DNA of 64,000 nt from contig PDIP01000087.1 in assembly GCA_002811645.1 (NCBI GenBank), positions 75,678-139,677 on the forward strand, written 5' to 3'. This stretch comes from Corallochytrium limacisporum Hawaii (Eukaryota > Protista > Pluriformea). The notes below the pieces were generated by a model. That model was not told the DNA's origin and did no database searches. It saw nothing but the letters and a program-made list of their open reading frames with translations. Position 1 is the stretch's first letter. Every line of letters starts with the position of its first letter. Shown piece after piece: positions 1 through 64,000 of this stretch. A program made the translations under genes and the position numbers.

Positions 1-1488
1 TAAAGTTGTGGCATACTGTATGAAGTATACGGAATGTTCCGAATTACCTTCACTTTGACTCTTCAATATCTTTTAGCCTTTGTGTTTGTTCCAGAGAAAT
101 ACTATGGATACGAAAGAACACGCTCTCGAATGCCACAAGTTGAAGTCAATGACAAAGTGTTCTCAGGACCTCCAGGTTCCGGCCGGTGACGTTTGGTGGG
201 GAAAGACAGGGGGAACTGAGGAGCGCTCGAGACTCTCGGAGGGGCGGGGCCGCCGCAGCAGAGGGAGGAGGATCGGCTCTTCCCGCCCAGTAACGAACGC
301 ACCCACGAAATTGAGCGAGAGGGGAGCGACAGGCGTACCGCCACACACTCTCACAAAAACCATTCCCCTCGCCCGGTTTCTCCTTCTCTCTCCGCGGGTC
401 CCGTTCGCCACCTCACAGCCCCGCAGCCGCTGTCGGGCCGGTTGGGTCGCAGCCAAGAAATCACTTTTGGCCAGAACTGTCCGGTCCGTCCAAGCCGCAT
501 AGGAAGAAAAGAAACTATTCCCCCGCGGGGAAGAAGAGGGGGGGGGGATGGGAGGGCGGCCGGAGAGAGGGAGAGACGGAGAGAGAAAAATAGAGAGAAG
601 GGGGACGCGGGCTTTACCGCTGGGGCTGCTATTTTGGGCCCCTCCCGGGCGGCCTACGAAAGATACCTCTTCGCATATTGTAGGGGTCACTCAGGAGTAC
701 TAAATATATTGATATTCGTAAAGTATGATGCATATATGCCTCCAGCAGGGTAGGGCGGGTCTCGAAGCCGGGCTGCAAACTCAATCGCAAAATATATATG
801 TAAAAAGGACCCCCCGTCGCCTTGCTGCGTAGGGACGGATTTGGAAAACGTGAGTATATCAAAATAGACCTTCGGACTCGGGGAGCGGACCAATGGGAGA
901 GGGGCCGGGAGGGAGAAGGGAAGTAAAAAAACGAGCAGAATCCAGGAGAGACCAAGGATTGACGGTGGAAAACATCAATACTTTTATTATGGATTTGTGC
1001 AGCACGAAATGACGACAGCCTCTGTTGGACGTTGTCTTTCCGAGGTGCGGGTCTCGGGAGGGCGAAGACGAGACTACCGGGTTTGCTCGGGAAGGGGGAG
1101 TCGCTGACTGAGCCTTTCGCTGCGACGCGTCAGCAAGGGACGTACCCAAGTCCTCACCGTTGACACTCCTCCGTTCTTTGCTTCGGCCTTGTCTTCATAT
1201 ACTTTTGTTGGATCAGTTGGCAGCGCCATGTCACTCAAACGTACTCCAGGCATCGCACTGGTACAGTGGTGAGCTGCCAAGAGTTTTCAGCAGTTTTGGT
1301 AAAGAAGGAAAAACGTTCGTCAGGACGCCATTTATTGTCTCCTACCTTGTAACACTGCTCGATCGGCAGTGTTGCGAAACGGAAAGGACTTTGTAAAGTA
1401 GTACAAGCTCAGGCGAGCTGTTTTAGTTCCAGACGAGCTGCTTTAGTCAACATGTAGAAGAGAGATTTACGGACGGGAATTAACGAGA

Positions 1489-2970
1489 ATGGCGGCTGCA
1501 CACTCAACCAGTCCGCAGTCGCGGGTCCTGAGCATAGCCTACAACGACTCGGGCAGTCATTTTTGCCTTGGGTTACAGACTGGTTTTGCAATTTACCATG
1601 CAATGGACTTAAAATTAGTACAGTACCGCAACATTGGCCGCGGAATAGGCCAGGTGGCCATGTGCGGGACGTCTAACGTCTTGGCCGTGAGCGGTGGAGG
1701 ACACGATCCGGTCGCTGCACCATCCAAGGTCCTGCTTTGGGACGATGCTATTCCGGAAGATCAAGCCACGGGCTACCTGGGTACGTCAAAAGACCTGCAG
1801 GGACCTGGTGGCAACGTACGGGCCATTATTGGTTTCCGTGAGCACGTCACACATATCAAATTCGCCTCCAAGACGCGTCTCCTGTGCAGTACGCGCCATC
1901 AGGTGTTTGTCTATGGCCTATCGCAGAACGGGGATGACCTCACCCAACTCAGACTTTACGACAGTGGTATTGATCTGGCTCCACTATTTGTGTGTAGTGC
2001 GACACTGGTATGTTTTCCTGGTCGTAATGACGGTCATGTCCTTGTCGGGCAACTCAGTGATCGAAAGATCAAGCAACCCTACGACATTATTGCAGCTCAC
2101 CAGAGCCCGGTGGCCCGATTATGCCTGAATTCGGAAGGCACTGTATTGGCCACAGCAAGTGTGAAAGGCACGATCATTCGCCTCTTCCACACACCATCTC
2201 GCACGCGCATTCGAGAGTTCAGACGTGGCATGGACATGGCCATGATCCATTCGCTAGCGTTCAGCCCCGGGATGATGAGTCTGGTGGCTTTAAGTGACAA
2301 GGGTACGGGCCACATTTTTACACTACTACAGGCCCCAGAGGGTCAGACACACGGTACGAACCGGGACCCGCAGTGTTTCGTGGGTGATACCGCAGTTACC
2401 GCAGGCAAAGCCTCGGAAGTGTCGGAATCGTCAGGCTTTGACGTCGTCGGAGGATCCGGGGTGGAAACCATCGCAGAAGAGGGCAGTGGCCTCGCCATGG
2501 ACTTTGAGTCGGAGCCGGTACCGCTGCCTCCGGCCACAGAGGGTGTACCTGTGCATAGCGCAAGTGGCAGTACAGGCTCCCATCCATCGACGGGAGGTGG
2601 ACCTCTGACCCTCCAGGATGTCTACGAACAAACCAAGTCATACGGCACCGAACTACTCAAGTCACTGGCTCAAACCTCTCTTGATCTGAGCAAATGGGGT
2701 CTCTGGCACCCGACAAGCTACGCTCGCTTCCGTCTGCCGCTTAGTGACCGTGACATTTCTCAACCGAGTACAGTGGCTGTGCTTTCGGAGGCAGGATCTT
2801 CAGAACGGGTGGCAGTGGTGGTGAGCGTCACCGGAGTGGCGATGCAATTTAAGTACCAGGAGTACCGAGAGGGATTAGAAAGCGGGCAACAAGCAGGGGC
2901 TGCATCATCGCAGCAACTACCCTTCGCCTTCTACACTGACCTCATGACCGCGCTGGATGGTGACCAATGA
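1489..2970 (+). CDS. PROPPIN beta-propeller, WIPI3/4 (WDR45/Hsv2)-type autophagy protein
   Basis: 493-aa ORF with SNVLAVSGGG..P...KVLLWDD (WIPI3/4-type blade), AHQS.V..L.LN.EGT.LATASVKGTIIRLF and the phosphoinositide-binding FRRG motif. Confidence 0.88.
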   Translation: MAAAHSTSPQSRVLSIAYNDSGSHFCLGLQTGFAIYHAMDLKLVQYRNIGRGIGQVAMCGTSNVLAVSGGGHDPVAAPSKVLLWDDAIPEDQATGYLGTSKDLQGPGGNVRAIIGFREHVTHIKFASKTRLLCSTRHQVFVYGLSQNGDDLTQLRLYDSGIDLAPLFVCSATLVCFPGRNDGHVLVGQLSDRKIKQPYDIIAAHQSPVARLCLNSEGTVLATASVKGTIIRLFHTPSRTRIREFRRGMDMAMIHSLAFSPGMMSLVALSDKGTGHIFTLLQAPEGQTHGTNRDPQCFVGDTAVTAGKASEVSESSGFDVVGGSGVETIAEEGSGLAMDFESEPVPLPPATEGVPVHSASGSTGSHPSTGGGPLTLQDVYEQTKSYGTELLKSLAQTSLDLSKWGLWHPTSYARFRLPLSDRDISQPSTVAVLSEAGSSERVAVVVSVTGVAMQFKYQEYREGLESGQQAGAASSQQLPFAFYTDLMTALDGDQ

Positions 2971-3082
2971 GGTACGAAAGAGAAGAAACTATCATTACAT
3001 TAGTTCTCGAATCTTGTTTTTGTCCTTATAGACAAGTCTCGTTTATTGCTGTGAAAGAATCGTGGATGACATGGATGTGCTC

Positions 3083-4507
3083 CTATCTTTCATTTCGGTC
3101 GCGCCAGACCTGGGCAGCCGTCTGCCCACGCCTATTCTTTGCCTCCCGCAGCCTGACTATTACACTCTTGTCGCTACCCGCATCAATTTCAGCAATTCGG
3201 GTGCCTAACCACGGAAGGACTTTGGAATACGCGGCCTCGTTATCAAACAGAGCAGCAATATGCAGCAAAGTGTTCCCGCCCTGATCTCTGTGCAGGAATA
3301 GGTCAGCTGCCCGGGCTCCAAGGGCCTTGAAGCCCACCTTCTCTCTGGAGCACCCTCCTTCATCGGTTATCCAGATCTGCCCCGGGGCCAAGTCCGACTG
3401 ACATGCGTCCTTGAGGCAATACACAGACCACAGACTGAGTGCGGCGTAGAGCCTGATGCCGTAGTCCTTCGGTTCGTCCGCTTCGGGAATTTCACGCTCC
3501 AGGAGCGCCATGATGGCTTCATCAACTGCCTCGCTCTCCTTTATGCGACCAATATAGGCCGATAGAAGCTCTGTAATACGGAACGGGAAGGTGAGATCAA
3601 CGTGCCCGTCGAGATCACCAGTAGGCAGTGGAGCATGCGTGCGTTGCCCATTCGCTCGACATGCAACATGCAGCGGGGTACGTCCGTATTTGTCCGTGAA
3701 AGACTCTACTGTCGCACTGACCATGTCGGCACAGTGCTTGAAAGAAATCAAACCGCATCGTGACCGCAGCCACCACCACACGAGCATTACACCCGCACAC
3801 CCGAGGTGGCCAGCTGCCGCACAGTCGTGCAAAGGATTGCACCCGGAATTATCCCTTTGCATGCAGTCCCGCCATTCCCCTGCCACCGACCGTAAGATCA
3901 GTAGAATCAGCGCCCTCACCCGTCCGTGCAAACAAGCGGTGTGGAAATACGTTCGTCCATTGCCAGCCCCCATGTCACGTGCCATGGGCAGGCGTGCAAG
4001 CAAGGACAGGGAGTTTCCAGGCTCCCTGATCGCGATATGAAGGGCGTCCCACCCGTCCTTATTGCGTAGCGTTGCATCAGCGCCCGCCTCGAGCAGAATC
4101 TCTGCGCAGCGACTGGATCCAGGCTCGCGGCTGGCGCAGGCAAGCATCAGCGGAGTCCAGTCCGCTCGCTTGAGCATGTCAATCATGGCAAATCCTTGCT
4201 TTTTGCTCTCTCCTATAAGCCATTTGACGATTTCTGGCCGTCCAGTGCTGCATGCCTCGTGAAGAGGCCTCCGACCATCACTATCACCACGGTCTAGTGG
4301 AGCGAGGCACTGATCGACTAGCCATTTGGCAATCTCAAAGTGCCCATGGCGGACAGCAAGGACCAAGGCTGGTGTATCCGCGCCATCAAGGCCTTCACTG
4401 GCCCATACAGGCCCCTTATTTCCTTCGGTTTCTTGTACTTCCACTAGACATTTCTGCAAAGTGTCTAGATCACCACTGACGCATGCCTTCTGCACACGTT
4501 TGAGCAT
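3083..4507 (-). CDS. ANKRD16: Ankyrin repeat protein, ANKRD16-like
   Basis: Motifs RRPLHEA, LKRADWTPLMLAC, RNKDGWDALHIAIRE, HTACLHG and RDNSG follow the order and sequence I recall for ANKRD16 (KRPLHEA, LKKADWTPLMMAC, KNKDGWNSFHIASRE). Confidence 0.75.
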   Translation of the reverse strand: MLKRVQKACVSGDLDTLQKCLVEVQETEGNKGPVWASEGLDGADTPALVLAVRHGHFEIAKWLVDQCLAPLDRGDSDGRRPLHEACSTGRPEIVKWLIGESKKQGFAMIDMLKRADWTPLMLACASREPGSSRCAEILLEAGADATLRNKDGWDALHIAIREPGNSLSLLARLPMARDMGAGNGRTYFHTACLHGRVRALILLILRSVAGEWRDCMQRDNSGCNPLHDCAAAGHLGCAGVMLVWWWLRSRCGLISFKHCADMVSATVESFTDKYGRTPLHVACRANGQRTHAPLPTGDLDGHVDLTFPFRITELLSAYIGRIKESEAVDEAIMALLEREIPEADEPKDYGIRLYAALSLWSVYCLKDACQSDLAPGQIWITDEGGCSREKVGFKALGARAADLFLHRDQGGNTLLHIAALFDNEAAYSKVLPWLGTRIAEIDAGSDKSVIVRLREAKNRRGQTAAQVWRDRNER

Positions 4508-5090
4508 AGCTCAGCCTTCCCACGTGTCCTCCATGGGTCCCTAAACTGTTCTCACATATTGCCCAAACGTCCATCTACTACATTACATGCATTTGGTCAC
4601 CATGTCAGGCCAATGAACATGCCTGTTCGGAAATAGTTCTGTACCGTTTGTGACGCTCGCGATGGGCACGACCTGGAAGTCACAGTTGAGACAAGTGCCC
4701 TGCCGGTTGTGGTACATCCACTACTGGTATTTCAGAAGTACACGTTTTCGCATACCAGAAAGCCTTGAGAACATGTGATTTGAATCCATATACAGATGAT
4801 TGGAACCCCTTCTGTTCCAAAGGAGCAGGTAACCGGCGACCTTCACTTTTTAGCCCCCGGGAGGTGGGGGCACATTGAAAAAGAAGAGAGGAAGGCCGGG
4901 GGGGGGAAAAGTTTTGAGAGCGAGGAAGGTCTCCAACCCCGCTTTCCCCTTGCCGTCCGCGTAGCAGGGGGGGGGGGCAAGCGGCCGCAGGGCAAACGTC
5001 CGAACGGGGAGTGTGTGCAAAGTAAACCCGTGAGTTGTGACATGGCTATTATTGAGACACGAAAGTTCTACGCCACGAAGATCGCTGATA

Positions 5091-5525
5091 ATGAGCAGAA
5101 ATTTTTCCTCAAGCAGCAATCGGAGGCAGCGCAATGAGGAGTCTTTCCAGGTAGACCGACAGGACTTGGAGATGGACGCGGCTCTGGAGATCTTGGACGT
5201 GCAGTCTTCGAGACGCAGCTACGCAAGCTCAAGAGCAACCGTGACAAGCTCGCGAGTGAAAAAGATCCAAGATCTCAGTATTCAGATCCAGGAAAAGGAG
5301 AGCGAACTCAAGCGTTACCATCAACAGAACAATGCCCTCCGCCTCAATATTGAAGATCTAAAGGCCACAGCGACAGAAAGAGTTCCGGTCCCTGCATCCA
5401 GAGTCAGTGAAGATAAGGGCCATGGCTGGGAATCAGAACATGCAGCAGGATCCAAAGGAAAACTCAACGACCAAAGATGCGAAATTCTGACCTTCCCCGT
5501 ATACGTAAGCTTCAAGCCATCTTAG
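5091..5525 (+). CDS. Possible short coiled-coil protein or gene fragment
   Basis: Heptad-like segment KKIQDLSIQIQEKESELKRYHQQNNALRLNIEDLK; the frame stays open briefly past the stop; lies next to an assembly gap; no family recognised. Confidence 0.3.
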   Translation: MSRNFSSSSNRRQRNEESFQVDRQDLEMDAALEILDVQSSRRSYASSRATVTSSRVKKIQDLSIQIQEKESELKRYHQQNNALRLNIEDLKATATERVPVPASRVSEDKGHGWESEHAAGSKGKLNDQRCEILTFPVYVSFKPS

Positions 5526-5724
5526 AAGGTCAAAAATCTACTAGCAAGGGTGGATCAAAGCCAAGATAACATGCACAAGTGGTAAGAGCTTCAACAAAGT
5601 TTACTGCTCATCTCTAACATGTCCCTATCATGTCGATGGTGGCTTAGCGAGCCAGTGATACAGCCTAGGGTATTCACCCACAAACCTGGTCCCCTCCCTT
5701 CTTTCCTCTTCCCCCTCTACCCTC

Positions 5725-5954
5725 NNNNNNNNNNNNNNNNNNNNNNNNNNNNNNNNNNNNNNNNNNNNNNNNNNNNNNNNNNNNNNNNNNNNNNNNNNNN
5801 NNNNNNNNNNNNNNNNNNNNNNNNNNNNNNNNNNNNNNNNNNNNNNNNNNNNNNNNNNNNNNNNNNNNNNNNNNNNNNNNNNNNNNNNNNNNNNNNNNNN
5901 NNNNNNNNNNNNNNNNNNNNNNNNNNNNNNNNNNNNNNNNNNNNNNNNNNNNNN
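5725..5954. other. Assembly gap
   Basis: N run flanked by C-rich tracts. Confidence 0.99.
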
Positions 5955-7387
5955 CCCCCCGGTTCTCTACTTTTCTCAACCTCTCCCGCCCCCCTCCCAC
6001 CAAGGGGACAAAGAGAATTCTCGACCATACCCGCAAAATCTCTTCAGTCCCCCATAGTCACCGGTGGATAAAATAGGCCCCGTCAACAGCCAATCACAAA
6101 ACCGGAGGACACGAAAATATTTCCAGAGGAGGGGGAGGGGCGGATGCCCTTAGTGACCAATTGCTTCGTACAGGTCCTGGCCATCTCCAATTTCTTATGT
6201 CAATATTAAATTCACTGTATACTAAGCGTATCACTTTTTATTATGCATCTGCCGACTTGCGCCAGTATCAATAAATCTGCAGTGGGAGGCCGGCGTGGAC
6301 TTTCTCTGCTACACTTCGTCTTGCTGCCGCTCGCATCTCTGCCCACCTGCCAGGCCCTGCCACAACTCGACAGCCACGGCACGTTCTCTCCCCGTTGTTT
6401 TTGCTTGCCCGTGGCAAAAATATTCTCGGCTTCTGTCCGCTTTCCCAAATCAGCGCAGAGCTGCTGACAAACGATGAAACGGTCCGTGCGGACGCGAGAA
6501 GCTGGTGGGCTTGCATGCCAGGCCACACAGCAGCTTGCAGCGTAGGAGAACGGTAACGGGTGTGTGACAAAAACGGGAGAGCCGCGCACACCAAAGGCGT
6601 GGCAGCTTGCCTTGGGACGAAGGGGAAGATTGAAAGAAGGGGAGGGTGGTGGGGAAAGATTGATTGGCTTAATGGTAGCTAATGGTCGGCGCGAAAATCC
6701 AAACTTTGGCGCAAGGGACGAGTATTTTTGTTCTGTTTCTCTTTGGAAGCAAACCAGCGCGTTTTACCTCCCCTCGGTCCCCACCCCCCCCCCGGCATTT
6801 TTCTCTTCCACCCGCGGGCGGGCAAGGGAGGACATGAGAACTCTTAGTTAGAGCTGCGGTGAACCTGGGACGGGAAAGAGACATTGATTCCCTGTCCATT
6901 TTCTCTGCTCCTCTGTGTGGCTCAAGGGGCAGCGCCCCAGAACGGGCAAGCAGCAGGCGATCGGTAGAATGCGAGAGTATACTCCCTGCTTGATATGTTG
7001 GTGCAGGGTTTAGTGTTCATCCTGCATCATTGGAATTTGATAGTGGATTTTCTACTGCGGCCCTTTGGCACAACAATAACCATCGATATTGCCTTGCATT
7101 GTCCAGCTTAATTATGGAGTCTGATTCATGAGATCAAGCTATTTGAGAGCCCCGACATACTGACCTTCTGAAGAGTGCCTGGCGGGGATCATATCCGTGT
7201 GAGATTGTGTCTCTATAGCTTGCGTAGCCGTTCAGTCAGAGTACGCCAAGAAATGAGTAAAGACACGGGTGTGACAAAGGGATAGATATGCGAGTTGGAG
7301 ATACTAGTGTGTGAAATATGTAGATACCATTCAAGACCTTAGCCTTGTCTGAAACGAACCCTAGAATACATACAGATAAAGATAGCC

Positions 7388-10165
7388 ATGAGCAGAACCT
7401 CGCTTGGCAAGGGAAGGCCACAAGGAACCCTTGCCATGCAAGGTGACTCGGTCCTTGATTTCATTTTCGTCGGGAAGGTGTTCACTGAATACCGGATTTG
7501 TCGAAAAGAAGAGGTGTCATGCAATTCGGCGGTAGCGGCCATCGCTAGTGATGGTGCTGCTCCCTGTATGTTTGTGGAGCGTACATTAGAATATGCGGGA
7601 CGGATTACGTTTAACCCCGTACCAGCCACCGCTCACTCGCGCCGCCTCAATCGCACAGCCTTTTTGAATTACGTGAAGGCTCGTGTTGGTTCCTCACAAG
7701 GTGCTTTGGAATATGACGCGGCAGATGCGACCTACAACCTCGCAAATCTGCTACAGATCATTCTGCTGGACGAGGTACGGAAGGATGCGGACCGGAAGAA
7801 TGAGTTTGCGTTCTATCTGACTGTGAATATCCAGCGCTCCGGCACAGACTCGACTCGACAAAGCACTGGTCTACACAAATCATTGGAAGCTCTTAGTTTT
7901 GAAGAATGGGATGACGGTGTTCTGTCGGATTCTATGGAACCGGTCACCCCAATGACTCCAAACCTTGCGAATCCTATGATTTCAGTGATTGGTGCTGATG
8001 AGGAAAAGGCGGCAGCAGCCAAGAGAAAGATTGCGGCCGCTGCAATCGGTGCCAAAGATGTCGCTCACTCTCAGAGTCTGCTCTCGAGGAATTCCGTATC
8101 GACGGCATCGGAAACGGACACCATAGCGCCCCTCCCAATTGGCGAAGCTGGAAGTGCTGCAGCCAAAGTTTCTGCTGCGGCCCCTGCCCAGCTCGAGGCA
8201 GACAAGCGTCAATCTTCCACGCAGAGCGCAAGGCATCACTCCGCGCCTGTTATGCCATCACCGGACGTTGCACGAAGTGGCAAGAACGTGGCAAACGGTC
8301 TCTCATCTTCCTCTGAAGTACCGAAGAGGCCCATGACTCCGTTTGGCATGGCGCTCTCTGAGTTTCATCACACAGAGCGAACCTTCCTGCAGGGCTTGGA
8401 CGTGCTCTACACCGGCTACTACATTCCCTTCAAGGAAAACATGGGCGAGAAGGAGGCAGATCGCTTAATTGGGAATGTTCCGGAGGTGCGCTCGCTGCAC
8501 CGCATGATTTTGTCGGGTGTGGCTGGTATATTGGCTGTGTACGAGAACTCTAGCGATGTCGAGAAAACTGTAGAAGCGATTGCTTGTCTCTTCTTAGATA
8601 TGCGCACGAAATTTAGCGTCCAAATTGACTACATTACTGGCCAAGATCAAGCATTCAAGGCCCGTCGCACCCTCCTTCAGAAGGATGAATCCATGCGACG
8701 GTTCATGCAGCAGTGTCAGCGAGATAGTGGTAGTCCATTCTACGTCGATGATCTGATGAACTCGGTGTTTCAGCGCATCACTCGTTACCCTTTGCTGTGT
8801 GAGCAACTGTTCAAGGGCTGTAAGCACTCAGGCAACGTAGCTAGCCAGGCCATCCTTGGCTTGCTGACCCGCTTCTTCCAGACAATCATTCGACACATTA
8901 ACGAGATCAAGCGCGACCAGGAACTCCAAGAGATTGCTCGTTTTGCCTATGTCCTCGATGAACGCAGTCGAAGCGCGGCCAAGGGTTTGGGGAACGTACT
9001 AACGGGACAGGTAGCAAATCTAGCCACCCAGGGACTGAGCACAGATTACTACGGCAAGATCCTGTTCGAGGATGAACTACTATGCTACCTACCAGACAAG
9101 CAGAAGTTCAAACCCTACCATGTCATCGTGTTTGAGGATGTTGTATTCATTGTCACCATCGACCAAGTCAACCCGAGTGTTGCCAAGCGGATCTTCCTCA
9201 AGGACCATTGCATGCGCAGGATTAGTGCCCAGCAGCTTCGCCTTGAGAAGCCTGATCTTTACGCTCTGTGCGTCCGGGATGGATCCAAAGAGAAGCGGCT
9301 GTCCGGCGGCCGCATCGCCTTCTCTGCCATCATTGTGCCGCTGTTGGACAGTGCAAGTGCTGCCGGCCTTCGTGACGCCCTGCGAACTGCTGTGGCCTGT
9401 GGCCGCAACAGGTCTTTCCTCGACGCCGAGGATGCCACCAAAGGACACCAACTAGCCACCTACACCTTCCCACCGCTCATGGTCTGTGATGTCTGCGACC
9501 GAGAGATGCTCGGGGGCAATGGCCAGGGAGTCAGGTGCCGCCGTTGCCTTCTGCAGTGTCACACCTCGTGCTTTGCCGCCGTCCATGGTGACACGGCAAC
9601 TACACGTATCGACTTGAACTGCGATTCCACCGAAGTACTGGTCAGTCGCGAACGCAAGGCACAGGCCATCCAGGGTATGCATTTTCTCAATGCCGACACG
9701 GCGGCTCTATTGCATTCGGTGCGGATGGCACAATTGCACGCTGCCGAGGACAGCCACGCCTACCGTCAGTACCGCAGCAATAGCACCGGAGAGGCAATTC
9801 AGGCACGGCAAAATCTTCAGCAAATCTCCAGTGTCCTACGTCCAGGTGATTTGCACGCAACCAATTGTGCGACCAGTGAATGGCAGCTTGATGATGCCGC
9901 AGTGGAGGGAACAAAGGTTGAGAAGAGCTTGAAAAGTGTCAAGAAATGGATCAAGTATGGTGGAAAGGTCAGGCGGTCCCACTCTAGTGAGAATCTAGAT
10001 CAATTACTACGCTTCAGTGTGAACAGTGGCAACCAGAGCTTCTTTTCGGGCCCGTCCGCAAATGACAGGCAAGACAGTGGGACAAACAGTGGCAATAGCT
10101 CTCCAAAAGTCGGACGGCGACGTCAATTCACAATCAGTTTCGGCTCCAAGATTGGGATGCCTTGA
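7388..10165 (+). CDS. Dbl-family RhoGEF with degenerate CH, DH, PH and C1 domains (Vav-like core, no SH2/SH3)
   Basis: DH motifs EFHHTERTFLQGL, QRITRYPLL and INEIKR; PH-like ILFEDEL...YHVIVFEDVVFI; C1 spacing H-x12-C-x2-C-x13-C-x2-C-x4-H-x2-C; the true start may be the Met at 7436. Confidence 0.85.
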   Translation: MSRTSLGKGRPQGTLAMQGDSVLDFIFVGKVFTEYRICRKEEVSCNSAVAAIASDGAAPCMFVERTLEYAGRITFNPVPATAHSRRLNRTAFLNYVKARVGSSQGALEYDAADATYNLANLLQIILLDEVRKDADRKNEFAFYLTVNIQRSGTDSTRQSTGLHKSLEALSFEEWDDGVLSDSMEPVTPMTPNLANPMISVIGADEEKAAAAKRKIAAAAIGAKDVAHSQSLLSRNSVSTASETDTIAPLPIGEAGSAAAKVSAAAPAQLEADKRQSSTQSARHHSAPVMPSPDVARSGKNVANGLSSSSEVPKRPMTPFGMALSEFHHTERTFLQGLDVLYTGYYIPFKENMGEKEADRLIGNVPEVRSLHRMILSGVAGILAVYENSSDVEKTVEAIACLFLDMRTKFSVQIDYITGQDQAFKARRTLLQKDESMRRFMQQCQRDSGSPFYVDDLMNSVFQRITRYPLLCEQLFKGCKHSGNVASQAILGLLTRFFQTIIRHINEIKRDQELQEIARFAYVLDERSRSAAKGLGNVLTGQVANLATQGLSTDYYGKILFEDELLCYLPDKQKFKPYHVIVFEDVVFIVTIDQVNPSVAKRIFLKDHCMRRISAQQLRLEKPDLYALCVRDGSKEKRLSGGRIAFSAIIVPLLDSASAAGLRDALRTAVACGRNRSFLDAEDATKGHQLATYTFPPLMVCDVCDREMLGGNGQGVRCRRCLLQCHTSCFAAVHGDTATTRIDLNCDSTEVLVSRERKAQAIQGMHFLNADTAALLHSVRMAQLHAAEDSHAYRQYRSNSTGEAIQARQNLQQISSVLRPGDLHATNCATSEWQLDDAAVEGTKVEKSLKSVKKWIKYGGKVRRSHSSENLDQLLRFSVNSGNQSFFSGPSANDRQDSGTNSGNSSPKVGRRRQFTISFGSKIGMP

Positions 10166-10637
10166 GAAGGGCATCCAATTCCCACTGCCATCGGATGCGC
10201 ATGAACACTGTGTGCATTCCGAACCCAACTGCAAATAGTTAACTGTAGTATTTTTCATTGTCTGTAATCATAGTTAAAGTTATATACATACACTCCCCAT
10301 ACTGTTCATATCTATACGATAGGTAAATCAAACGTGTTGGTGTGAGTGTACTGGGCGGGTCTGTCCCCCCCCCTGCTTTCCCTGTGCGGTTCCGTGACTC
10401 AATTTGCTAGCTGAAGTCAACAAAGTCGAGTGCGCCGGGTCTTTTCTCCCTTGGCCAAAGTGCACATGCCAAAGAGTGAGCCGTTCGTGCGCAGGTTTAC
10501 AAAGGCCAGTCTCAGTTACCTATGACAGACAGTTAGTTCGTATAGCTCCAGAAAGCGAAAGAGCGTCCATTGTATTGGTATGAATCAAACCAAATGTAGA
10601 CAGAAAGAGAGTACAGACGTAGGCAGACGCAGACAAG

Positions 10638-12968
10638 ATGTTAATAGGACGAGCGAGTACCAGGACGGGCCTGGCGCCACTGGCACACCGTGCCATGACG
10701 AATCGGCCGTTTCGGCCTACATGTACTCACTACTTTTCCACCTCACACAAAAAGAGACATGAACCCAACTTACCACTTAGCAATGACACCATATCCCACA
10801 TTCGTAACATTGGCATCATGGCACACATTGACGCAGGCAAGACGACGTTGACGGAGCGTTTGCTGTTTTACTCGGGTACAGTTGACAATGTTGGAGAAGT
10901 ACACGATGGTAACACCATCACCGATTACATGGAACAGGAACGGGAACGGGGCATTACTATTACCTCTGCTGCCGTATCCTTTCCCTGGAGAGACTCACGG
11001 ATCAACTTGATCGACACTCCAGGCCATGTTGATTTTACATTCGAGGTTGAGAGAAGCCTGCGCGTCCTGGATGGTGCGGTGGCCGTCTATGATGGTGTCG
11101 CCGGTGTTGAGGCCCAGAGCCATACTGTTTGGAGGCAGGCCAATCGCTACAGACTGCCACGCCTGGTCTTCGTGAACAAAATGGACCGTGTCGGTGCAGA
11201 TTTTGGCAAATGTGTCCGAGAGATTCGGGAGAAATTGCAAGGTAATCCATTAGTTTGCACGTACCCACTGAATGAAGGTGATCATTTCAAGGAGATTATG
11301 GATGTAGTAAACCTGCAGAAGCTGACATATACGAATGACGGCGATGGCAAGGAGTTTGCAGTCACAAACTTTGCAACTCTAGGACGAAGCGACCCAAAGC
11401 TTGCAGAGGGGCTTTTGGTGCGCCGTGAGGAATTATGTGAGGCATTAGCAGACGCTGACTCAGCTTTTGCTGAGACTTGGCTGGATGTTGACGGCAGTCC
11501 ATTGATGATCGACACCGAGGTAATCAAAGAGTCACTACGCAAGACCACTCGTCTCGGGCGTGTGCAACCAACCTTTGCCGGCAGCGCGTACAAGAACAAA
11601 GGAGTGCAGCCCCTGCTGGATGCTGTGGTAGATTTTCTGCCACCGCCCCACTTCTCAATTGACCACAGCAGTGTTAGGGGAGGCAAGAATGCTGGAAAGC
11701 ACGTTCCTGTGGCACAGCAGCCATTGCATGCTTACGTCTTCAAGCTTATTCACAGTCCACAACGAGGCCCCTTGGCCTTCATCCGCATCTATTCGGGAAC
11801 TATTAAGGCAGGTATGCAGCTGTGGAATGTGAATCATCGTTTGGAGGATCGTGTCATCAATCTGTTGGAACCGTTCGCGGATGAACTGCGCCTGATCAAG
11901 AGCAGCACTGCCGGTCATATTGTGGTCGGAGTTGGCATCAAGGGTGCCAATACGGGAGACACTCTGGTAGATGCAAATGCAGCCAAGGGAAGCGCCGTCG
12001 AGGAACTGCCCGTGGTGCGTCCGCCGCCTCCCGTTTTCATTTGCACCATCGAACCGGAACGCAGCAGCGATGTTGAAGACCTGAAAGAGGCATTGATCAA
12101 GCTTCAGCGAGAGGATCCATCTTTCCACGTCGATTTCGAGGCGTCTGGTGCTATTGAGTTGAAAGGAATGGGTGAGCTACATCTCGAGATCCTTAGGGAC
12201 CGCATCGAACGCGAGTATAACATTCAGACAGAACTGGGAAGCATTGAAGTGAGCTACAAGGAGCGACCCCTCACAAACGCAAACGTGAGCTTTGAATTAG
12301 ATCGTCTCATTGGTGGCCGGCAGTGTCGGGGCGCCATCGAGCTTACTATCAAGCGGCGGGAGGTGGGTGATGAACTCGGGGCCAATGAAGAGGAAGACTC
12401 ACCAAAGAAGAAAGCACTGGCGCCTGTTGTTCTCGACTTGGACACCAAACCACTGATGAAGCGAGGTCTCAGCATGAGTGAGACCGTGCGTTTGTTGAAC
12501 GAAGGCTTTGAAAATGCGTGTCTCTCTGGACCAGATATGGGCTTCCCAATCGTTGATACCTCCGTACATGTCAAGGGACTGGAGCTGCACCGGGACAGCC
12601 CACCCGCAACAGTAACATATCTTGCGCGTGATGCAATCACCGAGGCCATTCGGAGAGCCGGTAGTGAGACGCTGGAGCCTGTGATGTCTCTGGAAATGAG
12701 CATGGACCCAACCTACCTCGGAGACGTCCTCACGGATCTGACCAGCCAGCGTGAAGGCGAGGTCAAGGAGATGCAGGAAGGTACGGGACAAATGCGGCAA
12801 CTCAGGGCACTAGTTCCTCTTAAGAATATGATTGGGTACTCCACGGTATTTAGAGCCCTGAGTAAGGGCCACGGATCCTACACTATGGAATTCCATTCGT
12901 ACCGCCAGCTCTCACAGGCCCAAAAGGAAGCACTTCGCACCGAATACGGAGGCCTGGGTACCTTTTGA
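10638..12968 (+). CDS. GFM2: Mitochondrial elongation factor G2 / ribosome-releasing factor 2
   Basis: Arg-rich presequence; IRNIGIMAHIDAGKTT, QERERGITITSAA, DTPGHVDFTFEVERSLRVLDG, NKMD, GSAYKNKGVQPLLDA and REDPS...GMGELHLEI; the divergent domain IV is typical of EF-G2mt. Confidence 0.88.
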   Translation: MLIGRASTRTGLAPLAHRAMTNRPFRPTCTHYFSTSHKKRHEPNLPLSNDTISHIRNIGIMAHIDAGKTTLTERLLFYSGTVDNVGEVHDGNTITDYMEQERERGITITSAAVSFPWRDSRINLIDTPGHVDFTFEVERSLRVLDGAVAVYDGVAGVEAQSHTVWRQANRYRLPRLVFVNKMDRVGADFGKCVREIREKLQGNPLVCTYPLNEGDHFKEIMDVVNLQKLTYTNDGDGKEFAVTNFATLGRSDPKLAEGLLVRREELCEALADADSAFAETWLDVDGSPLMIDTEVIKESLRKTTRLGRVQPTFAGSAYKNKGVQPLLDAVVDFLPPPHFSIDHSSVRGGKNAGKHVPVAQQPLHAYVFKLIHSPQRGPLAFIRIYSGTIKAGMQLWNVNHRLEDRVINLLEPFADELRLIKSSTAGHIVVGVGIKGANTGDTLVDANAAKGSAVEELPVVRPPPPVFICTIEPERSSDVEDLKEALIKLQREDPSFHVDFEASGAIELKGMGELHLEILRDRIEREYNIQTELGSIEVSYKERPLTNANVSFELDRLIGGRQCRGAIELTIKRREVGDELGANEEEDSPKKKALAPVVLDLDTKPLMKRGLSMSETVRLLNEGFENACLSGPDMGFPIVDTSVHVKGLELHRDSPPATVTYLARDAITEAIRRAGSETLEPVMSLEMSMDPTYLGDVLTDLTSQREGEVKEMQEGTGQMRQLRALVPLKNMIGYSTVFRALSKGHGSYTMEFHSYRQLSQAQKEALRTEYGGLGTF

Positions 12969-13171
12969 GTATAGAGAGACACAAAAGAGACCCGACAGCT
13001 GGGAACATATGGTAGGGCGGATGTAGACTTATATAGCAATACACTTACGATAGCGATGAAGATGACGACGACCACGACAATAATGGTGATGATGATTTCT
13101 GACTTTGCCATTGGATAGAACGATGAATTTGGCTCGAAGGAGCCAGACCTTGCTGTCTTTCTCTGCCTCGT

Positions 13172-13864
13172 TCACGGGATCTTGTCTATTTGTTCCTTCA
13201 CATACAAGGCATTCAATGACGTACAGAGCTTCGCTGTCACATCCGCCAATTGATCCATTAGAGTCCTCATCTCTTCTTCTGGGAGGTTTACATGCTTTAC
13301 AATGGTCCCGCGGTACGGTAGTGCGTGCATTGCCACACCAACCGCCTTACGTGTCAGCCATGGGTGGTGTTTGCTCAGAGTGTCACCGTAAGACTTCTGT
13401 GCTGGATGCACAAGACTCTCCTGGTCGTGGTCCGCGATGCCTCGGACGAACGCGGAGATGAATTCCAGTGCACGGACCAGTCGCAGGAAATTACGGCTTG
13501 CCCGGGGTCCGTTGCTGCCTTTGAAATCTAGCTGCCCAGTCTTGCGGTCATAGTCTATCATGTCCTGTACTGAGAGATCCTCGGCACTCGGCATACTGTC
13601 ATTCTGACCCATGTGCTCATAGACCGAATTCAGCTTCGAGTGAATGTCCGAGGTCACAAAACTGAATCCTGTGCCACATAGTTTGAAGAAGAGGGATACC
13701 TGTTCGTATGATCTGCAATACACCACAAGATTGACCTTGGAGCAGTCAATTTCGCCCTCTGTGAGTGAGTCCTCGTAGCAGCTAACAAACCTTTCGCAAG
13801 TGGTCTTTAGATCAAAATTCCCCGTGCGTAGGGCTTTCAGCTCGGACACTAATGCGTCTGTCAT
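13172..13864 (-). CDS. GLTP-fold lipid transfer protein, ceramide-1-phosphate transfer protein (CPTP/ACD11) type
   Basis: LCGTGFSFVTSDIHSKL, SRNFLRLVRALEF (R..LRL.RAL phosphate-binding helix of the CPTP/ACD11 branch) and L..HHPW..RKAV..AM..LP. Confidence 0.82.
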   Translation of the reverse strand: MTDALVSELKALRTGNFDLKTTCERFVSCYEDSLTEGEIDCSKVNLVVYCRSYEQVSLFFKLCGTGFSFVTSDIHSKLNSVYEHMGQNDSMPSAEDLSVQDMIDYDRKTGQLDFKGSNGPRASRNFLRLVRALEFISAFVRGIADHDQESLVHPAQKSYGDTLSKHHPWLTRKAVGVAMHALPYRGTIVKHVNLPEEEMRTLMDQLADVTAKLCTSLNALYVKEQIDKIP

Positions 13865-14953
13865 GTTTCTCTATGTATGTTCTGGTGTGTCCGTGCATCG
13901 ATTCATTCTGGGACTTTCATTTTGGACGATGTGTCCAATAGGTACCCTCAACCAGCCTCACTTGTACCCTTCCCCCCGGCCCTCTCTCGGGGCTGATGAA
14001 AGAGGGGCGGGCTTGGCAGGGCTAAAGAGGCAAAACAGTTGGGGCTGAGGCCGTCTGGACTGCATCTGATGCCTTTTTGTAGTTTGCACTAGGCCTGTAA
14101 CTCATATTCAAATTGCTAACCAAGCCAAAAACAATTCAAGGCGTATTTATTACGACGGGTGCCAGATGAATTAATTATGCCTTGCGTGTCGATTTCGTGT
14201 GTGTATGAACAATTTACTACAGGTGCACTGAATAATTTCAGAGCTTCAGAATGCCCTGTGAATGCTTTCAGAATATGAATGTCTCAAGGAAATCTGTTAC
14301 TGTTGTGATCCATAGAATCTTGTGCCGCAAAGCACTAAGAATCGGGCGATTAAGCTCCAGAATGCTGGTGCCAATATGCCTTGTTGGTCTTCGAAAATTC
14401 AATACCAGATTTCTCCGCATCAAACAATTCAATTCGTATTGCTGCAATCCCTAGCTATTGTATTCGTAATTGAATGATATTAGGAGTGGTTGTATGTGAT
14501 CTCATTCAATTCTTAAAAACAAAGTGGAGAAAGAAACAAGCAATGAGAACTGAGAAATATAGGATAATGTGTCTCTGCATTGCCAATGGGAAGAAATCGT
14601 AGTAAGCAGTTCGTCGAACGCGGGTTAATTTTTGAAGTTCAAAGAATCAAGACCCGTAGCCACGGGAAAGGATATCAATAGCAAAAGAGCTTACTGAATT
14701 TGCCTGTCTCCTCCTTCACGTCGAAAAACAAAAAAAAAAATTGAGGGATATCAAATAGATTATCGTTTCTTTGTAGTGACATCTCTAGTTCTTGCAGCCC
14801 TCGTGATGGTAACAAAGAGATTACTAAATCCGCATACCAAGAGAAGGGTCCCTTTTTTTCCCGCGCCGGTTCCAGGTAGGAGGTCCTTCTCCGGTACTGC
14901 GCAGTCGCCCGGAGTGGCTGAAACGGCGGGGTGGGCACGAGTGGGTGGGCAGG

Positions 14954-14962
14954 TATATAAAA
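14954..14962 (+). promoter_or_regulatory. TATA box of the nitrile hydratase gene
   Basis: TATATAAAA starting 93 nt upstream of the ATG at 15047. Confidence 0.5.
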
Positions 14963-15046
14963 CACTGGGTGTCACAGGGAAGCACCAACATGTGCGTCTC
15001 CTCATGTCTTGACTATTGTAGCACACAACAGTCGTCACAAAGCATA

Positions 15047-16561
15047 ATGGTAACAACCACCCGGATCGGCGTGCTAGGCCAGCACGATGTTGGTGGAAAT
15101 GTTAAGAAACTTGAAGATCCGCAGGGTGAGGAAGAGGATCTAAAGGAACTTATTGAATTTGCTGCCAGTCATGAGTACTCCGACTGGGAGAAACGCATGC
15201 ATGCCCTCGTTGTATGCCTTGGTTTGAAAAAGATCATGAATTGGAGTCAATTTCGCCGCACTATTGAAGGTCTTCATCCCGATGTCTACAACCGGGTCAC
15301 GTATTACGAGAAATGGGCTGCAGCGGCATCCAATATTCTCACAGAGCGGGGACTGCTCACTCAAGAAGAGATCAACGAAAGTCTTGGACCACTATCCGAG
15401 GTAGCGGCGGTAGCAACAGGCGAGAAACCGCAGTTTGAAGTCGGGGATAAGGTCGTGGTCCGCAGGGAAGACTTCCGCACCCGCTGGCGTCGGCCCCATG
15501 CGCGCACCCCGGGATATATCTTTGGCTGTTCCGGCGTGATTGAGCGGTACTGCGGTGCCTTCAATGATCCCCAGGCGGAGTGGTTTGGAGTTAAGGGTGC
15601 GATGCCTTGCTACCGCGTCCGTTTTTCCATGAAAGACATTTGGACCCCACCAGGCGTGCAGACGGATACGAATGAGAACGACACTATTGATGTGGAAATC
15701 TTTCAGAATTGGCTCATCCCTGCCGCCAAAGCAGGATCCGAGAAGGCTATAGACAGCGTGCAAATGAAACCTGAGGATAGCACTGAGTTTGTGACGGAAG
15801 GGACTCATACCCACGGACACAAGGACCACGGAGACCACGTACATGAGGCCCGGGCGCAGGTGGAGACCACTGCGCTCGACCGTGAGACTGGGCACGGCAA
15901 GGCTATGGATCGTCCCTTGGCTCTGTTGGCCCAGCGCCTACTAACCCTTTGCGATCAGCATGGTATTGTCACTGCGGCAGATATTGCAGAAGCATTGGAA
16001 AATGTGAGCAATGCCGGAGAGAAGACCAACAGTCGCCTGTTAGTGGTCAGGGCCTGGACCGATCCCGAATTTAAGGCTTTGCTGTTGAGGGATCCACTGC
16101 AGGCGTGCAAGGACCTCAAGCTCGTCAAGCCGGACTTCGACCCGCACACCAGATTGACCTGTCTAGAGAGCACGAACGATGTGCACAACGTCGTCGTGTG
16201 TACTCTGTGTTCATGCTACCCGGTTTGGCTGTTGGGTATGTCTCCGTCGTGGTACAAGAGCCGGTCCTATCGAGCGCGCATTGTGCTGGAACCGCGCCGT
16301 GTGCTACGTGAACTGTTTGGAGTGACCATCCCTGCGGAAAAGAAGGTCAGGGTACACGATTCCACTGCTGAATTGCGGTACTTTGTGCTGCCACAGCGAC
16401 CCGTAGGAACCGACGGTTGGACTGAGGAAGAGCTACTTAAAGTGGTCACCCGGGACAGTATGATAGGCACTGGGGTGTGCAGGGACCCAGCTACAATCTC
16501 AACTGCGGAGAACGACAAGGTAGGTGACCCTGCGTCCAAGAAGCAGAAGACTGACGGGTGA
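15047..16561 (+). CDS. Fused beta-alpha cobalt-type nitrile hydratase
   Basis: Beta part: HDVGG, WEKR, RRTIE, YYEKW, FEVGDKV, HARTPGY. His-rich linker THTHGHKDHGDHVHEAR. Alpha part: VVRAWTDPEFKALLL, metal site VCTLCSCYP (Thr/Tyr = Co type), WYKSRSYRAR, VHDSTAELRYFVLPQRP. Likely start is ATG 15047, not the ORF-track start at 14945. Confidence 0.95.
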   Translation: MVTTTRIGVLGQHDVGGNVKKLEDPQGEEEDLKELIEFAASHEYSDWEKRMHALVVCLGLKKIMNWSQFRRTIEGLHPDVYNRVTYYEKWAAAASNILTERGLLTQEEINESLGPLSEVAAVATGEKPQFEVGDKVVVRREDFRTRWRRPHARTPGYIFGCSGVIERYCGAFNDPQAEWFGVKGAMPCYRVRFSMKDIWTPPGVQTDTNENDTIDVEIFQNWLIPAAKAGSEKAIDSVQMKPEDSTEFVTEGTHTHGHKDHGDHVHEARAQVETTALDRETGHGKAMDRPLALLAQRLLTLCDQHGIVTAADIAEALENVSNAGEKTNSRLLVVRAWTDPEFKALLLRDPLQACKDLKLVKPDFDPHTRLTCLESTNDVHNVVVCTLCSCYPVWLLGMSPSWYKSRSYRARIVLEPRRVLRELFGVTIPAEKKVRVHDSTAELRYFVLPQRPVGTDGWTEEELLKVVTRDSMIGTGVCRDPATISTAENDKVGDPASKKQKTDG

Positions 16562-16803
16562 AGGGCCGAATTCGACGAGCAAAGCCCTTGCTCTGGAGAT
16601 TATAGATCGTCTGGTTTGCCAGTTCGTATTGATTTCGTGTTGTTTGTATTTAGTCAAAAAGATGGTATGCTGTGGGGAAAACATGTCTGTGTGTGTTTTG
16701 GAGTAAGACAGATCGAGGCTGCTTGCGGAAATCTATGCTGAAACGAGAAAAGATGGTTAAAAAAGCTAGAAAAAACTATCACAAGATATCAAGACACCAC
16801 CGC

Positions 16804-17897
16804 CTATTTCTTGTCCTTCTTGGACTTTTTCTCCTTCTTGTCCTTCTTGCTCTTCTTGGCCTTCTTCTCATCGCCGTCGTCGTCATCGTCTCGGCTGCGC
16901 TTCTTGTCCTTTTTGTCCTTCTTGGATTTCTTGCTCTTCTTTTCGCCTTCATCCGAGCCCTCATCGCCGTTCTTCATGATGACATCACCGTCGGCACTGA
17001 AAGATTTAACCTTAGCTGGTGTCTCGTACTTCTCTGCCCGAGCGACCTCTTTGCCCTGACCACTCAGACGCTTAATCTGCCGTCCTTCCAGTTCAGCCAG
17101 ACGGGCTTCGACCTTGGCCTTGTTTTCAATACCAATGTCAGTATCAGTCTTCTCACCCAGGGCATCCACGCGGGCAGAAAGAGCGGTCTTGGCGGCAAGC
17201 ACACGGCTGACCTTGCCCTTGTTCTTGGGTGCACTCTGACCCACCAAACTGGCGTGGTAGATAAGACCGTACTTGGGGGTCTCGTGCTTTGTCTTTAGAG
17301 CACGGAAAAGGGCCTTCTCAGCACCCAAAATCTGGATGGTAGAGGCCGGCTGCTTGGCAAGGTTCAGCAGTGAACCCGCGTGGGCAATCAGGCGCGCGCC
17401 GACCAGTTCTCCGACCATGATGGTCAGGTTGGGTGCAATGGCATTCATACGATTACGCAGGTAGTCGTACAGCTGGGCACGGTATTCGGTGAGATCAATA
17501 ACCTGGTCACAGAGATAATGAATGTTCTCCAGATCCTCTTCAGAGATTTCAGATCCCATGGACGTTACTGCAGCCTCGATCACAGCATCTACGAGCTCTT
17601 CAGGCAGAATATCTGCCAGGTCGGTTGTGGCAGCGTTGGAGCACATGCCCATTTTCTTCACGGTGCGTGCAAACATGAGATTATCCGTCACAATCTTGCC
17701 CAGCTCAGGGAAATGCCATCCATACCATTCCCGTACCCGCATTGCATAGGTGTTGAGTTCCTTGTCGATGTCGTCAAGGAGACCAATAGCCTGAACAATC
17801 ATAGTATCGACTTTGTCGGGGGAGAATTTGAGCTTATAGCGGCTAAGACTATGGGACAGACCGAGGGACATAGCCTTCAACTCATCATGACCAAGTC
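16804..17897 (-). CDS. NOP58: Nucleolar protein 58, exon 2
   Basis: [78 protein letters not shown] and a KKD/E tail. Joined to exon 1 it gives a 1476-nt, 491-aa frame (ITG|LGHDELKAM). Confidence 0.95.
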
Positions 17898-18346
17898 CTG
17901 TACAATAGAAAGCGTAGTAACGAAACGAAAATCTGATGTTAGTGAATGTTCGAAGGAAGAGAGTTTTTGGTTTTTGATCTGTCGTCTGGAACGCACAGAA
18001 AAGGGACAGGAACAGAAACTGAGAGAAAAAGAATGGTGCAGGTGGCGTTAAACTCTTTCAACAGAAACTCGAATGGTCCATTGCATGTCAAGGTTTGATA
18101 ATAATTGTCTCAGAGGTAGTGACAAAGAAATATCCTCGATCCACATTACTCGAAAAGAGTTAAGGACAAATGAAGAGGAAAACTTGTTTCCATCACTGAC
18201 GACACCTGACACACTATTTCCCATCCATGTCGCTCGGAATGTTCATAGCTCACCCAGCCACTTCTTATTCTAAATCCAGTACTGTTTCCCGCCTCCTGTT
18301 TTGTGGCTGCAAATAAACAAATCAACAACTAAATCTAGATACTTAC
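17898..18346 (-). other. Spliceosomal intron of NOP58 (449 nt, phase 1)
   Basis: Donor G|GTAAGT at 18346, branch-point-like CACTAAC at 17944-17938, acceptor TTCTATTGTACAG| at 17898; removal restores a continuous NOP58 frame. Confidence 0.93.
18107..18200 (-). ncRNA. SNORD70: Intronic box C/D snoRNA, SNORD70-like (guide for the 18S Am512-equivalent)
   Basis: GTC-A-GTGATGG (box C, 18196-18190) ... TTGTCACTACCT-CTGA (box D, 18113-18110)-GAC with a terminal GTC/GAC stem; the 12-nt guide is complementary to conserved 18S AGGUAGUGACAA. Confidence 0.85.
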
Positions 18347-18728
18347 CAGTGATTAGAGATTCCAACTGCATGCGGATGCAACGGATCAGCTCCAGGCTGG
18401 CTGCATCTGCCTGGCACTTCACTTTGAACTTATCCCGAATTGCGCTTCCCAGCTTGGAATCAGCCAACGCAAGAGTGTCCTTTGAATCTGTGTTTGCCTT
18501 CAAGAATTTTTTCAGTGTCTTGTCAATCTTACCCTCCGTAAGAGCGGTGGCAGATGCCAGGGCTTCCATGGTATCCTCATATTTCTGGAAAGCCTTCAGC
18601 TTCACAACCTTAGCGGCAGAGCTGGCATCATCAAAGTATTTGTAAATGTTGTCAGCATCCTTGACCTTACCGGTGTCCGAGACCTTGAACAGGGCCAAGC
18701 CTGCAGGGGTTTCGAACAGCACAAGCAT
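18347..18728 (-). CDS. NOP58: Nucleolar protein 58, exon 1
   Basis: MLVLFETPAGLALFK, VKLKAFQKYEDT.EALASATALTEGKI, LALADSKLG and ELIRCIR.QL.SLI. Confidence 0.95.
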
Positions 18729-20185
18729 TTTATTCCCGGTACTTTACACCCGAAGTACTTATACCTTGTTGCCAATGATCAGATACGAATACACGCCTTC
18801 GTGGAAATAGTTAGCTTTGTGAAGTACCTTAAATCAGTGCAACATGATTCAACCGGAACATGGTACTGTGCGCCTGTCTATAGCGGCTTGTTTGACCTGA
18901 CCCGCAAATACGGAGGACGTCTTGATTGATTCCCATTCCTTAACACGCAGCCTCTACTGTAAATCCAAAGACAAGACCGTGCGTGTGTGTGTTTGTGTGT
19001 GTGTGCGTGCGTGCGTGTGCGTGCGTGTGTGGCTCATTTGACCCGCTTTCCAAGCACTCCATGGCCGGCTTAGCTGGTCGCATTCCCGGCCCGCGATATC
19101 ATTGAAGCCACCGGTCCGCAATTCCACACCCCAAACCCCCCCCCCTACTGAAGTGCTCGACACTTTGCGTTTTCCTTCGAACCCATTGTGGACCGGGCCA
19201 TACTCCCTCCTCCGTGTGGACTTCACCTACACCGTTCCAGTATCCTCCCGCCCCCCCTTTCCTCCACCACGTGGTGTGTATGTGTGCCTGCAGCCAGTGG
19301 ACTATGGTTTAAGAACCGGCAGGTGGCCTGGAAACTACAGGTGGGTCACATTTCCCGGGATCTGAGCTTCGTTCCACACTCTACGGCGACTCGCGGAAAC
19401 AACCAGGCATGGTCGATCTTCAATCCGCTGGTGCATTCAAAGGCTACAGCTGGTGAGAGCTGTGTGGTCGTATGATGGTGGAATTCGCCTCCTGAATGGT
19501 GTTTAAACCTCTCTCCTTGCGCATAGAGGACTGCACGAGCCGAACTCAGCACCAGCTCCCGGGCACACTTTGGAGTACAACACCAACATGTCTTCATAAC
19601 AATAAAATATACGGATATTCTAAATTTACTATATGAAATTCATAACAGTAGTGTATTTTTGTATTTTTTACTCATATAATTGTTATATATATTTAAAATG
19701 ACCGTATGAATATGTTTCACAGACACCCCTCGCAACTCTCTTCTCACAGTTCCCAGGCCGTGCCCACTGTGTCCATCCAAGAGCTACTAGACCGAGACAA
19801 CATCTGAGCTGAAAGTACATACTCATATGCTCACTATAGAATCCCCGGGTCCGCTCACCCAATGGGCGTTTTCTGTGGTCGCCGACTCTGCTGGACAATG
19901 GAGACCCACTGCATATCTGCACGCACCTCCTTCGACAATTGCAAAGTTTGTTCCACTTCCAGGGTATTGAAAAATGATTGAAAATGAAACTGCTCTATGT
20001 CTACGTGGAGGCACCCGGCTGTTGAAATTGCGGGAAAGCGAAATCAAGGACTCCTCCCACAATGGTCCTGCGCTTGAAAACTTGTACTAATACTCATCTT
20101 ATTGACGCGAATACACAACAACCCCGCCCAGGTTCCTCCTCGATCTCTCTGCCCGTCTCCTTCCCCCCCCTCCCTTCCCTCCCCC

Positions 20186-20431
20186 NNNNNNNNNNNNNNN
20201 NNNNNNNNNNNNNNNNNNNNNNNNNNNNNNNNNNNNNNNNNNNNNNNNNNNNNNNNNNNNNNNNNNNNNNNNNNNNNNNNNNNNNNNNNNNNNNNNNNNN
20301 NNNNNNNNNNNNNNNNNNNNNNNNNNNNNNNNNNNNNNNNNNNNNNNNNNNNNNNNNNNNNNNNNNNNNNNNNNNNNNNNNNNNNNNNNNNNNNNNNNNN
20401 NNNNNNNNNNNNNNNNNNNNNNNNNNNNNNN
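20186..20431. other. Assembly gap
   Basis: N run between C-rich and G-rich tracts. Confidence 0.99.
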
Positions 20432-21345
20432 GGGGGCCCGGCGGGGGAGGGGGGGGGGAGCACCCGCACCAGACAAGGAAGGTGACACAAGACAAGACAG
20501 GAAAATCGCCCCGTGCTGGTGGTTCCCCCTTCTCAAGAGGTCCGGGGATATAAGTGAAGTGCCACTGAACGTTGTTGACGGCCGCAAGAGAGGTGCACAC
20601 CCGCGCAGACCAAAGTGCGTCCGCGGTTTGTTGGACCCCCCAAGTTTCTCTCGATTCTCTCACTTCTCGGTCGGTGGCCTTTGTATTTCTAAATTGTTTT
20701 CATTGCCTTCCGAGGAGCAAAGAAAATCCCCATATATTCACTATACCAGAAACTGCTTGAACGAATGAGGACTTTGGGCGAAGTGCGGTCGGGGAGGAAG
20801 GGGGCTTCAATTGAATCCCATCTTCTTCCCCCCCCCTCCGCTTCACTTCCCTTTCCTCCGCTGTCTGTACTGCACCTACGCTCCCGCGCAAGCTAACAAC
20901 CCCCCCCCCTCCTGCGCCGGGCCCGCCTTTTTGACAGCCAATCGCTTGGGACCGAACTGGCTCGTCATTTGACAAATTGGTTCGGCTCTCCTTCATTTAC
21001 GGTGTGGCGCTGATGCGGTGCGTTTGTCCTGGGACACCAGACTACGGGAGTGGTTGGCGATAGGTTGTCTTCAGATTCCATATCCCGGACCTGAAGGGGT
21101 TTGTGGAATGTATTTCAGCACATTAATGAGCCGTCTATCCAGAATGCAATGGGAAGGTCACGATACTTACATTACGCCACAGAACTGTAATCTATCAGTA
21201 CTCCTCGGTTCGTTTCGACGGCAAATAGCAAAGATCAGGGCGACAGTGAACGGAAAACCATTAACGTCTGGTGATATGATATAGGAACCCAGAACATTAG
21301 AAACTGAGAGTAGTGTGTACCTCATACAGAAACAAATCATATTCC

Positions 21346-22044
21346 ATGTCTTCCATGACATGGGCTAAGACTTCTGACATAGTTACAGGGGACCAGGCCG
21401 GCCGGGGGTCACCCGCAAAGCGATATACAGAGTCAGACCCGAAGCAGGATGGTACACCCAAGTTAGCTAAATTGGATCACAGCCAGCAAAATAGCGGGAA
21501 AATTGTGAACAGACTTCTGAAACCCATAGAACCCACGGGCAGCACCATGGAAGAGGACGGATTCGTCTTGGAAGGCCGAGACGATCGGGTGATCCTAGGT
21601 CGTCGCTGCGGAGGATTACTTCAGCGCAAGGCTGCAGATGGACAGAACTCTGATGAAGTCACTTCCTTTGACGCACTGCGGGTGCCTAGCATTACTGTTG
21701 TTGGGTATGTTGATCGTATCCTGCGCTATGCACCGTGCTCATCTGCGTGCTTTGTGTTTAGTTATATTTGGCTTCAACGACTAGAGCAGCGCTACAAAGC
21801 CCTTAGAATCAACAGTCTTAATGTACATCGTTTGCTCATTACCATGATCATGGTGGCAGCGAAATACTTTGACGATCGGTACTATAATAATGCATACTAT
21901 GCAAAGGTGGGAGGAATATCGAAGGAGGAAATAAATCATCTGGAACTGGAACTGCTGACCTTGATGAGATTTGATCTGTGGGTCAGCGTTGATGACTTCT
22001 CGAAGGCGAGCAATGAGCTTTTGGAGCAGCCGGATCCGGAATAA
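21346..22044 (+). CDS. PHO80/cyclin-U (P-type) family cyclin
   Basis: PSITVVGYVDRILRYAPCS, NVHRLLITMIMVAAKYFDDRYYNNAYYAKVGGISKEEINHLELELL; the first ATG is at 21346. Confidence 0.9.
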   Translation: MSSMTWAKTSDIVTGDQAGRGSPAKRYTESDPKQDGTPKLAKLDHSQQNSGKIVNRLLKPIEPTGSTMEEDGFVLEGRDDRVILGRRCGGLLQRKAADGQNSDEVTSFDALRVPSITVVGYVDRILRYAPCSSACFVFSYIWLQRLEQRYKALRINSLNVHRLLITMIMVAAKYFDDRYYNNAYYAKVGGISKEEINHLELELLTLMRFDLWVSVDDFSKASNELLEQPDPE

Positions 22045-22669
22045 TGGGAGATGAACTGGAACGGATACCCAATATCGACAGTCGTCAATGGAGCCATCCC
22101 CATGATATCATTTATTCATCGGATATTCATCTATCGTACGTGCATGCCACTGCACACAGCAGCACAGCCCCATGTAGCAGACGAAAACGCACGTCATGTA
22201 CCAGACTGGAGGGATAAGGACATGCGGCGAGCATGAGACGCTCTTGGTGAAATCAACACTAGGAAACAGAGAACATCAACACCTTGTTTGCCCATTGTCT
22301 TGTCGTATTAGCGATACAGACGATTTCCGACACCTGGTTTGTCTCCCAATTTCAAACGATAAAGAAAAACGTTCTATATGGCCATTAAAATGATTCCCAG
22401 CAGTGTCGGTGTTAAAGATGCCGATGTTTCGGATGAGCGCGGATGCAGGGGACCTTTTGAGTCCGTGTTACCCTCCCCTCCCGCTCGCAAGTACCGAAGC
22501 ATCGGGTTTGGTAACCCCATGGCTGCCGTTCTATCCAAGGTATTTGCTTGTTCGTCCTAAAGGTAAGCTTATCTCCCATCGGAAAGCAGGTGGAAGCGAA
22601 AATGTAAATCATTGATAGGAATGGGACCATAGTGGAATACAAACACCGCTATGACAGTTGCACCAAACC

Positions 22670-23506
22670 ATGACGTTCAAGTCACTGCAAGATGCAGTGA
22701 AGGACGGTCTCAAACTGTCCCCAAGCGGTCCCCTTGAAGACATTACAAAGCATGAGGGAAGGCACAAGTGCGAAACGTGCGGAAAACGTCAGGCATTTTA
22801 CTGTGCATATTGTATCAAGCCGTTCACGTCGACCGTTCCCCGCGTGGATACACCGATCAGGCTGATCATTGCCCGGCACAAAGCTCAGCAGGAGTCAAAC
22901 TCTTCTGTAATTCCTCTGCGTTTGCTGAATCCAGACCAGACCCAGCTTTATTTGTACAACCAGAACTCTCAGAAACAGTTGGAAATTGAACAGCAGGTGC
23001 TCTCAAGCCATGAACGGGACCGGTGTCTTGTTCTGTATCCTTCGGTCAATGCGATTCCCTTGGAGGACGTGACCGCAGACCAGTTCAATCACTATCAATC
23101 GCTGGTCGTCCTTGACTGTCGCTGGAGCGTTGCCTCTGGTATGGCCACTCGACCACCCTACGCGGATATGCAGCACGTTTCACTCGGTCGATTTGCATCA
23201 AAGTCTCTGTTCTGGCGGTGTACAATGCGTGACGAGGGCGGGTTCATGTGCAGTTTAGAGGCGATCTACGTCTTCCTCAGACGCAGATTTGACGTGCTGT
23301 GCCCGGACATTGACTACGATGGACGGTACGATGATCTGCTATGGTATTTCATGTACCAGCGAAACCTCATCATCAGACAATACAAGGAAGTGCCCCGCCT
23401 TCGGGACCAGCCGACGCGCCAATTAAATCGCTTTGGATATGCGCTCGCTCAAGATCACAAACCAGACGAAGCTCACCTAGAAGAGAAGAAACGGTGTGAT
23501 AAATGA
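22670..23506 (+). CDS. DTWD1: DTW-domain tRNA-uridine aminocarboxypropyltransferase, DTWD1-like
   Basis: N-terminal CxxC...YCxxC, LVLYPS, VVLDCRW (DxTW position), FWR, SLEAIY and YDDLLWYF. Confidence 0.75.
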   Translation: MTFKSLQDAVKDGLKLSPSGPLEDITKHEGRHKCETCGKRQAFYCAYCIKPFTSTVPRVDTPIRLIIARHKAQQESNSSVIPLRLLNPDQTQLYLYNQNSQKQLEIEQQVLSSHERDRCLVLYPSVNAIPLEDVTADQFNHYQSLVVLDCRWSVASGMATRPPYADMQHVSLGRFASKSLFWRCTMRDEGGFMCSLEAIYVFLRRRFDVLCPDIDYDGRYDDLLWYFMYQRNLIIRQYKEVPRLRDQPTRQLNRFGYALAQDHKPDEAHLEEKKRCDK

Positions 23507-23549
23507 CTCTTGTATACTATAAAGATAATTCACAGTAGCAATCCGAAAT

Positions 23550-24986
23550 TTACTGTACAATCGCCGTCAGAGTTTCCGGCATGGTGTGGAAGGTCTTAAC
23601 TGCATCTCTGAGTACGGAGGGATCAATGCTCATGCGCACCGGGATGTACTCCTTGGATACCCGTGCATCGTACCCCGACGAATGTCTGACCAACCCGAGC
23701 AATAGAAGCATTTCGAAGGCCAAAAGACCTGTCTCTGGTTTGACCTGGAAGTTGATCTTTCCCCGAGATCGCAGTTCCACGTACTGATCCCAGACTAGGG
23801 CAAATGTGCATGTGCGTTCACTGCGATTGAACTCCGCGTGCTTGACTGCAATGAGCATCAGCATTTCCACCAGGGTTAAGCTCATGAGGGTATGCTTGAC
23901 TTGATCCGATGCCATACCCGGTCCTGTGAGAGCGTTCCGCAGACCTTTGGCAGTGAGGGTAGGAATGTGAGCTTCGTCCATAGCCACCGACCCATGTCTT
24001 TGACGCAGATCGAGCATGGCCTGCAGCAAGAAGCGATGGATATCGCAGGGGCTGTTGCCGTAGACAGCGGCCCATTGTTCAAAGGTCAGGTCCTGGCCAC
24101 CATCGGACAGTTCCGACAGGCACTGACTCACGCTTTCGTTCCACTGGTCAACGAAACGACGCAGGGATGAGCTCGCCTTCACATCTGGTTCGATTAACTC
24201 GTTTGCTTTCACCGTAAGAATAGCTCGACAGTGCTGCTTGATTGCCAGAATCCGTGCATTTGTGAACTTTCCAGAGGATTCCTGAGGGGATACTTCGGGA
24301 ACATATCTGATCAACATGCCATGAAAACGAGAAGCGACGCGCTTTTCAAAAGCGTCGCGGAAGTCACCATAGTTGTCAGTGATGCCCAGAATGTAAAGCT
24401 TGAGATTATGTGCCATGCGCATGTTGAAGAGGTGGTAGATCAAGTTTTGAGTTGCGCTATTGTAGACAAATCCATCCAAGTCGTCAATGACCAGTACACA
24501 TCCGGTGGGCAGCCTACGGAAATCAGCCATAATGTGCTCGTAGATGTTCTCTTCATCCTGCTCTGCTTCCTCCATGTCCAGATCAATGCCTTCCGTCTTC
24601 AATTGCCTAGCGATCTCAAGTAGCGCTTGCCTGTCGTTCTCGACCATACAACCGTAGATCTGAATCACTGCTACCGTCTGCACGGTCTGTCGGTACTGGT
24701 CTAGCACTCTGCGCACAAAGGCACTTTTGCCGCTGCCACGCGGGCCGGTTACGATCCCCACTTCGCAATGTCCCTGATCAAGAGCCTTGGTAATATCGCG
24801 CAAAAGTGAAGCCTCCTGCGTGACCATCGAAGAGTTCGTTCGCAGGACATGATCAGCGACATCAATAGGTCCCAGAGAACACTTGCGTGCAATTTCACGA
24901 TGTATCCGATCGAAGACACCTTTCGGTAAGTCAAGCTCTAGTGGCTCTCTCACAGCCGTCGCGTTTTGTTTGGTAATAGACGGCAT
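23550..24986 (-). CDS. ORC4: Origin recognition complex subunit 4
   Basis: Walker A GPRGSGKS, ALLEIARQL, IDDLDGF, QNLIYHLF, the ORC4 signature FEKRVASRF and a C-terminal winged helix (SLTLVEMLMLIA). Confidence 0.87.
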   Translation of the reverse strand: MPSITKQNATAVREPLELDLPKGVFDRIHREIARKCSLGPIDVADHVLRTNSSMVTQEASLLRDITKALDQGHCEVGIVTGPRGSGKSAFVRRVLDQYRQTVQTVAVIQIYGCMVENDRQALLEIARQLKTEGIDLDMEEAEQDEENIYEHIMADFRRLPTGCVLVIDDLDGFVYNSATQNLIYHLFNMRMAHNLKLYILGITDNYGDFRDAFEKRVASRFHGMLIRYVPEVSPQESSGKFTNARILAIKQHCRAILTVKANELIEPDVKASSSLRRFVDQWNESVSQCLSELSDGGQDLTFEQWAAVYGNSPCDIHRFLLQAMLDLRQRHGSVAMDEAHIPTLTAKGLRNALTGPGMASDQVKHTLMSLTLVEMLMLIAVKHAEFNRSERTCTFALVWDQYVELRSRGKINFQVKPETGLLAFEMLLLLGLVRHSSGYDARVSKEYIPVRMSIDPSVLRDAVKTFHTMPETLTAIVQ

Positions 24987-25641
24987 TGCTGCGTAGTATA
25001 TGTAGATGCTCTTCTGTACGAATCTATTATGTGATGCACTGCCAGTGCTTGCTCAAATACCCGGAAACTGTAACGAATGCCCTGACACTCACTGCTGAGA
25101 TCACCAGGCAGTCGAACGGGATACGGTCTCATTGGGGGACACCCGTCGTACCTTGCAAGTTTTCGCGCGCAGGATTGGGGGGGGGGGACCTAAGAAATAT
25201 ATTTCGAAGAGTTCCTGGGAAGAATATACTGAGATTAGGTGATTGGAAAATGTGGCTGAATCTTAAAGTAGATCTCGAGTAGTGAATATACCACCCGATT
25301 ACGCACACCGAAAACTCTGTCTTCGCCACTGTTTTAGTTTTCAGGGCAGGGGGATTCGTGAGGCAGCCCGGTTGATACGCAGCAAAAATGGCCTGTTTGC
25401 GGGGCATCTCAATAGCCACCGAGACACGACTTGTCCCAGAGAACGCTGCTCTGGTCTGCTTCGCTGTAGATAGTGCAAGGGTTCGTACCATACAGATCAG
25501 AAAATCTATTTGATAGGTCGTAACTGCAAGACGTTGTGAAAGGTTAGTGTTCAGAAGTATGCATCTTCCTGTGCTGAACAAACGGAAACACGAAGGGCAT
25601 CTCAAAACAAGAAAAACACTGAAACATTCTAACACACAACG

Positions 25642-26523
25642 ATGAAGGTCGTGGAATATCGTATTCCCATGCCGCTGGAGGTCAAAGAGTACAAAGTGGG
25701 CCAGTTGTACATGATTTCACGCCACACCGTTGAACAGGTCGAGAAGGGCACGATGGTGGACGTCATTGCTAACGAACCGTGCGAGTCACCAGAGAATGGC
25801 CCTGGACAGTACACGGAGAAGAATATTCATCTACAGAGCCGTTTGCCAGCATGGCTGACATCTATACTTCCGAAAGTTTTTTACATCACAGAGCGGGCAT
25901 GGAATCACTATCCTTACACAATCACACGACACACATGTTCCTTTGTGCCCGGGTTTAGCGTGGAGATCGAAACATTCTTTGCCAATGACAGCGGTAAGGA
26001 CGGCACAGATCACCACTTCACGCCAGAAGAGGACAAAGAGCTGCGAGCAAAGCATCAGGCGAAGTGGAACGAAAAGAATCCGGACCGTACTGTCGTGCAT
26101 ATTGACATCGTCAATGATGCTCCATACCGTGAGTCCATGGCGAAAACGGACCCCTCGCTCAAAGACTTCACCTGCGAGAAGGTCAACCGTGGACCCTGGG
26201 AAGGTAATACATGGATGGACGGCACTGAACCTATCATGTGCTCCTATAAGTGTGTCAGTGTAATCTTTAGCTGGTGGGGCTTCCAGACTAGAGTAGAGGA
26301 CTTGATCCACAGCGTTGTACAGGACGTACTCCTGCTAGGTCATCGGCAAGCTGTGGCATGGATGAATGAATGGATCGAAATGAGTGTGGAGGACGTGAGA
26401 CAGTACGAGAAGGACATGATTGCCAAGATTGAAGCTGAGAAGGCAGCAGCGCAGGCAGCAGCGCAGGCGGCAGCACTGGAGGGAACGCAGGCGAGGACTT
26501 CAACGGAGCCGGCTCCGCAGTAG
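25642..26523 (+). CDS. PITPNC1: Phosphatidylinositol transfer protein, class IIB (RdgB-beta)
   Basis: EYRIPMPLEVKEYKVGQLYMISRH, FYITERAWNHYPYTIT, CSFVP.FS..IET, PIMCSYK, WGFQTRVE and LLLGHRQAVAW. Confidence 0.9.
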   Translation: MKVVEYRIPMPLEVKEYKVGQLYMISRHTVEQVEKGTMVDVIANEPCESPENGPGQYTEKNIHLQSRLPAWLTSILPKVFYITERAWNHYPYTITRHTCSFVPGFSVEIETFFANDSGKDGTDHHFTPEEDKELRAKHQAKWNEKNPDRTVVHIDIVNDAPYRESMAKTDPSLKDFTCEKVNRGPWEGNTWMDGTEPIMCSYKCVSVIFSWWGFQTRVEDLIHSVVQDVLLLGHRQAVAWMNEWIEMSVEDVRQYEKDMIAKIEAEKAAAQAAAQAAALEGTQARTSTEPAPQ

Positions 26524-27465
26524 TCTGCGTGAAAACTTGTAACTTCACATACTCTTCTATGTATATAGTGCCATACATGTATATTTTGTCATATGTTTAG
26601 CATGGTCTTGAATTAATCAATGCTTCATAAAGGAGGCAAGAGGAAAACGGGTCCATACTTACCAACTCCAGCACCTCACTACAGAACAGCCCTGCAAATA
26701 GGCCCCCGTTTACAGCCTTAAGAAACCGGATTGCTCGCTGTCCATTTCTTGTGACCCCTCCCCGGCCCCCCCTTAATATTATCACCCCTTCTTTTGAAAG
26801 GGTCGCTGGCCCGATGAAACGAAAAGGGGAGATCCTGCGCGATTCCGAAGTGCTTTAGGGGGCGGCCAAAGGACATAAAGAGATTAGGGGGAGGAGGGGG
26901 GGGGGGGGTTGGAATAGAAGCGAACAGGGTCTGGTTGCCAACCGGAGCGGGAAGAGAGCATGGGCCCCTACTCACCCTGCCAGTTCCAACCAGCCTGTCG
27001 GCGAAAAAAAGCCACGATTTCAGTTCTGAACCAGGGAGCCTTGGAGGTATGCATGTGGTGGACCGTGGCGTTTCCTCCTTCTCCGCCCGTTCGGACGAGC
27101 GCACCACGGCGGGCGGGTTTTCCGAGGAGGTTGGCAGGTCAAAATCCCCATCACTGCAACAGGGGTCGATAGGTCTGAAGGATTGAATCTGCTAGTCGTG
27201 CTTCCTTGTTTTGGTTCTTTGGTGTTTTTCCTGTGTAAACAATTGACATCAAAGATTCTTGTGGAATGGCTGTCCATGTTCATTTGTGTTCAGCCGAAAC
27301 TTCTTTCCGATCTGCGAAGGTAGATCAAAGTAAGCAGGAGTCTCAAAACTGTCCCATCCTACCGACAGCTGTATCAATCAACGGACAGGCTCACGAATAC
27401 AAAGTTTCTTGAAAGTGAACAAGAGATTTTCTCGTGTTCAACAGTTGGAACTTTAGATCTTCAGC

Positions 27466-27660
27466 ATGCTCGGAACCGCTACAATCGCGGCGATTATCGT
27501 CGCCGCCGTCTTGGGCCTGATCATTCTGGTAGGCATTATGCAGTATTGCTTCTGCCCCAAGGCGTTCAGTAAGTACGACCAGGAAGAAATTGACATTGAG
27601 GGATCAAAAGATAGCAACCACAGCCTGGAAGAGCATCAGGTCGAGTCAGTGTATGCATAA
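27466..27660 (+). CDS. Small single-pass membrane protein (64 aa)
   Basis: N-terminal hydrophobic helix of about 20 aa, then YCFC and an acidic tail; sits alone in a 1.6-kb intergenic space downstream of a G-tract. Confidence 0.6.
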   Translation: MLGTATIAAIIVAAVLGLIILVGIMQYCFCPKAFSKYDQEEIDIEGSKDSNHSLEEHQVESVYA

Positions 27661-28188
27661 GATGATGTCGAGTTTTAGCATACTAGCTTTCCGCCACTCA
27701 ATGAGGGAAAGTAGTCGGGCTCCATTGACACAGCCCCGGTTGTAACCTTGTGTTGCCTCCGTAATTCATTATACATTATCGTTCCATTGAATACAGCTGT
27801 TTTGAATGCTTTTGAATTATCAGATCAAGCTGTCGAGCTCCTCGGGGTTGAGGCTCTCCGCTGACCAATGACTGGGACCCGCTGCGATTGACTTGGCCCC
27901 CCTTCTTCTCCTCGCACACCACACCCACACCCCCCCCCCGGGGGGACGGGCGAGGGGTTGGGGCCAGTCGGCTCCTCTTTCTAGGTTAGGTGTAATGATT
28001 CTTGGGTACTTCAACCATGATTTATTGCGCGCATGCCTTCTCATGACTTCACATATAGATAAACTCTCGCCGTTTGTATATAAGCGTCAAGCGAATGTAA
28101 ATTCTGATTCCATGGACGGAGCGCTTTGAACTAGCAACTATGTTGACGCAAACATAATATGTTGGTAATTTGATCAGAAAATATTACA

Positions 28189-29475
28189 ATGATAGAAACG
28201 ACAGCTACAAATGCAGTACAGGGCTCAGTTAAAGCTATGGCCGATAGAAAAACAGAAGAAGAATGGTATCATATTGGCACCGCCCGTCTCCGAGAACTTC
28301 GAGAGCAACTGATTCGTAAGTCAGTCACGGATCGGTCTCAGCATGTGCGTGACCAGCAAGCAAGAATCGGAATATCTACCGAGCCGAACGCTTCACTAGA
28401 CGATGCAAAGGCGATCAAATTGCTCGAGATAAAGGCATCTCAGATTATTCAAGGCCGACCATTTACCACTGCCTGTCTGGGGTCGGGGGGAGATCTCTCT
28501 GAGGTGCTTTTTGTTGGTACGCGAGCCGGCAAAATCCACGCCCACAGGGCATCAGAGTGTGTAGGGTTTGCCAATTCTACCGATGCCCATGACTCAGTAC
28601 CTGTCCATGGCCTTTCTGTGATGTCATCTGTCGGAAACAGTAGCGGAAAGCTAGTCAGCACAGGCGCCGACGGCTATGCTAGAATATGGGCCATTAAGGC
28701 TAGCGCTGATGGGAAAACACATTGCCTTGAGCGGGTTTGGCAGAGTATTGACCATGGCACCCGGGTCAACCGCTGCTCTGTGAATCATTCGCTGCCTAGT
28801 TTGCTGGCCACAGCGTGCCATGACCACAGCTGGCGTTTGTTCGATGTGGAACGGTCCGAAGAGGTTCTGCATCAGGAAGGGCACAGCGCTCCAGTCTACA
28901 ATGTAACCTTTGCACAGAGCCATCCGGCCCTGCTGGCCAGTGCCGGGTTTGACGGCTTCCCGAGGCTGTGGGACTTGAGGTCTGGGCATTGTGTGTGGGT
29001 ATTGGGACAGCGAACGACCAACACTGTTGACCCCCACGCACACACGGACATGGTTCTGGGCCTCTCAATCTCACCGGGATTGACCTTCGTTGCCACGGGC
29101 GGAGCGGACAACACAGCAAAACTCTGGGACGTCAGGCAGCAACGGCATTTCCAGACCATAGCACTGCACACGGGAATGGTAACCGACTGCCGCTTCGCTG
29201 ACCTTGCCGGCACAGGAGAATCACACGTTCCACAACGGGGTCGGTTCCTCGTCACAAGCAGCCATGACGGCAGCACTGCAATTGTGAGTGTGCCCGAAGT
29301 CAAGCCGATCGCACATCTGCGCAGTCCGAACGATCGCCCAGTTCTTTTCGCTGGTGATCTGAGCAGGCCCGCGGAAACACAGTCATCATCGCCCTATCCA
29401 CGATTAGTCACAGTCGATCAGGACTCAACGTACCGTTTGTGGGAAGGAAAGATGAGTTCTTACAAGTCAGAATGA
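28189..29475 (+). CDS. PRPF4: U4/U6 snRNP WD40 protein Prp4, N-terminally shortened
   Basis: WYHIG..L..LR, SQI...RP, TACHDHSWRLFD...EEVLHQEGHS..VY, RLWDLRSGHC and ATGGADNTAKLWDVR. Confidence 0.82.
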   Translation: MIETTATNAVQGSVKAMADRKTEEEWYHIGTARLRELREQLIRKSVTDRSQHVRDQQARIGISTEPNASLDDAKAIKLLEIKASQIIQGRPFTTACLGSGGDLSEVLFVGTRAGKIHAHRASECVGFANSTDAHDSVPVHGLSVMSSVGNSSGKLVSTGADGYARIWAIKASADGKTHCLERVWQSIDHGTRVNRCSVNHSLPSLLATACHDHSWRLFDVERSEEVLHQEGHSAPVYNVTFAQSHPALLASAGFDGFPRLWDLRSGHCVWVLGQRTTNTVDPHAHTDMVLGLSISPGLTFVATGGADNTAKLWDVRQQRHFQTIALHTGMVTDCRFADLAGTGESHVPQRGRFLVTSSHDGSTAIVSVPEVKPIAHLRSPNDRPVLFAGDLSRPAETQSSSPYPRLVTVDQDSTYRLWEGKMSSYKSE

Positions 29476-32200
29476 CACGTTCATGCTAGCAAATAAATTA
29501 GAATGTGCAGAAAGTCACATGTCAATGTAGAAGGTATTGCGTGAATGAAGGCTGCTATAACACGTACGGTGGGAGAGGACGATGGCGACTGGGGAAGGAA
29601 TGATCGCTACCGAACGAAAACAAGACCCTTCCCCAATCCCCGCGAGTATAAATTCCATCTCGATTTAATCCCCCTCCATTGGCATGTTCAATCCCAAAAC
29701 CATTCTGCGTTAACAAGGCCACGGGCACCGCAGTCGGCGGTTCCATGTGCGCGCCAGATCCTAAAATCCCGAGAGACACGCTGAGGCGAGATGGCGAGAT
29801 GTACGTACATGCATTCGCCGTCCTTTTTTCCTTTTTTCTCTTTCGGTTCTTACTAACTTTGGATTCCCTACCGAAGCGGCCTGCCTGCCAGCTGGCGATG
29901 CCGCTTGAGTTCATGTCCCATGCGTGTTTTTGTTTTTTTTCTTGCCGGTGGTGGAGTCCCCCCCCCGGGGGGGGGTTGGGAAGGGAGGGGTGGTAACCAA
30001 CGAAGAGAAAGCACCGGGGGGAGGGGGAGGGTTTTGTCTGCAGGATCACACGCCCACGGTTGGGCTCGTGGACGAGACTGGTCGGTCGGGTCCCGGGTGG
30101 TAGTTTTACTGCCGAGGGAGAGAGCCAAAAGGGAAAAGAAAAAAAAGGGGGGGGGACCGCGGGGAAGGGCGACGGAGAAACCAAGCGCCGTCTTTTGAGT
30201 CGAAAGTCAAGAAAAGTACCGAATGTTCACCATAGAAAAAAAGCAGAAGAAACGAAAGAATGCAGAACTCAAGAAAGAAAAAGGGAAATGAACGCCGGGA
30301 GCGGGCAGGAGGGGGGGGGTGGGAGTGTGTGTGTTGTGTGTGTACATTTTCTTTTTGTTTCTGTCGGGTCAAAGGGGGTCTGACCCGACGAACTCTGTCT
30401 GGCCTCGTGCCCGGATTGGATGTGCTCTGTGTGTATGGGTCGCTCACTCTCTCCCCCCCCCCCAAGTGAATTATTTCCAATTGCATATTCCCAGTACTGG
30501 CTATACTGAAATTAAGGACATCATTCAAACTCTTTTGTTTTTTTTTCTTGGTATGTGTAGCCCCGTATTCACCTTTCGTAAAATTTCTTCAGGTTTTCTT
30601 ATATTGCGATCGAAGATTGGGAGGGCAGTGAGCACGCGGTTCTGGCCCTGCCGCAGGCCCACCCGCCAACCCGGGGGAATGATAAAGAATTTAGGCACGT
30701 ACATTTACTATTGAACTCCTGTGAAACAAGAGATACCTCTTGAGGCAATGGGGGACGTAGATACTGAAAAAAAATTCTCACAGGCCATGCAAGAAACCCG
30801 TGCAGGCAGTAGCTTTTTCGTGCAAGTCTCCGAAGGGAGCAGTCTTAGAAAAATTTTGCTGACGGTAAGATCCGTACTGAATGTATGGGAAAAATGAAGG
30901 TGGCTGCAACAGCAAACAGAAGCCGCGGTCTGTCTCGTGATACGCGAACCGGGCTGCTGATCGCCAGTGGTGTTCGTCATTTGCCCGGGATCCATAACTT
31001 TGGTTGCTGGGTCATGGGGCGCGGCTTGAGGTGTTCTGCCTTTGCGCCCTTTCTCTGACCAAACGGGCTTACCCGGACGTTGATGTATGCTCCGTTTGTG
31101 GATTACCGGTAGAGGTAATCTCCGGTGATTACTGCAACGAATGAGCATGCTCATAATCCGAAAACAGCAAGGGCACACGCTATGGCATGCTGCCATCTTT
31201 CCTCCTTCCGGTATAGTGATTTCTCTGCCCCCGTGCCTTCCGTGTCTTTTTGCGATAGTAACGAAGCAAGTGTTCACCGGTTTCTGTATGGTTGTTCCGC
31301 ATCACCGTTCTCATACCATTTTCACAGCCTGCGTATCGCTGACATTCTGGAGATGTCGATGATGATGCCTGGATAGGTGCATGGGATTTGCATGAAACTC
31401 ACACATACTCACATCTTGGTTTGAGTGGGACACCAGTCACCAACACTGCTGCCAATTCTTCACCATTAATCTTCAATCATCGTTCAAATGGGCACACCAC
31501 ACAGTCCCACCAACACAAGTGTGGTTCCGTCGATGCACTTGCTGTCGCTGCCGTGCGTGTTTGCGTCTGCTCAGCTTGGGCGACACCCCGTTGCTGTCCT
31601 GTGTGTGTGTGTTCGCAGGGTTTCGGTCGCCGGGTACAAGACTGTCCAAACTCTTCCGTGTCGATAAAAAATTCTAGCGGGATTGTCCTGGTGTAATTTA
31701 GTTTTTGGGAAATGCCGTGGAGAGGGTAAGTCAACAGGAGGACACGGTGGGGGTGTTAGAGGGAGGGGGAAAAGGCGAAGAAATAATCTGGTGGGGAGCG
31801 CGATCGGTAGGGGTTTATCGTGGGTGGGTTCCTTCTGGTTTCCGGCAGGAAGTTGGTAATAATGGTCCTGCGGAGAAGTTGGACCGATTGCTCGCCTCTT
31901 ATGGACAGGATGGATAGAGATGAATGATGTCAATAACAGTCTCGTGCTTGCATGAGAAGATGGAACGTCTGCTCCGCAACAACCGTGCGCCCTTAGTGTG
32001 TAGGTATTAAGAGCATATCATGGTTCCCAATCTGGAGGGATCGCGTTGATCTCCCGTTCGATGAAGTTTATGTTCGAAAGAATTAAACGACGACATGTAC
32101 TGCAACATACCCACGCATACAAAGTTATAGCCAAGGGAAGAATTAAAGCGACTGAAAGACAAACAGAACGAAACAGACCTCTACAAGAAGAATAGCAACA

Positions 32201-33241
32201 ATGTTGATGGCAAAGACAACTGCATCCACTCTTATCCGCAGCAGCGGATTGCCCTCTCGTTTCATGGTCCTGCGCTCTGTGGCAGCACCGGGCATGATCC
32301 GCATGCGCTCCACCGCAGCAGCAGCTTCTTTGAATACCGATGCTGAAGAGCCGGTAGAAGTCGCTCCTACGACCTACCGTGCCGGACAGTATACCATCTC
32401 CGTCCCGGCGGATGCCCACTTCCGCAGAACCGGCACCAGCAACCCGGTAACCCACAAGAAGTTCATGGAAACGGATTCTAACCAGGATCAGGCACTGGCG
32501 GCCATCAATGGCGACAAATACAAGATCGCAGGCGGCCCCGAATTCCAGCAGGAGCATGTCTGGTCCCCCACGGAGCTCCATGGCGTTGAGATCACGCATA
32601 AGGACACCAAGGACTTCACTGACCAGATCGCCTTCAGTGCTGTTGAGATGGTACGCTCTGGCTTTGACTGGGCCAGTGGCTACACTGATGCCAAACTGAG
32701 TGTCAACCAGTGGCTGACACGCATTATCTTCCTGGAGACCACTGCTGCTGTCCCAGGCATGGTGGCGGGAGCTTTGCGCCACTTCCAGAGCTTGCGGCGC
32801 ATGGAGCGTGAAGGTGGATACCTGCACACGTTCCTGGAGGAGGCAGAAAATGAGCGTATGCATTTGATGACTGCTCTGGCAATGAAGCGACCGGGAGCTT
32901 TCTTCAAATTGGCGGTCCTCGGTGCTCAAGGTATTTTCACAAATATGTTTGCCCTAGCCTATTTCACTTCGCCCCGGTTCTGCCATCGTTTTGTGGGCTA
33001 CCTTGAAGAGGAAGCCGTCAAGACATACACGCGTCTTTTGGGAGAGCTGGATGAGCCTCACTTGGAGGAGTGGGCCACTCAACCCGCGCCTCAAATCGCT
33101 GTGGACTACTGGAGGCTCAATGACGACGCAACGGTCAAGGATGTGATCTTGGCCATTCGTGCTGATGAGGCCCACCATCGGGTGCATAACCACACTTTCT
33201 CGGATATGCTGAAATTGGGTCTGCCCGCGGAGAAGATCTAA
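32201..33241 (+). CDS. AOX: Mitochondrial alternative oxidase
   Basis: Presequence, FLETTAAVPGMV, EEAENERMHL, HRFVGYLEEEAVKTY and IRADEAHHR di-iron ligand motifs. Confidence 0.97.
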   Translation: MLMAKTTASTLIRSSGLPSRFMVLRSVAAPGMIRMRSTAAAASLNTDAEEPVEVAPTTYRAGQYTISVPADAHFRRTGTSNPVTHKKFMETDSNQDQALAAINGDKYKIAGGPEFQQEHVWSPTELHGVEITHKDTKDFTDQIAFSAVEMVRSGFDWASGYTDAKLSVNQWLTRIIFLETTAAVPGMVAGALRHFQSLRRMEREGGYLHTFLEEAENERMHLMTALAMKRPGAFFKLAVLGAQGIFTNMFALAYFTSPRFCHRFVGYLEEEAVKTYTRLLGELDEPHLEEWATQPAPQIAVDYWRLNDDATVKDVILAIRADEAHHRVHNHTFSDMLKLGLPAEKI

Positions 33242-34255
33242 GTTGCCAAGGGCATTGCATGAACATCTCAATGCATGAAAATCACTCAATGTGCATGCGT
33301 AACTCCAACCCAAAAGACTAACCCAGAAACACACAAGCCGGGGAGCAAGTCCAATTGATTTCCCCTACAAAACTTTGTATACAAACAGTAGCTATCGCAT
33401 ATTTTCAATGTAATTTCGATTCACTTGCTGCTTTTTTCGCGTGTGATTTCAGCCCTTCTCGGGTATATTACATATACCAAGACACTGCGTCTTCAGTCCC
33501 TGTGTTTGATTGGATTTTTTAATACTAAAAGTATTGCGTAGCAGTCAATCAGAGACTGCCCTAAACAAACAAAACAAAGGTGCTTTGGGGAAGGGGGTAA
33601 GAGGAAGAGAAGGGAGGGGGGGGAGAATGCGCACCGGGTACTGACGGAGCAAAGTGTACGGCACAAAGCACACACACTCCTTTCGTGTGGCCCTCCCCCC
33701 TTGTCTACCGATATCGCGTGCAGTAGTATGGTTGGTTCAGCTGAGCGGGGAATACAGCTTTCTGATTCCACGATACAAGGACCGGCCTGTGAGCAATTGG
33801 GGCGATCATTCGTATGTAGCTGATGTGGAATGCTCTGACAACGCTGCGTTTACCTTGAGTGAAATTCTCTTTTCTACTATTTCAAAGTCATACCACAGAC
33901 TCAGAGACTGTAGCAATTTCGGAACAGCAGCAAATCCATAACTTGAATGGCTGAGTGGTAGTTGTTTGCGTGTGGCCAGTGTGGGTTCGGTTTCGTGTAC
34001 TCTCAGGAAAAGCACACGGCGAAGCCACCAAGATAGACAAGGCCTTGAAGGGAACATCTAGTCCAATAGAACAGAGAAAGGAACCAAAAGAACGTTTAGT
34101 GGGAGGTCATTTGTTTTGTTCCCTCCGTAGTCAATGTGGAATTGTGTTTAGAGTCCCAGGGGATCCAACAGAAAGACCACACGTTTTAACGAAGGACTTG
34201 AAGTAAGAAGTCCGAAATATTATTTTAGCTCAAATCAAGATAAAGACAAACCAGA

Positions 34256-34630
34256 ATGTCGGGCCGTATCAATCCTCGTCACACTTTTGGACCGGAACAC
34301 GTCCGTCGGGTTCAGCGGCTGTACCGCCACAGCCTGAAGAATATCCTTAACTGGACTGTTATTCGCCAAGATTGGCGTGATGAGGCCCTGAAACTGCGGG
34401 ATCGCTTCGACGCCAACATGTACATCTACGACTACGATAAGGTACAGAAACTAGTCGAGGAAGGTGAAGCTGAATTGGAAAGCAAACGGCATCCTGAGCC
34501 TTACGTTCGTCCTTGGGATGACAAGGGCACCAAGTTTGAACGCAACATCCCTCCACCCGCTCATATCTGCGAAATGACCCCCGAGGAGGAGGCCTGGTAC
34601 AATATGCGTCACCTGGAGAGCAAGAAGTGA
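34256..34630 (+). CDS. NDUFB9: Complex I LYR-motif subunit B22
   Basis: RLYRHSLK...W...R..W...A..LR.RFDAN, HPEPY..P...GTKFERN.PPP. Confidence 0.9.
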   Translation: MSGRINPRHTFGPEHVRRVQRLYRHSLKNILNWTVIRQDWRDEALKLRDRFDANMYIYDYDKVQKLVEEGEAELESKRHPEPYVRPWDDKGTKFERNIPPPAHICEMTPEEEAWYNMRHLESKK

Positions 34631-34862
34631 AAGTGAAAATCGAATAATGCTATATCTTGATCCTGACTAGACCGATATCAGGTCGTGTTTTTTGCATGCA
34701 ATGGACAAAAGTCACCCTTTTGTCAAAATGGCCATTAAACGAAACACAAAGGTAAGAATTTCACATGAAACCATCCTCTCTGTCATTTGTTTGATGACGA
34801 CTATATTGGTGTGCTATTCTAGTTTATTTGCTCTTGCAATTTGTGACGGCGTTCTCCACTTG

Positions 34863-37265
34863 TCACAGCCTTTTCAGCGCGGGCAGTCCCAGAAGCTCGA
34901 GTCCCTGCCGCAATAGACTCACGGTCAGTCCAAAAACAACGTAGTGCGCATACGCTTCATTGGGAGCGGCATTAATCAACGACGGACCAGACTGAACGCA
35001 CCGATTTGACGCTTTAGCTAGCGCCAGCAGCGACGTTACGAAGACCACAGGCTCGCGCTTTGCAACAGACTCTCGAAGGGCGGCGTCGTGACGGCTAATC
35101 GTCTCGAGCAACCGTTGGGCGGAGTCGTTGATAAGCAGAGCGCAATCGCACGCGGACAGCATCTCACTAGTGATCGCAGGCGCGTATGGGTCGCCAGGGT
35201 GGTTGATCGGTGGGATTACTGACGTCGATATGGGCTCTGCCTCCTCCTGATCCAGAGCCCCATCATCGATTCTGAGCAGGTCGCGGTCCCCGTGTCGATC
35301 CCGCACCCGTTGCATGACACTGCATAGTCGTGAGTGTGTGTACTGCAAGTAGGCTCCACAGTCTTCCCCTGTAAGCTTTAGGACTGTTCCCCAGTCAAAA
35401 TCGTAACCACGAATCCGCTGCTTCTTGAAGTCATGCACGACAATGCTAGACAGGGCAAGAGCGAGTGCCGTCTGCTGAGGATCGGTTACCAGGGCGTACC
35501 GCTCCGGATTCTGTTGCATGAGCTCATGACACCGGTCCTCTGCCTCAGACAGAATATCCCGGAGCAGTACGGATGTGCCTTTGCGCGTGGACATGCCACG
35601 GACCTGGCCAACGTGCACGCACTCCAGTGAAGCGGCGACGTCTGGGCGCTCGAGGGCCTGGAGCAGGGCGCGGAGTTGACGAAAGTGCAGCTCCTGCTCA
35701 CGCCCGACCACATAAAGCAGTGTGACGTCATCGGGCTTGAGTTCGGGATGATGGGACAGGGCGAGGTCGAAGCGCCGTTCTGCGTCCGCGACGTCACGCG
35801 CAATGTACACCGGTGTGCCATTGCCTCTGGCGAGTAGGGCTGGGGGCAGGTCACTGCTGTTGTTTTTCATTTCTGCTCCATCTAGCTCTTTACCATTCTT
35901 GGTCTCCTTCATGTTTTCGGTTTGTATCTTATTTTTCTGATCCTGTCGGGACTGCTGATCACTGCGCACCAATCCTTGATCGACTCTCTTCTGTCTCTGC
36001 CCTGCATTGAAGTGCACAACAGCGGCACCGTTTTCTTCCTCAGTGACTCTGCCCAGGGCCCGGAGACGCGTGATCGCGCGGTAAGCGTCTGGTTGGGCGT
36101 CACTCTCCGAAGCGATCTCGTCAAAGTGGACACCCAGAATCGCGTAAATATCCCGGTATTCATCTAGGCTCTGGTGGCGGTGTTGGGCCCACTGCAACAT
36201 TAGGTCATGGTCCCTGGCCTCTAGTTTCTGCGTCATGCGCTCCACCAGGGTGGCGAACTCGGTGTCCTGTTCTGCAAGCCGCGTGCTATCAACGTAAATG
36301 CTGACTAAATCACGCAGTGTGAGCTTGAGCATTGTGTGACGAGACAGGTTTCTCCGGTGCAGTCCTGCACAGAGCACTCCATATTGTCTACCCCAGTCCC
36401 CCATGTAGTTCATGGCATGGACGGTAATGTGATGATGGCGGTGGTGCTTTTGTCGGTGCTCATGTTGATGATGAGGGAGAGCGCGATGTGGGCGCAGATG
36501 GTGATGTTCTAGCGGTATTGACGATGCTGGCTTAGCATGTTGTTGGACAGCAGCGCCATGGTCGGAAGAGTCAATAAAGTGATCGTCCTCCGGCCCGAGA
36601 TCACGCAATTTCTTCAGTCCGCGCACGAGAAAGGCACCGAGCAGGGTTGATCGCAGGTGCCCGGCGTGAAACGGCTTAGCGATGTTCGGGCTCGAATACT
36701 CGACAATGTAATGGTGGCGCTGTTTCTTGTCGACGGGATCATTGTGATGGCCCTTCTTCTGCTGTTGTGGATCACCCACAGTGGTGGATGAATGAGACAG
36801 CACAGACTGCTGTAGTCCACACATCACCTGTCCTTGGGGCTGCTGCATAAAATATTTAAGCACCCATTCAGCAAATGTTGCCCGCTTGATCTGAAGGTTT
36901 AGGATTGGACCCTGGGCAGATACGGATTCGATAACTTTTCTTGCACTGTCAGCCATTGGTGTTCTTGAGTCTGAATCTGTCTCCCACACTTTACAAAGCT
37001 GCGTTGAAATGGCCAATCCAAGCGATTTGACGTCCTTCGCTGGAATCTCGGCGTCGAGGCGGCGAACAATCCCGGCGAGCATTGGCGACCTGAGTGTCAC
37101 GATTCCAGCATGGGCCGCATTGTTTGGGCGGGTCAGGCATTCCTGTACCATCCTTTCTGTTGCCATTGGCGTTGTTCTATACTTTAACGTTGACTCCAGG
37201 ATCTGTTGCACCGGTGCCGCCAGTACTCTTGCCACGTGGCGGCGTAGGAAGTGTTCTGCTGTCAT
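34863..37265 (-). CDS. RARS2: Mitochondrial-type arginyl-tRNA synthetase
   Basis: VEYSSPNIAKPFHAGHLRST, NYMGDWGRQYG, YVVG.EQ.LHF.QL, GMSTRKG and YLQYTHSRLCS; several insertions. Confidence 0.88.
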   Translation of the reverse strand: MTAEHFLRRHVARVLAAPVQQILESTLKYRTTPMATERMVQECLTRPNNAAHAGIVTLRSPMLAGIVRRLDAEIPAKDVKSLGLAISTQLCKVWETDSDSRTPMADSARKVIESVSAQGPILNLQIKRATFAEWVLKYFMQQPQGQVMCGLQQSVLSHSSTTVGDPQQQKKGHHNDPVDKKQRHHYIVEYSSPNIAKPFHAGHLRSTLLGAFLVRGLKKLRDLGPEDDHFIDSSDHGAAVQQHAKPASSIPLEHHHLRPHRALPHHQHEHRQKHHRHHHITVHAMNYMGDWGRQYGVLCAGLHRRNLSRHTMLKLTLRDLVSIYVDSTRLAEQDTEFATLVERMTQKLEARDHDLMLQWAQHRHQSLDEYRDIYAILGVHFDEIASESDAQPDAYRAITRLRALGRVTEEENGAAVVHFNAGQRQKRVDQGLVRSDQQSRQDQKNKIQTENMKETKNGKELDGAEMKNNSSDLPPALLARGNGTPVYIARDVADAERRFDLALSHHPELKPDDVTLLYVVGREQELHFRQLRALLQALERPDVAASLECVHVGQVRGMSTRKGTSVLLRDILSEAEDRCHELMQQNPERYALVTDPQQTALALALSSIVVHDFKKQRIRGYDFDWGTVLKLTGEDCGAYLQYTHSRLCSVMQRVRDRHGDRDLLRIDDGALDQEEAEPISTSVIPPINHPGDPYAPAITSEMLSACDCALLINDSAQRLLETISRHDAALRESVAKREPVVFVTSLLALAKASNRCVQSGPSLINAAPNEAYAHYVVFGLTVSLLRQGLELLGLPALKRL

Positions 37266-38200
37266 CGGAGTTGAGGATTTCCGAAAACCTACCGTTGTTT
37301 CATGTCATGATGTCCAACACATGATGATTTGTGATGATACAAAAAAGTCCGTGATTTAGTTGACCAGTGGTAATCATGTCCGAGCACACGCTCGTTCGAT
37401 CAGTTCAGTCCCTGCGCTCGCGTTCCGAACTTAGTGCATGCGAGGCACTCATATGACCGTCAGTAGGTATCATGTACATCAACACAATAATCTAACGCTT
37501 ACATACCCGACAGAAAATTGGGTTTACGGATAATCACATTCATGACATGACCAAAATGCCTGCAACCAATTACATCGCGAACGCACAGAGAGAGAGTGCG
37601 TGTGCATCCGGCGAAGCTCACAGTCTACCCCGCTCCCTTTCTTCCAGGTAGTCCGTACATCAGAGTACGGTCCGGCCCCGCAGAAGGGGGGGCGGAGGGT
37701 GGGTGGGATCCTGAGACCCCAGGGAGAGAGAGAGCGTGTTCGGACGTGGCGGTCGGGGCATGAAGAACGTTGACACGAAGGTGCGCCACCCTTTTATTGT
37801 TTTCTTTTGGTCTTTTTTGTCGAACTGGGATCATACCCAACGCTGAGTAGATTTTTTGCAACCCCCTTTCGGGGGGGGGGCCTTTCGCCCTTTGCCTTGG
37901 TTTTCGCTTCTTCCTGCCGCTGGCACAGCTTTGTGATATTCTTACTCGGGCACCAAGGGACGCGATCTGATCTCTGTGATGCAGGTGTTGCTCCACCCAG
38001 CACTCTCTTCGATTCTTACCAGCTGGTGATCACTGAGAAAAGGTACTTGTAATTATTGGAACCGCTGGTCAATTTGATCTATCAATTGGACGGCTATTCT
38101 TCGTCACATTGTGTAGGCCCTATGCACTTGTGCTGCCGGTACGGAGTAGTCGGATCCAAACATTTCCCCCATACACACCGATAGAGAAACACAAACAAGA

Positions 38201-40414
38201 ATGACAGCCAAGGGCGCGACCGTGACCAACCCCAACATGACCAAGAGCGCCGGCAGTACCGGCCGGCCTGCAATAGCGACTTCTAAGACTTCGGCCCACA
38301 GTCACTCAAAAGTCCCCATGCAGAGCAGCAATCTACGCAAGACAACTGTCGTAACTCCATACTACCGAAAATATCGCACTGTGGGCCTGTGCCTCGCCGC
38401 TCGTGAACGTAGCGATGATCTCCTTCTCCGCTATATTTCGGCCAAGGCACCAAATCCCACTGAACTCGCAGGGGAGTGGGCGGGAATGCTGCCATATGAC
38501 CGGCGCAGTGACGTCCGTGTCTTTTGGCAGGAGACTGACCAGGGCTACTGGCTCGGGCGCGCCTTTGTGCCAGGAGCAGGGACTAATCCCACTCACGGTT
38601 CGGGTTACAATATCTGGGGCAGGGCCGGACAGATTGAACGGAGGGAACGCTTCGACTGGGAGATAGCACCTTCTGCTGTTGATGCGAAGCCCGCCTTGAT
38701 AATGCGCTATGACCGCTATTTGAACGGATCCAGCGCCATTGGACGCGTGGATGAGCTCCGTGTACTAGAGAATGGCGTTTTTGTAGGAATTTATCAGTCC
38801 CGGATCGCTTTACCGCCCTTTACGCGCGTCGCAAGCAGCACATCAGTGGAAGGCAAGGGTCAAGCCAGCGCAGGTCCTATGTCGCGGTTCGAGGTATTTC
38901 TCTTGGGCGGACCGGTGTCCATGATGTGTCCCGGACCGGACGGTACTAGTGACAATGGCACAGGCGCGGCAGAAGCATCCACTTCGTCTGCTGGGGAGCC
39001 TGAGTTGGCAACGTGGACCAGCTCTCTAATCGATCCACATTTGGCGACAATCCGGCTCTGCCGCATTGTGACGACTCCGTTCCTGACGCGCCGTGTACTG
39101 ACCGCGTTCCTGGCCTGGGTTGCCGGCTGGAAAACAGATTCGGGTATTATCCCACCAGCAACCCTGATGCGGGGCCCCCAGCCAGAGAGCATGGGAGACC
39201 GCGTCACTCGCAAGGCGTTGGCGTGGAGTATATCCATGGCACCAGGTTGGTTCAAGCGCCTGTGCCACGGTGCCGGGGAGTCGCGAACTTCGACTGTGCT
39301 GGAGTCAGACGGATTTGCCGACTCACAACAGTCTTTTCCAGGGCTTGACGAGGACCAACGTTTCCTGCTCGGCGTGATGACCGTGCTGAAGCCCATTGAT
39401 AAACTTTTGGAGTCGCCAATGCCTTCCAACGCTGAGCTCAGAAGAGTGCTGCGTCGAGTCGGTGAGCAGGCTGCCGGGTTTTCAATAGCCGACGCCACCG
39501 TTACACCGACAACGGTCGCAGGAGGGGCCGGACCCCGGGTGGCGTGGCTCTACACCCCGAATTGTCTACTGGACGGAGATGGTAAACACAAGGACCAAGT
39601 TCGAGGCCTGGTTGTCTACTTCCACGGCGGAGGCTGGGTCCAGGGGGACCTACTGGGCTTTGACCCCTTCTGCCGCCAACTTGCGGTGAGTGCCAAGGTT
39701 AAAGTTTTGTCCATCGACTATCGTCTTGCACCAGAAGATGTTTACCCGGCCGCCCTTGATGACTGCACCGCAGCCTTTCTGGATGCGGTGGCGCGGGCGG
39801 AGTCAGACTTCGGCTGCGATCCTGACCGTGTCGCTGTCGCTGGCGACAGTGCTGGCGGACACCTGGCCGCGACCGTTTGCCACCGCCTCGTGCAGGACAC
39901 AGTAACGACGACGGACAAAATTCGCTCTACCGTGCTGGAGGATGCCAAGGGGAGCACCAAATTGTCGATGTTGATGGATGACAACAAGCGGAAGGGACTG
40001 ACTATGAAGCCAGCCGCCCAACTGCTCTTGTATCCTGTAACGGACTGCTATGACTGGTTCCCGAGCAGACTGGAGAACTACCCAGGGCTCACTCTCGACG
40101 AAATGGTCCGCATGGAGGACACTTACTTTCCTCCGGATGTGGACCGCAAGCACCAATCGGTCAGCCCATTACACGCGCCCTCTTTCGAGGGACAGCCGCC
40201 TGCAGTCGTGCTCACTGCCGGATTTGACATTCTCCGCGACGAGGGCGTGGCGTACGCGGACCGTCTACGCGCAGCGGGAGTAAAGGTTGAACACTTACAC
40301 GAGGCTGGCGCAGTGCATGGGTGTTGCCTGCAATTGGTCGCATACCGTCGGACAGTAGAGGAGATTGGACAGGCGTTGAACATGCTGCTGAGCAATGCGG
40401 GCAAAGTTTATTGA
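38201..40414 (+). CDS. Hormone-sensitive-lipase family (Abhydrolase_3) esterase with an extra N-terminal beta-barrel-like domain
   Basis: HGGGW, DYRLAPE..YPAALDD, GDSAGG, FDILRDEG and HG catalytic motifs; the N-terminal ~240 aa carry a separate domain (GEWAG, WLGRAF, GYN, SAVDAKPALIMRY, DELR). Confidence 0.9.
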   Translation: MTAKGATVTNPNMTKSAGSTGRPAIATSKTSAHSHSKVPMQSSNLRKTTVVTPYYRKYRTVGLCLAARERSDDLLLRYISAKAPNPTELAGEWAGMLPYDRRSDVRVFWQETDQGYWLGRAFVPGAGTNPTHGSGYNIWGRAGQIERRERFDWEIAPSAVDAKPALIMRYDRYLNGSSAIGRVDELRVLENGVFVGIYQSRIALPPFTRVASSTSVEGKGQASAGPMSRFEVFLLGGPVSMMCPGPDGTSDNGTGAAEASTSSAGEPELATWTSSLIDPHLATIRLCRIVTTPFLTRRVLTAFLAWVAGWKTDSGIIPPATLMRGPQPESMGDRVTRKALAWSISMAPGWFKRLCHGAGESRTSTVLESDGFADSQQSFPGLDEDQRFLLGVMTVLKPIDKLLESPMPSNAELRRVLRRVGEQAAGFSIADATVTPTTVAGGAGPRVAWLYTPNCLLDGDGKHKDQVRGLVVYFHGGGWVQGDLLGFDPFCRQLAVSAKVKVLSIDYRLAPEDVYPAALDDCTAAFLDAVARAESDFGCDPDRVAVAGDSAGGHLAATVCHRLVQDTVTTTDKIRSTVLEDAKGSTKLSMLMDDNKRKGLTMKPAAQLLLYPVTDCYDWFPSRLENYPGLTLDEMVRMEDTYFPPDVDRKHQSVSPLHAPSFEGQPPAVVLTAGFDILRDEGVAYADRLRAAGVKVEHLHEAGAVHGCCLQLVAYRRTVEEIGQALNMLLSNAGKVY

Positions 40415-40619
40415 AGGCCAGAAAGTTTGCAATAGAAAGCTCTTAAACGGCTCTAAACTGAACACATGTACTGTGACCTTTAAGAAGTGATGGTGAGCGA
40501 CGACAAGATCTCACCTAAGAATAAATGATGATGAAGTTCTTGCTACGATGACGTACAGGAAGTAATAAATAACGCGACGACCAACATACAGACATGTCTA
40601 CGGCGGCTGTATTTTGTCC

Positions 40620-42290
40620 TTAGTCCAAGAGCACAATGTCCTCCTGCGATTGCGATGGTTCCCCCGGCTCGTGGACTTCCCACCGCTTTGTCTGCTGATT
40701 GAAGTTGAGCCGGAGTGGGTGCTCCGCAGTGTTCCCATGCGCCTCGATCAGTGCCTTAATTTCTGGATCCACGACAAGGTCTTGAGTGCCACGGATAGGT
40801 CGGCTACAGATTGGACAATTGTCTCGCAGAGGCGCCTTCATATTACCCTCAATCAGTTTCTGCAGATCACGCGCTCTTCGCGTAGCCGCCCTCTCGGCGG
40901 GTGTCCGCTTCTGTCGTTTCGCGACGCGAGCCGCCTCCAATTGCCGCTCCCGGGACCGCTGGAGATCTTCAATCTCCGCTTGCTTCCTCTGTCGAAGGTA
41001 GTTCAGAAAGGCGTCGCGATCAAATACCTGCCCATGCCGACAACCCACTGCCCGGCACGGCATATGAATCGGCAGCCGCGTGATTGGATCGATGAGCTCT
41101 ACTGTCTCCGCAGCTTCGACAAGGTCAGGTCCATCAGAGCTTGCAACTCCTCCGTAGATGTCGGACTGCCCAACTAACGATTGATTGGATTGCAACTGTT
41201 GAAGAGGCATATGTCCCTGTTGTGCGCGTCTGCGCTGCAATGCGGTTGCAGCCGCCGCCGCCTCTGCAGCTGCCCTGGCCGCCGCAGAACGAACAGGTGT
41301 CGTGGCCGTCAAAGGTTGGGGCTGCGGCTCTGGGACGTACCCGGGGCTCAGCGGGCGGCCAGTGTCGAGAATGGACTGTAGCAGTGCATGGCCCGCGCCC
41401 CCATCGATCGTTACGCCGGAGCTTTGATGTGGCTGTGGCAGTGGTTCTGCGACAGCAGTGGAATTGTTGTCATTCGACGACGACGGGGACCTGTCTTGCG
41501 GGGAACCACTAGGCAGAGACGGCCGAAGTGGTGACGATGGCGACCCAGAGGGTGGGATCTGTTCCGGATCTTGGCCCACAGACCGGGACCCAGCCACAGC
41601 CTTCGCTCCCGATCCCAGACTCGATCTCGTTGACCCCTGAAGTCCCGATCCTGTCAACCCCGAAGCCACATTCATCCAATTTCGGGTAGGATCCTTCCGC
41701 ACCCCCGTTAGGAGACTCCGCAGCGAATTCTTTGTTAGGGCAAACTGGCGCTGCATGGTTCGACCCAAGTCCGATTCCGCTCCAGGAGCCCTGAGCGTCA
41801 CTGAAATGTAACCCTTGAGCTCCCAGCGACTGACCTTGCCATCCAGGACCCGTTCCCGCAGGTCATAGTCTTTGGTGTCATTGCCGCGCTTTACTGTAAT
41901 GATCCACCTCCCGGTCTGGGGATGTGTGGTGATGCCACGGATCAGGCACACCCGTGCCTTATCCCACGCGTCCTTCGGAGGCGGGATCTTCTTGATGCGA
42001 ACCAAAGCACCCGGTAATCCTTGCAAATTAAGAGGGTTTCCGTTAATGATCATCTCAATATCCTTGCAGTCCACAACACACGCAGCCATATCGTCCTTGA
42101 TTAGGTCGTAGACGGAACGGACTGGGCTGTCCCTAACAGTAGAAGGCAACGATCCTGATGGCTCAGTACTACTATGGCTTCCTACCTCGGTAGCGCTATT
42201 ATCAGTGTTGTACTGCGGCGACATGGTGTTATGCACTGACGTCAGTGATACTGTGCGCGGATGAATCGGGCGCTCTGTCGTAATCGCCAT
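40620..42290 (-). CDS. SP-RING (MIZ) zinc-finger protein, putative SUMO E3 ligase, with an N-terminal Plus3-like domain
   Basis: LIDPITRLPIHMPCRAVGCRHGQVFD ... CPICSRPI....LVVD; C-terminal SIM-like EDIVLLD; GALVRI...RVCLIRGI...VKRG...Y.L resembles Plus3; the first ATG is at 42290. Confidence 0.7.
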   Translation of the reverse strand: MAITTERPIHPRTVSLTSVHNTMSPQYNTDNSATEVGSHSSTEPSGSLPSTVRDSPVRSVYDLIKDDMAACVVDCKDIEMIINGNPLNLQGLPGALVRIKKIPPPKDAWDKARVCLIRGITTHPQTGRWIITVKRGNDTKDYDLRERVLDGKVSRWELKGYISVTLRAPGAESDLGRTMQRQFALTKNSLRSLLTGVRKDPTRNWMNVASGLTGSGLQGSTRSSLGSGAKAVAGSRSVGQDPEQIPPSGSPSSPLRPSLPSGSPQDRSPSSSNDNNSTAVAEPLPQPHQSSGVTIDGGAGHALLQSILDTGRPLSPGYVPEPQPQPLTATTPVRSAAARAAAEAAAAATALQRRRAQQGHMPLQQLQSNQSLVGQSDIYGGVASSDGPDLVEAAETVELIDPITRLPIHMPCRAVGCRHGQVFDRDAFLNYLRQRKQAEIEDLQRSRERQLEAARVAKRQKRTPAERAATRRARDLQKLIEGNMKAPLRDNCPICSRPIRGTQDLVVDPEIKALIEAHGNTAEHPLRLNFNQQTKRWEVHEPGEPSQSQEDIVLLD

Positions 42291-43202
42291 CTGTTTCCGT
42301 ATTTCACTTAGCGAATGCAATCCGCATTGTTCTACTATTCGCTTGCATTACTATTCAATTGCATGGTCAAACATTCCAATTCTCTTCCACACGTTTGTTC
42401 ACGCCCCGAAAAGCTAGTCACGAAACTTCTCCTTTCATCTGCGTAGTGTACTGTGCATCAAGTTCTAAGTTTACTTTCACGTCACCGAAAGAATGTAGTT
42501 GCACGACTTCGATCCTCATCCAGATACAGTCTATGGCTCTTCCCTGTCGTCTACTTATAGAGATGTTGCGATGATCAAAGCTCATCAAAGAAAACTGATT
42601 AAAGGAAAAGCAATCTTTTCGGACCCGAAGCTCTCACAGCTTTTTCTGTGGTCTCGCCAACCCGCACACGATGCAACTCCCGGACTGGGCGCAGTGGCCG
42701 TTACTGGCATCGGAAGAGAGCGTGCTGGTCGGAGGAGGTAGTTGGGCAGTTTGAGGAGAGGTACTTTCGCTTTTGCGGCCCCCCCCTGTCCTCAACCCAC
42801 TCTCCGCTGCGGCGCGCGAAAAACTTGGCCTCCTTATACCCCCATAAAATTGACTCCCGAACCCAGCGCAAATTTCGATTCTGTGAGTTCATCTTCAGTT
42901 TCACAAATGGTGCAAAGTTTAGTGAACAAGTTTTGCATACCGTTCACCGCGATCACTAATTGAGTCGATGGGCGGTGTGAGTGCATACTAAATCGGGTGA
43001 CTGCATGGATACAGGTGTCAAGAGGGTTTTGTAATTGCGTGGCTATTAAGTCTATGGTACGAGAAAGGGTTAATGGATTGGAAGCTTCCTTGGATTACTT
43101 GATCGTTGCTTCCTAACTAAGATGAGTATGTTCGAGAAGGAAACCAACCGTCACAAAGGAAATCAAAGAGATAATTGTCGTTGAGAGAGATCTACTCGGG
43201 GT

Positions 43203-46200
43203 TCAACCAGATTTGCTAGTCAGCACCTTGTCCCTCCACTGGCTCTTCTCCTCCAGTGCGGTGCGCATGGCCGTTAGCATAGGATTCATCATTCCACGAG
43301 CCCTGTATCGGCGTGATCGGAACGCACGGCATGTCTTGCGGTAGACACTGATCTTATTGATTAGCTCAGTCAGGGCCTCTTCATTGTCGTAGTCGTGGCA
43401 AAGCCTGACAATGCGCTGGGGTGCACCCTTCGTCACGGTACCCTCGACGCGAACATACTCGATGACCTTCCAGTTCTCAAACAAGTTCAGGGCATTGGCA
43501 ATCGTGTCCTTGGCCACCGCCTCAAACAGATCAAGTTGTCCCTCAAAGTACATGTTCTCTCCCACTGCCTGGATCCTACTAATCAGAGCCTCCGCCGTAA
43601 TCGCCTGATTGGGCAGAATTGTGTACAAGGTCAGAGCGGTCAGGAAGTAGCTGTCAATAAAATGCCAGAATAGTGAACAGAAGAACAGATAGGTCGCCGT
43701 TCCCGGTGCCTCCAACTCGTCTGGATTGGTGCGCTGGCCTCCCGTGGCGGTGGTGGGGTCCTCGTTGACGCGGTAGATGCCATCGTCGGCTTTCTTAAGC
43801 ACCCCAAATCGCTCCATCTGTCGGGCAGTGTCCTGGACATCCTCAGTAACATTAGGACTGGGTTTGTAGACGAATTCGTACTTGAGCATATTGGCGAGGA
43901 ACCTGACGCGTTTCTCAATGGTGTGAATGTCGGCATCGCAGGGCTGAGCTAGGCCACCGTCACGTTTTTCGATGGAATAAATCGCACAGGCAACCAGACC
44001 CTCAGCTACAAAGTAGTGAATCAGTTGATTACGGTACAGGGACAATTCCAGGCGTTCCCGAGGATTGTACAGCTTGAGCATGAAGCGGTCCTTGTGTCGT
44101 TTGACCAGCTGATTGTTGCCCACAATCTTCTCCAGGACCAGGCTGATGACAAGGTTGATATTGTCGTCTGTGATGGGCTGCACACGACCACCTCGCGCGC
44201 TGATCAGGTCAGAAAGCCAGTGTACTTCCCGCAACAGAGTATGCTTCTTGAGAGCGCGCTGGTAGTGCGTCAGTAGAACGGTAGCCACCAGAGCTGCACA
44301 AGACACGACTGAGGCCTTGTTCATTTCGTAGAGAGCCCGGTAACCCACCGCAAAACTCAAATGTTTCTTCGACTCTGCCGTCATAACGTCCTCCCAGTTG
44401 CGTTCCCGGGCAAACTGTTGCATGTAGCCGCGCAGACTGAACGGTTGGGCAATGCGAATATCCACACGACCGAACGTGTTCACTTCCGTATACGCATTGG
44501 TCATCATGGTAAGGACATTGCGCAGGGTCTGGGCGGTCGTTTCCTTAGTCTTCTGTCCACCGGCGAGCTCCAATACATGGCTCTCATTCTCAACTATACG
44601 GTCGTAGCAGAGCGCAATGGGCACGAGTTGTACGTCAGGCACGGTGCCGTCCGTAACCGCATCGACAATGGTCCGCAGCACACCAATGCGCGGCGGCAGG
44701 AGCTTGCCGCTGCGGCTGCGTCCACCTTCGATGAAGACCTCAATGTTTTCTCCAGCACTGATCAGTTCTTTCACAACATTTCGGAACACAATGTAGTAGA
44801 GAGGGTCAGAGTCCTGCATGAAATTGCGTCGAATGAACAGCGCACCGCCAGCCCGTAGCATGCGCCCAATGCCAGGCATGTTCAAGTTGTCCCCCGCGAC
44901 GACCGCAGGCATAGGCAAGTTGTGCTCGTAGCAGAAGGACAGCATCATCAGATAATCAATGTGCGACTTGTGTGTTGGCATGAGGATGACTGGACCTTTG
45001 GCCATCGCCTCACGCAGACGCTCCACCTCGTCCTCGTCATAATGCACACCAAAGACGTAGAACGCCCGCCAAGCCTTGCGAAGCATCCATACAAAAACGC
45101 GCATGGCAATCATGTTGGTCTGAGCAATCATGACATCCATGATCTCGTACGCTTTTCGCAGACGCTTGCGGTTGCGCCTGGGTGTGCCCAACGGTGACTC
45201 TGGCACGGATCCTGGATTTCCCGACGGATTTGAGTTGAAGATTTCCGAATTATTACGGCGAAGGCGGCGGATGCTGTGGTCGCTGTGGTAGCCGATCGCT
45301 TCGCTTACCTCGTCACGGGTGACCACACTCTCCATGACAATGCGGCGCTGTTCAGAGGTCAGTGGGCGCCAGTCACAATGGTAACTGTCAAAGGCGGCCC
45401 AATAAATATCCGAGGCCACATACTTCAAGACAAGCTTGAAGAACCAACCCACCCAGCTCAGGAGAGTTAGTGAGTAGATTGCAGAAAGGATCCAACCGAT
45501 GAAGCCCCGCCCTGCCGGCGCCTCCGCCTCTTTGAGACGGTTTAGATTACCGTGCGGGCTGTAGCTACGGCTGATGGGCGTCATTGACCGGGAGCGTTTG
45601 TGCGATACTGGTGACTTGCCGCTAGATCCGGAACGACCGGTCATTGACGCACTGCGGAAATGCGGCGCTGCAGCGGACTTTGGAGAGAGCATGTCAATTT
45701 CAGAGCCTTCGTGGTCCGAAGTCATGGTCGATGATCCAACACTGAACCCTGTGTTGGTTCTGGGTCCTCCTCGGGGGCTCTGCTGTGATCCTTCGGCCGT
45801 ACTCCGGGGTGAATTCGGGGCCTCGTCTCCGAGCGCCGTGTAAACTTGATTTTCCATTGAACTCAATGCCTGTGACGCCACGTGAATGGCTGGAGCCACA
45901 GTGGTAAGGACGCTGTGGTAGGCACGCTGGGCGAGGGAGCCGCGCTGCTGGCCACTACCAGCAGCACGCTCATCAAGTGGCTGGAAGCCGTTCTGTTGCT
46001 GATGCTGTGATGACGGGGTTGCGGTGTGTCCTCGGGTGCCTCCAACATGGGCTGTCGTGTTTTTCTCGCCGTTTTCTTCGTCTTGTTTGTTGCCGTTTGC
46101 TTCAAACGAGCGTCGGACTGCTTCCCGCAAGGCTTCATCCCCGTGGTGGTGTTGAGAAGATGATCCGTCAGTCTCTTCCATGTCCTCGTCCTCTGTGTCA

Positions 46201-46493
46201 ACCCGCTGATGAGCATGGTGCCGTTCTTGGTCCATGTGCAGGCCACTTTCCGCCTCGCTCAGCTCCGAAGGGGAATAGTCGTCGCCCTTGGGTAAATTGG
46301 CGACGCCGCCGCTCTGACTAGGCTTTGCTCCATTCTTCTCCGGCGAGCCAAGGCGCTGCTCGTCGATGGGCCGGACCTGCTGTTCAATTGCTGATTCGTG
46401 GTCATCGGCATTAAGGTGCTGCTGTTTCTGCTTCGGAGATGTGACCGTCGGGTCATTCCCGTTGGAAGACTCAAGGGAAGTGCCCGGTGCCAT
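43203..46493 (-). CDS. Glycerol-3-phosphate acyltransferase (GPAM/PlsB/GNPAT family) with a long disordered N-terminus
   Basis: Acyltransferase motifs PTHKSHIDY, GALFIRR, FIEGGRSRSGKLLPP and VPIALCYDRI; one hydrophobic helix upstream; the first ATG is at 46493. Confidence 0.9.
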   Translation of the reverse strand: MAPGTSLESSNGNDPTVTSPKQKQQHLNADDHESAIEQQVRPIDEQRLGSPEKNGAKPSQSGGVANLPKGDDYSPSELSEAESGLHMDQERHHAHQRVDTEDEDMEETDGSSSQHHHGDEALREAVRRSFEANGNKQDEENGEKNTTAHVGGTRGHTATPSSQHQQQNGFQPLDERAAGSGQQRGSLAQRAYHSVLTTVAPAIHVASQALSSMENQVYTALGDEAPNSPRSTAEGSQQSPRGGPRTNTGFSVGSSTMTSDHEGSEIDMLSPKSAAAPHFRSASMTGRSGSSGKSPVSHKRSRSMTPISRSYSPHGNLNRLKEAEAPAGRGFIGWILSAIYSLTLLSWVGWFFKLVLKYVASDIYWAAFDSYHCDWRPLTSEQRRIVMESVVTRDEVSEAIGYHSDHSIRRLRRNNSEIFNSNPSGNPGSVPESPLGTPRRNRKRLRKAYEIMDVMIAQTNMIAMRVFVWMLRKAWRAFYVFGVHYDEDEVERLREAMAKGPVILMPTHKSHIDYLMMLSFCYEHNLPMPAVVAGDNLNMPGIGRMLRAGGALFIRRNFMQDSDPLYYIVFRNVVKELISAGENIEVFIEGGRSRSGKLLPPRIGVLRTIVDAVTDGTVPDVQLVPIALCYDRIVENESHVLELAGGQKTKETTAQTLRNVLTMMTNAYTEVNTFGRVDIRIAQPFSLRGYMQQFARERNWEDVMTAESKKHLSFAVGYRALYEMNKASVVSCAALVATVLLTHYQRALKKHTLLREVHWLSDLISARGGRVQPITDDNINLVISLVLEKIVGNNQLVKRHKDRFMLKLYNPRERLELSLYRNQLIHYFVAEGLVACAIYSIEKRDGGLAQPCDADIHTIEKRVRFLANMLKYEFVYKPSPNVTEDVQDTARQMERFGVLKKADDGIYRVNEDPTTATGGQRTNPDELEAPGTATYLFFCSLFWHFIDSYFLTALTLYTILPNQAITAEALISRIQAVGENMYFEGQLDLFEAVAKDTIANALNLFENWKVIEYVRVEGTVTKGAPQRIVRLCHDYDNEEALTELINKISVYRKTCRAFRSRRYRARGMMNPMLTAMRTALEEKSQWRDKVLTSKSG

Positions 46494-48398
46494 CCTGGCG
46501 TACAAGTCCTCTTCCCTAGGAATGGTTGCTGTGTATTTGTAATGCAACGAATTGGGAACTGAACCCAAAAGGAGTCAAGACCCGAGGTGTGCGTACAACA
46601 ATAATCGTAGCAGATGCGGAAAAAAAGAAACCAACCAACCGGTCGAAGTCCCGTTGTGACACTGAGTATGAAAGTGATTGGAGTGGGGTGTGCGAACTTG
46701 TGGCCCTTCCGTACCGTGTCGTGCTATTTTAAGGTAGATGCTGGAGGGCAATAAAACCTCCTCCGTCCTAACTCTTCAGATGTACCTTCGCCACTATCTA
46801 ATTATCCCGCATAAGATAGTAAAACTGACTCTACAGAGCATGACCCTGACCAAAAGTGTGCCCGCGTAACATCCTCACTCGGGCTTTCGAATCGATCTTG
46901 GTGTACGTGCGTGCGTGCGTGCGTGCGTGTGTATTCTTGGCCATCGTCGTGGTTTTTCTCAGTTCCGTGGTTTCCGTGTTTCCCAAAAATCGAAAAAAAA
47001 AGGAAAAAAAGCAGAGAACCGCAGGGACAACACCGGGCCAAAAGAAAAAAAGAGAGAGAAAAAGACAAGGGAAATGGAATAAAAGGAAAAGGAAGAAATG
47101 GAGAAGGAGGGCCAAATGAGAGATAAAGAAAGAAAAGAAAGAAAGAAGGAAAGAAAACTTTCACTTTCTTTTCTCGGAAAAAAAAAGCCGAAACAAAAAC
47201 CATAAAAAAGACCAACCAAGAAATACTTGGACCGGTCTCGGTGGTGGGCGGGTTTTGGCTGGTCCCAAATTGCGCGGTTGCGGCGGGCTTTGGGTGGGTG
47301 TGGGTGAGAGGAAGGGGGGGGAAGGATCGGTGGCTGTGAAGTGAAGTCTCACACGCAAGCAAAGCAAGCACGCACGAAGAAGTAGGGAAAATATCCAAAG
47401 AAAAAAGAAAAAACCAGAGAGACCGCAGCCACACAGAGCGAGAGAGAGAGAGAGAGAGACAGAGCAGAGAAAAAAAAATAACGTTTTCCCAGTCACACAG
47501 GACCGCACCCTTCCGTTTTTTTCCGTACCATCCCCGGGGGGGGGAGGGGTTCCCCTTCCCTGCCCTTCCACTCAAACCTCCCTCTTTTTTCACTGTTTCG
47601 TTTGTTTCACTTTTCCTTTCCAGAGTTTTCTGTCTTTCTTTTTTTTGGTGAAAAACCAAGGGAAAGGAAGGGAAAGAGACCAAAAGAAAAACCAAATCCT
47701 GCCCAAAGACCCAAAGAGCAAAAAGGAAGAAAAAAGGGACGAAAAATCCAAAAAAATCCCGCTGACGCCCCTTTTTGTGATGACGGGACACATCGCAAGA
47801 CACAGAGACACACACACACACAGAGACACACACAGAGACACAGAGAGAGAGAGAGTGTGTGTGTTCAGCCCCTGTGAGGTCTCTCACCGCCCAAACGCGG
47901 CAACGAAAGTGACGGCACGGTTGGATATCTCTATATTAAATGTACTGAGGTTACCGATGGTGACCTTGGTAAGATGCTCGCATGACGTGTGTCTTCCACC
48001 CCCCCTTTCTTCTCCCCATCTGTGGATCAGTTCGGATTCCTTAGGTATATGACAATTACTGCAATCTTAGTCCATGCAACATAATTTCTCCCCCCACCCC
48101 CCCCCTTTTTCTCTTCTGCGCAGTTTTAGTTTTCTTTGGTAGCGCGTCAGTGCGAAAGAATTCATATACATAAAACACCGGGAAGTGTGGCGTGACTTCC
48201 CACACGGTGAAACCCTGAGCTTCAGGGAAAGGAAAGAGCTGGGAAAGAGAGAGAAAGAGAAAAGAAAAATGGGAAAAAGAAATTTCAAAAGGTCCAAGCT
48301 TTCAGCAGCAGCAGCAGCAAAGCGACAGGCCGGCAGAGAAGAGAAGGGGGGGGGGGGGGGGGGAGGTTAGAACGTCGTCGTCTGCCTTTTGAAAAAGG

Positions 48399-48496
48399 NN
48401 NNNNNNNNNNNNNNNNNNNNNNNNNNNNNNNNNNNNNNNNNNNNNNNNNNNNNNNNNNNNNNNNNNNNNNNNNNNNNNNNNNNNNNNNNNNNNNNN
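48399..48496. other. Assembly gap with the same ~38-nt sequence on both sides
   Basis: GAGGTTAGAACGTCGTCGTCTGCCTTTTGAAAAAGG occurs before and after the N run. Confidence 0.9.
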
Positions 48497-49266
48497 GGGG
48501 GGGGGAGGGGGAGAGGTTAGAACGTCGTCGTCTGCCTTTTGAAAAAGGGGGGGCGGGGCGTGCGTGCCTGCCTGGCGTGCTGCAGTTATGGCGTGCGGGC
48601 GTGTGTGTACGTGTCTCTGCGAGTGCGTGTGCCATGGCGCCGACCGAGGTATCTCTTCTGAGAGATGGAAGAAATCAAACAAACTCGTCAGAGTCACAAT
48701 GTCAGTAGTGAATGTACCACAGAAAATTTACAAGGCCCATGACGACAGAAGGAAATTGGGAAGAGAGTGCGCGGCAGACACCGATGATCTGTCCTTAATT
48801 ATCGTTTCCCTTACCCATTGATCATACATTCAGTATGAAACATCCTGCTTTCGTGAACATCTCGATCTCAGCATGATCAGAACCCGTCCCCTTGGTTGGC
48901 GCGCCCACCCTCCCCTTACCCCCATCGGCCGCTCCCTTCCCATACTGAAAGTACCGCTCCCCTCACCTTCTCTGGTCCTCCTTTCAGCCAATCGCCAACG
49001 TCGTATCACAGGCGACAGGTAAGCGAAATAGCGGCAGAAAAAATACCGGCCAAAAGCAATAACAAAAAGGCCAAGGAAGGAAAGGAAAAAAAAAAGAAAG
49101 TGTGGAGCATTGGCTATTGAGGCAGTTTTTGTGGGGGCTTTTGCAGTATATTTTATACGGCATAAAGAGCAAATGGTTGCGGGCCTTTTGGGTGTTTTCT
49201 GATTCACACAACCACCCGACCCCGCCCGGGCCCGATCGGCGGTGGTTTGGGGGAGGTGGGGGGGGG

Positions 49267-49314
49267 NNNNNNNNNNNNNNNNNNNNNNNNNNNNNNNNNN
49301 NNNNNNNNNNNNNN
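49267..49314. other. Assembly gap
   Basis: N run within G tracts. Confidence 0.99.
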
Positions 49315-50561
49315 GGGGGGGAGTAGTGGAGAAGGGGGGGCTCAGGTAAAAGAAAGACGTTTGGTCGCGCAGTACGACACGCACCGGCGGAGGCTATTTT
49401 TGTATCCGAATCGTCCTCTTCCATCTCGTTCTGCGTGTTTGGCTTCCGGGCGAGCGATAGGTGAAGTAATCCACACCACCGCATTCGTCCGGTACATTTG
49501 CTATATGATCTCTTCATCGCACACCGATTACTACGGAATGACCGATTTTCGGGCCGTCCCAACGTCTTCATCAGCTGGTGTGAGTGATGAAGTTTCGCTT
49601 GCTTAGATGATGTGATCTGGCCCAGCTTTTTAATTGGCTGTTTGGTTGTGTTGGGCCTCCTAGGACAAAAACGCGAGTAGTAGGACCATGACATGATGCT
49701 GCGTTGGAGCATAACGTTCATGCTTTGCTGTGGACCAATAACACGCCCAGTGGCAACCGATAGGGACCAGGATGCAACAACGATCACGGAAAACAAGTGG
49801 GTTAGTGGTGTCTTGTCGTTTTGGGACATCTAAGCATGGTAAGAGATTTGGTGAACTTCTTAGAACTCAGTTGGTTGGTGTCTATTGACTTTCGCGGGAG
49901 CGCCATCGGAGAGCCGATGAGGTGATGGTTGGCCTGAGTGAGACGGTACTGGGCAATCAGCAGAGACCGAACATGCACTCTTGACATGGATTCAGGTACT
50001 AAAGAGGGGATTGAGCGCAACTAGTTTCCTGCTTCCAGTATGCGAGAGCCCTAGGATCGGCCGAGTCTGGGGCCTGAACCTGCTAGGGACCTATGATCAA
50101 TAAAATATAACATCCAGTAGTTTTTAATGGTGAAATAGTCTATATTGATAAATATGGAATTTTACCGGGAATCACGTCCTGGAAAGTACCAAGCCGTTAA
50201 ATAAATCAATTTTTCATGAGTGTTGCGTACGCGTCCGCGCCAGGCAAACCGGCCCCCCCCCCCCGGTGGGGTTCTGCGGGCTTTCCACCAGTCCACCATT
50301 GCCAGAGAGTGGCTGGAGGGAAGGGGGGGGGCCCGGGGCTAGTGTTTGCGAAGGGGAAAAAGCGGGGTTCACGAAACGAACGGAAAGGAGGGAGCGAGAG
50401 AGTCCGTTCCGGGTGGTAGCGCGATCGCCTATCATTGCGACCGACCAAAGAAAACACCCGTGTACACAAACTCTTCTCGTTTCGGGTGGGTAGGGGGAGG
50501 ATCGGCGGGGTTGTCTCTCGATTCTCCTGCTTCTCCAGTGAGAGAGAGAGGAACGAAAAGA

Positions 50562-50564
<3 letters not shown>

Positions 50565-50596
<32 letters not shown>
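50565..50596. repeat. (AC)16 microsatellite
   Basis: Read directly from the sequence. Confidence 0.95.
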
Positions 50597-50599
<3 letters not shown>

Positions 50600-50764
50600 G
50601 GGAGGATGCTGACAGCGGACCGGTGGCTATAACGGCCATTCTTGAGAACACCCTCCCCCTCCCCTTCCCTTTCCTCTTTCGTGTGGAATGTCGGAGGGAA
50701 GGTTGGATCCGGGACGTGTGAACGTGTGTGGATGTTTGTGTGCGCGTTTCTTGTGGGTAGTTGA

Positions 50765-51625
50765 ATGTTCAGAAGTGTGGGCGAGATGGAAATTATAACA
50801 AACCAAGAGAAGTTCAGTGGCATGACACAGCAGCAGCATACCATGGCAACAGTGGCCCCGGGAGCGATGACGGAATCTCCGCGACAGCGGGTGATCAATC
50901 TGAGCGAGACAGTAAGTCTGCAACAAATCAGAAACAAGCTCATTGAATTAGAGGACACGATTATGCGGGGCCTGATGGAACGTGCGCAATACAAACTGAA
51001 TGCCAAGGCCTACGTTTCCGGAGGTGACGGTGTCGAGATCAACGGCTCCAAAGAGGTATCCTACTTTGACTACCTTTTCAAGCAGACGGAGCAAGTACAT
51101 CGTGCCGCGGGTCGATTCCAAAGCTTCGATAGCAAGCCATTCTACAGATCAAAGACGCAGAGTCGGTTAATTCTTCGGGGAGATCATGTTCCCGACGACA
51201 TGCTCGACACCCGTCTGAATGCCACTTTCTTGGTAAAGATGAACTACCTGAATGGTTTGCACATCCTCTGCGAGGACGGTGATGACAATCAATACGGCGA
51301 CGCAATTGTGCGTGATATTATGAATCTGCAGGCCATTTCGCAGCGCGTCCACTACGGAGCAGCGGTCATGGAGGCCAAGTATGCTCAGGACCCGGAGGGC
51401 TACCAGAAACTACTCAGGGAACGTGACGACCTGGGAATCTTTGCGAAACTGCGTGATGTGGCAGTGGAAAAGAAGGTCCTGGAACGCGTCTGGAAGAAAG
51501 CAGAACGGATAGGATTGCAACCCGAATTCATCGTCCAATTCTACGAGCGGCACATCATTCCGTTGACCATTCAGGTCGAAGTGGATTACCTCTTCCTGAA
51601 GTGGGAGAGGATGAGCATGGAATAG
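50765..51625 (+). CDS. ARO7: Eukaryotic chorismate mutase (AroQ, Aro7-type)
   Basis: L..IR..LI.LEDTI...L.ERAQ, D..NLQAISQRVHYG..V.EAK, AVEKKVLERV and IIPLT..VEV.YL; the start may be at 50786 or 50822. Confidence 0.92.
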   Translation: MFRSVGEMEIITNQEKFSGMTQQQHTMATVAPGAMTESPRQRVINLSETVSLQQIRNKLIELEDTIMRGLMERAQYKLNAKAYVSGGDGVEINGSKEVSYFDYLFKQTEQVHRAAGRFQSFDSKPFYRSKTQSRLILRGDHVPDDMLDTRLNATFLVKMNYLNGLHILCEDGDDNQYGDAIVRDIMNLQAISQRVHYGAAVMEAKYAQDPEGYQKLLRERDDLGIFAKLRDVAVEKKVLERVWKKAERIGLQPEFIVQFYERHIIPLTIQVEVDYLFLKWERMSME

Positions 51626-51824
51626 GTACCATGAGCATGCTCAGTGGCATTCTGGGACGACATCCACGTCCTTCTCTAAGCATCCTGCTCTTTGTTCCTA
51701 TCATCCAGTCAATCCTTGTACATGAAATAGAAAAACTTAGACGGCTGCATCCTATCGCATCATTGGTCTATTAAATTTAATCTTGTGGTTGCGTGTCCCC
51801 AAGCTTGCCACACTTGTCTCTCGT

Positions 51825-52625
51825 TTACTGTTCAGTGGTGCCGCCTAGCTTCTGTTTCTTTTTCAATCCTTGACGCTCTTGCATCTCTGCCAACACAGAC
51901 CGCGTGGCACTGTCCTGCGTCGCCGGCGTCTCACCAGAGTTGTTGCAATTGCCGCATTTAGTATGCCTCGGTTCTACCTGCGCCGTCCGTACATGGCGAC
52001 ATGCTGCTCCAAGATCCACCGCAGCGTCCGTGTACATTGTAAGCAACTCACTGACTGTGCGACGTCCGCCGTTCAGCGCCTCCAGCGCCTGCGCTGCTTG
52101 CGCCATAACTGCACTATGTCTCATCAAGTGGCTCTCTAACCGCCGCTGCTCAGTGAGAACCGATTGCAATCGCTCCGAAACGTCTCTTATTTCGCGGTCG
52201 ACAAGCTCATGAACTATTAGTGACTGAGATCCGTCCTGATCCGCGGTCAGGCGCTGAGAGACCTTCACATGGTCGTGGACAACCGCACTACGGTGCACAT
52301 CTATGACCGCTGCCCGCAGCGGTTCTGTGATCTCTTCGACTGCAGTGGTTATCGAAACGTCGGAGGCCTGTGCTAACAGCGCTCGGCTGCGCATGTCACT
52401 GATCCGTGCCAATGCCCTATCAATAGAGCCCTGAGGCAGAGAACCGCTGCCTTCACCGCAGTTGGTACCATGCGTGCCGGAATCTTTGCCCGCAATTTCC
52501 GACGCTTTGATATCTACGCTAAGATCAGTTCGACATTTTCGCAGCACATCAGTCCATGCCTTGCTGCGTTGCTTCAGGGTGCCTTCCGGCGTGTGTATCT
52601 TTTTGAGACTCTCTGCTTCCGTCAT
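51825..52625 (-). CDS. Hypothetical helical/coiled-coil protein
   Basis: 266-aa ATG-initiated ORF with amphipathic helices and a basic C-terminus (KKKQK); no family confidently recognised. Confidence 0.6.
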   Translation of the reverse strand: MTEAESLKKIHTPEGTLKQRSKAWTDVLRKCRTDLSVDIKASEIAGKDSGTHGTNCGEGSGSLPQGSIDRALARISDMRSRALLAQASDVSITTAVEEITEPLRAAVIDVHRSAVVHDHVKVSQRLTADQDGSQSLIVHELVDREIRDVSERLQSVLTEQRRLESHLMRHSAVMAQAAQALEALNGGRRTVSELLTMYTDAAVDLGAACRHVRTAQVEPRHTKCGNCNNSGETPATQDSATRSVLAEMQERQGLKKKQKLGGTTEQ

Positions 52626-53442
52626 GCCTCCAAATGGAATTCTCCTGGCAGGGGTGTCTAAATTACATGGTCATTACTCTAGCCCACTAGAGCATATTCA
52701 CGCACAATTCATGGTAAACAAAAACGATCCCAGAAATGGTACCAAAAAACTTAGCATTAGATCGGGGCATATGATTATCATCCTGCTGGCAGCAACTATC
52801 AACACTTCGTGTAGCCTCCTGTATACCTGCAAAGACGGTAACCGCACACCCCAAGAGGCACCCCCCGCCCTCCCAAAAGGGGCGCCAAAAGTTTACTGCT
52901 GGTTCGGTTTTAATGGTATCCGGAGGGTTTCCAGAAGCGGCATAAATCGGAGTCTATTTTAATATGAGCTAGAAGGGAGTCTAATTTTACTACTAGGTCA
53001 TCAATTCCCGGACCTGCCCGGGAATTCCCACACGGGAGCACCATTTTCGTCTCCTGAACAAGTTGGTGGCGCAGGAATGTGTCCAAAACTGATAAGCCCC
53101 CAAAAGCTGGGCAAAATGCGGTAGGTACCGGTATCACCGGAGGTTGTGGTAACCCCTTGCCCAGCTCCTCCTTCCTCTCCCCTCCCGTTGCACTATCTTG
53201 CTTGTTTGTGGCACTTTCGCGAATCTAGGCTTTCTCTCTCCAATTTCCCCATAGACTCCATGGGAAATGAATATCCGGTGTACCGCTTGTAATTTCAGTT
53301 GGTTTACTAAAAGATACCATGCCTAGCAAGTTTTTATCCGCATCCGGGAAGGTGGGCTTGGAGGAGAGAACACGAGTGGTGGGTTCGACAGACCCGCAGC
53401 GTGTTGATCATCCAAAACGGTGACCTTTGGGCGGATATTGTA

Positions 53443-53524
53443 CAATGCTATTGAAATGTCAATGATTGGCAAAAGTGTATGATCAATGATATTGAAATGC
53501 CAATGATTTGCAAAAGTGTATGAT
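53443..53524. repeat. 41-bp tandem duplication (2 copies, 3 mismatches)
   Basis: CAATGCTATTGAAATGTCAATGATTGGCAAAAGTGTATGAT followed by CAATGATATTGAAATGCCAATGATTTGCAAAAGTGTATGAT. Confidence 0.9.
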
Positions 53525-53569
53525 CAGGGCACAGTTTCAATCAGTCACATAGGTATTGTACAATTGGAA

Positions 53570-53601
53570 ACAATCTGAGGTAAGTACACAATCTGAGGTA
53601 A
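53570..53601. repeat. 14-nt direct repeat at 18-nt spacing
   Basis: ACAATCTGAGGTAA occurs twice. Confidence 0.8.
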
Positions 53602-54326
53602 AGCGTGGACAAATTTTCGTCACTATAGTCATGTGAATCCGTTGTCATTCGGGTTCGCATAGTAAGTGTATCTCTTAGTCAGAGGACGTCAGAGGACCAG
53701 TCTGTTTATACCACAGTTGGAAAAAATATCAACGACCCGTTTCGGATATGAGAGGGGAAGAAGCCATCCGTCTCAAGCGGAGAGCAACCGTAAGCTGGGC
53801 CACCTGAGGAAGTCGTTCACACGACACAAATTCAGACCGGTTTTCCTGGTCCTACCACAAAGAGCAAAAGCAGATTCGGCCCGCATTCAGGAGAGTATAG
53901 GTCTGGTGACGAAAAACAAAGGCGGTTTGGAACAGCATAGAGGCGAGAAGGATAGAGTAGGGTGCTTGTTCTGATACCGCATCTGGGAGCTCCTATAACT
54001 TCGTCACCCTGGACCCAACCCAAATGGGCTATGTCTATGTTCGTTAGCTTATCCTAAGCTTATCCTCCTGCTTCAGTTTTGTCATGATCCGTACGCATCC
54101 ACCTAGAGGACGCTTACATCTTACTCGGTCGAGCATGTGCAGATCAAATGTTGGCTGACACCTTCTGTATCACTTCGATCTTGTGTGCCTGAGCATAGAC
54201 AACAAGACCGTTCCATATCACTGCATGATAGATAGAGGAGGATTCCTGATGATGCTGGTGGCGGCAACTCTCTAGCCTTATTCAGAAATTGAGCCATGAA
54301 AACAAGATAAAAGGACACAACGAGAA

Positions 54327-54431
54327 AGGTATTTAAAGCCCCCGGAGGATCTTGACAAGATTTCGTATACAGATCAAAGCACCAAGTTATCAAAGATATC
54401 GTTAAATCGCTTTTAATACCAACTAATCAAA
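54327..54431 (+). promoter_or_regulatory. Conserved TATA-like/5'UTR cassette, copy 1
   Basis: AGGTATTTA...GAGGATC...ACAGATCAA shared with the region upstream of 63155. Confidence 0.6.
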
Positions 54432-54737
54432 ATGAAGGTCATCGGAGAAGTTCTTTTTATGCTTGCTGCCACAAGCAGCATGCTGCATACCGTGCAGGCC
54501 GACTTCCCCCGAAATGAGGTCGTCATTGGCACAACCGGTGCTGCGGTGATTGGCACCCCTGGAGTCGGCGTTGCCAGCCTCCCAGATGTTGCCATTGCCA
54601 GCGTTCTTGATGTAGGAGTTGCCAACAACTCTGAGGTTGGCGTCATCGGCATTACCATTCCCATTCCGGCCGAAATTGTTCTTGCTGATGGATCCACCAG
54701 AAAGTGCTGCCCCATCGGCTGCTGCTTCTGTTGCTAA
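54432..54737 (+). CDS. Secreted peptide precursor, family member 1 (octamer repeats plus C-terminal CCPIGCCFCC)
   Basis: Signal peptide MKVIGEVLFMLAATSSMLHTVQA, homologous to those at 59961 and 63155; repeats VGVASLPD/VAIASVLD/VGVANNSE/VGVIGITI. Confidence 0.8.
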   Translation: MKVIGEVLFMLAATSSMLHTVQADFPRNEVVIGTTGAAVIGTPGVGVASLPDVAIASVLDVGVANNSEVGVIGITIPIPAEIVLADGSTRKCCPIGCCFCC

Positions 54738-55261
54738 ATCTGTGACTAAGACAGGAGCACCCACTCAATGGTTTGTTAATGGTGGTTTTCTTTCGGTGTC
54801 ACCGTGACAAGCCCGATGAAGACGTACCGGGCTCGAGAATAATGGTGGTCGCCCGGTTTCGCCCGCCTCGACATGACTCCGGGTGCGAGGGACATGCACG
54901 ATTTCAAACTCGGCATCGTTCAGACCTCGACAATAGAGACTGTCCCTGCATGCACAGAGAGCATGGTCATCCACAGTTCCCTCGACTTTACAAAAACTTT
55001 GGTGCAAGCCGGGAATGACAGACGAGCTCACTCCGGCAACGCGAATTTTGAGGTTGCCACAGCCCGAAAGGAAACGACAACGAAACTGAACAAAGAACTT
55101 CATAAACGTCATTTACTTGATATGGAAAATTACCAACGTCCAGGCAAAATGCAATCTAGATATCGTATTCTTCTTCAGGGGTGTGTGCCATAATTTTTGG
55201 GGAAACGCAGGGTAACGACACGGCAGGAACTCACCACTGGGAAAGTGAACGGGGGCCTATT

Positions 55262-55909
55262 TTATGCACTCACCATCACCCATAGGTCAGCTGGTGGAAA
55301 CATACCGTAACGACGCGACGGGGGAGGGTGGGTGAAAGGGTTTAAGGTTTCAACGAGATCACTGAATGAAAGTACAATATTGATCGGTGCGGATTCTCTA
55401 ACAGGAACGTATTCAACAACTGCGTCATGCTCATTCAGTCTGTGAGCAGTCTGCCAGAGCTGCAAATCCAAGCTAGAACCCAAGAGGAGGGCCCTGACGT
55501 ACACGATTATGTTTAGCATGTCTAGGTTAGAAAGCAGGTGTTTCGAAGGAAGAAGGCTCGTGAGGGTTGATGATCGCATGCTTCCTATTCTATTACAGGG
55601 ATGACACTTTTGACTCCTGCATACTTGCCACTTTGCTTTTCTTCTCCAGCTTGGGACGAACTCCCACGTTGGACTGTCCGGGTTCAGGTCAACGTGCAGT
55701 TGACATCGGTGCAACTCGTGGTCGAGCAAGAAGGAGGATGGATGGAGGAAGTGGTTCTGGCAACACTTGTATACGTACCTGCAATCGCACTCAAAATCAA
55801 CCAAGACCACGTGTGGGATGTCCAGGTAAGCGATCGGTATACTCCTGGAGGGCAAACCTCCAAGATTGTAGACAGAGTCGGGTTTGCGATATGTATTGTT
55901 ACTCAACAC
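55262..55909 (-). pseudogene. Unidentified ORF or degenerate gene convergent with secreted gene 1
   Basis: 215 open codons without an ATG start; protein-like composition; weak similarity to the ORF at 61733-62014. Confidence 0.3.
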
Positions 55910-58160
55910 CTTGGTCCACTATCCTTTTGCTGTGTGTCAGCCTAGGCTTAATGCTAACAGTCTCTACAGTCTTCACGTCTGGTGCACACAAGTCGTATGC
56001 TTCCTACTGCGCCAGTCTGGCCAAAAAGCCACCGATCATCAAAGTGAGGAATTTCTGGACATGTGCATGCATGCCAGAACTCCTGTGTGTCAGGTAGTAG
56101 GGTTGTAGAGAGAAACGGACAAGAAAGGGACAGCAAGCCTGGTAGAGACAAAAACGTGTGTTCCACTCGGAGTAAACGGCAATATGACCCATCCGGACCG
56201 CTAGTTGATCGCCTGAAACCGATTGGAACAGGCTAAACAGGGGCCCTGCAAATACACAATTTCCGAAGGCCACTCCACAGTACGAAACTTACGCCTGGCT
56301 CTCTTGGGGGTTCGGCTACGCATCAGATTAGGATCTAGGCCCACCCAAATTGGACCCCCCCGGGGGGGGCCAGGGAGTGAGAATACAAGACCTTTGGGGG
56401 AACACTGGCAAGGCGATCTTGCAGCAAACACTTTCCCCTGTCAAAGAGATAGCAAAATGTCCCGTGGTCCACAGTTTGTTGCGATGAATGGGAATGTGAA
56501 CGGGAACGGCCAAGTGGCAGGAAAGATGGGGTGCCACCAGTGGAGGCAGAAGAGTTCAGGATCGTGATTCACTGCGGCACCATAGGGGCGCCTGAAGGCC
56601 GCCTTTGTAGGTACTACGGTGTTGGGTGATAAAGAGATGAAAGAATGATCCTGCACGTTGACAATTGGAATCGTGGGTGAGACGATGGCGCAGTTAAGCA
56701 GAATTTAAGACAACAAGAGAGCACGGGTACTGCGCGAGCGACACGGCTACCCTAGCCCACTGACCGAAAACAACGCGGTGGCCGAGCAGTCAAGGTACCG
56801 ATACACACATGCAAAGCGCTATCAATCGAAACAGAGACAATCCAAACCCGAGATGGAGCCAAGAAAGGGCAAACTGAGAGACTAAGAATCATGTCATTAA
56901 CTAGTGATAAAATGTATAAATCTATATGTATGTATAGAATCCCATAATAACAGAGCGTTGCTGACAAATGCAGTCAGTGTTCGGGGTTGATAGCAGCAGG
57001 CATTTGGGGAGCCGCCACGGTGTCCGAACCGGGTGGGGGATGCTCTGGTGGCATGAGATAAACTGTACGGCCTGCACATGTAATATACAAAAAAAAAAAC
57101 CTCCCCACCTAACACTTGGGGAGCACTATCGTACCTCAGGAAAGATAAGCAGAGATGGGGAGCCGTGATTCTGGGCGTTGCGGGGTAGGGGCAGGGCTGC
57201 TTGCATTCTCCCCCCTACTACACTATAGGGCACGGGCCAAGGGTTTCAAAAAACAAAACCTTGGAATTTTTCGCCTGGACATTGTTCATCGGGGGAATGT
57301 ATTAACTGTCAATATCTCATCATCCCGTACGATAGACAAGCCACCATAGAGAACCATGCCCACTGCGGTACCCGAGAACCGAGAGTGCAGCGAGACTTGT
57401 CAAGAGACCCAGACTAAAGCGGGCACAGTGTGGCTTTTTTTTTGTTGCAGGGCAGGTGTCGTTCCCTTGTATGGGCGGCTGGCGAGATAGAGGTCCACAA
57501 GGCTGTCTTCAACCATTGGAATTTTCTCTCTTCAGGCTGTCGCTTTTACACACATTCCTAGTACGCGAATACTTGAGGACACGTATGGTTCAGCTGATGC
57601 ATTCCACCATCATGCATGAGGCGATCAGTGATCATCGGGCGGACCGAAGTGAAACCGGTACCACCCCGCTTCCCCTTCCCTGGGCAGGTGGCCGGTCATG
57701 GCTTTTAAGCCCAGTTTGTTCCTAGAAAACCCTAAAACCCCACTCCGAGGATCTGCTTCTGGCCGTGCCGATACCATGAATCCCCCTCTCTATTGTCGGA
57801 CCAATTAAGCCTTGGTCCGTTCGTCGACGACTGGCTTTTACCCAGTGCTGAGAAAGGGAATGTACAGAGTATCATCTCACCAATCCCCAATATTTTTAAC
57901 TTACTAAAGATCTCAATGGGTGAACATCTTCGTAACCAATGTCAATGCATTGTGGTTCGAAAGCATATGTGGATCGGACCTTGGAGGCCGACTACCCTAT
58001 CGTTTCCAATAATGGTGGCCTGTGGTTTCATACGGCTTTTTGTGTAGGACCAAAGGACTACCCCAATTGTTTCAACATGCCCTGAACTCATTGAACAAAA
58101 CCTTCTATTTCTATCATCAGCCACATCACCGAAATAATCGACATCAGTATCACACACCAC

Positions 58161-58187
58161 CATCATCATCATCATCATCATCATCAT
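58161..58187. repeat. (CAT)9 microsatellite
   Basis: Read directly from the sequence. Confidence 0.95.
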
Positions 58188-59336
58188 CACCAAGCATCTT
58201 GTCCCAAATCGTACTGGCGGGGTGCAATCTAGGCGCATGGCTAACAGTGGCTCAGCTAGCTTATGGAGTCTTGTTACCGGGCTGTCTGTTTAGGAAACAA
58301 TCTATTAACGAAATCATTAGATGCCTGCCATGCGTCATCTGTGAACACATCAACATGGACACTGTGATCTCTTGCCATCATCTTTGCCTCGTCGTATGCA
58401 TTGGCTATGGTGAGGAGTTTGCTGTTTGCTGCAAGTTAGACTCTTCGGTAGATTTGGCACTGATTCACGTTTGCAGTCTAGCGTGGAACCCGTATCTTGG
58501 TGGGTCTAAGGTCTGAACTAGACAAAGAAACAAGCTAACCCTAACCCACCAATTTCGAATGCATAGTCCTACGAAACCGCAGGGGCACAAACAATGGGCT
58601 GCGCAACGACCGAAGACAATATCCCGCCTTATTGCTCCGCAGCAAAAATCACCTTCCTTGGTGGTGCGCATTCGGACTCTAAAACGGTAGCGGCCACAAC
58701 ATCTATTAAGGAGAGGTTGACAAACTACAAAAGCAGCCAGAGAGCGTCTACAACCCAACTGCAAACCACCACGCTGAAAAGGCATGGTACTCCAATTCTG
58801 ATGGCGCTTCTTCGTCTCGATGGTAAGATCATATTTAATTGTATCATCTCAGTTGGAAGATATTATCTCAGTTGTGTTGATGCTCCATAAAGCTAAAGGC
58901 CAGAGATCGACCAGTGCAAGATGTACGGAGATGCAGGGGCAAGCAAAGGATCGCAGACCAGCTATATATGCAGACCAACGATTTAAGACCAAAATCGGAC
59001 GTCCTGATTATGTCAAACAGTAGTGGAAGGGGTGACCAAGCTTGATTAGTCAACCCGCAAGATTCCTGAGTTGCAGGAGTGTAGATAGTGCTGTTCACGA
59101 TACACCATGAAGAGGATTCATATCGTTGAACATTGTGATCTCTGGGGAGCATATTAGTTTCGGCAATCTCTTGACCTTCCCCGCCTATAGAGCGCCGCGG
59201 CGGTGCAGAGACGGAGACACTCACAGAGACAGCCTCGGAGAGATCACAGAGGGACGGCGAGCCAGGGGCGGCGGTGATAAGGTGAAAGTTGGGGGGGGGG
59301 GAATTAGTGAGAACGAGAGAGAGAGAGAGAGTGCAG

Positions 59337-59340
<4 letters not shown>

Positions 59341-59379
<39 letters not shown>

Positions 59380-59450
59380 TGTGTGTGTGTGTGAGTGTGT
59401 GTGTGTGTGTGTGTGAGTGTGTGTGTGTGAGTGTGTGTGTGTGTGTGTGT
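59341..59450. repeat. Interrupted (GT)n microsatellite, ~110 bp
   Basis: Read directly from the sequence. Confidence 0.95.
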
Positions 59451-59865
59451 GGGAGGTGGGGGGGGTGGAGACTGCCCACGGGCAACAAGTCCGTTCGAAG
59501 CCAACCCCACCGAAGCAATTTGGAACAAGCGGATAGGTTTGAGCGTAAAGAGACATTCTGCCAAACCCTGCGAGATTCAGGGGAAAGGAATAGGGCGCGC
59601 GCACCCCGGTCTCCAATTTGGGGGAAAAAGGGGGAAAAGGAGGGTTTCAGAGGACGAACCGGCAGTCAGCGCAGCATGCCGCAACAATGTATGTATCTGC
59701 CTGATGAACAATCACATATATCTTTGGCTCTTTAAAATTGCGTGTGATTGATGTAGCTGGCTCTTTATATGGAAGAATCTTTGAGCAAGCCTGAATTTGG
59801 GGATGTGAAGGACGCAGACGGTACTACGAGAAGAGGACAATCAACGTGGGGAGTGTTCGAAGGTT

Positions 59866-59960
59866 CAGCTATTTATTGGAAAGAGATTTGATGAAGACGA
59901 ACTGAAGCACAACAAAATCAAACAGATTGAAAGCCATTTTTGAGAAGCAAATACACGATC
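59866..59960 (+). promoter_or_regulatory. Conserved TATA-like/5'UTR cassette, copy 2
   Basis: CAGCTATTTATTGGAAAGAGA...GATGAAGAC versus CAGGTATTTATTGGAAGGAGA...GATGAAGAC upstream of 63155. Confidence 0.7.
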
Positions 59961-60748
59961 ATGAAGTTCTTTGGAGAAGCACTGTTTCTGATGGCTGCCA
60001 TGAGCAGCCTTTTGGACGCCGTGCAGGCCATGCCCGTTCGACACCGTCGGGAGGCCGACAGCCTTGCTGGAACCAACCTCAACCAGATCGAGATAATTGA
60101 CGGCAGTGAATCCGAAATTGATACCATCATCCGAAATCATGCTGCTGTTGGACGTACTCCTGCCAGTGAAAGGGGCCCTTTGCCTCGCTCAGGCAGCCCC
60201 CGCCTTGATGATCCCCGAGGCCCAGCCGTCGTTGGCCTTGCCGGCATTGAAGACCCCGCCGATGCCGCACGTCTTCTGGCTNNNNNNNNNNNNNNNNNNN
60301 NNNNNNNNNNNNNNNNNNNNNCCCCCGTCTTGCGGATAGAGGTCCAGCCGTCGTTGGCCTTGCCGGCATTGACGACTCCGCCGATTCTTCCAGGCGCACT
60401 AAGTCTCGCTCCGCCGCCCCCCGCCTTGAGCCTACAAGTCCCCCTCCCGTCGTTGGCCTTGCCGGCATTGAAGACCCCGCCGATGCCGCACGTCTTCTGG
60501 CTCGCCGTGATTCTCCTAGGGTAGGTGGTATCCCTGCCCGTGAAGATGATACCCCAGGCCCAGCCGTCGTTGGCATTGCCAGCATTGACCCCCGCGGCCC
60601 CCGTCTTGCGGATAGAGGTCCAGCCGTCGTTGGCCTTGCCGGCATTGACGACTCCGCCGATTCTTCCAGACGCCGTAAGTCTCGCTACCGCGGCTCCCGC
60701 CTTGATGCTACACGCCCCGCACCCGCCGTTGGCCTTGCCAACAATTGA
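59961..60748 (+). CDS. Secreted multi-repeat peptide precursor, family member 2 (spans the gap at 60282-60321)
   Basis: Signal MKFFGEALFLMAAMSSLLDAVQA, then RHRR-EA, then at least six VG(L/I)A(G/S/N) cores. After the gap the repeats continue in the frame starting 60323 (PRLADRGPAVVGLAGIDD...) to TGA at 60746-60748; the ORF track shows the wrong frame there. Confidence 0.75.
60217..60745 (+). repeat. Coding tandem repeats (GTCGTTGGCCTTGCCGGCATTGA core) with a 276-nt higher-order unit
   Basis: CCCCGTCTTGCGGATAGAGGTCCAGCC recurs at 60323 and 60599. Confidence 0.9.
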
Positions 60749-61494
60749 AGAATCTGCCGACAGCGATCGCCTCCCTGGATTCTCGGCCGGGTCAGTGACA
60801 CTCTAGCTGGCGACCCTAAGCCACGTCCCCTTAGTCTGTCTGTGCTTATACCAAAAAGACCCTTGCCCCCTTCCTGGAGGCTCGCGTTCTCTAAACTGTT
60901 AGCCCCTGGTCCGGGGTCGCTACCATTGATTCCAATAAGTTGCCCCATCTATTTGTTTGTACAGTGGCAGCACTTCGTCTAATGCATAAAAAGATAGTAT
61001 GCAAATAAAATGGGTTTTTGATACCACCTACCTAGTAATCAGTGTAAATAACATGCTTAGAATATGATGATTCCGTATCTGAATATGCGCCAGTACGAGG
61101 GAAAGTAACAACCAACGCGCAGAGCTTGAGGGCAAGGCTCGGGATGCAAGTCACTTGCTGGCTTGGCCCGGACCTCAACAAATCGGGGCAAATTACCATT
61201 CCTCAGTTCATGCTGACCATGGAGGCCACATTATTCTCCGGTAACCCAAACACAAGAAGAACCTTGCACACTGGGGAACGGCATCGCTCTGCAACCTACC
61301 TCCAAAAATGATTTTATTTGGGAACAAGCGTCACCTGGAGAGTTTCACCTGTCCGTTGTGGAATACCTGCCACAATATCAGATCCATCCACCATGCGCAG
61401 AAATCATCAATCACCATCAAACTGCATGCCACCAAATGGATAAATCCAGTCACACACACCACCATCCAAAGAGTTTGTAAACCATAGCATTCGA

Positions 61495-62150
61495 TTAGAA
61501 CTTTCTTTGACTAGAGGACAGGGCGCCACTGTCTCTCCTCCCGGAGGCGCGGCCACGCGCGTGTGCAACTAGAGACAAGAGCAGTGACATCACGTTCTCC
61601 AGTCCTGAAGTCTTACTCACAATAGAAAGTACATTGGAAAGTCCATCCAAAACCTTAAACCAGTAACGAGCGGATTTCTGTTCCACAGACGTTAAAGCAA
61701 CCATGTGTCTCTTATCTATCACTTCCGCGAATTCAACTACGCTCCTCTTCCGCCGGCACTGGTTTCAACACTGTCGGTGCATGCCTCAGAAAGTTCCGGA
61801 GCCATAACATCAGAATGTGGCTCTGGTCACAAGGGACAACGTAGAAATCACCAGTGAAGTTTGCTGGCATCGACCATTCTGAGTGTTCGAACGGAACATG
61901 AAGCAAATCAGACTGACGCATCACCTCAATGGTGTCCGCCTCCACGGCGAAGTCATATCTCCCTAGAAACCAAAGACCGCAAGACGGGATTGAGGGACAA
62001 AGTTTCGCCACCAAGCGCTGACCCCATAAAATACAACCTACTCATTGTTCTCTGTCGGATCACGACGCCCGGGGCCCCCGAGGGCGTACTTCAAAAAGAA
62101 CGAGTTCAACTTCAAAAAGAAATCCAAATGAGGACCCGTTGTACGTAAAA
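61495..62150 (-). pseudogene. Fragmented unidentified coding-like sequence convergent with secreted gene 2
   Basis: Consecutive protein-like ORF pieces (62038 onward, 61733-62014, 61495-61722) broken by stops and frame changes. Confidence 0.3.
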
Positions 62151-62460
62151 TCACTGCTCCATGTTGTTGATAGTGGTGCCGTCGTGATGCTGGCAAAAAA
62201 TGCTTTGCTGAAAATACAAAGCTGTCCACCGGATGTCCAGCCCCCACCCGCCCTCCCTCTGATATGGCGGAGACGGTATTCAGAACTGAATCCACCACCC
62301 CCGCCTGAGGGGGTGTGACCGCTGGTGGGCCAGGGGACCCACCAAGAACATTTCCCGAGGGTTGGAGGGTGGGGCTGTGTGGAACCTGGGTGAGTTGGAG
62401 GTTGTGCGTGTAATTTTCCTTACTGTCGCAGCAAGTATTGTCGCTGGGGGCGTTGGGGAG

Positions 62461-62734
62461 NNNNNNNNNNNNNNNNNNNNNNNNNNNNNNNNNNNNNNNN
62501 NNNNNNNNNNNNNNNNNNNNNNNNNNNNNNNNNNNNNNNNNNNNNNNNNNNNNNNNNNNNNNNNNNNNNNNNNNNNNNNNNNNNNNNNNNNNNNNNNNNN
62601 NNNNNNNNNNNNNNNNNNNNNNNNNNNNNNNNNNNNNNNNNNNNNNNNNNNNNNNNNNNNNNNNNNNNNNNNNNNNNNNNNNNNNNNNNNNNNNNNNNNN
62701 NNNNNNNNNNNNNNNNNNNNNNNNNNNNNNNNNN
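62461..62734. other. Assembly gap
   Basis: N run flanked by G tracts. Confidence 0.99.
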
Positions 62735-63051
62735 GGGGGTGGGTCCGGACAATAATGCCGCGTTAGGCATTTGTGTGCAGACGGACCCCGAGCGTCCCAT
62801 TCTCCCCCGCCATCTACAGCCCGCAACTACCCAAAAGTCCGTACGCGCGTGAGGGACAAGGGCGTATGGAATAGCCGCTGGGAACGGATGGCAGGACTGG
62901 GGGATGATCACGGCGAAGATAGAAGCGTCCCTGTTGGTTAATGTGTCGAGCATCACCTAATTGTGCACACTTACGGCCAAGCCTTCGGTGGAATAGAGGC
63001 TGAGCAGCATCTGTCAATCACAAAACTGGCAGCTTTGAAGGTCCGAGTGCT

Positions 63052-63154
63052 CAGGTATTTATTGGAAGGAGAGGATCAGATGAAGACCAGAGCACAGATC
63101 AAGACACAAGGTGATTTGAAGACATACTCAGCCCTTTAACTTAAACTCTCAAAC
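63052..63154 (+). promoter_or_regulatory. Conserved TATA-like/5'UTR cassette, copy 3
   Basis: CAGGTATTTATTGGAAGGAGAGGATCAGATGAAGAC...ACAGATCAA; shares blocks with both other copies. Confidence 0.7.
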
Positions 63155-63694
63155 ATGAAAATCGTTGGCGAAGCTCTGCTCCTCCTGGCTGGTATTAGTA
63201 GCATGTGGGACATTGTCCAGGCCATGCCGAGCGAGAACAGTGAGGAGATTGGCTCCGAGGTGAATCTTGAGGCTGCGGGCGACGTTGTCCAAGCAAGTTG
63301 CACGAGCTATACTTACGAATTGGTAACGAGCACATGCATGACGAAACTTCCCTGTTCGCCTTACAAATGGACTAGCCGAGTGTCCTTGGGAGTTGGTCAG
63401 ATCACATCCCAGGGTCCGTTTGTCGACAAGCAGGGCAGTGGTTGCACCACGATTCACGAGTTTGCCCAAAATGAACTGAAAATGACGTACACTCCCAGTT
63501 CGTCTAATGGAAAAGTTCCTCTCATGGGCCAGGCGGTGTTCGTCCAAGGTCAATCGATCCCTCCCATTGACAATAGGCACATGGAAATGAACACCCCTAA
63601 TCTAACACCCGGACAAATTACCTATGACACGGCCGATTTTAAAGGAGCAGATGATTGGTTGTGTATGAACGAGTACAAAATTTCATGTTTGTAG
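63155..63694 (+). CDS. Secreted 6-cysteine protein, family member 3
   Basis: Signal MKIVGEALLLLAGISSMWDIVQA, acidic spacer, then a ~135-aa beta-rich domain with six Cys; clean ATG context (AAACATG). Confidence 0.82.
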   Translation: MKIVGEALLLLAGISSMWDIVQAMPSENSEEIGSEVNLEAAGDVVQASCTSYTYELVTSTCMTKLPCSPYKWTSRVSLGVGQITSQGPFVDKQGSGCTTIHEFAQNELKMTYTPSSSNGKVPLMGQAVFVQGQSIPPIDNRHMEMNTPNLTPGQITYDTADFKGADDWLCMNEYKISCL

Positions 63695-64000
63695 ACTTTG
63701 AGGGTGCCACCATACCCATTCTTTAGACGCCAACTCATGCACCTGGTTAGCGACCTTATTGTAACGGCTGTGAGCATCTACCCGCTTGTTCATCCGATAG
63801 GAATGCTTCATGCCTGCAAAGATCTATGCTTTCCGCTCGCGTACAGCTGGTCGAACCTTGAGGAGCGTATTTTTGATTCCACTACGAAATATTAAAACCA
63901 ATTACCGTATTTGATACCAACCTCTGCCCCATAAGTTAAGGAGGAATTTAGGTTTATAGGGTCGCAACCTTCTTTGAATCAAATAAATCTTATCACATTT

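Follow-up and report, generated by a model that had tools for sequence, protein, structure and literature searches.

A mostly subtelomeric gene family of Corallochytrium limacisporum in which one promoter and signal-peptide module probably heads unrelated, predicted secreted cargos

Three genes (g1, g2 and g3) in a 64-kb stretch of the Corallochytrium limacisporum genome (the window) probably belong to an undescribed, mostly subtelomeric family, known only from Corallochytrium, in which an inherited 5' module consisting of a promoter and a signal peptide was joined to unrelated cargos with predicted entry into the secretory pathway. Corallochytrium is a free-living saprotrophic protist and is not known to be a parasite. 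A sequence-only reading of this DNA had placed its host among the unicellular relatives of animals, with which this species agrees. Coordinates of the features are provided in Table 1.

Table 1. Features of the three genes, their 5' modules and the assembly gaps (window positions)
Feature	Position	Strand	Description
g1 5' module	54327..54431	+	TATTTA at 54330 (-102), GAGGATC -87, CAGATCA -62, 5'UTR; aligned with 12 other copies
g1 leader	54432..54500	+	23 codons ending VQA, predicted signal peptide; leader HMM 55 bits
g1 cargo	54501..54737	+	V/G/I-rich P-x-V-G-h-x-G-type repeats, one RK site, 10-residue tail with six Cys
g2 5' module	59866..59960	+	TATTTA at 59870 (-91), TATTTATTGGAA block, GATGAAGAC
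g2 before gap	59961..60281	+	leader, HRR|E site, spacer, first repeat core
Assembly gap in g2	60282..60321		inside 276-nt repeat; frame differs across gap as written
g2 after gap	60323..60748	+	five more PAVVGLAG-type cores, RR / RRRK sites between; stop 60746-60748
Second assembly gap	62461..62734		intergenic, ~320 nt upstream of g3 TATA
g3 5' module	63053..63154	+	TATTTA at 63056 (-99), GAGGATC -84, GATGAAGAC, CAGATCA -60
g3 leader	63155..63223	+	23 codons, predicted signal peptide; leader HMM 57.5 bits
g3 short N-terminal region	63224..63289	+	first ~12 residues (MPSENSEEIG...) still common to class A proteins
g3 cargo	63290..63694	+	6-Cys beta-sandwich, C2-like in predicted model

The sequence-only reading had described three co-oriented genes with a shared 23-residue leader, and this was borne out by + strand open reading frames (ORFs) starting at 54432, 59961 and 63155, all of which correspond to annotated gene models. 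A degenerate pattern built on the invariant leader positions matched three times in the 64 kb, exactly at g1 to g3, and in 0 of 100 shuffles. The same 86-nt leader block was recovered unguided by a repeat finder (65-71% identity), and a leader HMM scored members at 18-60 bits against a background of <8 bits. All copies start with MK and carry V or A at -3 and A, G or C at -1, with a hydrophobic core of ~12 residues (maximum Kyte-Doolittle 10-residue mean 1.8-2.8). Judged by these sequence features, the leader is a predicted signal peptide with a putative cleavage site at its end. A mitochondrial presequence or membrane anchor was rejected on the basis of the acidic residues, the single basic residue and a core of only ~12 residues.

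Upstream of the leaders, the TATTTA positions given earlier (-102, -91 and -99 for g1, g2 and g3) were reproduced. The quoted upstream blocks are likewise real, but they are shared pairwise and none extends across all three genes: TATTTATTGGAA and GATGAAGAC are common to g2 and g3, and GAGGATC and ACAGATCAA to g1 and g3. The g2/g3 promoter block was also recovered unguided by the repeat finder, at 81% identity. Promoters and leaders were inspected in 13 copies (all but the C52 copy), and each of the 13 had, besides shared blocks, a TATA between about -91 and -105 or a variant that aligns with it. Between cargo classes, DNA identity was 27% far upstream, 48% from TATA to +45 and 36% in the rest of the 5'UTR, and the promoter core was conserved above the level of synonymous sites. 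The TATA 14-mer and its ~100-nt spacing also precede genes of a second, unrelated secreted family, so that part of this "promoter cassette" is general promoter grammar; the claim of a shared cassette thus holds for the homologous promoter and 5'UTR blocks but not, as a family-specific trait, for the core 14-mer and spacing. A repeat search found no downstream (3') similarity among g1, g2 and g3.

Three cargo classes follow this module in the genome: P-x-V-G-h-x-G repeat proteins (class C), which all have one heptad in common; g3-type 6-Cys beta-sandwiches (class B); and ~720-aa proteins (class A), all located outside the window. The g1 ORF (54432-54737, 101 aa) is an intact, annotated EVM model, and its cargo is 44% identical to that of a paralogue on contig C207 over the cargo length. 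The g1 and g2 cargos both contain P-x-V-G-h-x-G repeats with dibasic sites, so these payloads are related and the window holds two kinds of cargo; of the three different payloads proposed earlier, the third kind occurs elsewhere in the genome.

The g2 gene is interrupted by an assembly gap written as 40 N, which leaves the flanks (frames of 59961 and 60323) out of frame; the published 236-aa model crosses it by an artificial join. The repeat period is 276 nt on the intact side and 221 nt across the gap, so both period and frame would be restored if the gap were really 95 nt long, and it is plausible that g2 is continuous. The second gap touches no ORF and therefore affects only the distance and linkage between g2 and g3. 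As assembled, g2 contains six cores. The Kex2-processed repeat proteins (KEPs) defined in fungi have a predicted signal peptide, at least three similar motifs between KR/RR/KK sites, repeats over at least 15% of their length and a KEX2-type protease encoded alongside them (PMC6339444). In g2, most of 60171-60748 is taken up by six 44-nt cores and a higher-order repeat of 276 nt, which reaches this repeat fraction, and each fragment between RR / RRRK sites holds a PAVVGLAG-type core, which gives the required motifs. The C190 copy has three fragments ending RK..RR. The genome also encodes a Kex2-type convertase (one P_proprotein match, 82.6 bits, 816-aa open frame, contig C7). With putative signal peptides, at least three peptide cores between RR/RK/KK-type sites and such a convertase, g2 and the C190 copy resemble KEPs and yeast alpha-factor precursors; unlike in KEPs, the Corallochytrium fragments are long and unequal, an STE13-type XA/XP trimming signature is not evident, and g1, with a single dibasic site, lacks the repeated sites.

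In composition the repeat cargos resemble elastin, which would also suit a structural role without processing. It is possible, although on balance doubtful, that g1, g2 and their relatives are elastin-like wall or matrix proteins cross-linked through Cys tails and not peptide precursors. V, G, A and P dominate these cargos, which contain P-x-V-G-V-x-G units, and the Cys-rich tail and lone dibasic site of g1, like the 11 heptads with only two dibasic sites of C207b, would suit such a role. It is opposed by the regular multibasic stretches between the repeat blocks of g2 and C190, by the RR|E immediately after the leader in g2 and C207b, and by the g2/C190 layout, which is that of Kex2-processed repeat proteins (PMC6339444) in a genome with a convertase gene.

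The g3 ORF (63155-63694, 179 aa) is intact and has a paralogue on contig C207. Six Cys are invariant among the g3 paralogues and probably form three disulfides. A model predicted from three sequences had pLDDT >90 over most of residues 50-179, in agreement with the earlier description of a 6-Cys globular domain. The top structural matches of this model were all C2 domains (Foldseek E ~3e-3), with VIA-align Z of 9.2 for cPLA2, 9.1 for a C2 domain and 9.0 for perforin C2, although Z of 8-9 is barely above the background stated for that tool. Alignments to C2 domains extended over 105-116 residues at Z 9.0-9.2; in contrast to C2 domains, some of which are extracellular (perforin C2, Notch-ligand N-terminal C2), g3 is a predicted stand-alone secreted domain with putative disulfides, and identity was only 5-10%. 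Neither g3 nor its paralogues matched the Pfam C2 profile (PF00168) at E values up to 1. Based on the predicted model, the g3 cargo is an eight-stranded beta-sandwich of the C2-like kind, and membrane binding is common for this fold. Structure prediction for class A was poor (pLDDT 41). The class A proteins gave a weak, below-threshold Pfam match to RTX nonapeptides.

Across classes, protein similarity by BLASTP and hhalign stops at residue 35-37, and the cargos do not align end to end, with no profile similarity between classes past residue 37. Leader and cargo divergence differ: DNA identity falls from 62% in the leader to 36% over the next 15 codons, beyond which the cargo is unalignable. 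Synonymous differences in the leader (pS 0.60) exceed non-synonymous ones (pN 0.30); the leaders are old, and the difference points to purifying selection rather than recent copying. Recent gene conversion was rejected as the source of leader similarity, given that synonymous sites are near saturation. The module boundary carries no intron or other evident recombination joint.

An improbable alternative is that these are ordinary paralogues, descended by duplication from one secreted ancestor whose mature parts diverged or were truncated under a constrained N-terminus, with no transfer of a module. The age of the leaders is consistent with this, as are a module divergence within cargo classes about equal to that between them, the heptad found throughout class C and the gradual tailing off of leader similarity in class A. 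Descent of this kind does not readily account for a 130-residue C2-like sandwich, V/G/P repeats and 720-aa proteins without profile similarity past residue 37, or for the abruptness of the fall in DNA identity within 15 codons.

At least 14 leader-bearing genes at 10 loci were found in the C. limacisporum genome with protein queries and degenerate patterns, a figure that sets a lower limit on the number of copies. The strict leader pattern matched five times genome-wide, compared with 0 for a control pattern. Eight of nine testable loci lie <10 kb from a contig end (P 7e-5), and CCCTAA / TTAGGG telomere repeats occur at the C270 start and the C202 end, 2-5 kb from family genes; the end of the contig carrying the window has no telomere repeat. 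The family is therefore a mostly subtelomeric multigene family with copies concentrated by telomeres. Introns are absent from its genes, and at least four members contain stops or frameshifts, so some copies are decaying.

Pfam searches with eleven family proteins returned nothing above threshold, and when g3, class A and the repeat part of g2 served as queries in word-indexed protein searches, the only matches were Corallochytrium's own models. A HMMER profile search with class B, run on 1.84 billion representatives, retrieved only the three paralogues and one weak match, a bacterial repeat protein that was judged spurious. Feature searching of the ESM Atlas from the C207 repeat protein produced no usable match, and JGI metagenome contigs contained no instance of the strict leader pattern. 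The earlier view that the system is undescribed was upheld, with relatives outside the species absent from every public collection searched.

Transcription was assessed from two small sequencing runs labelled as this species and stored in contig form, from which strand, transcript ends and level are not readable. A single contig of probable RNA (library type guessed) covers g1 at depth 63; it starts ~820 nt upstream of the g1 TATA and thus fits poorly with a simple TATA-driven start. In these runs no RNA words or contigs were found over g2 or g3, and no contig over 55109-60280. That the cluster is largely non-functional, a set of decaying subtelomeric copies and annotation artefacts at a poorly assembled, gene-poor contig end, would fit the two assembly gaps, the artificial join in g2, the broken members and the missing g2 and g3 RNA words and outside relatives, but is very improbable given the intact g1 and g3 ORFs, the confidently predicted g3 domain with its six invariant Cys, the leader pN below pS, the promoter core conserved above synonymous sites and the depth-63 contig over g1.

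The module comprises a TATA-box core promoter ~100 nt ahead of the start codon, two blocks (GAGGATC and CAGATCA) that follow the TATA closely, a predicted 23-residue signal peptide (MK, ~12-residue hydrophobic core, small residue at -1, V or A at -3) and ~12 further residues (MP.E....IG). Under the preferred reading this module was inherited, with unrelated cargos attached past residue 35-37. Transcription would start ~30 nt after the TATA, members would be regulated in common, and the signal peptide would be cleaved. The g1 and g2 pro-proteins could then be cut at dibasic sites by the single Kex2/furin-type convertase of the genome, g2 having the architecture of a multi-core peptide precursor, and g3 would be a disulfide-stabilised C2-like beta-sandwich. 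Recombination near chromosome ends may have been the route by which the module met its different cargos. An extended version of this model seems unlikely, namely that the module is a cassette devoted to regulation and sorting and moved by such recombination, heading a co-expressed set of prohormone-like multi-core precursors cut by the single furin/Kex2-type convertase, a membrane-binding C2-like protein and large proteins whose tails would be knottin-like. In that version SSMLD.VQA.P and the next ~12 residues, conserved beyond what a signal peptide needs, would be recognised by a specific partner, for instance a receptor for sorting or an enzyme for processing.

Conotoxin superfamilies and amphibian skin-peptide precursors have a conserved signal and short pro-region, with cargos that vary a single cysteine scaffold or peptide type under diversifying selection. 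The conotoxin analogy drawn earlier applies to the organisation, a conserved signal sequence ahead of divergent products with predicted secretion, but not to the cargos, which are different folds and not variants of one scaffold; the Corallochytrium leader heads unrelated architectures, and there is no hint of a venom or defence gland. Yeast seripauperins and Plasmodium rif/stevor are subtelomeric secreted or surface multigene families. The Corallochytrium family is like them in its birth-and-death at chromosome ends, mostly endward transcription, conserved N-terminal targeting sequence and frequent pseudogenes; unlike them, it has cargos that differ in kind and not only in variable loops, no sequence relationship to them and no sign of antigenic or expression switching. 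The Hessian fly SSSGP/SSGP salivary effectors are clustered genes with conserved promoter, 5'UTR and signal-peptide region and a highly diversified mature protein, in which non-coding parts are near-identical, 3'UTRs and introns are likewise conserved, and concerted homogenisation was proposed (PMC2955719). As in SSSGP genes, the Corallochytrium promoter, 5'UTR and leader are conserved above the mature region. SSSGP-type near-identity of the non-coding parts, 3'UTR included, was not found in the Corallochytrium family, which differs further in its near-saturated leader pS, lack of 3' similarity and of introns, and cargos of different folds.

Communication between animal cells depends centrally on secreted peptide signals and their processing by convertases, of which little is known in unicellular relatives of animals. 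This family supplies candidates from Corallochytrium, namely a multi-core precursor, a C2-like domain with predicted secretion and a compact module of promoter plus leader that is conserved across unrelated cargos. In experiments on this organism the module could also be used to drive expression and to tag proteins for secretion. Should near-telomere recombination have joined the cargos to it, the family would clearly exemplify how a reusable 5' end can give rise to new secreted genes.

Within the window, three co-oriented genes (g1, g2 and g3) open with the same 23-residue leader, and annotated gene models exist for all of them in the public set. A degenerate DNA pattern of the invariant leader positions gave exactly three matches in the window, namely these genes, and 0 in 100 shuffles, which bears out the sequence-only reading of co-oriented genes with a common leader. 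TATTTA lies at -102 (g1), -91 (g2) and -99 (g3), again as that reading had it. An unguided repeat search re-found the leader block (65-71% identity at the DNA level) and a g2/g3 promoter block (81% identity). Nothing else was repeated among the three genes, which confines the duplication to the 5' end. The upstream blocks described as shared do exist, but are common to gene pairs and not to all three genes.

The first of two assembly gaps breaks the g2 repeat array. Past this gap the 60323 frame is open and encodes the repeat peptides already present ahead of it, and with the 40 N as written the reading frames of the two sides disagree. The array period is 276 nt on the intact side and 221 nt across the gap, such that both period and reading frame would be restored if the real gap measured 95 nt. 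Judged from these repeats, g2 is likely a single ORF; the public g2 model (236 aa) merely splices past the gap.

The genome (assembly of 24.1 Mb in 286 contigs, with the window being the terminal 64 kb of C272) was searched with proteins and patterns, and at least 14 leader gene copies were found at 10 loci. All leaders open with MK, carry one acidic residue around position 6 and continue with ~12 hydrophobic core residues and then D-x-V-Q-A, ending with V/A at -3 and A/G/C at -1 before M/L/R/K-P. These features fit a cleavable ER signal peptide, the cleavage being predicted from them, but neither a membrane anchor nor a mitochondrial presequence. It had been allowed that the motif might be generic in this organism; an HMM built from the copies scored 18-60 bits for members and < 8 bits for all else in ~150 kb of sampled sequence, and a second secreted family of Corallochytrium has an unrelated signal peptide. 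The leader is therefore family-specific and not the organism's generic signal peptide.

Cargos were grouped into three classes. Class C comprises g1, g2 and copies on contigs C190 and C207, all V/G/A/P-rich and containing a P-x-V-G-h-x-G unit; a copy on C52, lying close to the contig start in an open frame of 222 codons between stops, probably also belongs here by its alignment to g2. Given this common unit and the 44% identity of g1 to the C207 copy across the cargo, g1 and g2 are two branches of one repeat class. Three different payloads had been proposed for the window; cargos of different classes do diverge, but g1 and g2 share a class. Class B comprises g3 and two further copies, one on C207 (40% identity) and one on C50 in which TAG replaces the leader's conserved CAG. 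The public protein model of the latter (P0008) splices out 33 nt, avoiding the stop and losing the hydrophobic core. Class A has six copies (C258, C270, two on C99, C202 and C238), and its intact proteins are ~720 aa, have a cysteine-rich C-terminus and weakly match the RTX-type calcium-binding nonapeptide around residues 515-550. In C270 and C238 the C-terminal cysteines follow the typical inhibitor cystine knot pattern; at 674 aa, the C202 copy ends before this tail. The C99 copies are in tandem and both broken: in one, codon 39 is followed by an in-frame TAA and the frame also changes, and in the other the frame changes between halves. Similarity across classes stops at residue 35 (BLASTP) or 37 (profile-profile).

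Coordinates of the leader genes and associated features (window positions unless a contig, C, or a stretch taken from one, L, is named)
Feature	Position	Strand	Remark
g1 ORF	54432-54737	+	101 aa
g2 ORF	start 59961	+	broken by gap
g3 ORF	63155-63694	+	179 aa
First gap	60282-60321		inside g2 repeat array
Second gap	62461-62734		intergenic
Probable class C copy (14th member)	C52:5885-6190	+	28% identity to g2 residues 1-102, E 9e-5
Class B copy, C50	C50:138391; L003:1330-1974
Class A protein (C270 start)	L048:2957-5110	-
Class A protein	L057:592-2760	-
Class A protein (C202 end)	L060:1405-3426	+
Class A tandem copies, broken	C99:155607-156922; C99:158841-160200
Second secreted family	C33:242510; C91:7543; C100:14098, 24634, 28055 (L026, L031-L034)
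CCCTAA telomere-type repeats	L048:1-16		C270 start
TTAGGG telomere-type repeats	last 20 nt of L060		C202 end
(GT)n microsatellite	59337-59451		~57 units, ~420 nt upstream of g2 TATA
(CA)n run	L010 (C207), ~1301-1360		upstream of repeat-class copy, position similar to (GT)n of g2
41-nt tandem duplication	53443-53524		93% identity, gene-poor stretch around cluster
Perfect (CAT)x9.7 run	58161-58189		gene-poor stretch around cluster

A TATA box (mostly GGTATTTA) 91-105 nt before the ATG, or an aligned variant, was present in 13 of 13 inspected copies, most of which also had GAGGATC ~15 nt and CAGATCA ~40 nt past TATA. Mean DNA identity between cargo classes was 27% far upstream, 48% from TATA to +45, 36% in the rest of the 5'UTR, 62% in the 25 leader codons and 36% in the next 15 codons. 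In the leader codons the proportion of synonymous differences was 0.60 versus 0.30 for non-synonymous differences, which indicates that the copies are old and the peptide is under purifying selection; recent copying or homogenization is ruled out by the synonymous value. The promoter core was kept better than the synonymous sites of the leader. Allowing ≤ 1 mismatch, the TATA 14-mer occurred 23 times in the genome versus 2 for a control, and in the second secreted family it stands ahead of at least five genes, with ATG at +97 to +99. Members of that family are ~204 aa with a signal peptide starting MSFKQ, carry the 14-mer with one mismatch, and include three copies clustered on C100. Since the 14-mer occurs in two secreted families, TATA plus its spacing represents a shared promoter grammar; the leader family is defined by the post-TATA blocks and the leader.

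A g3 model generated from a three-paralogue alignment had pLDDT > 90 over most of residues 50-179, and its leading structural matches were all C2 domains, with VIA-align Z of 9.2 (cytosolic phospholipase A2 C2), 9.1 and 9.0 (perforin C2) and Foldseek E-values of ~3e-3. Given that Pfam found no C2 domain in g3, we call the predicted fold C2-like only, and not a C2 family member. Among repeat cargos, g2 and the C190 copy have RR, RRRK or RK..RR between repeat blocks, and the leader is directly followed by RR|E in g2 and the C207 copy. Kex2-processed repeat proteins (KEPs) are defined as secreted, with ≥ 3 motifs between KR/RR/KK sites over ≥ 15% of length (PMC6339444). The layout of g2 and the C190 copy, both predicted to be secreted, matches this operational definition; g1, whose only such site is an RK preceding the cysteine tail, falls outside it. 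One convertase with a P domain is encoded in the genome. A structural role remains open for class C as a whole because its composition is elastin-like.

Expression data consisted of two small runs under the same species label, available as contigs, with the RNA library type guessed. A 1601-nt run contig (depth 63), the sole one found there, covers 53508-55108 including g1, and no run contig from either run lies over 55109-60280. Uneven coverage along the stretch argues for RNA. However, the contig begins, unexpectedly, ~820 nt upstream of the g1 TATA, in sequence with no convincing ORF, and ends ~370 nt past the g1 stop. It may represent a transcript that overlaps g1, a long UTR or DNA.

Of nine testable loci, eight are ≤ 10 kb from a contig end, where ≤ 24% of the genome is found (P 7e-5), and at seven of the nine transcription runs toward that end. 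Family genes lie 2-5 kb from telomere-type repeats at the C270 start and the C202 end; a telomere repeat is absent from the window's own contig end. Genes of different classes sit together in the window (C, C, B) and on C207 (B, C). Overall, this is the pattern of a birth-and-death family near chromosome ends.

Searches of 5.8 billion clustered proteins, 1.84 billion representatives (by profile), the ESM Atlas and JGI metagenome contigs yielded no relatives of the family. In organization, the family comes closest to the SSSGP families of the Hessian fly, in which promoter, UTRs and signal peptide are conserved and mature proteins diversified, with near-identity and homogenization (PMC2955719); the latter were checked in the Corallochytrium family and are not seen there. 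Conotoxin-type superfamilies have the conserved-leader principle in common, but keep one scaffold. KEPs resemble g2 in layout, and subtelomeric secreted families resemble the leader family in genomic setting. The proposed interpretation, an undescribed, co-regulated secreted peptide or effector system, is partly supported; the observation itself is confirmed and reaches well beyond the window. The family is a lineage-restricted new example of a known organizational theme, and its unusual feature is a single old, constrained 5' module heading unrelated folds.
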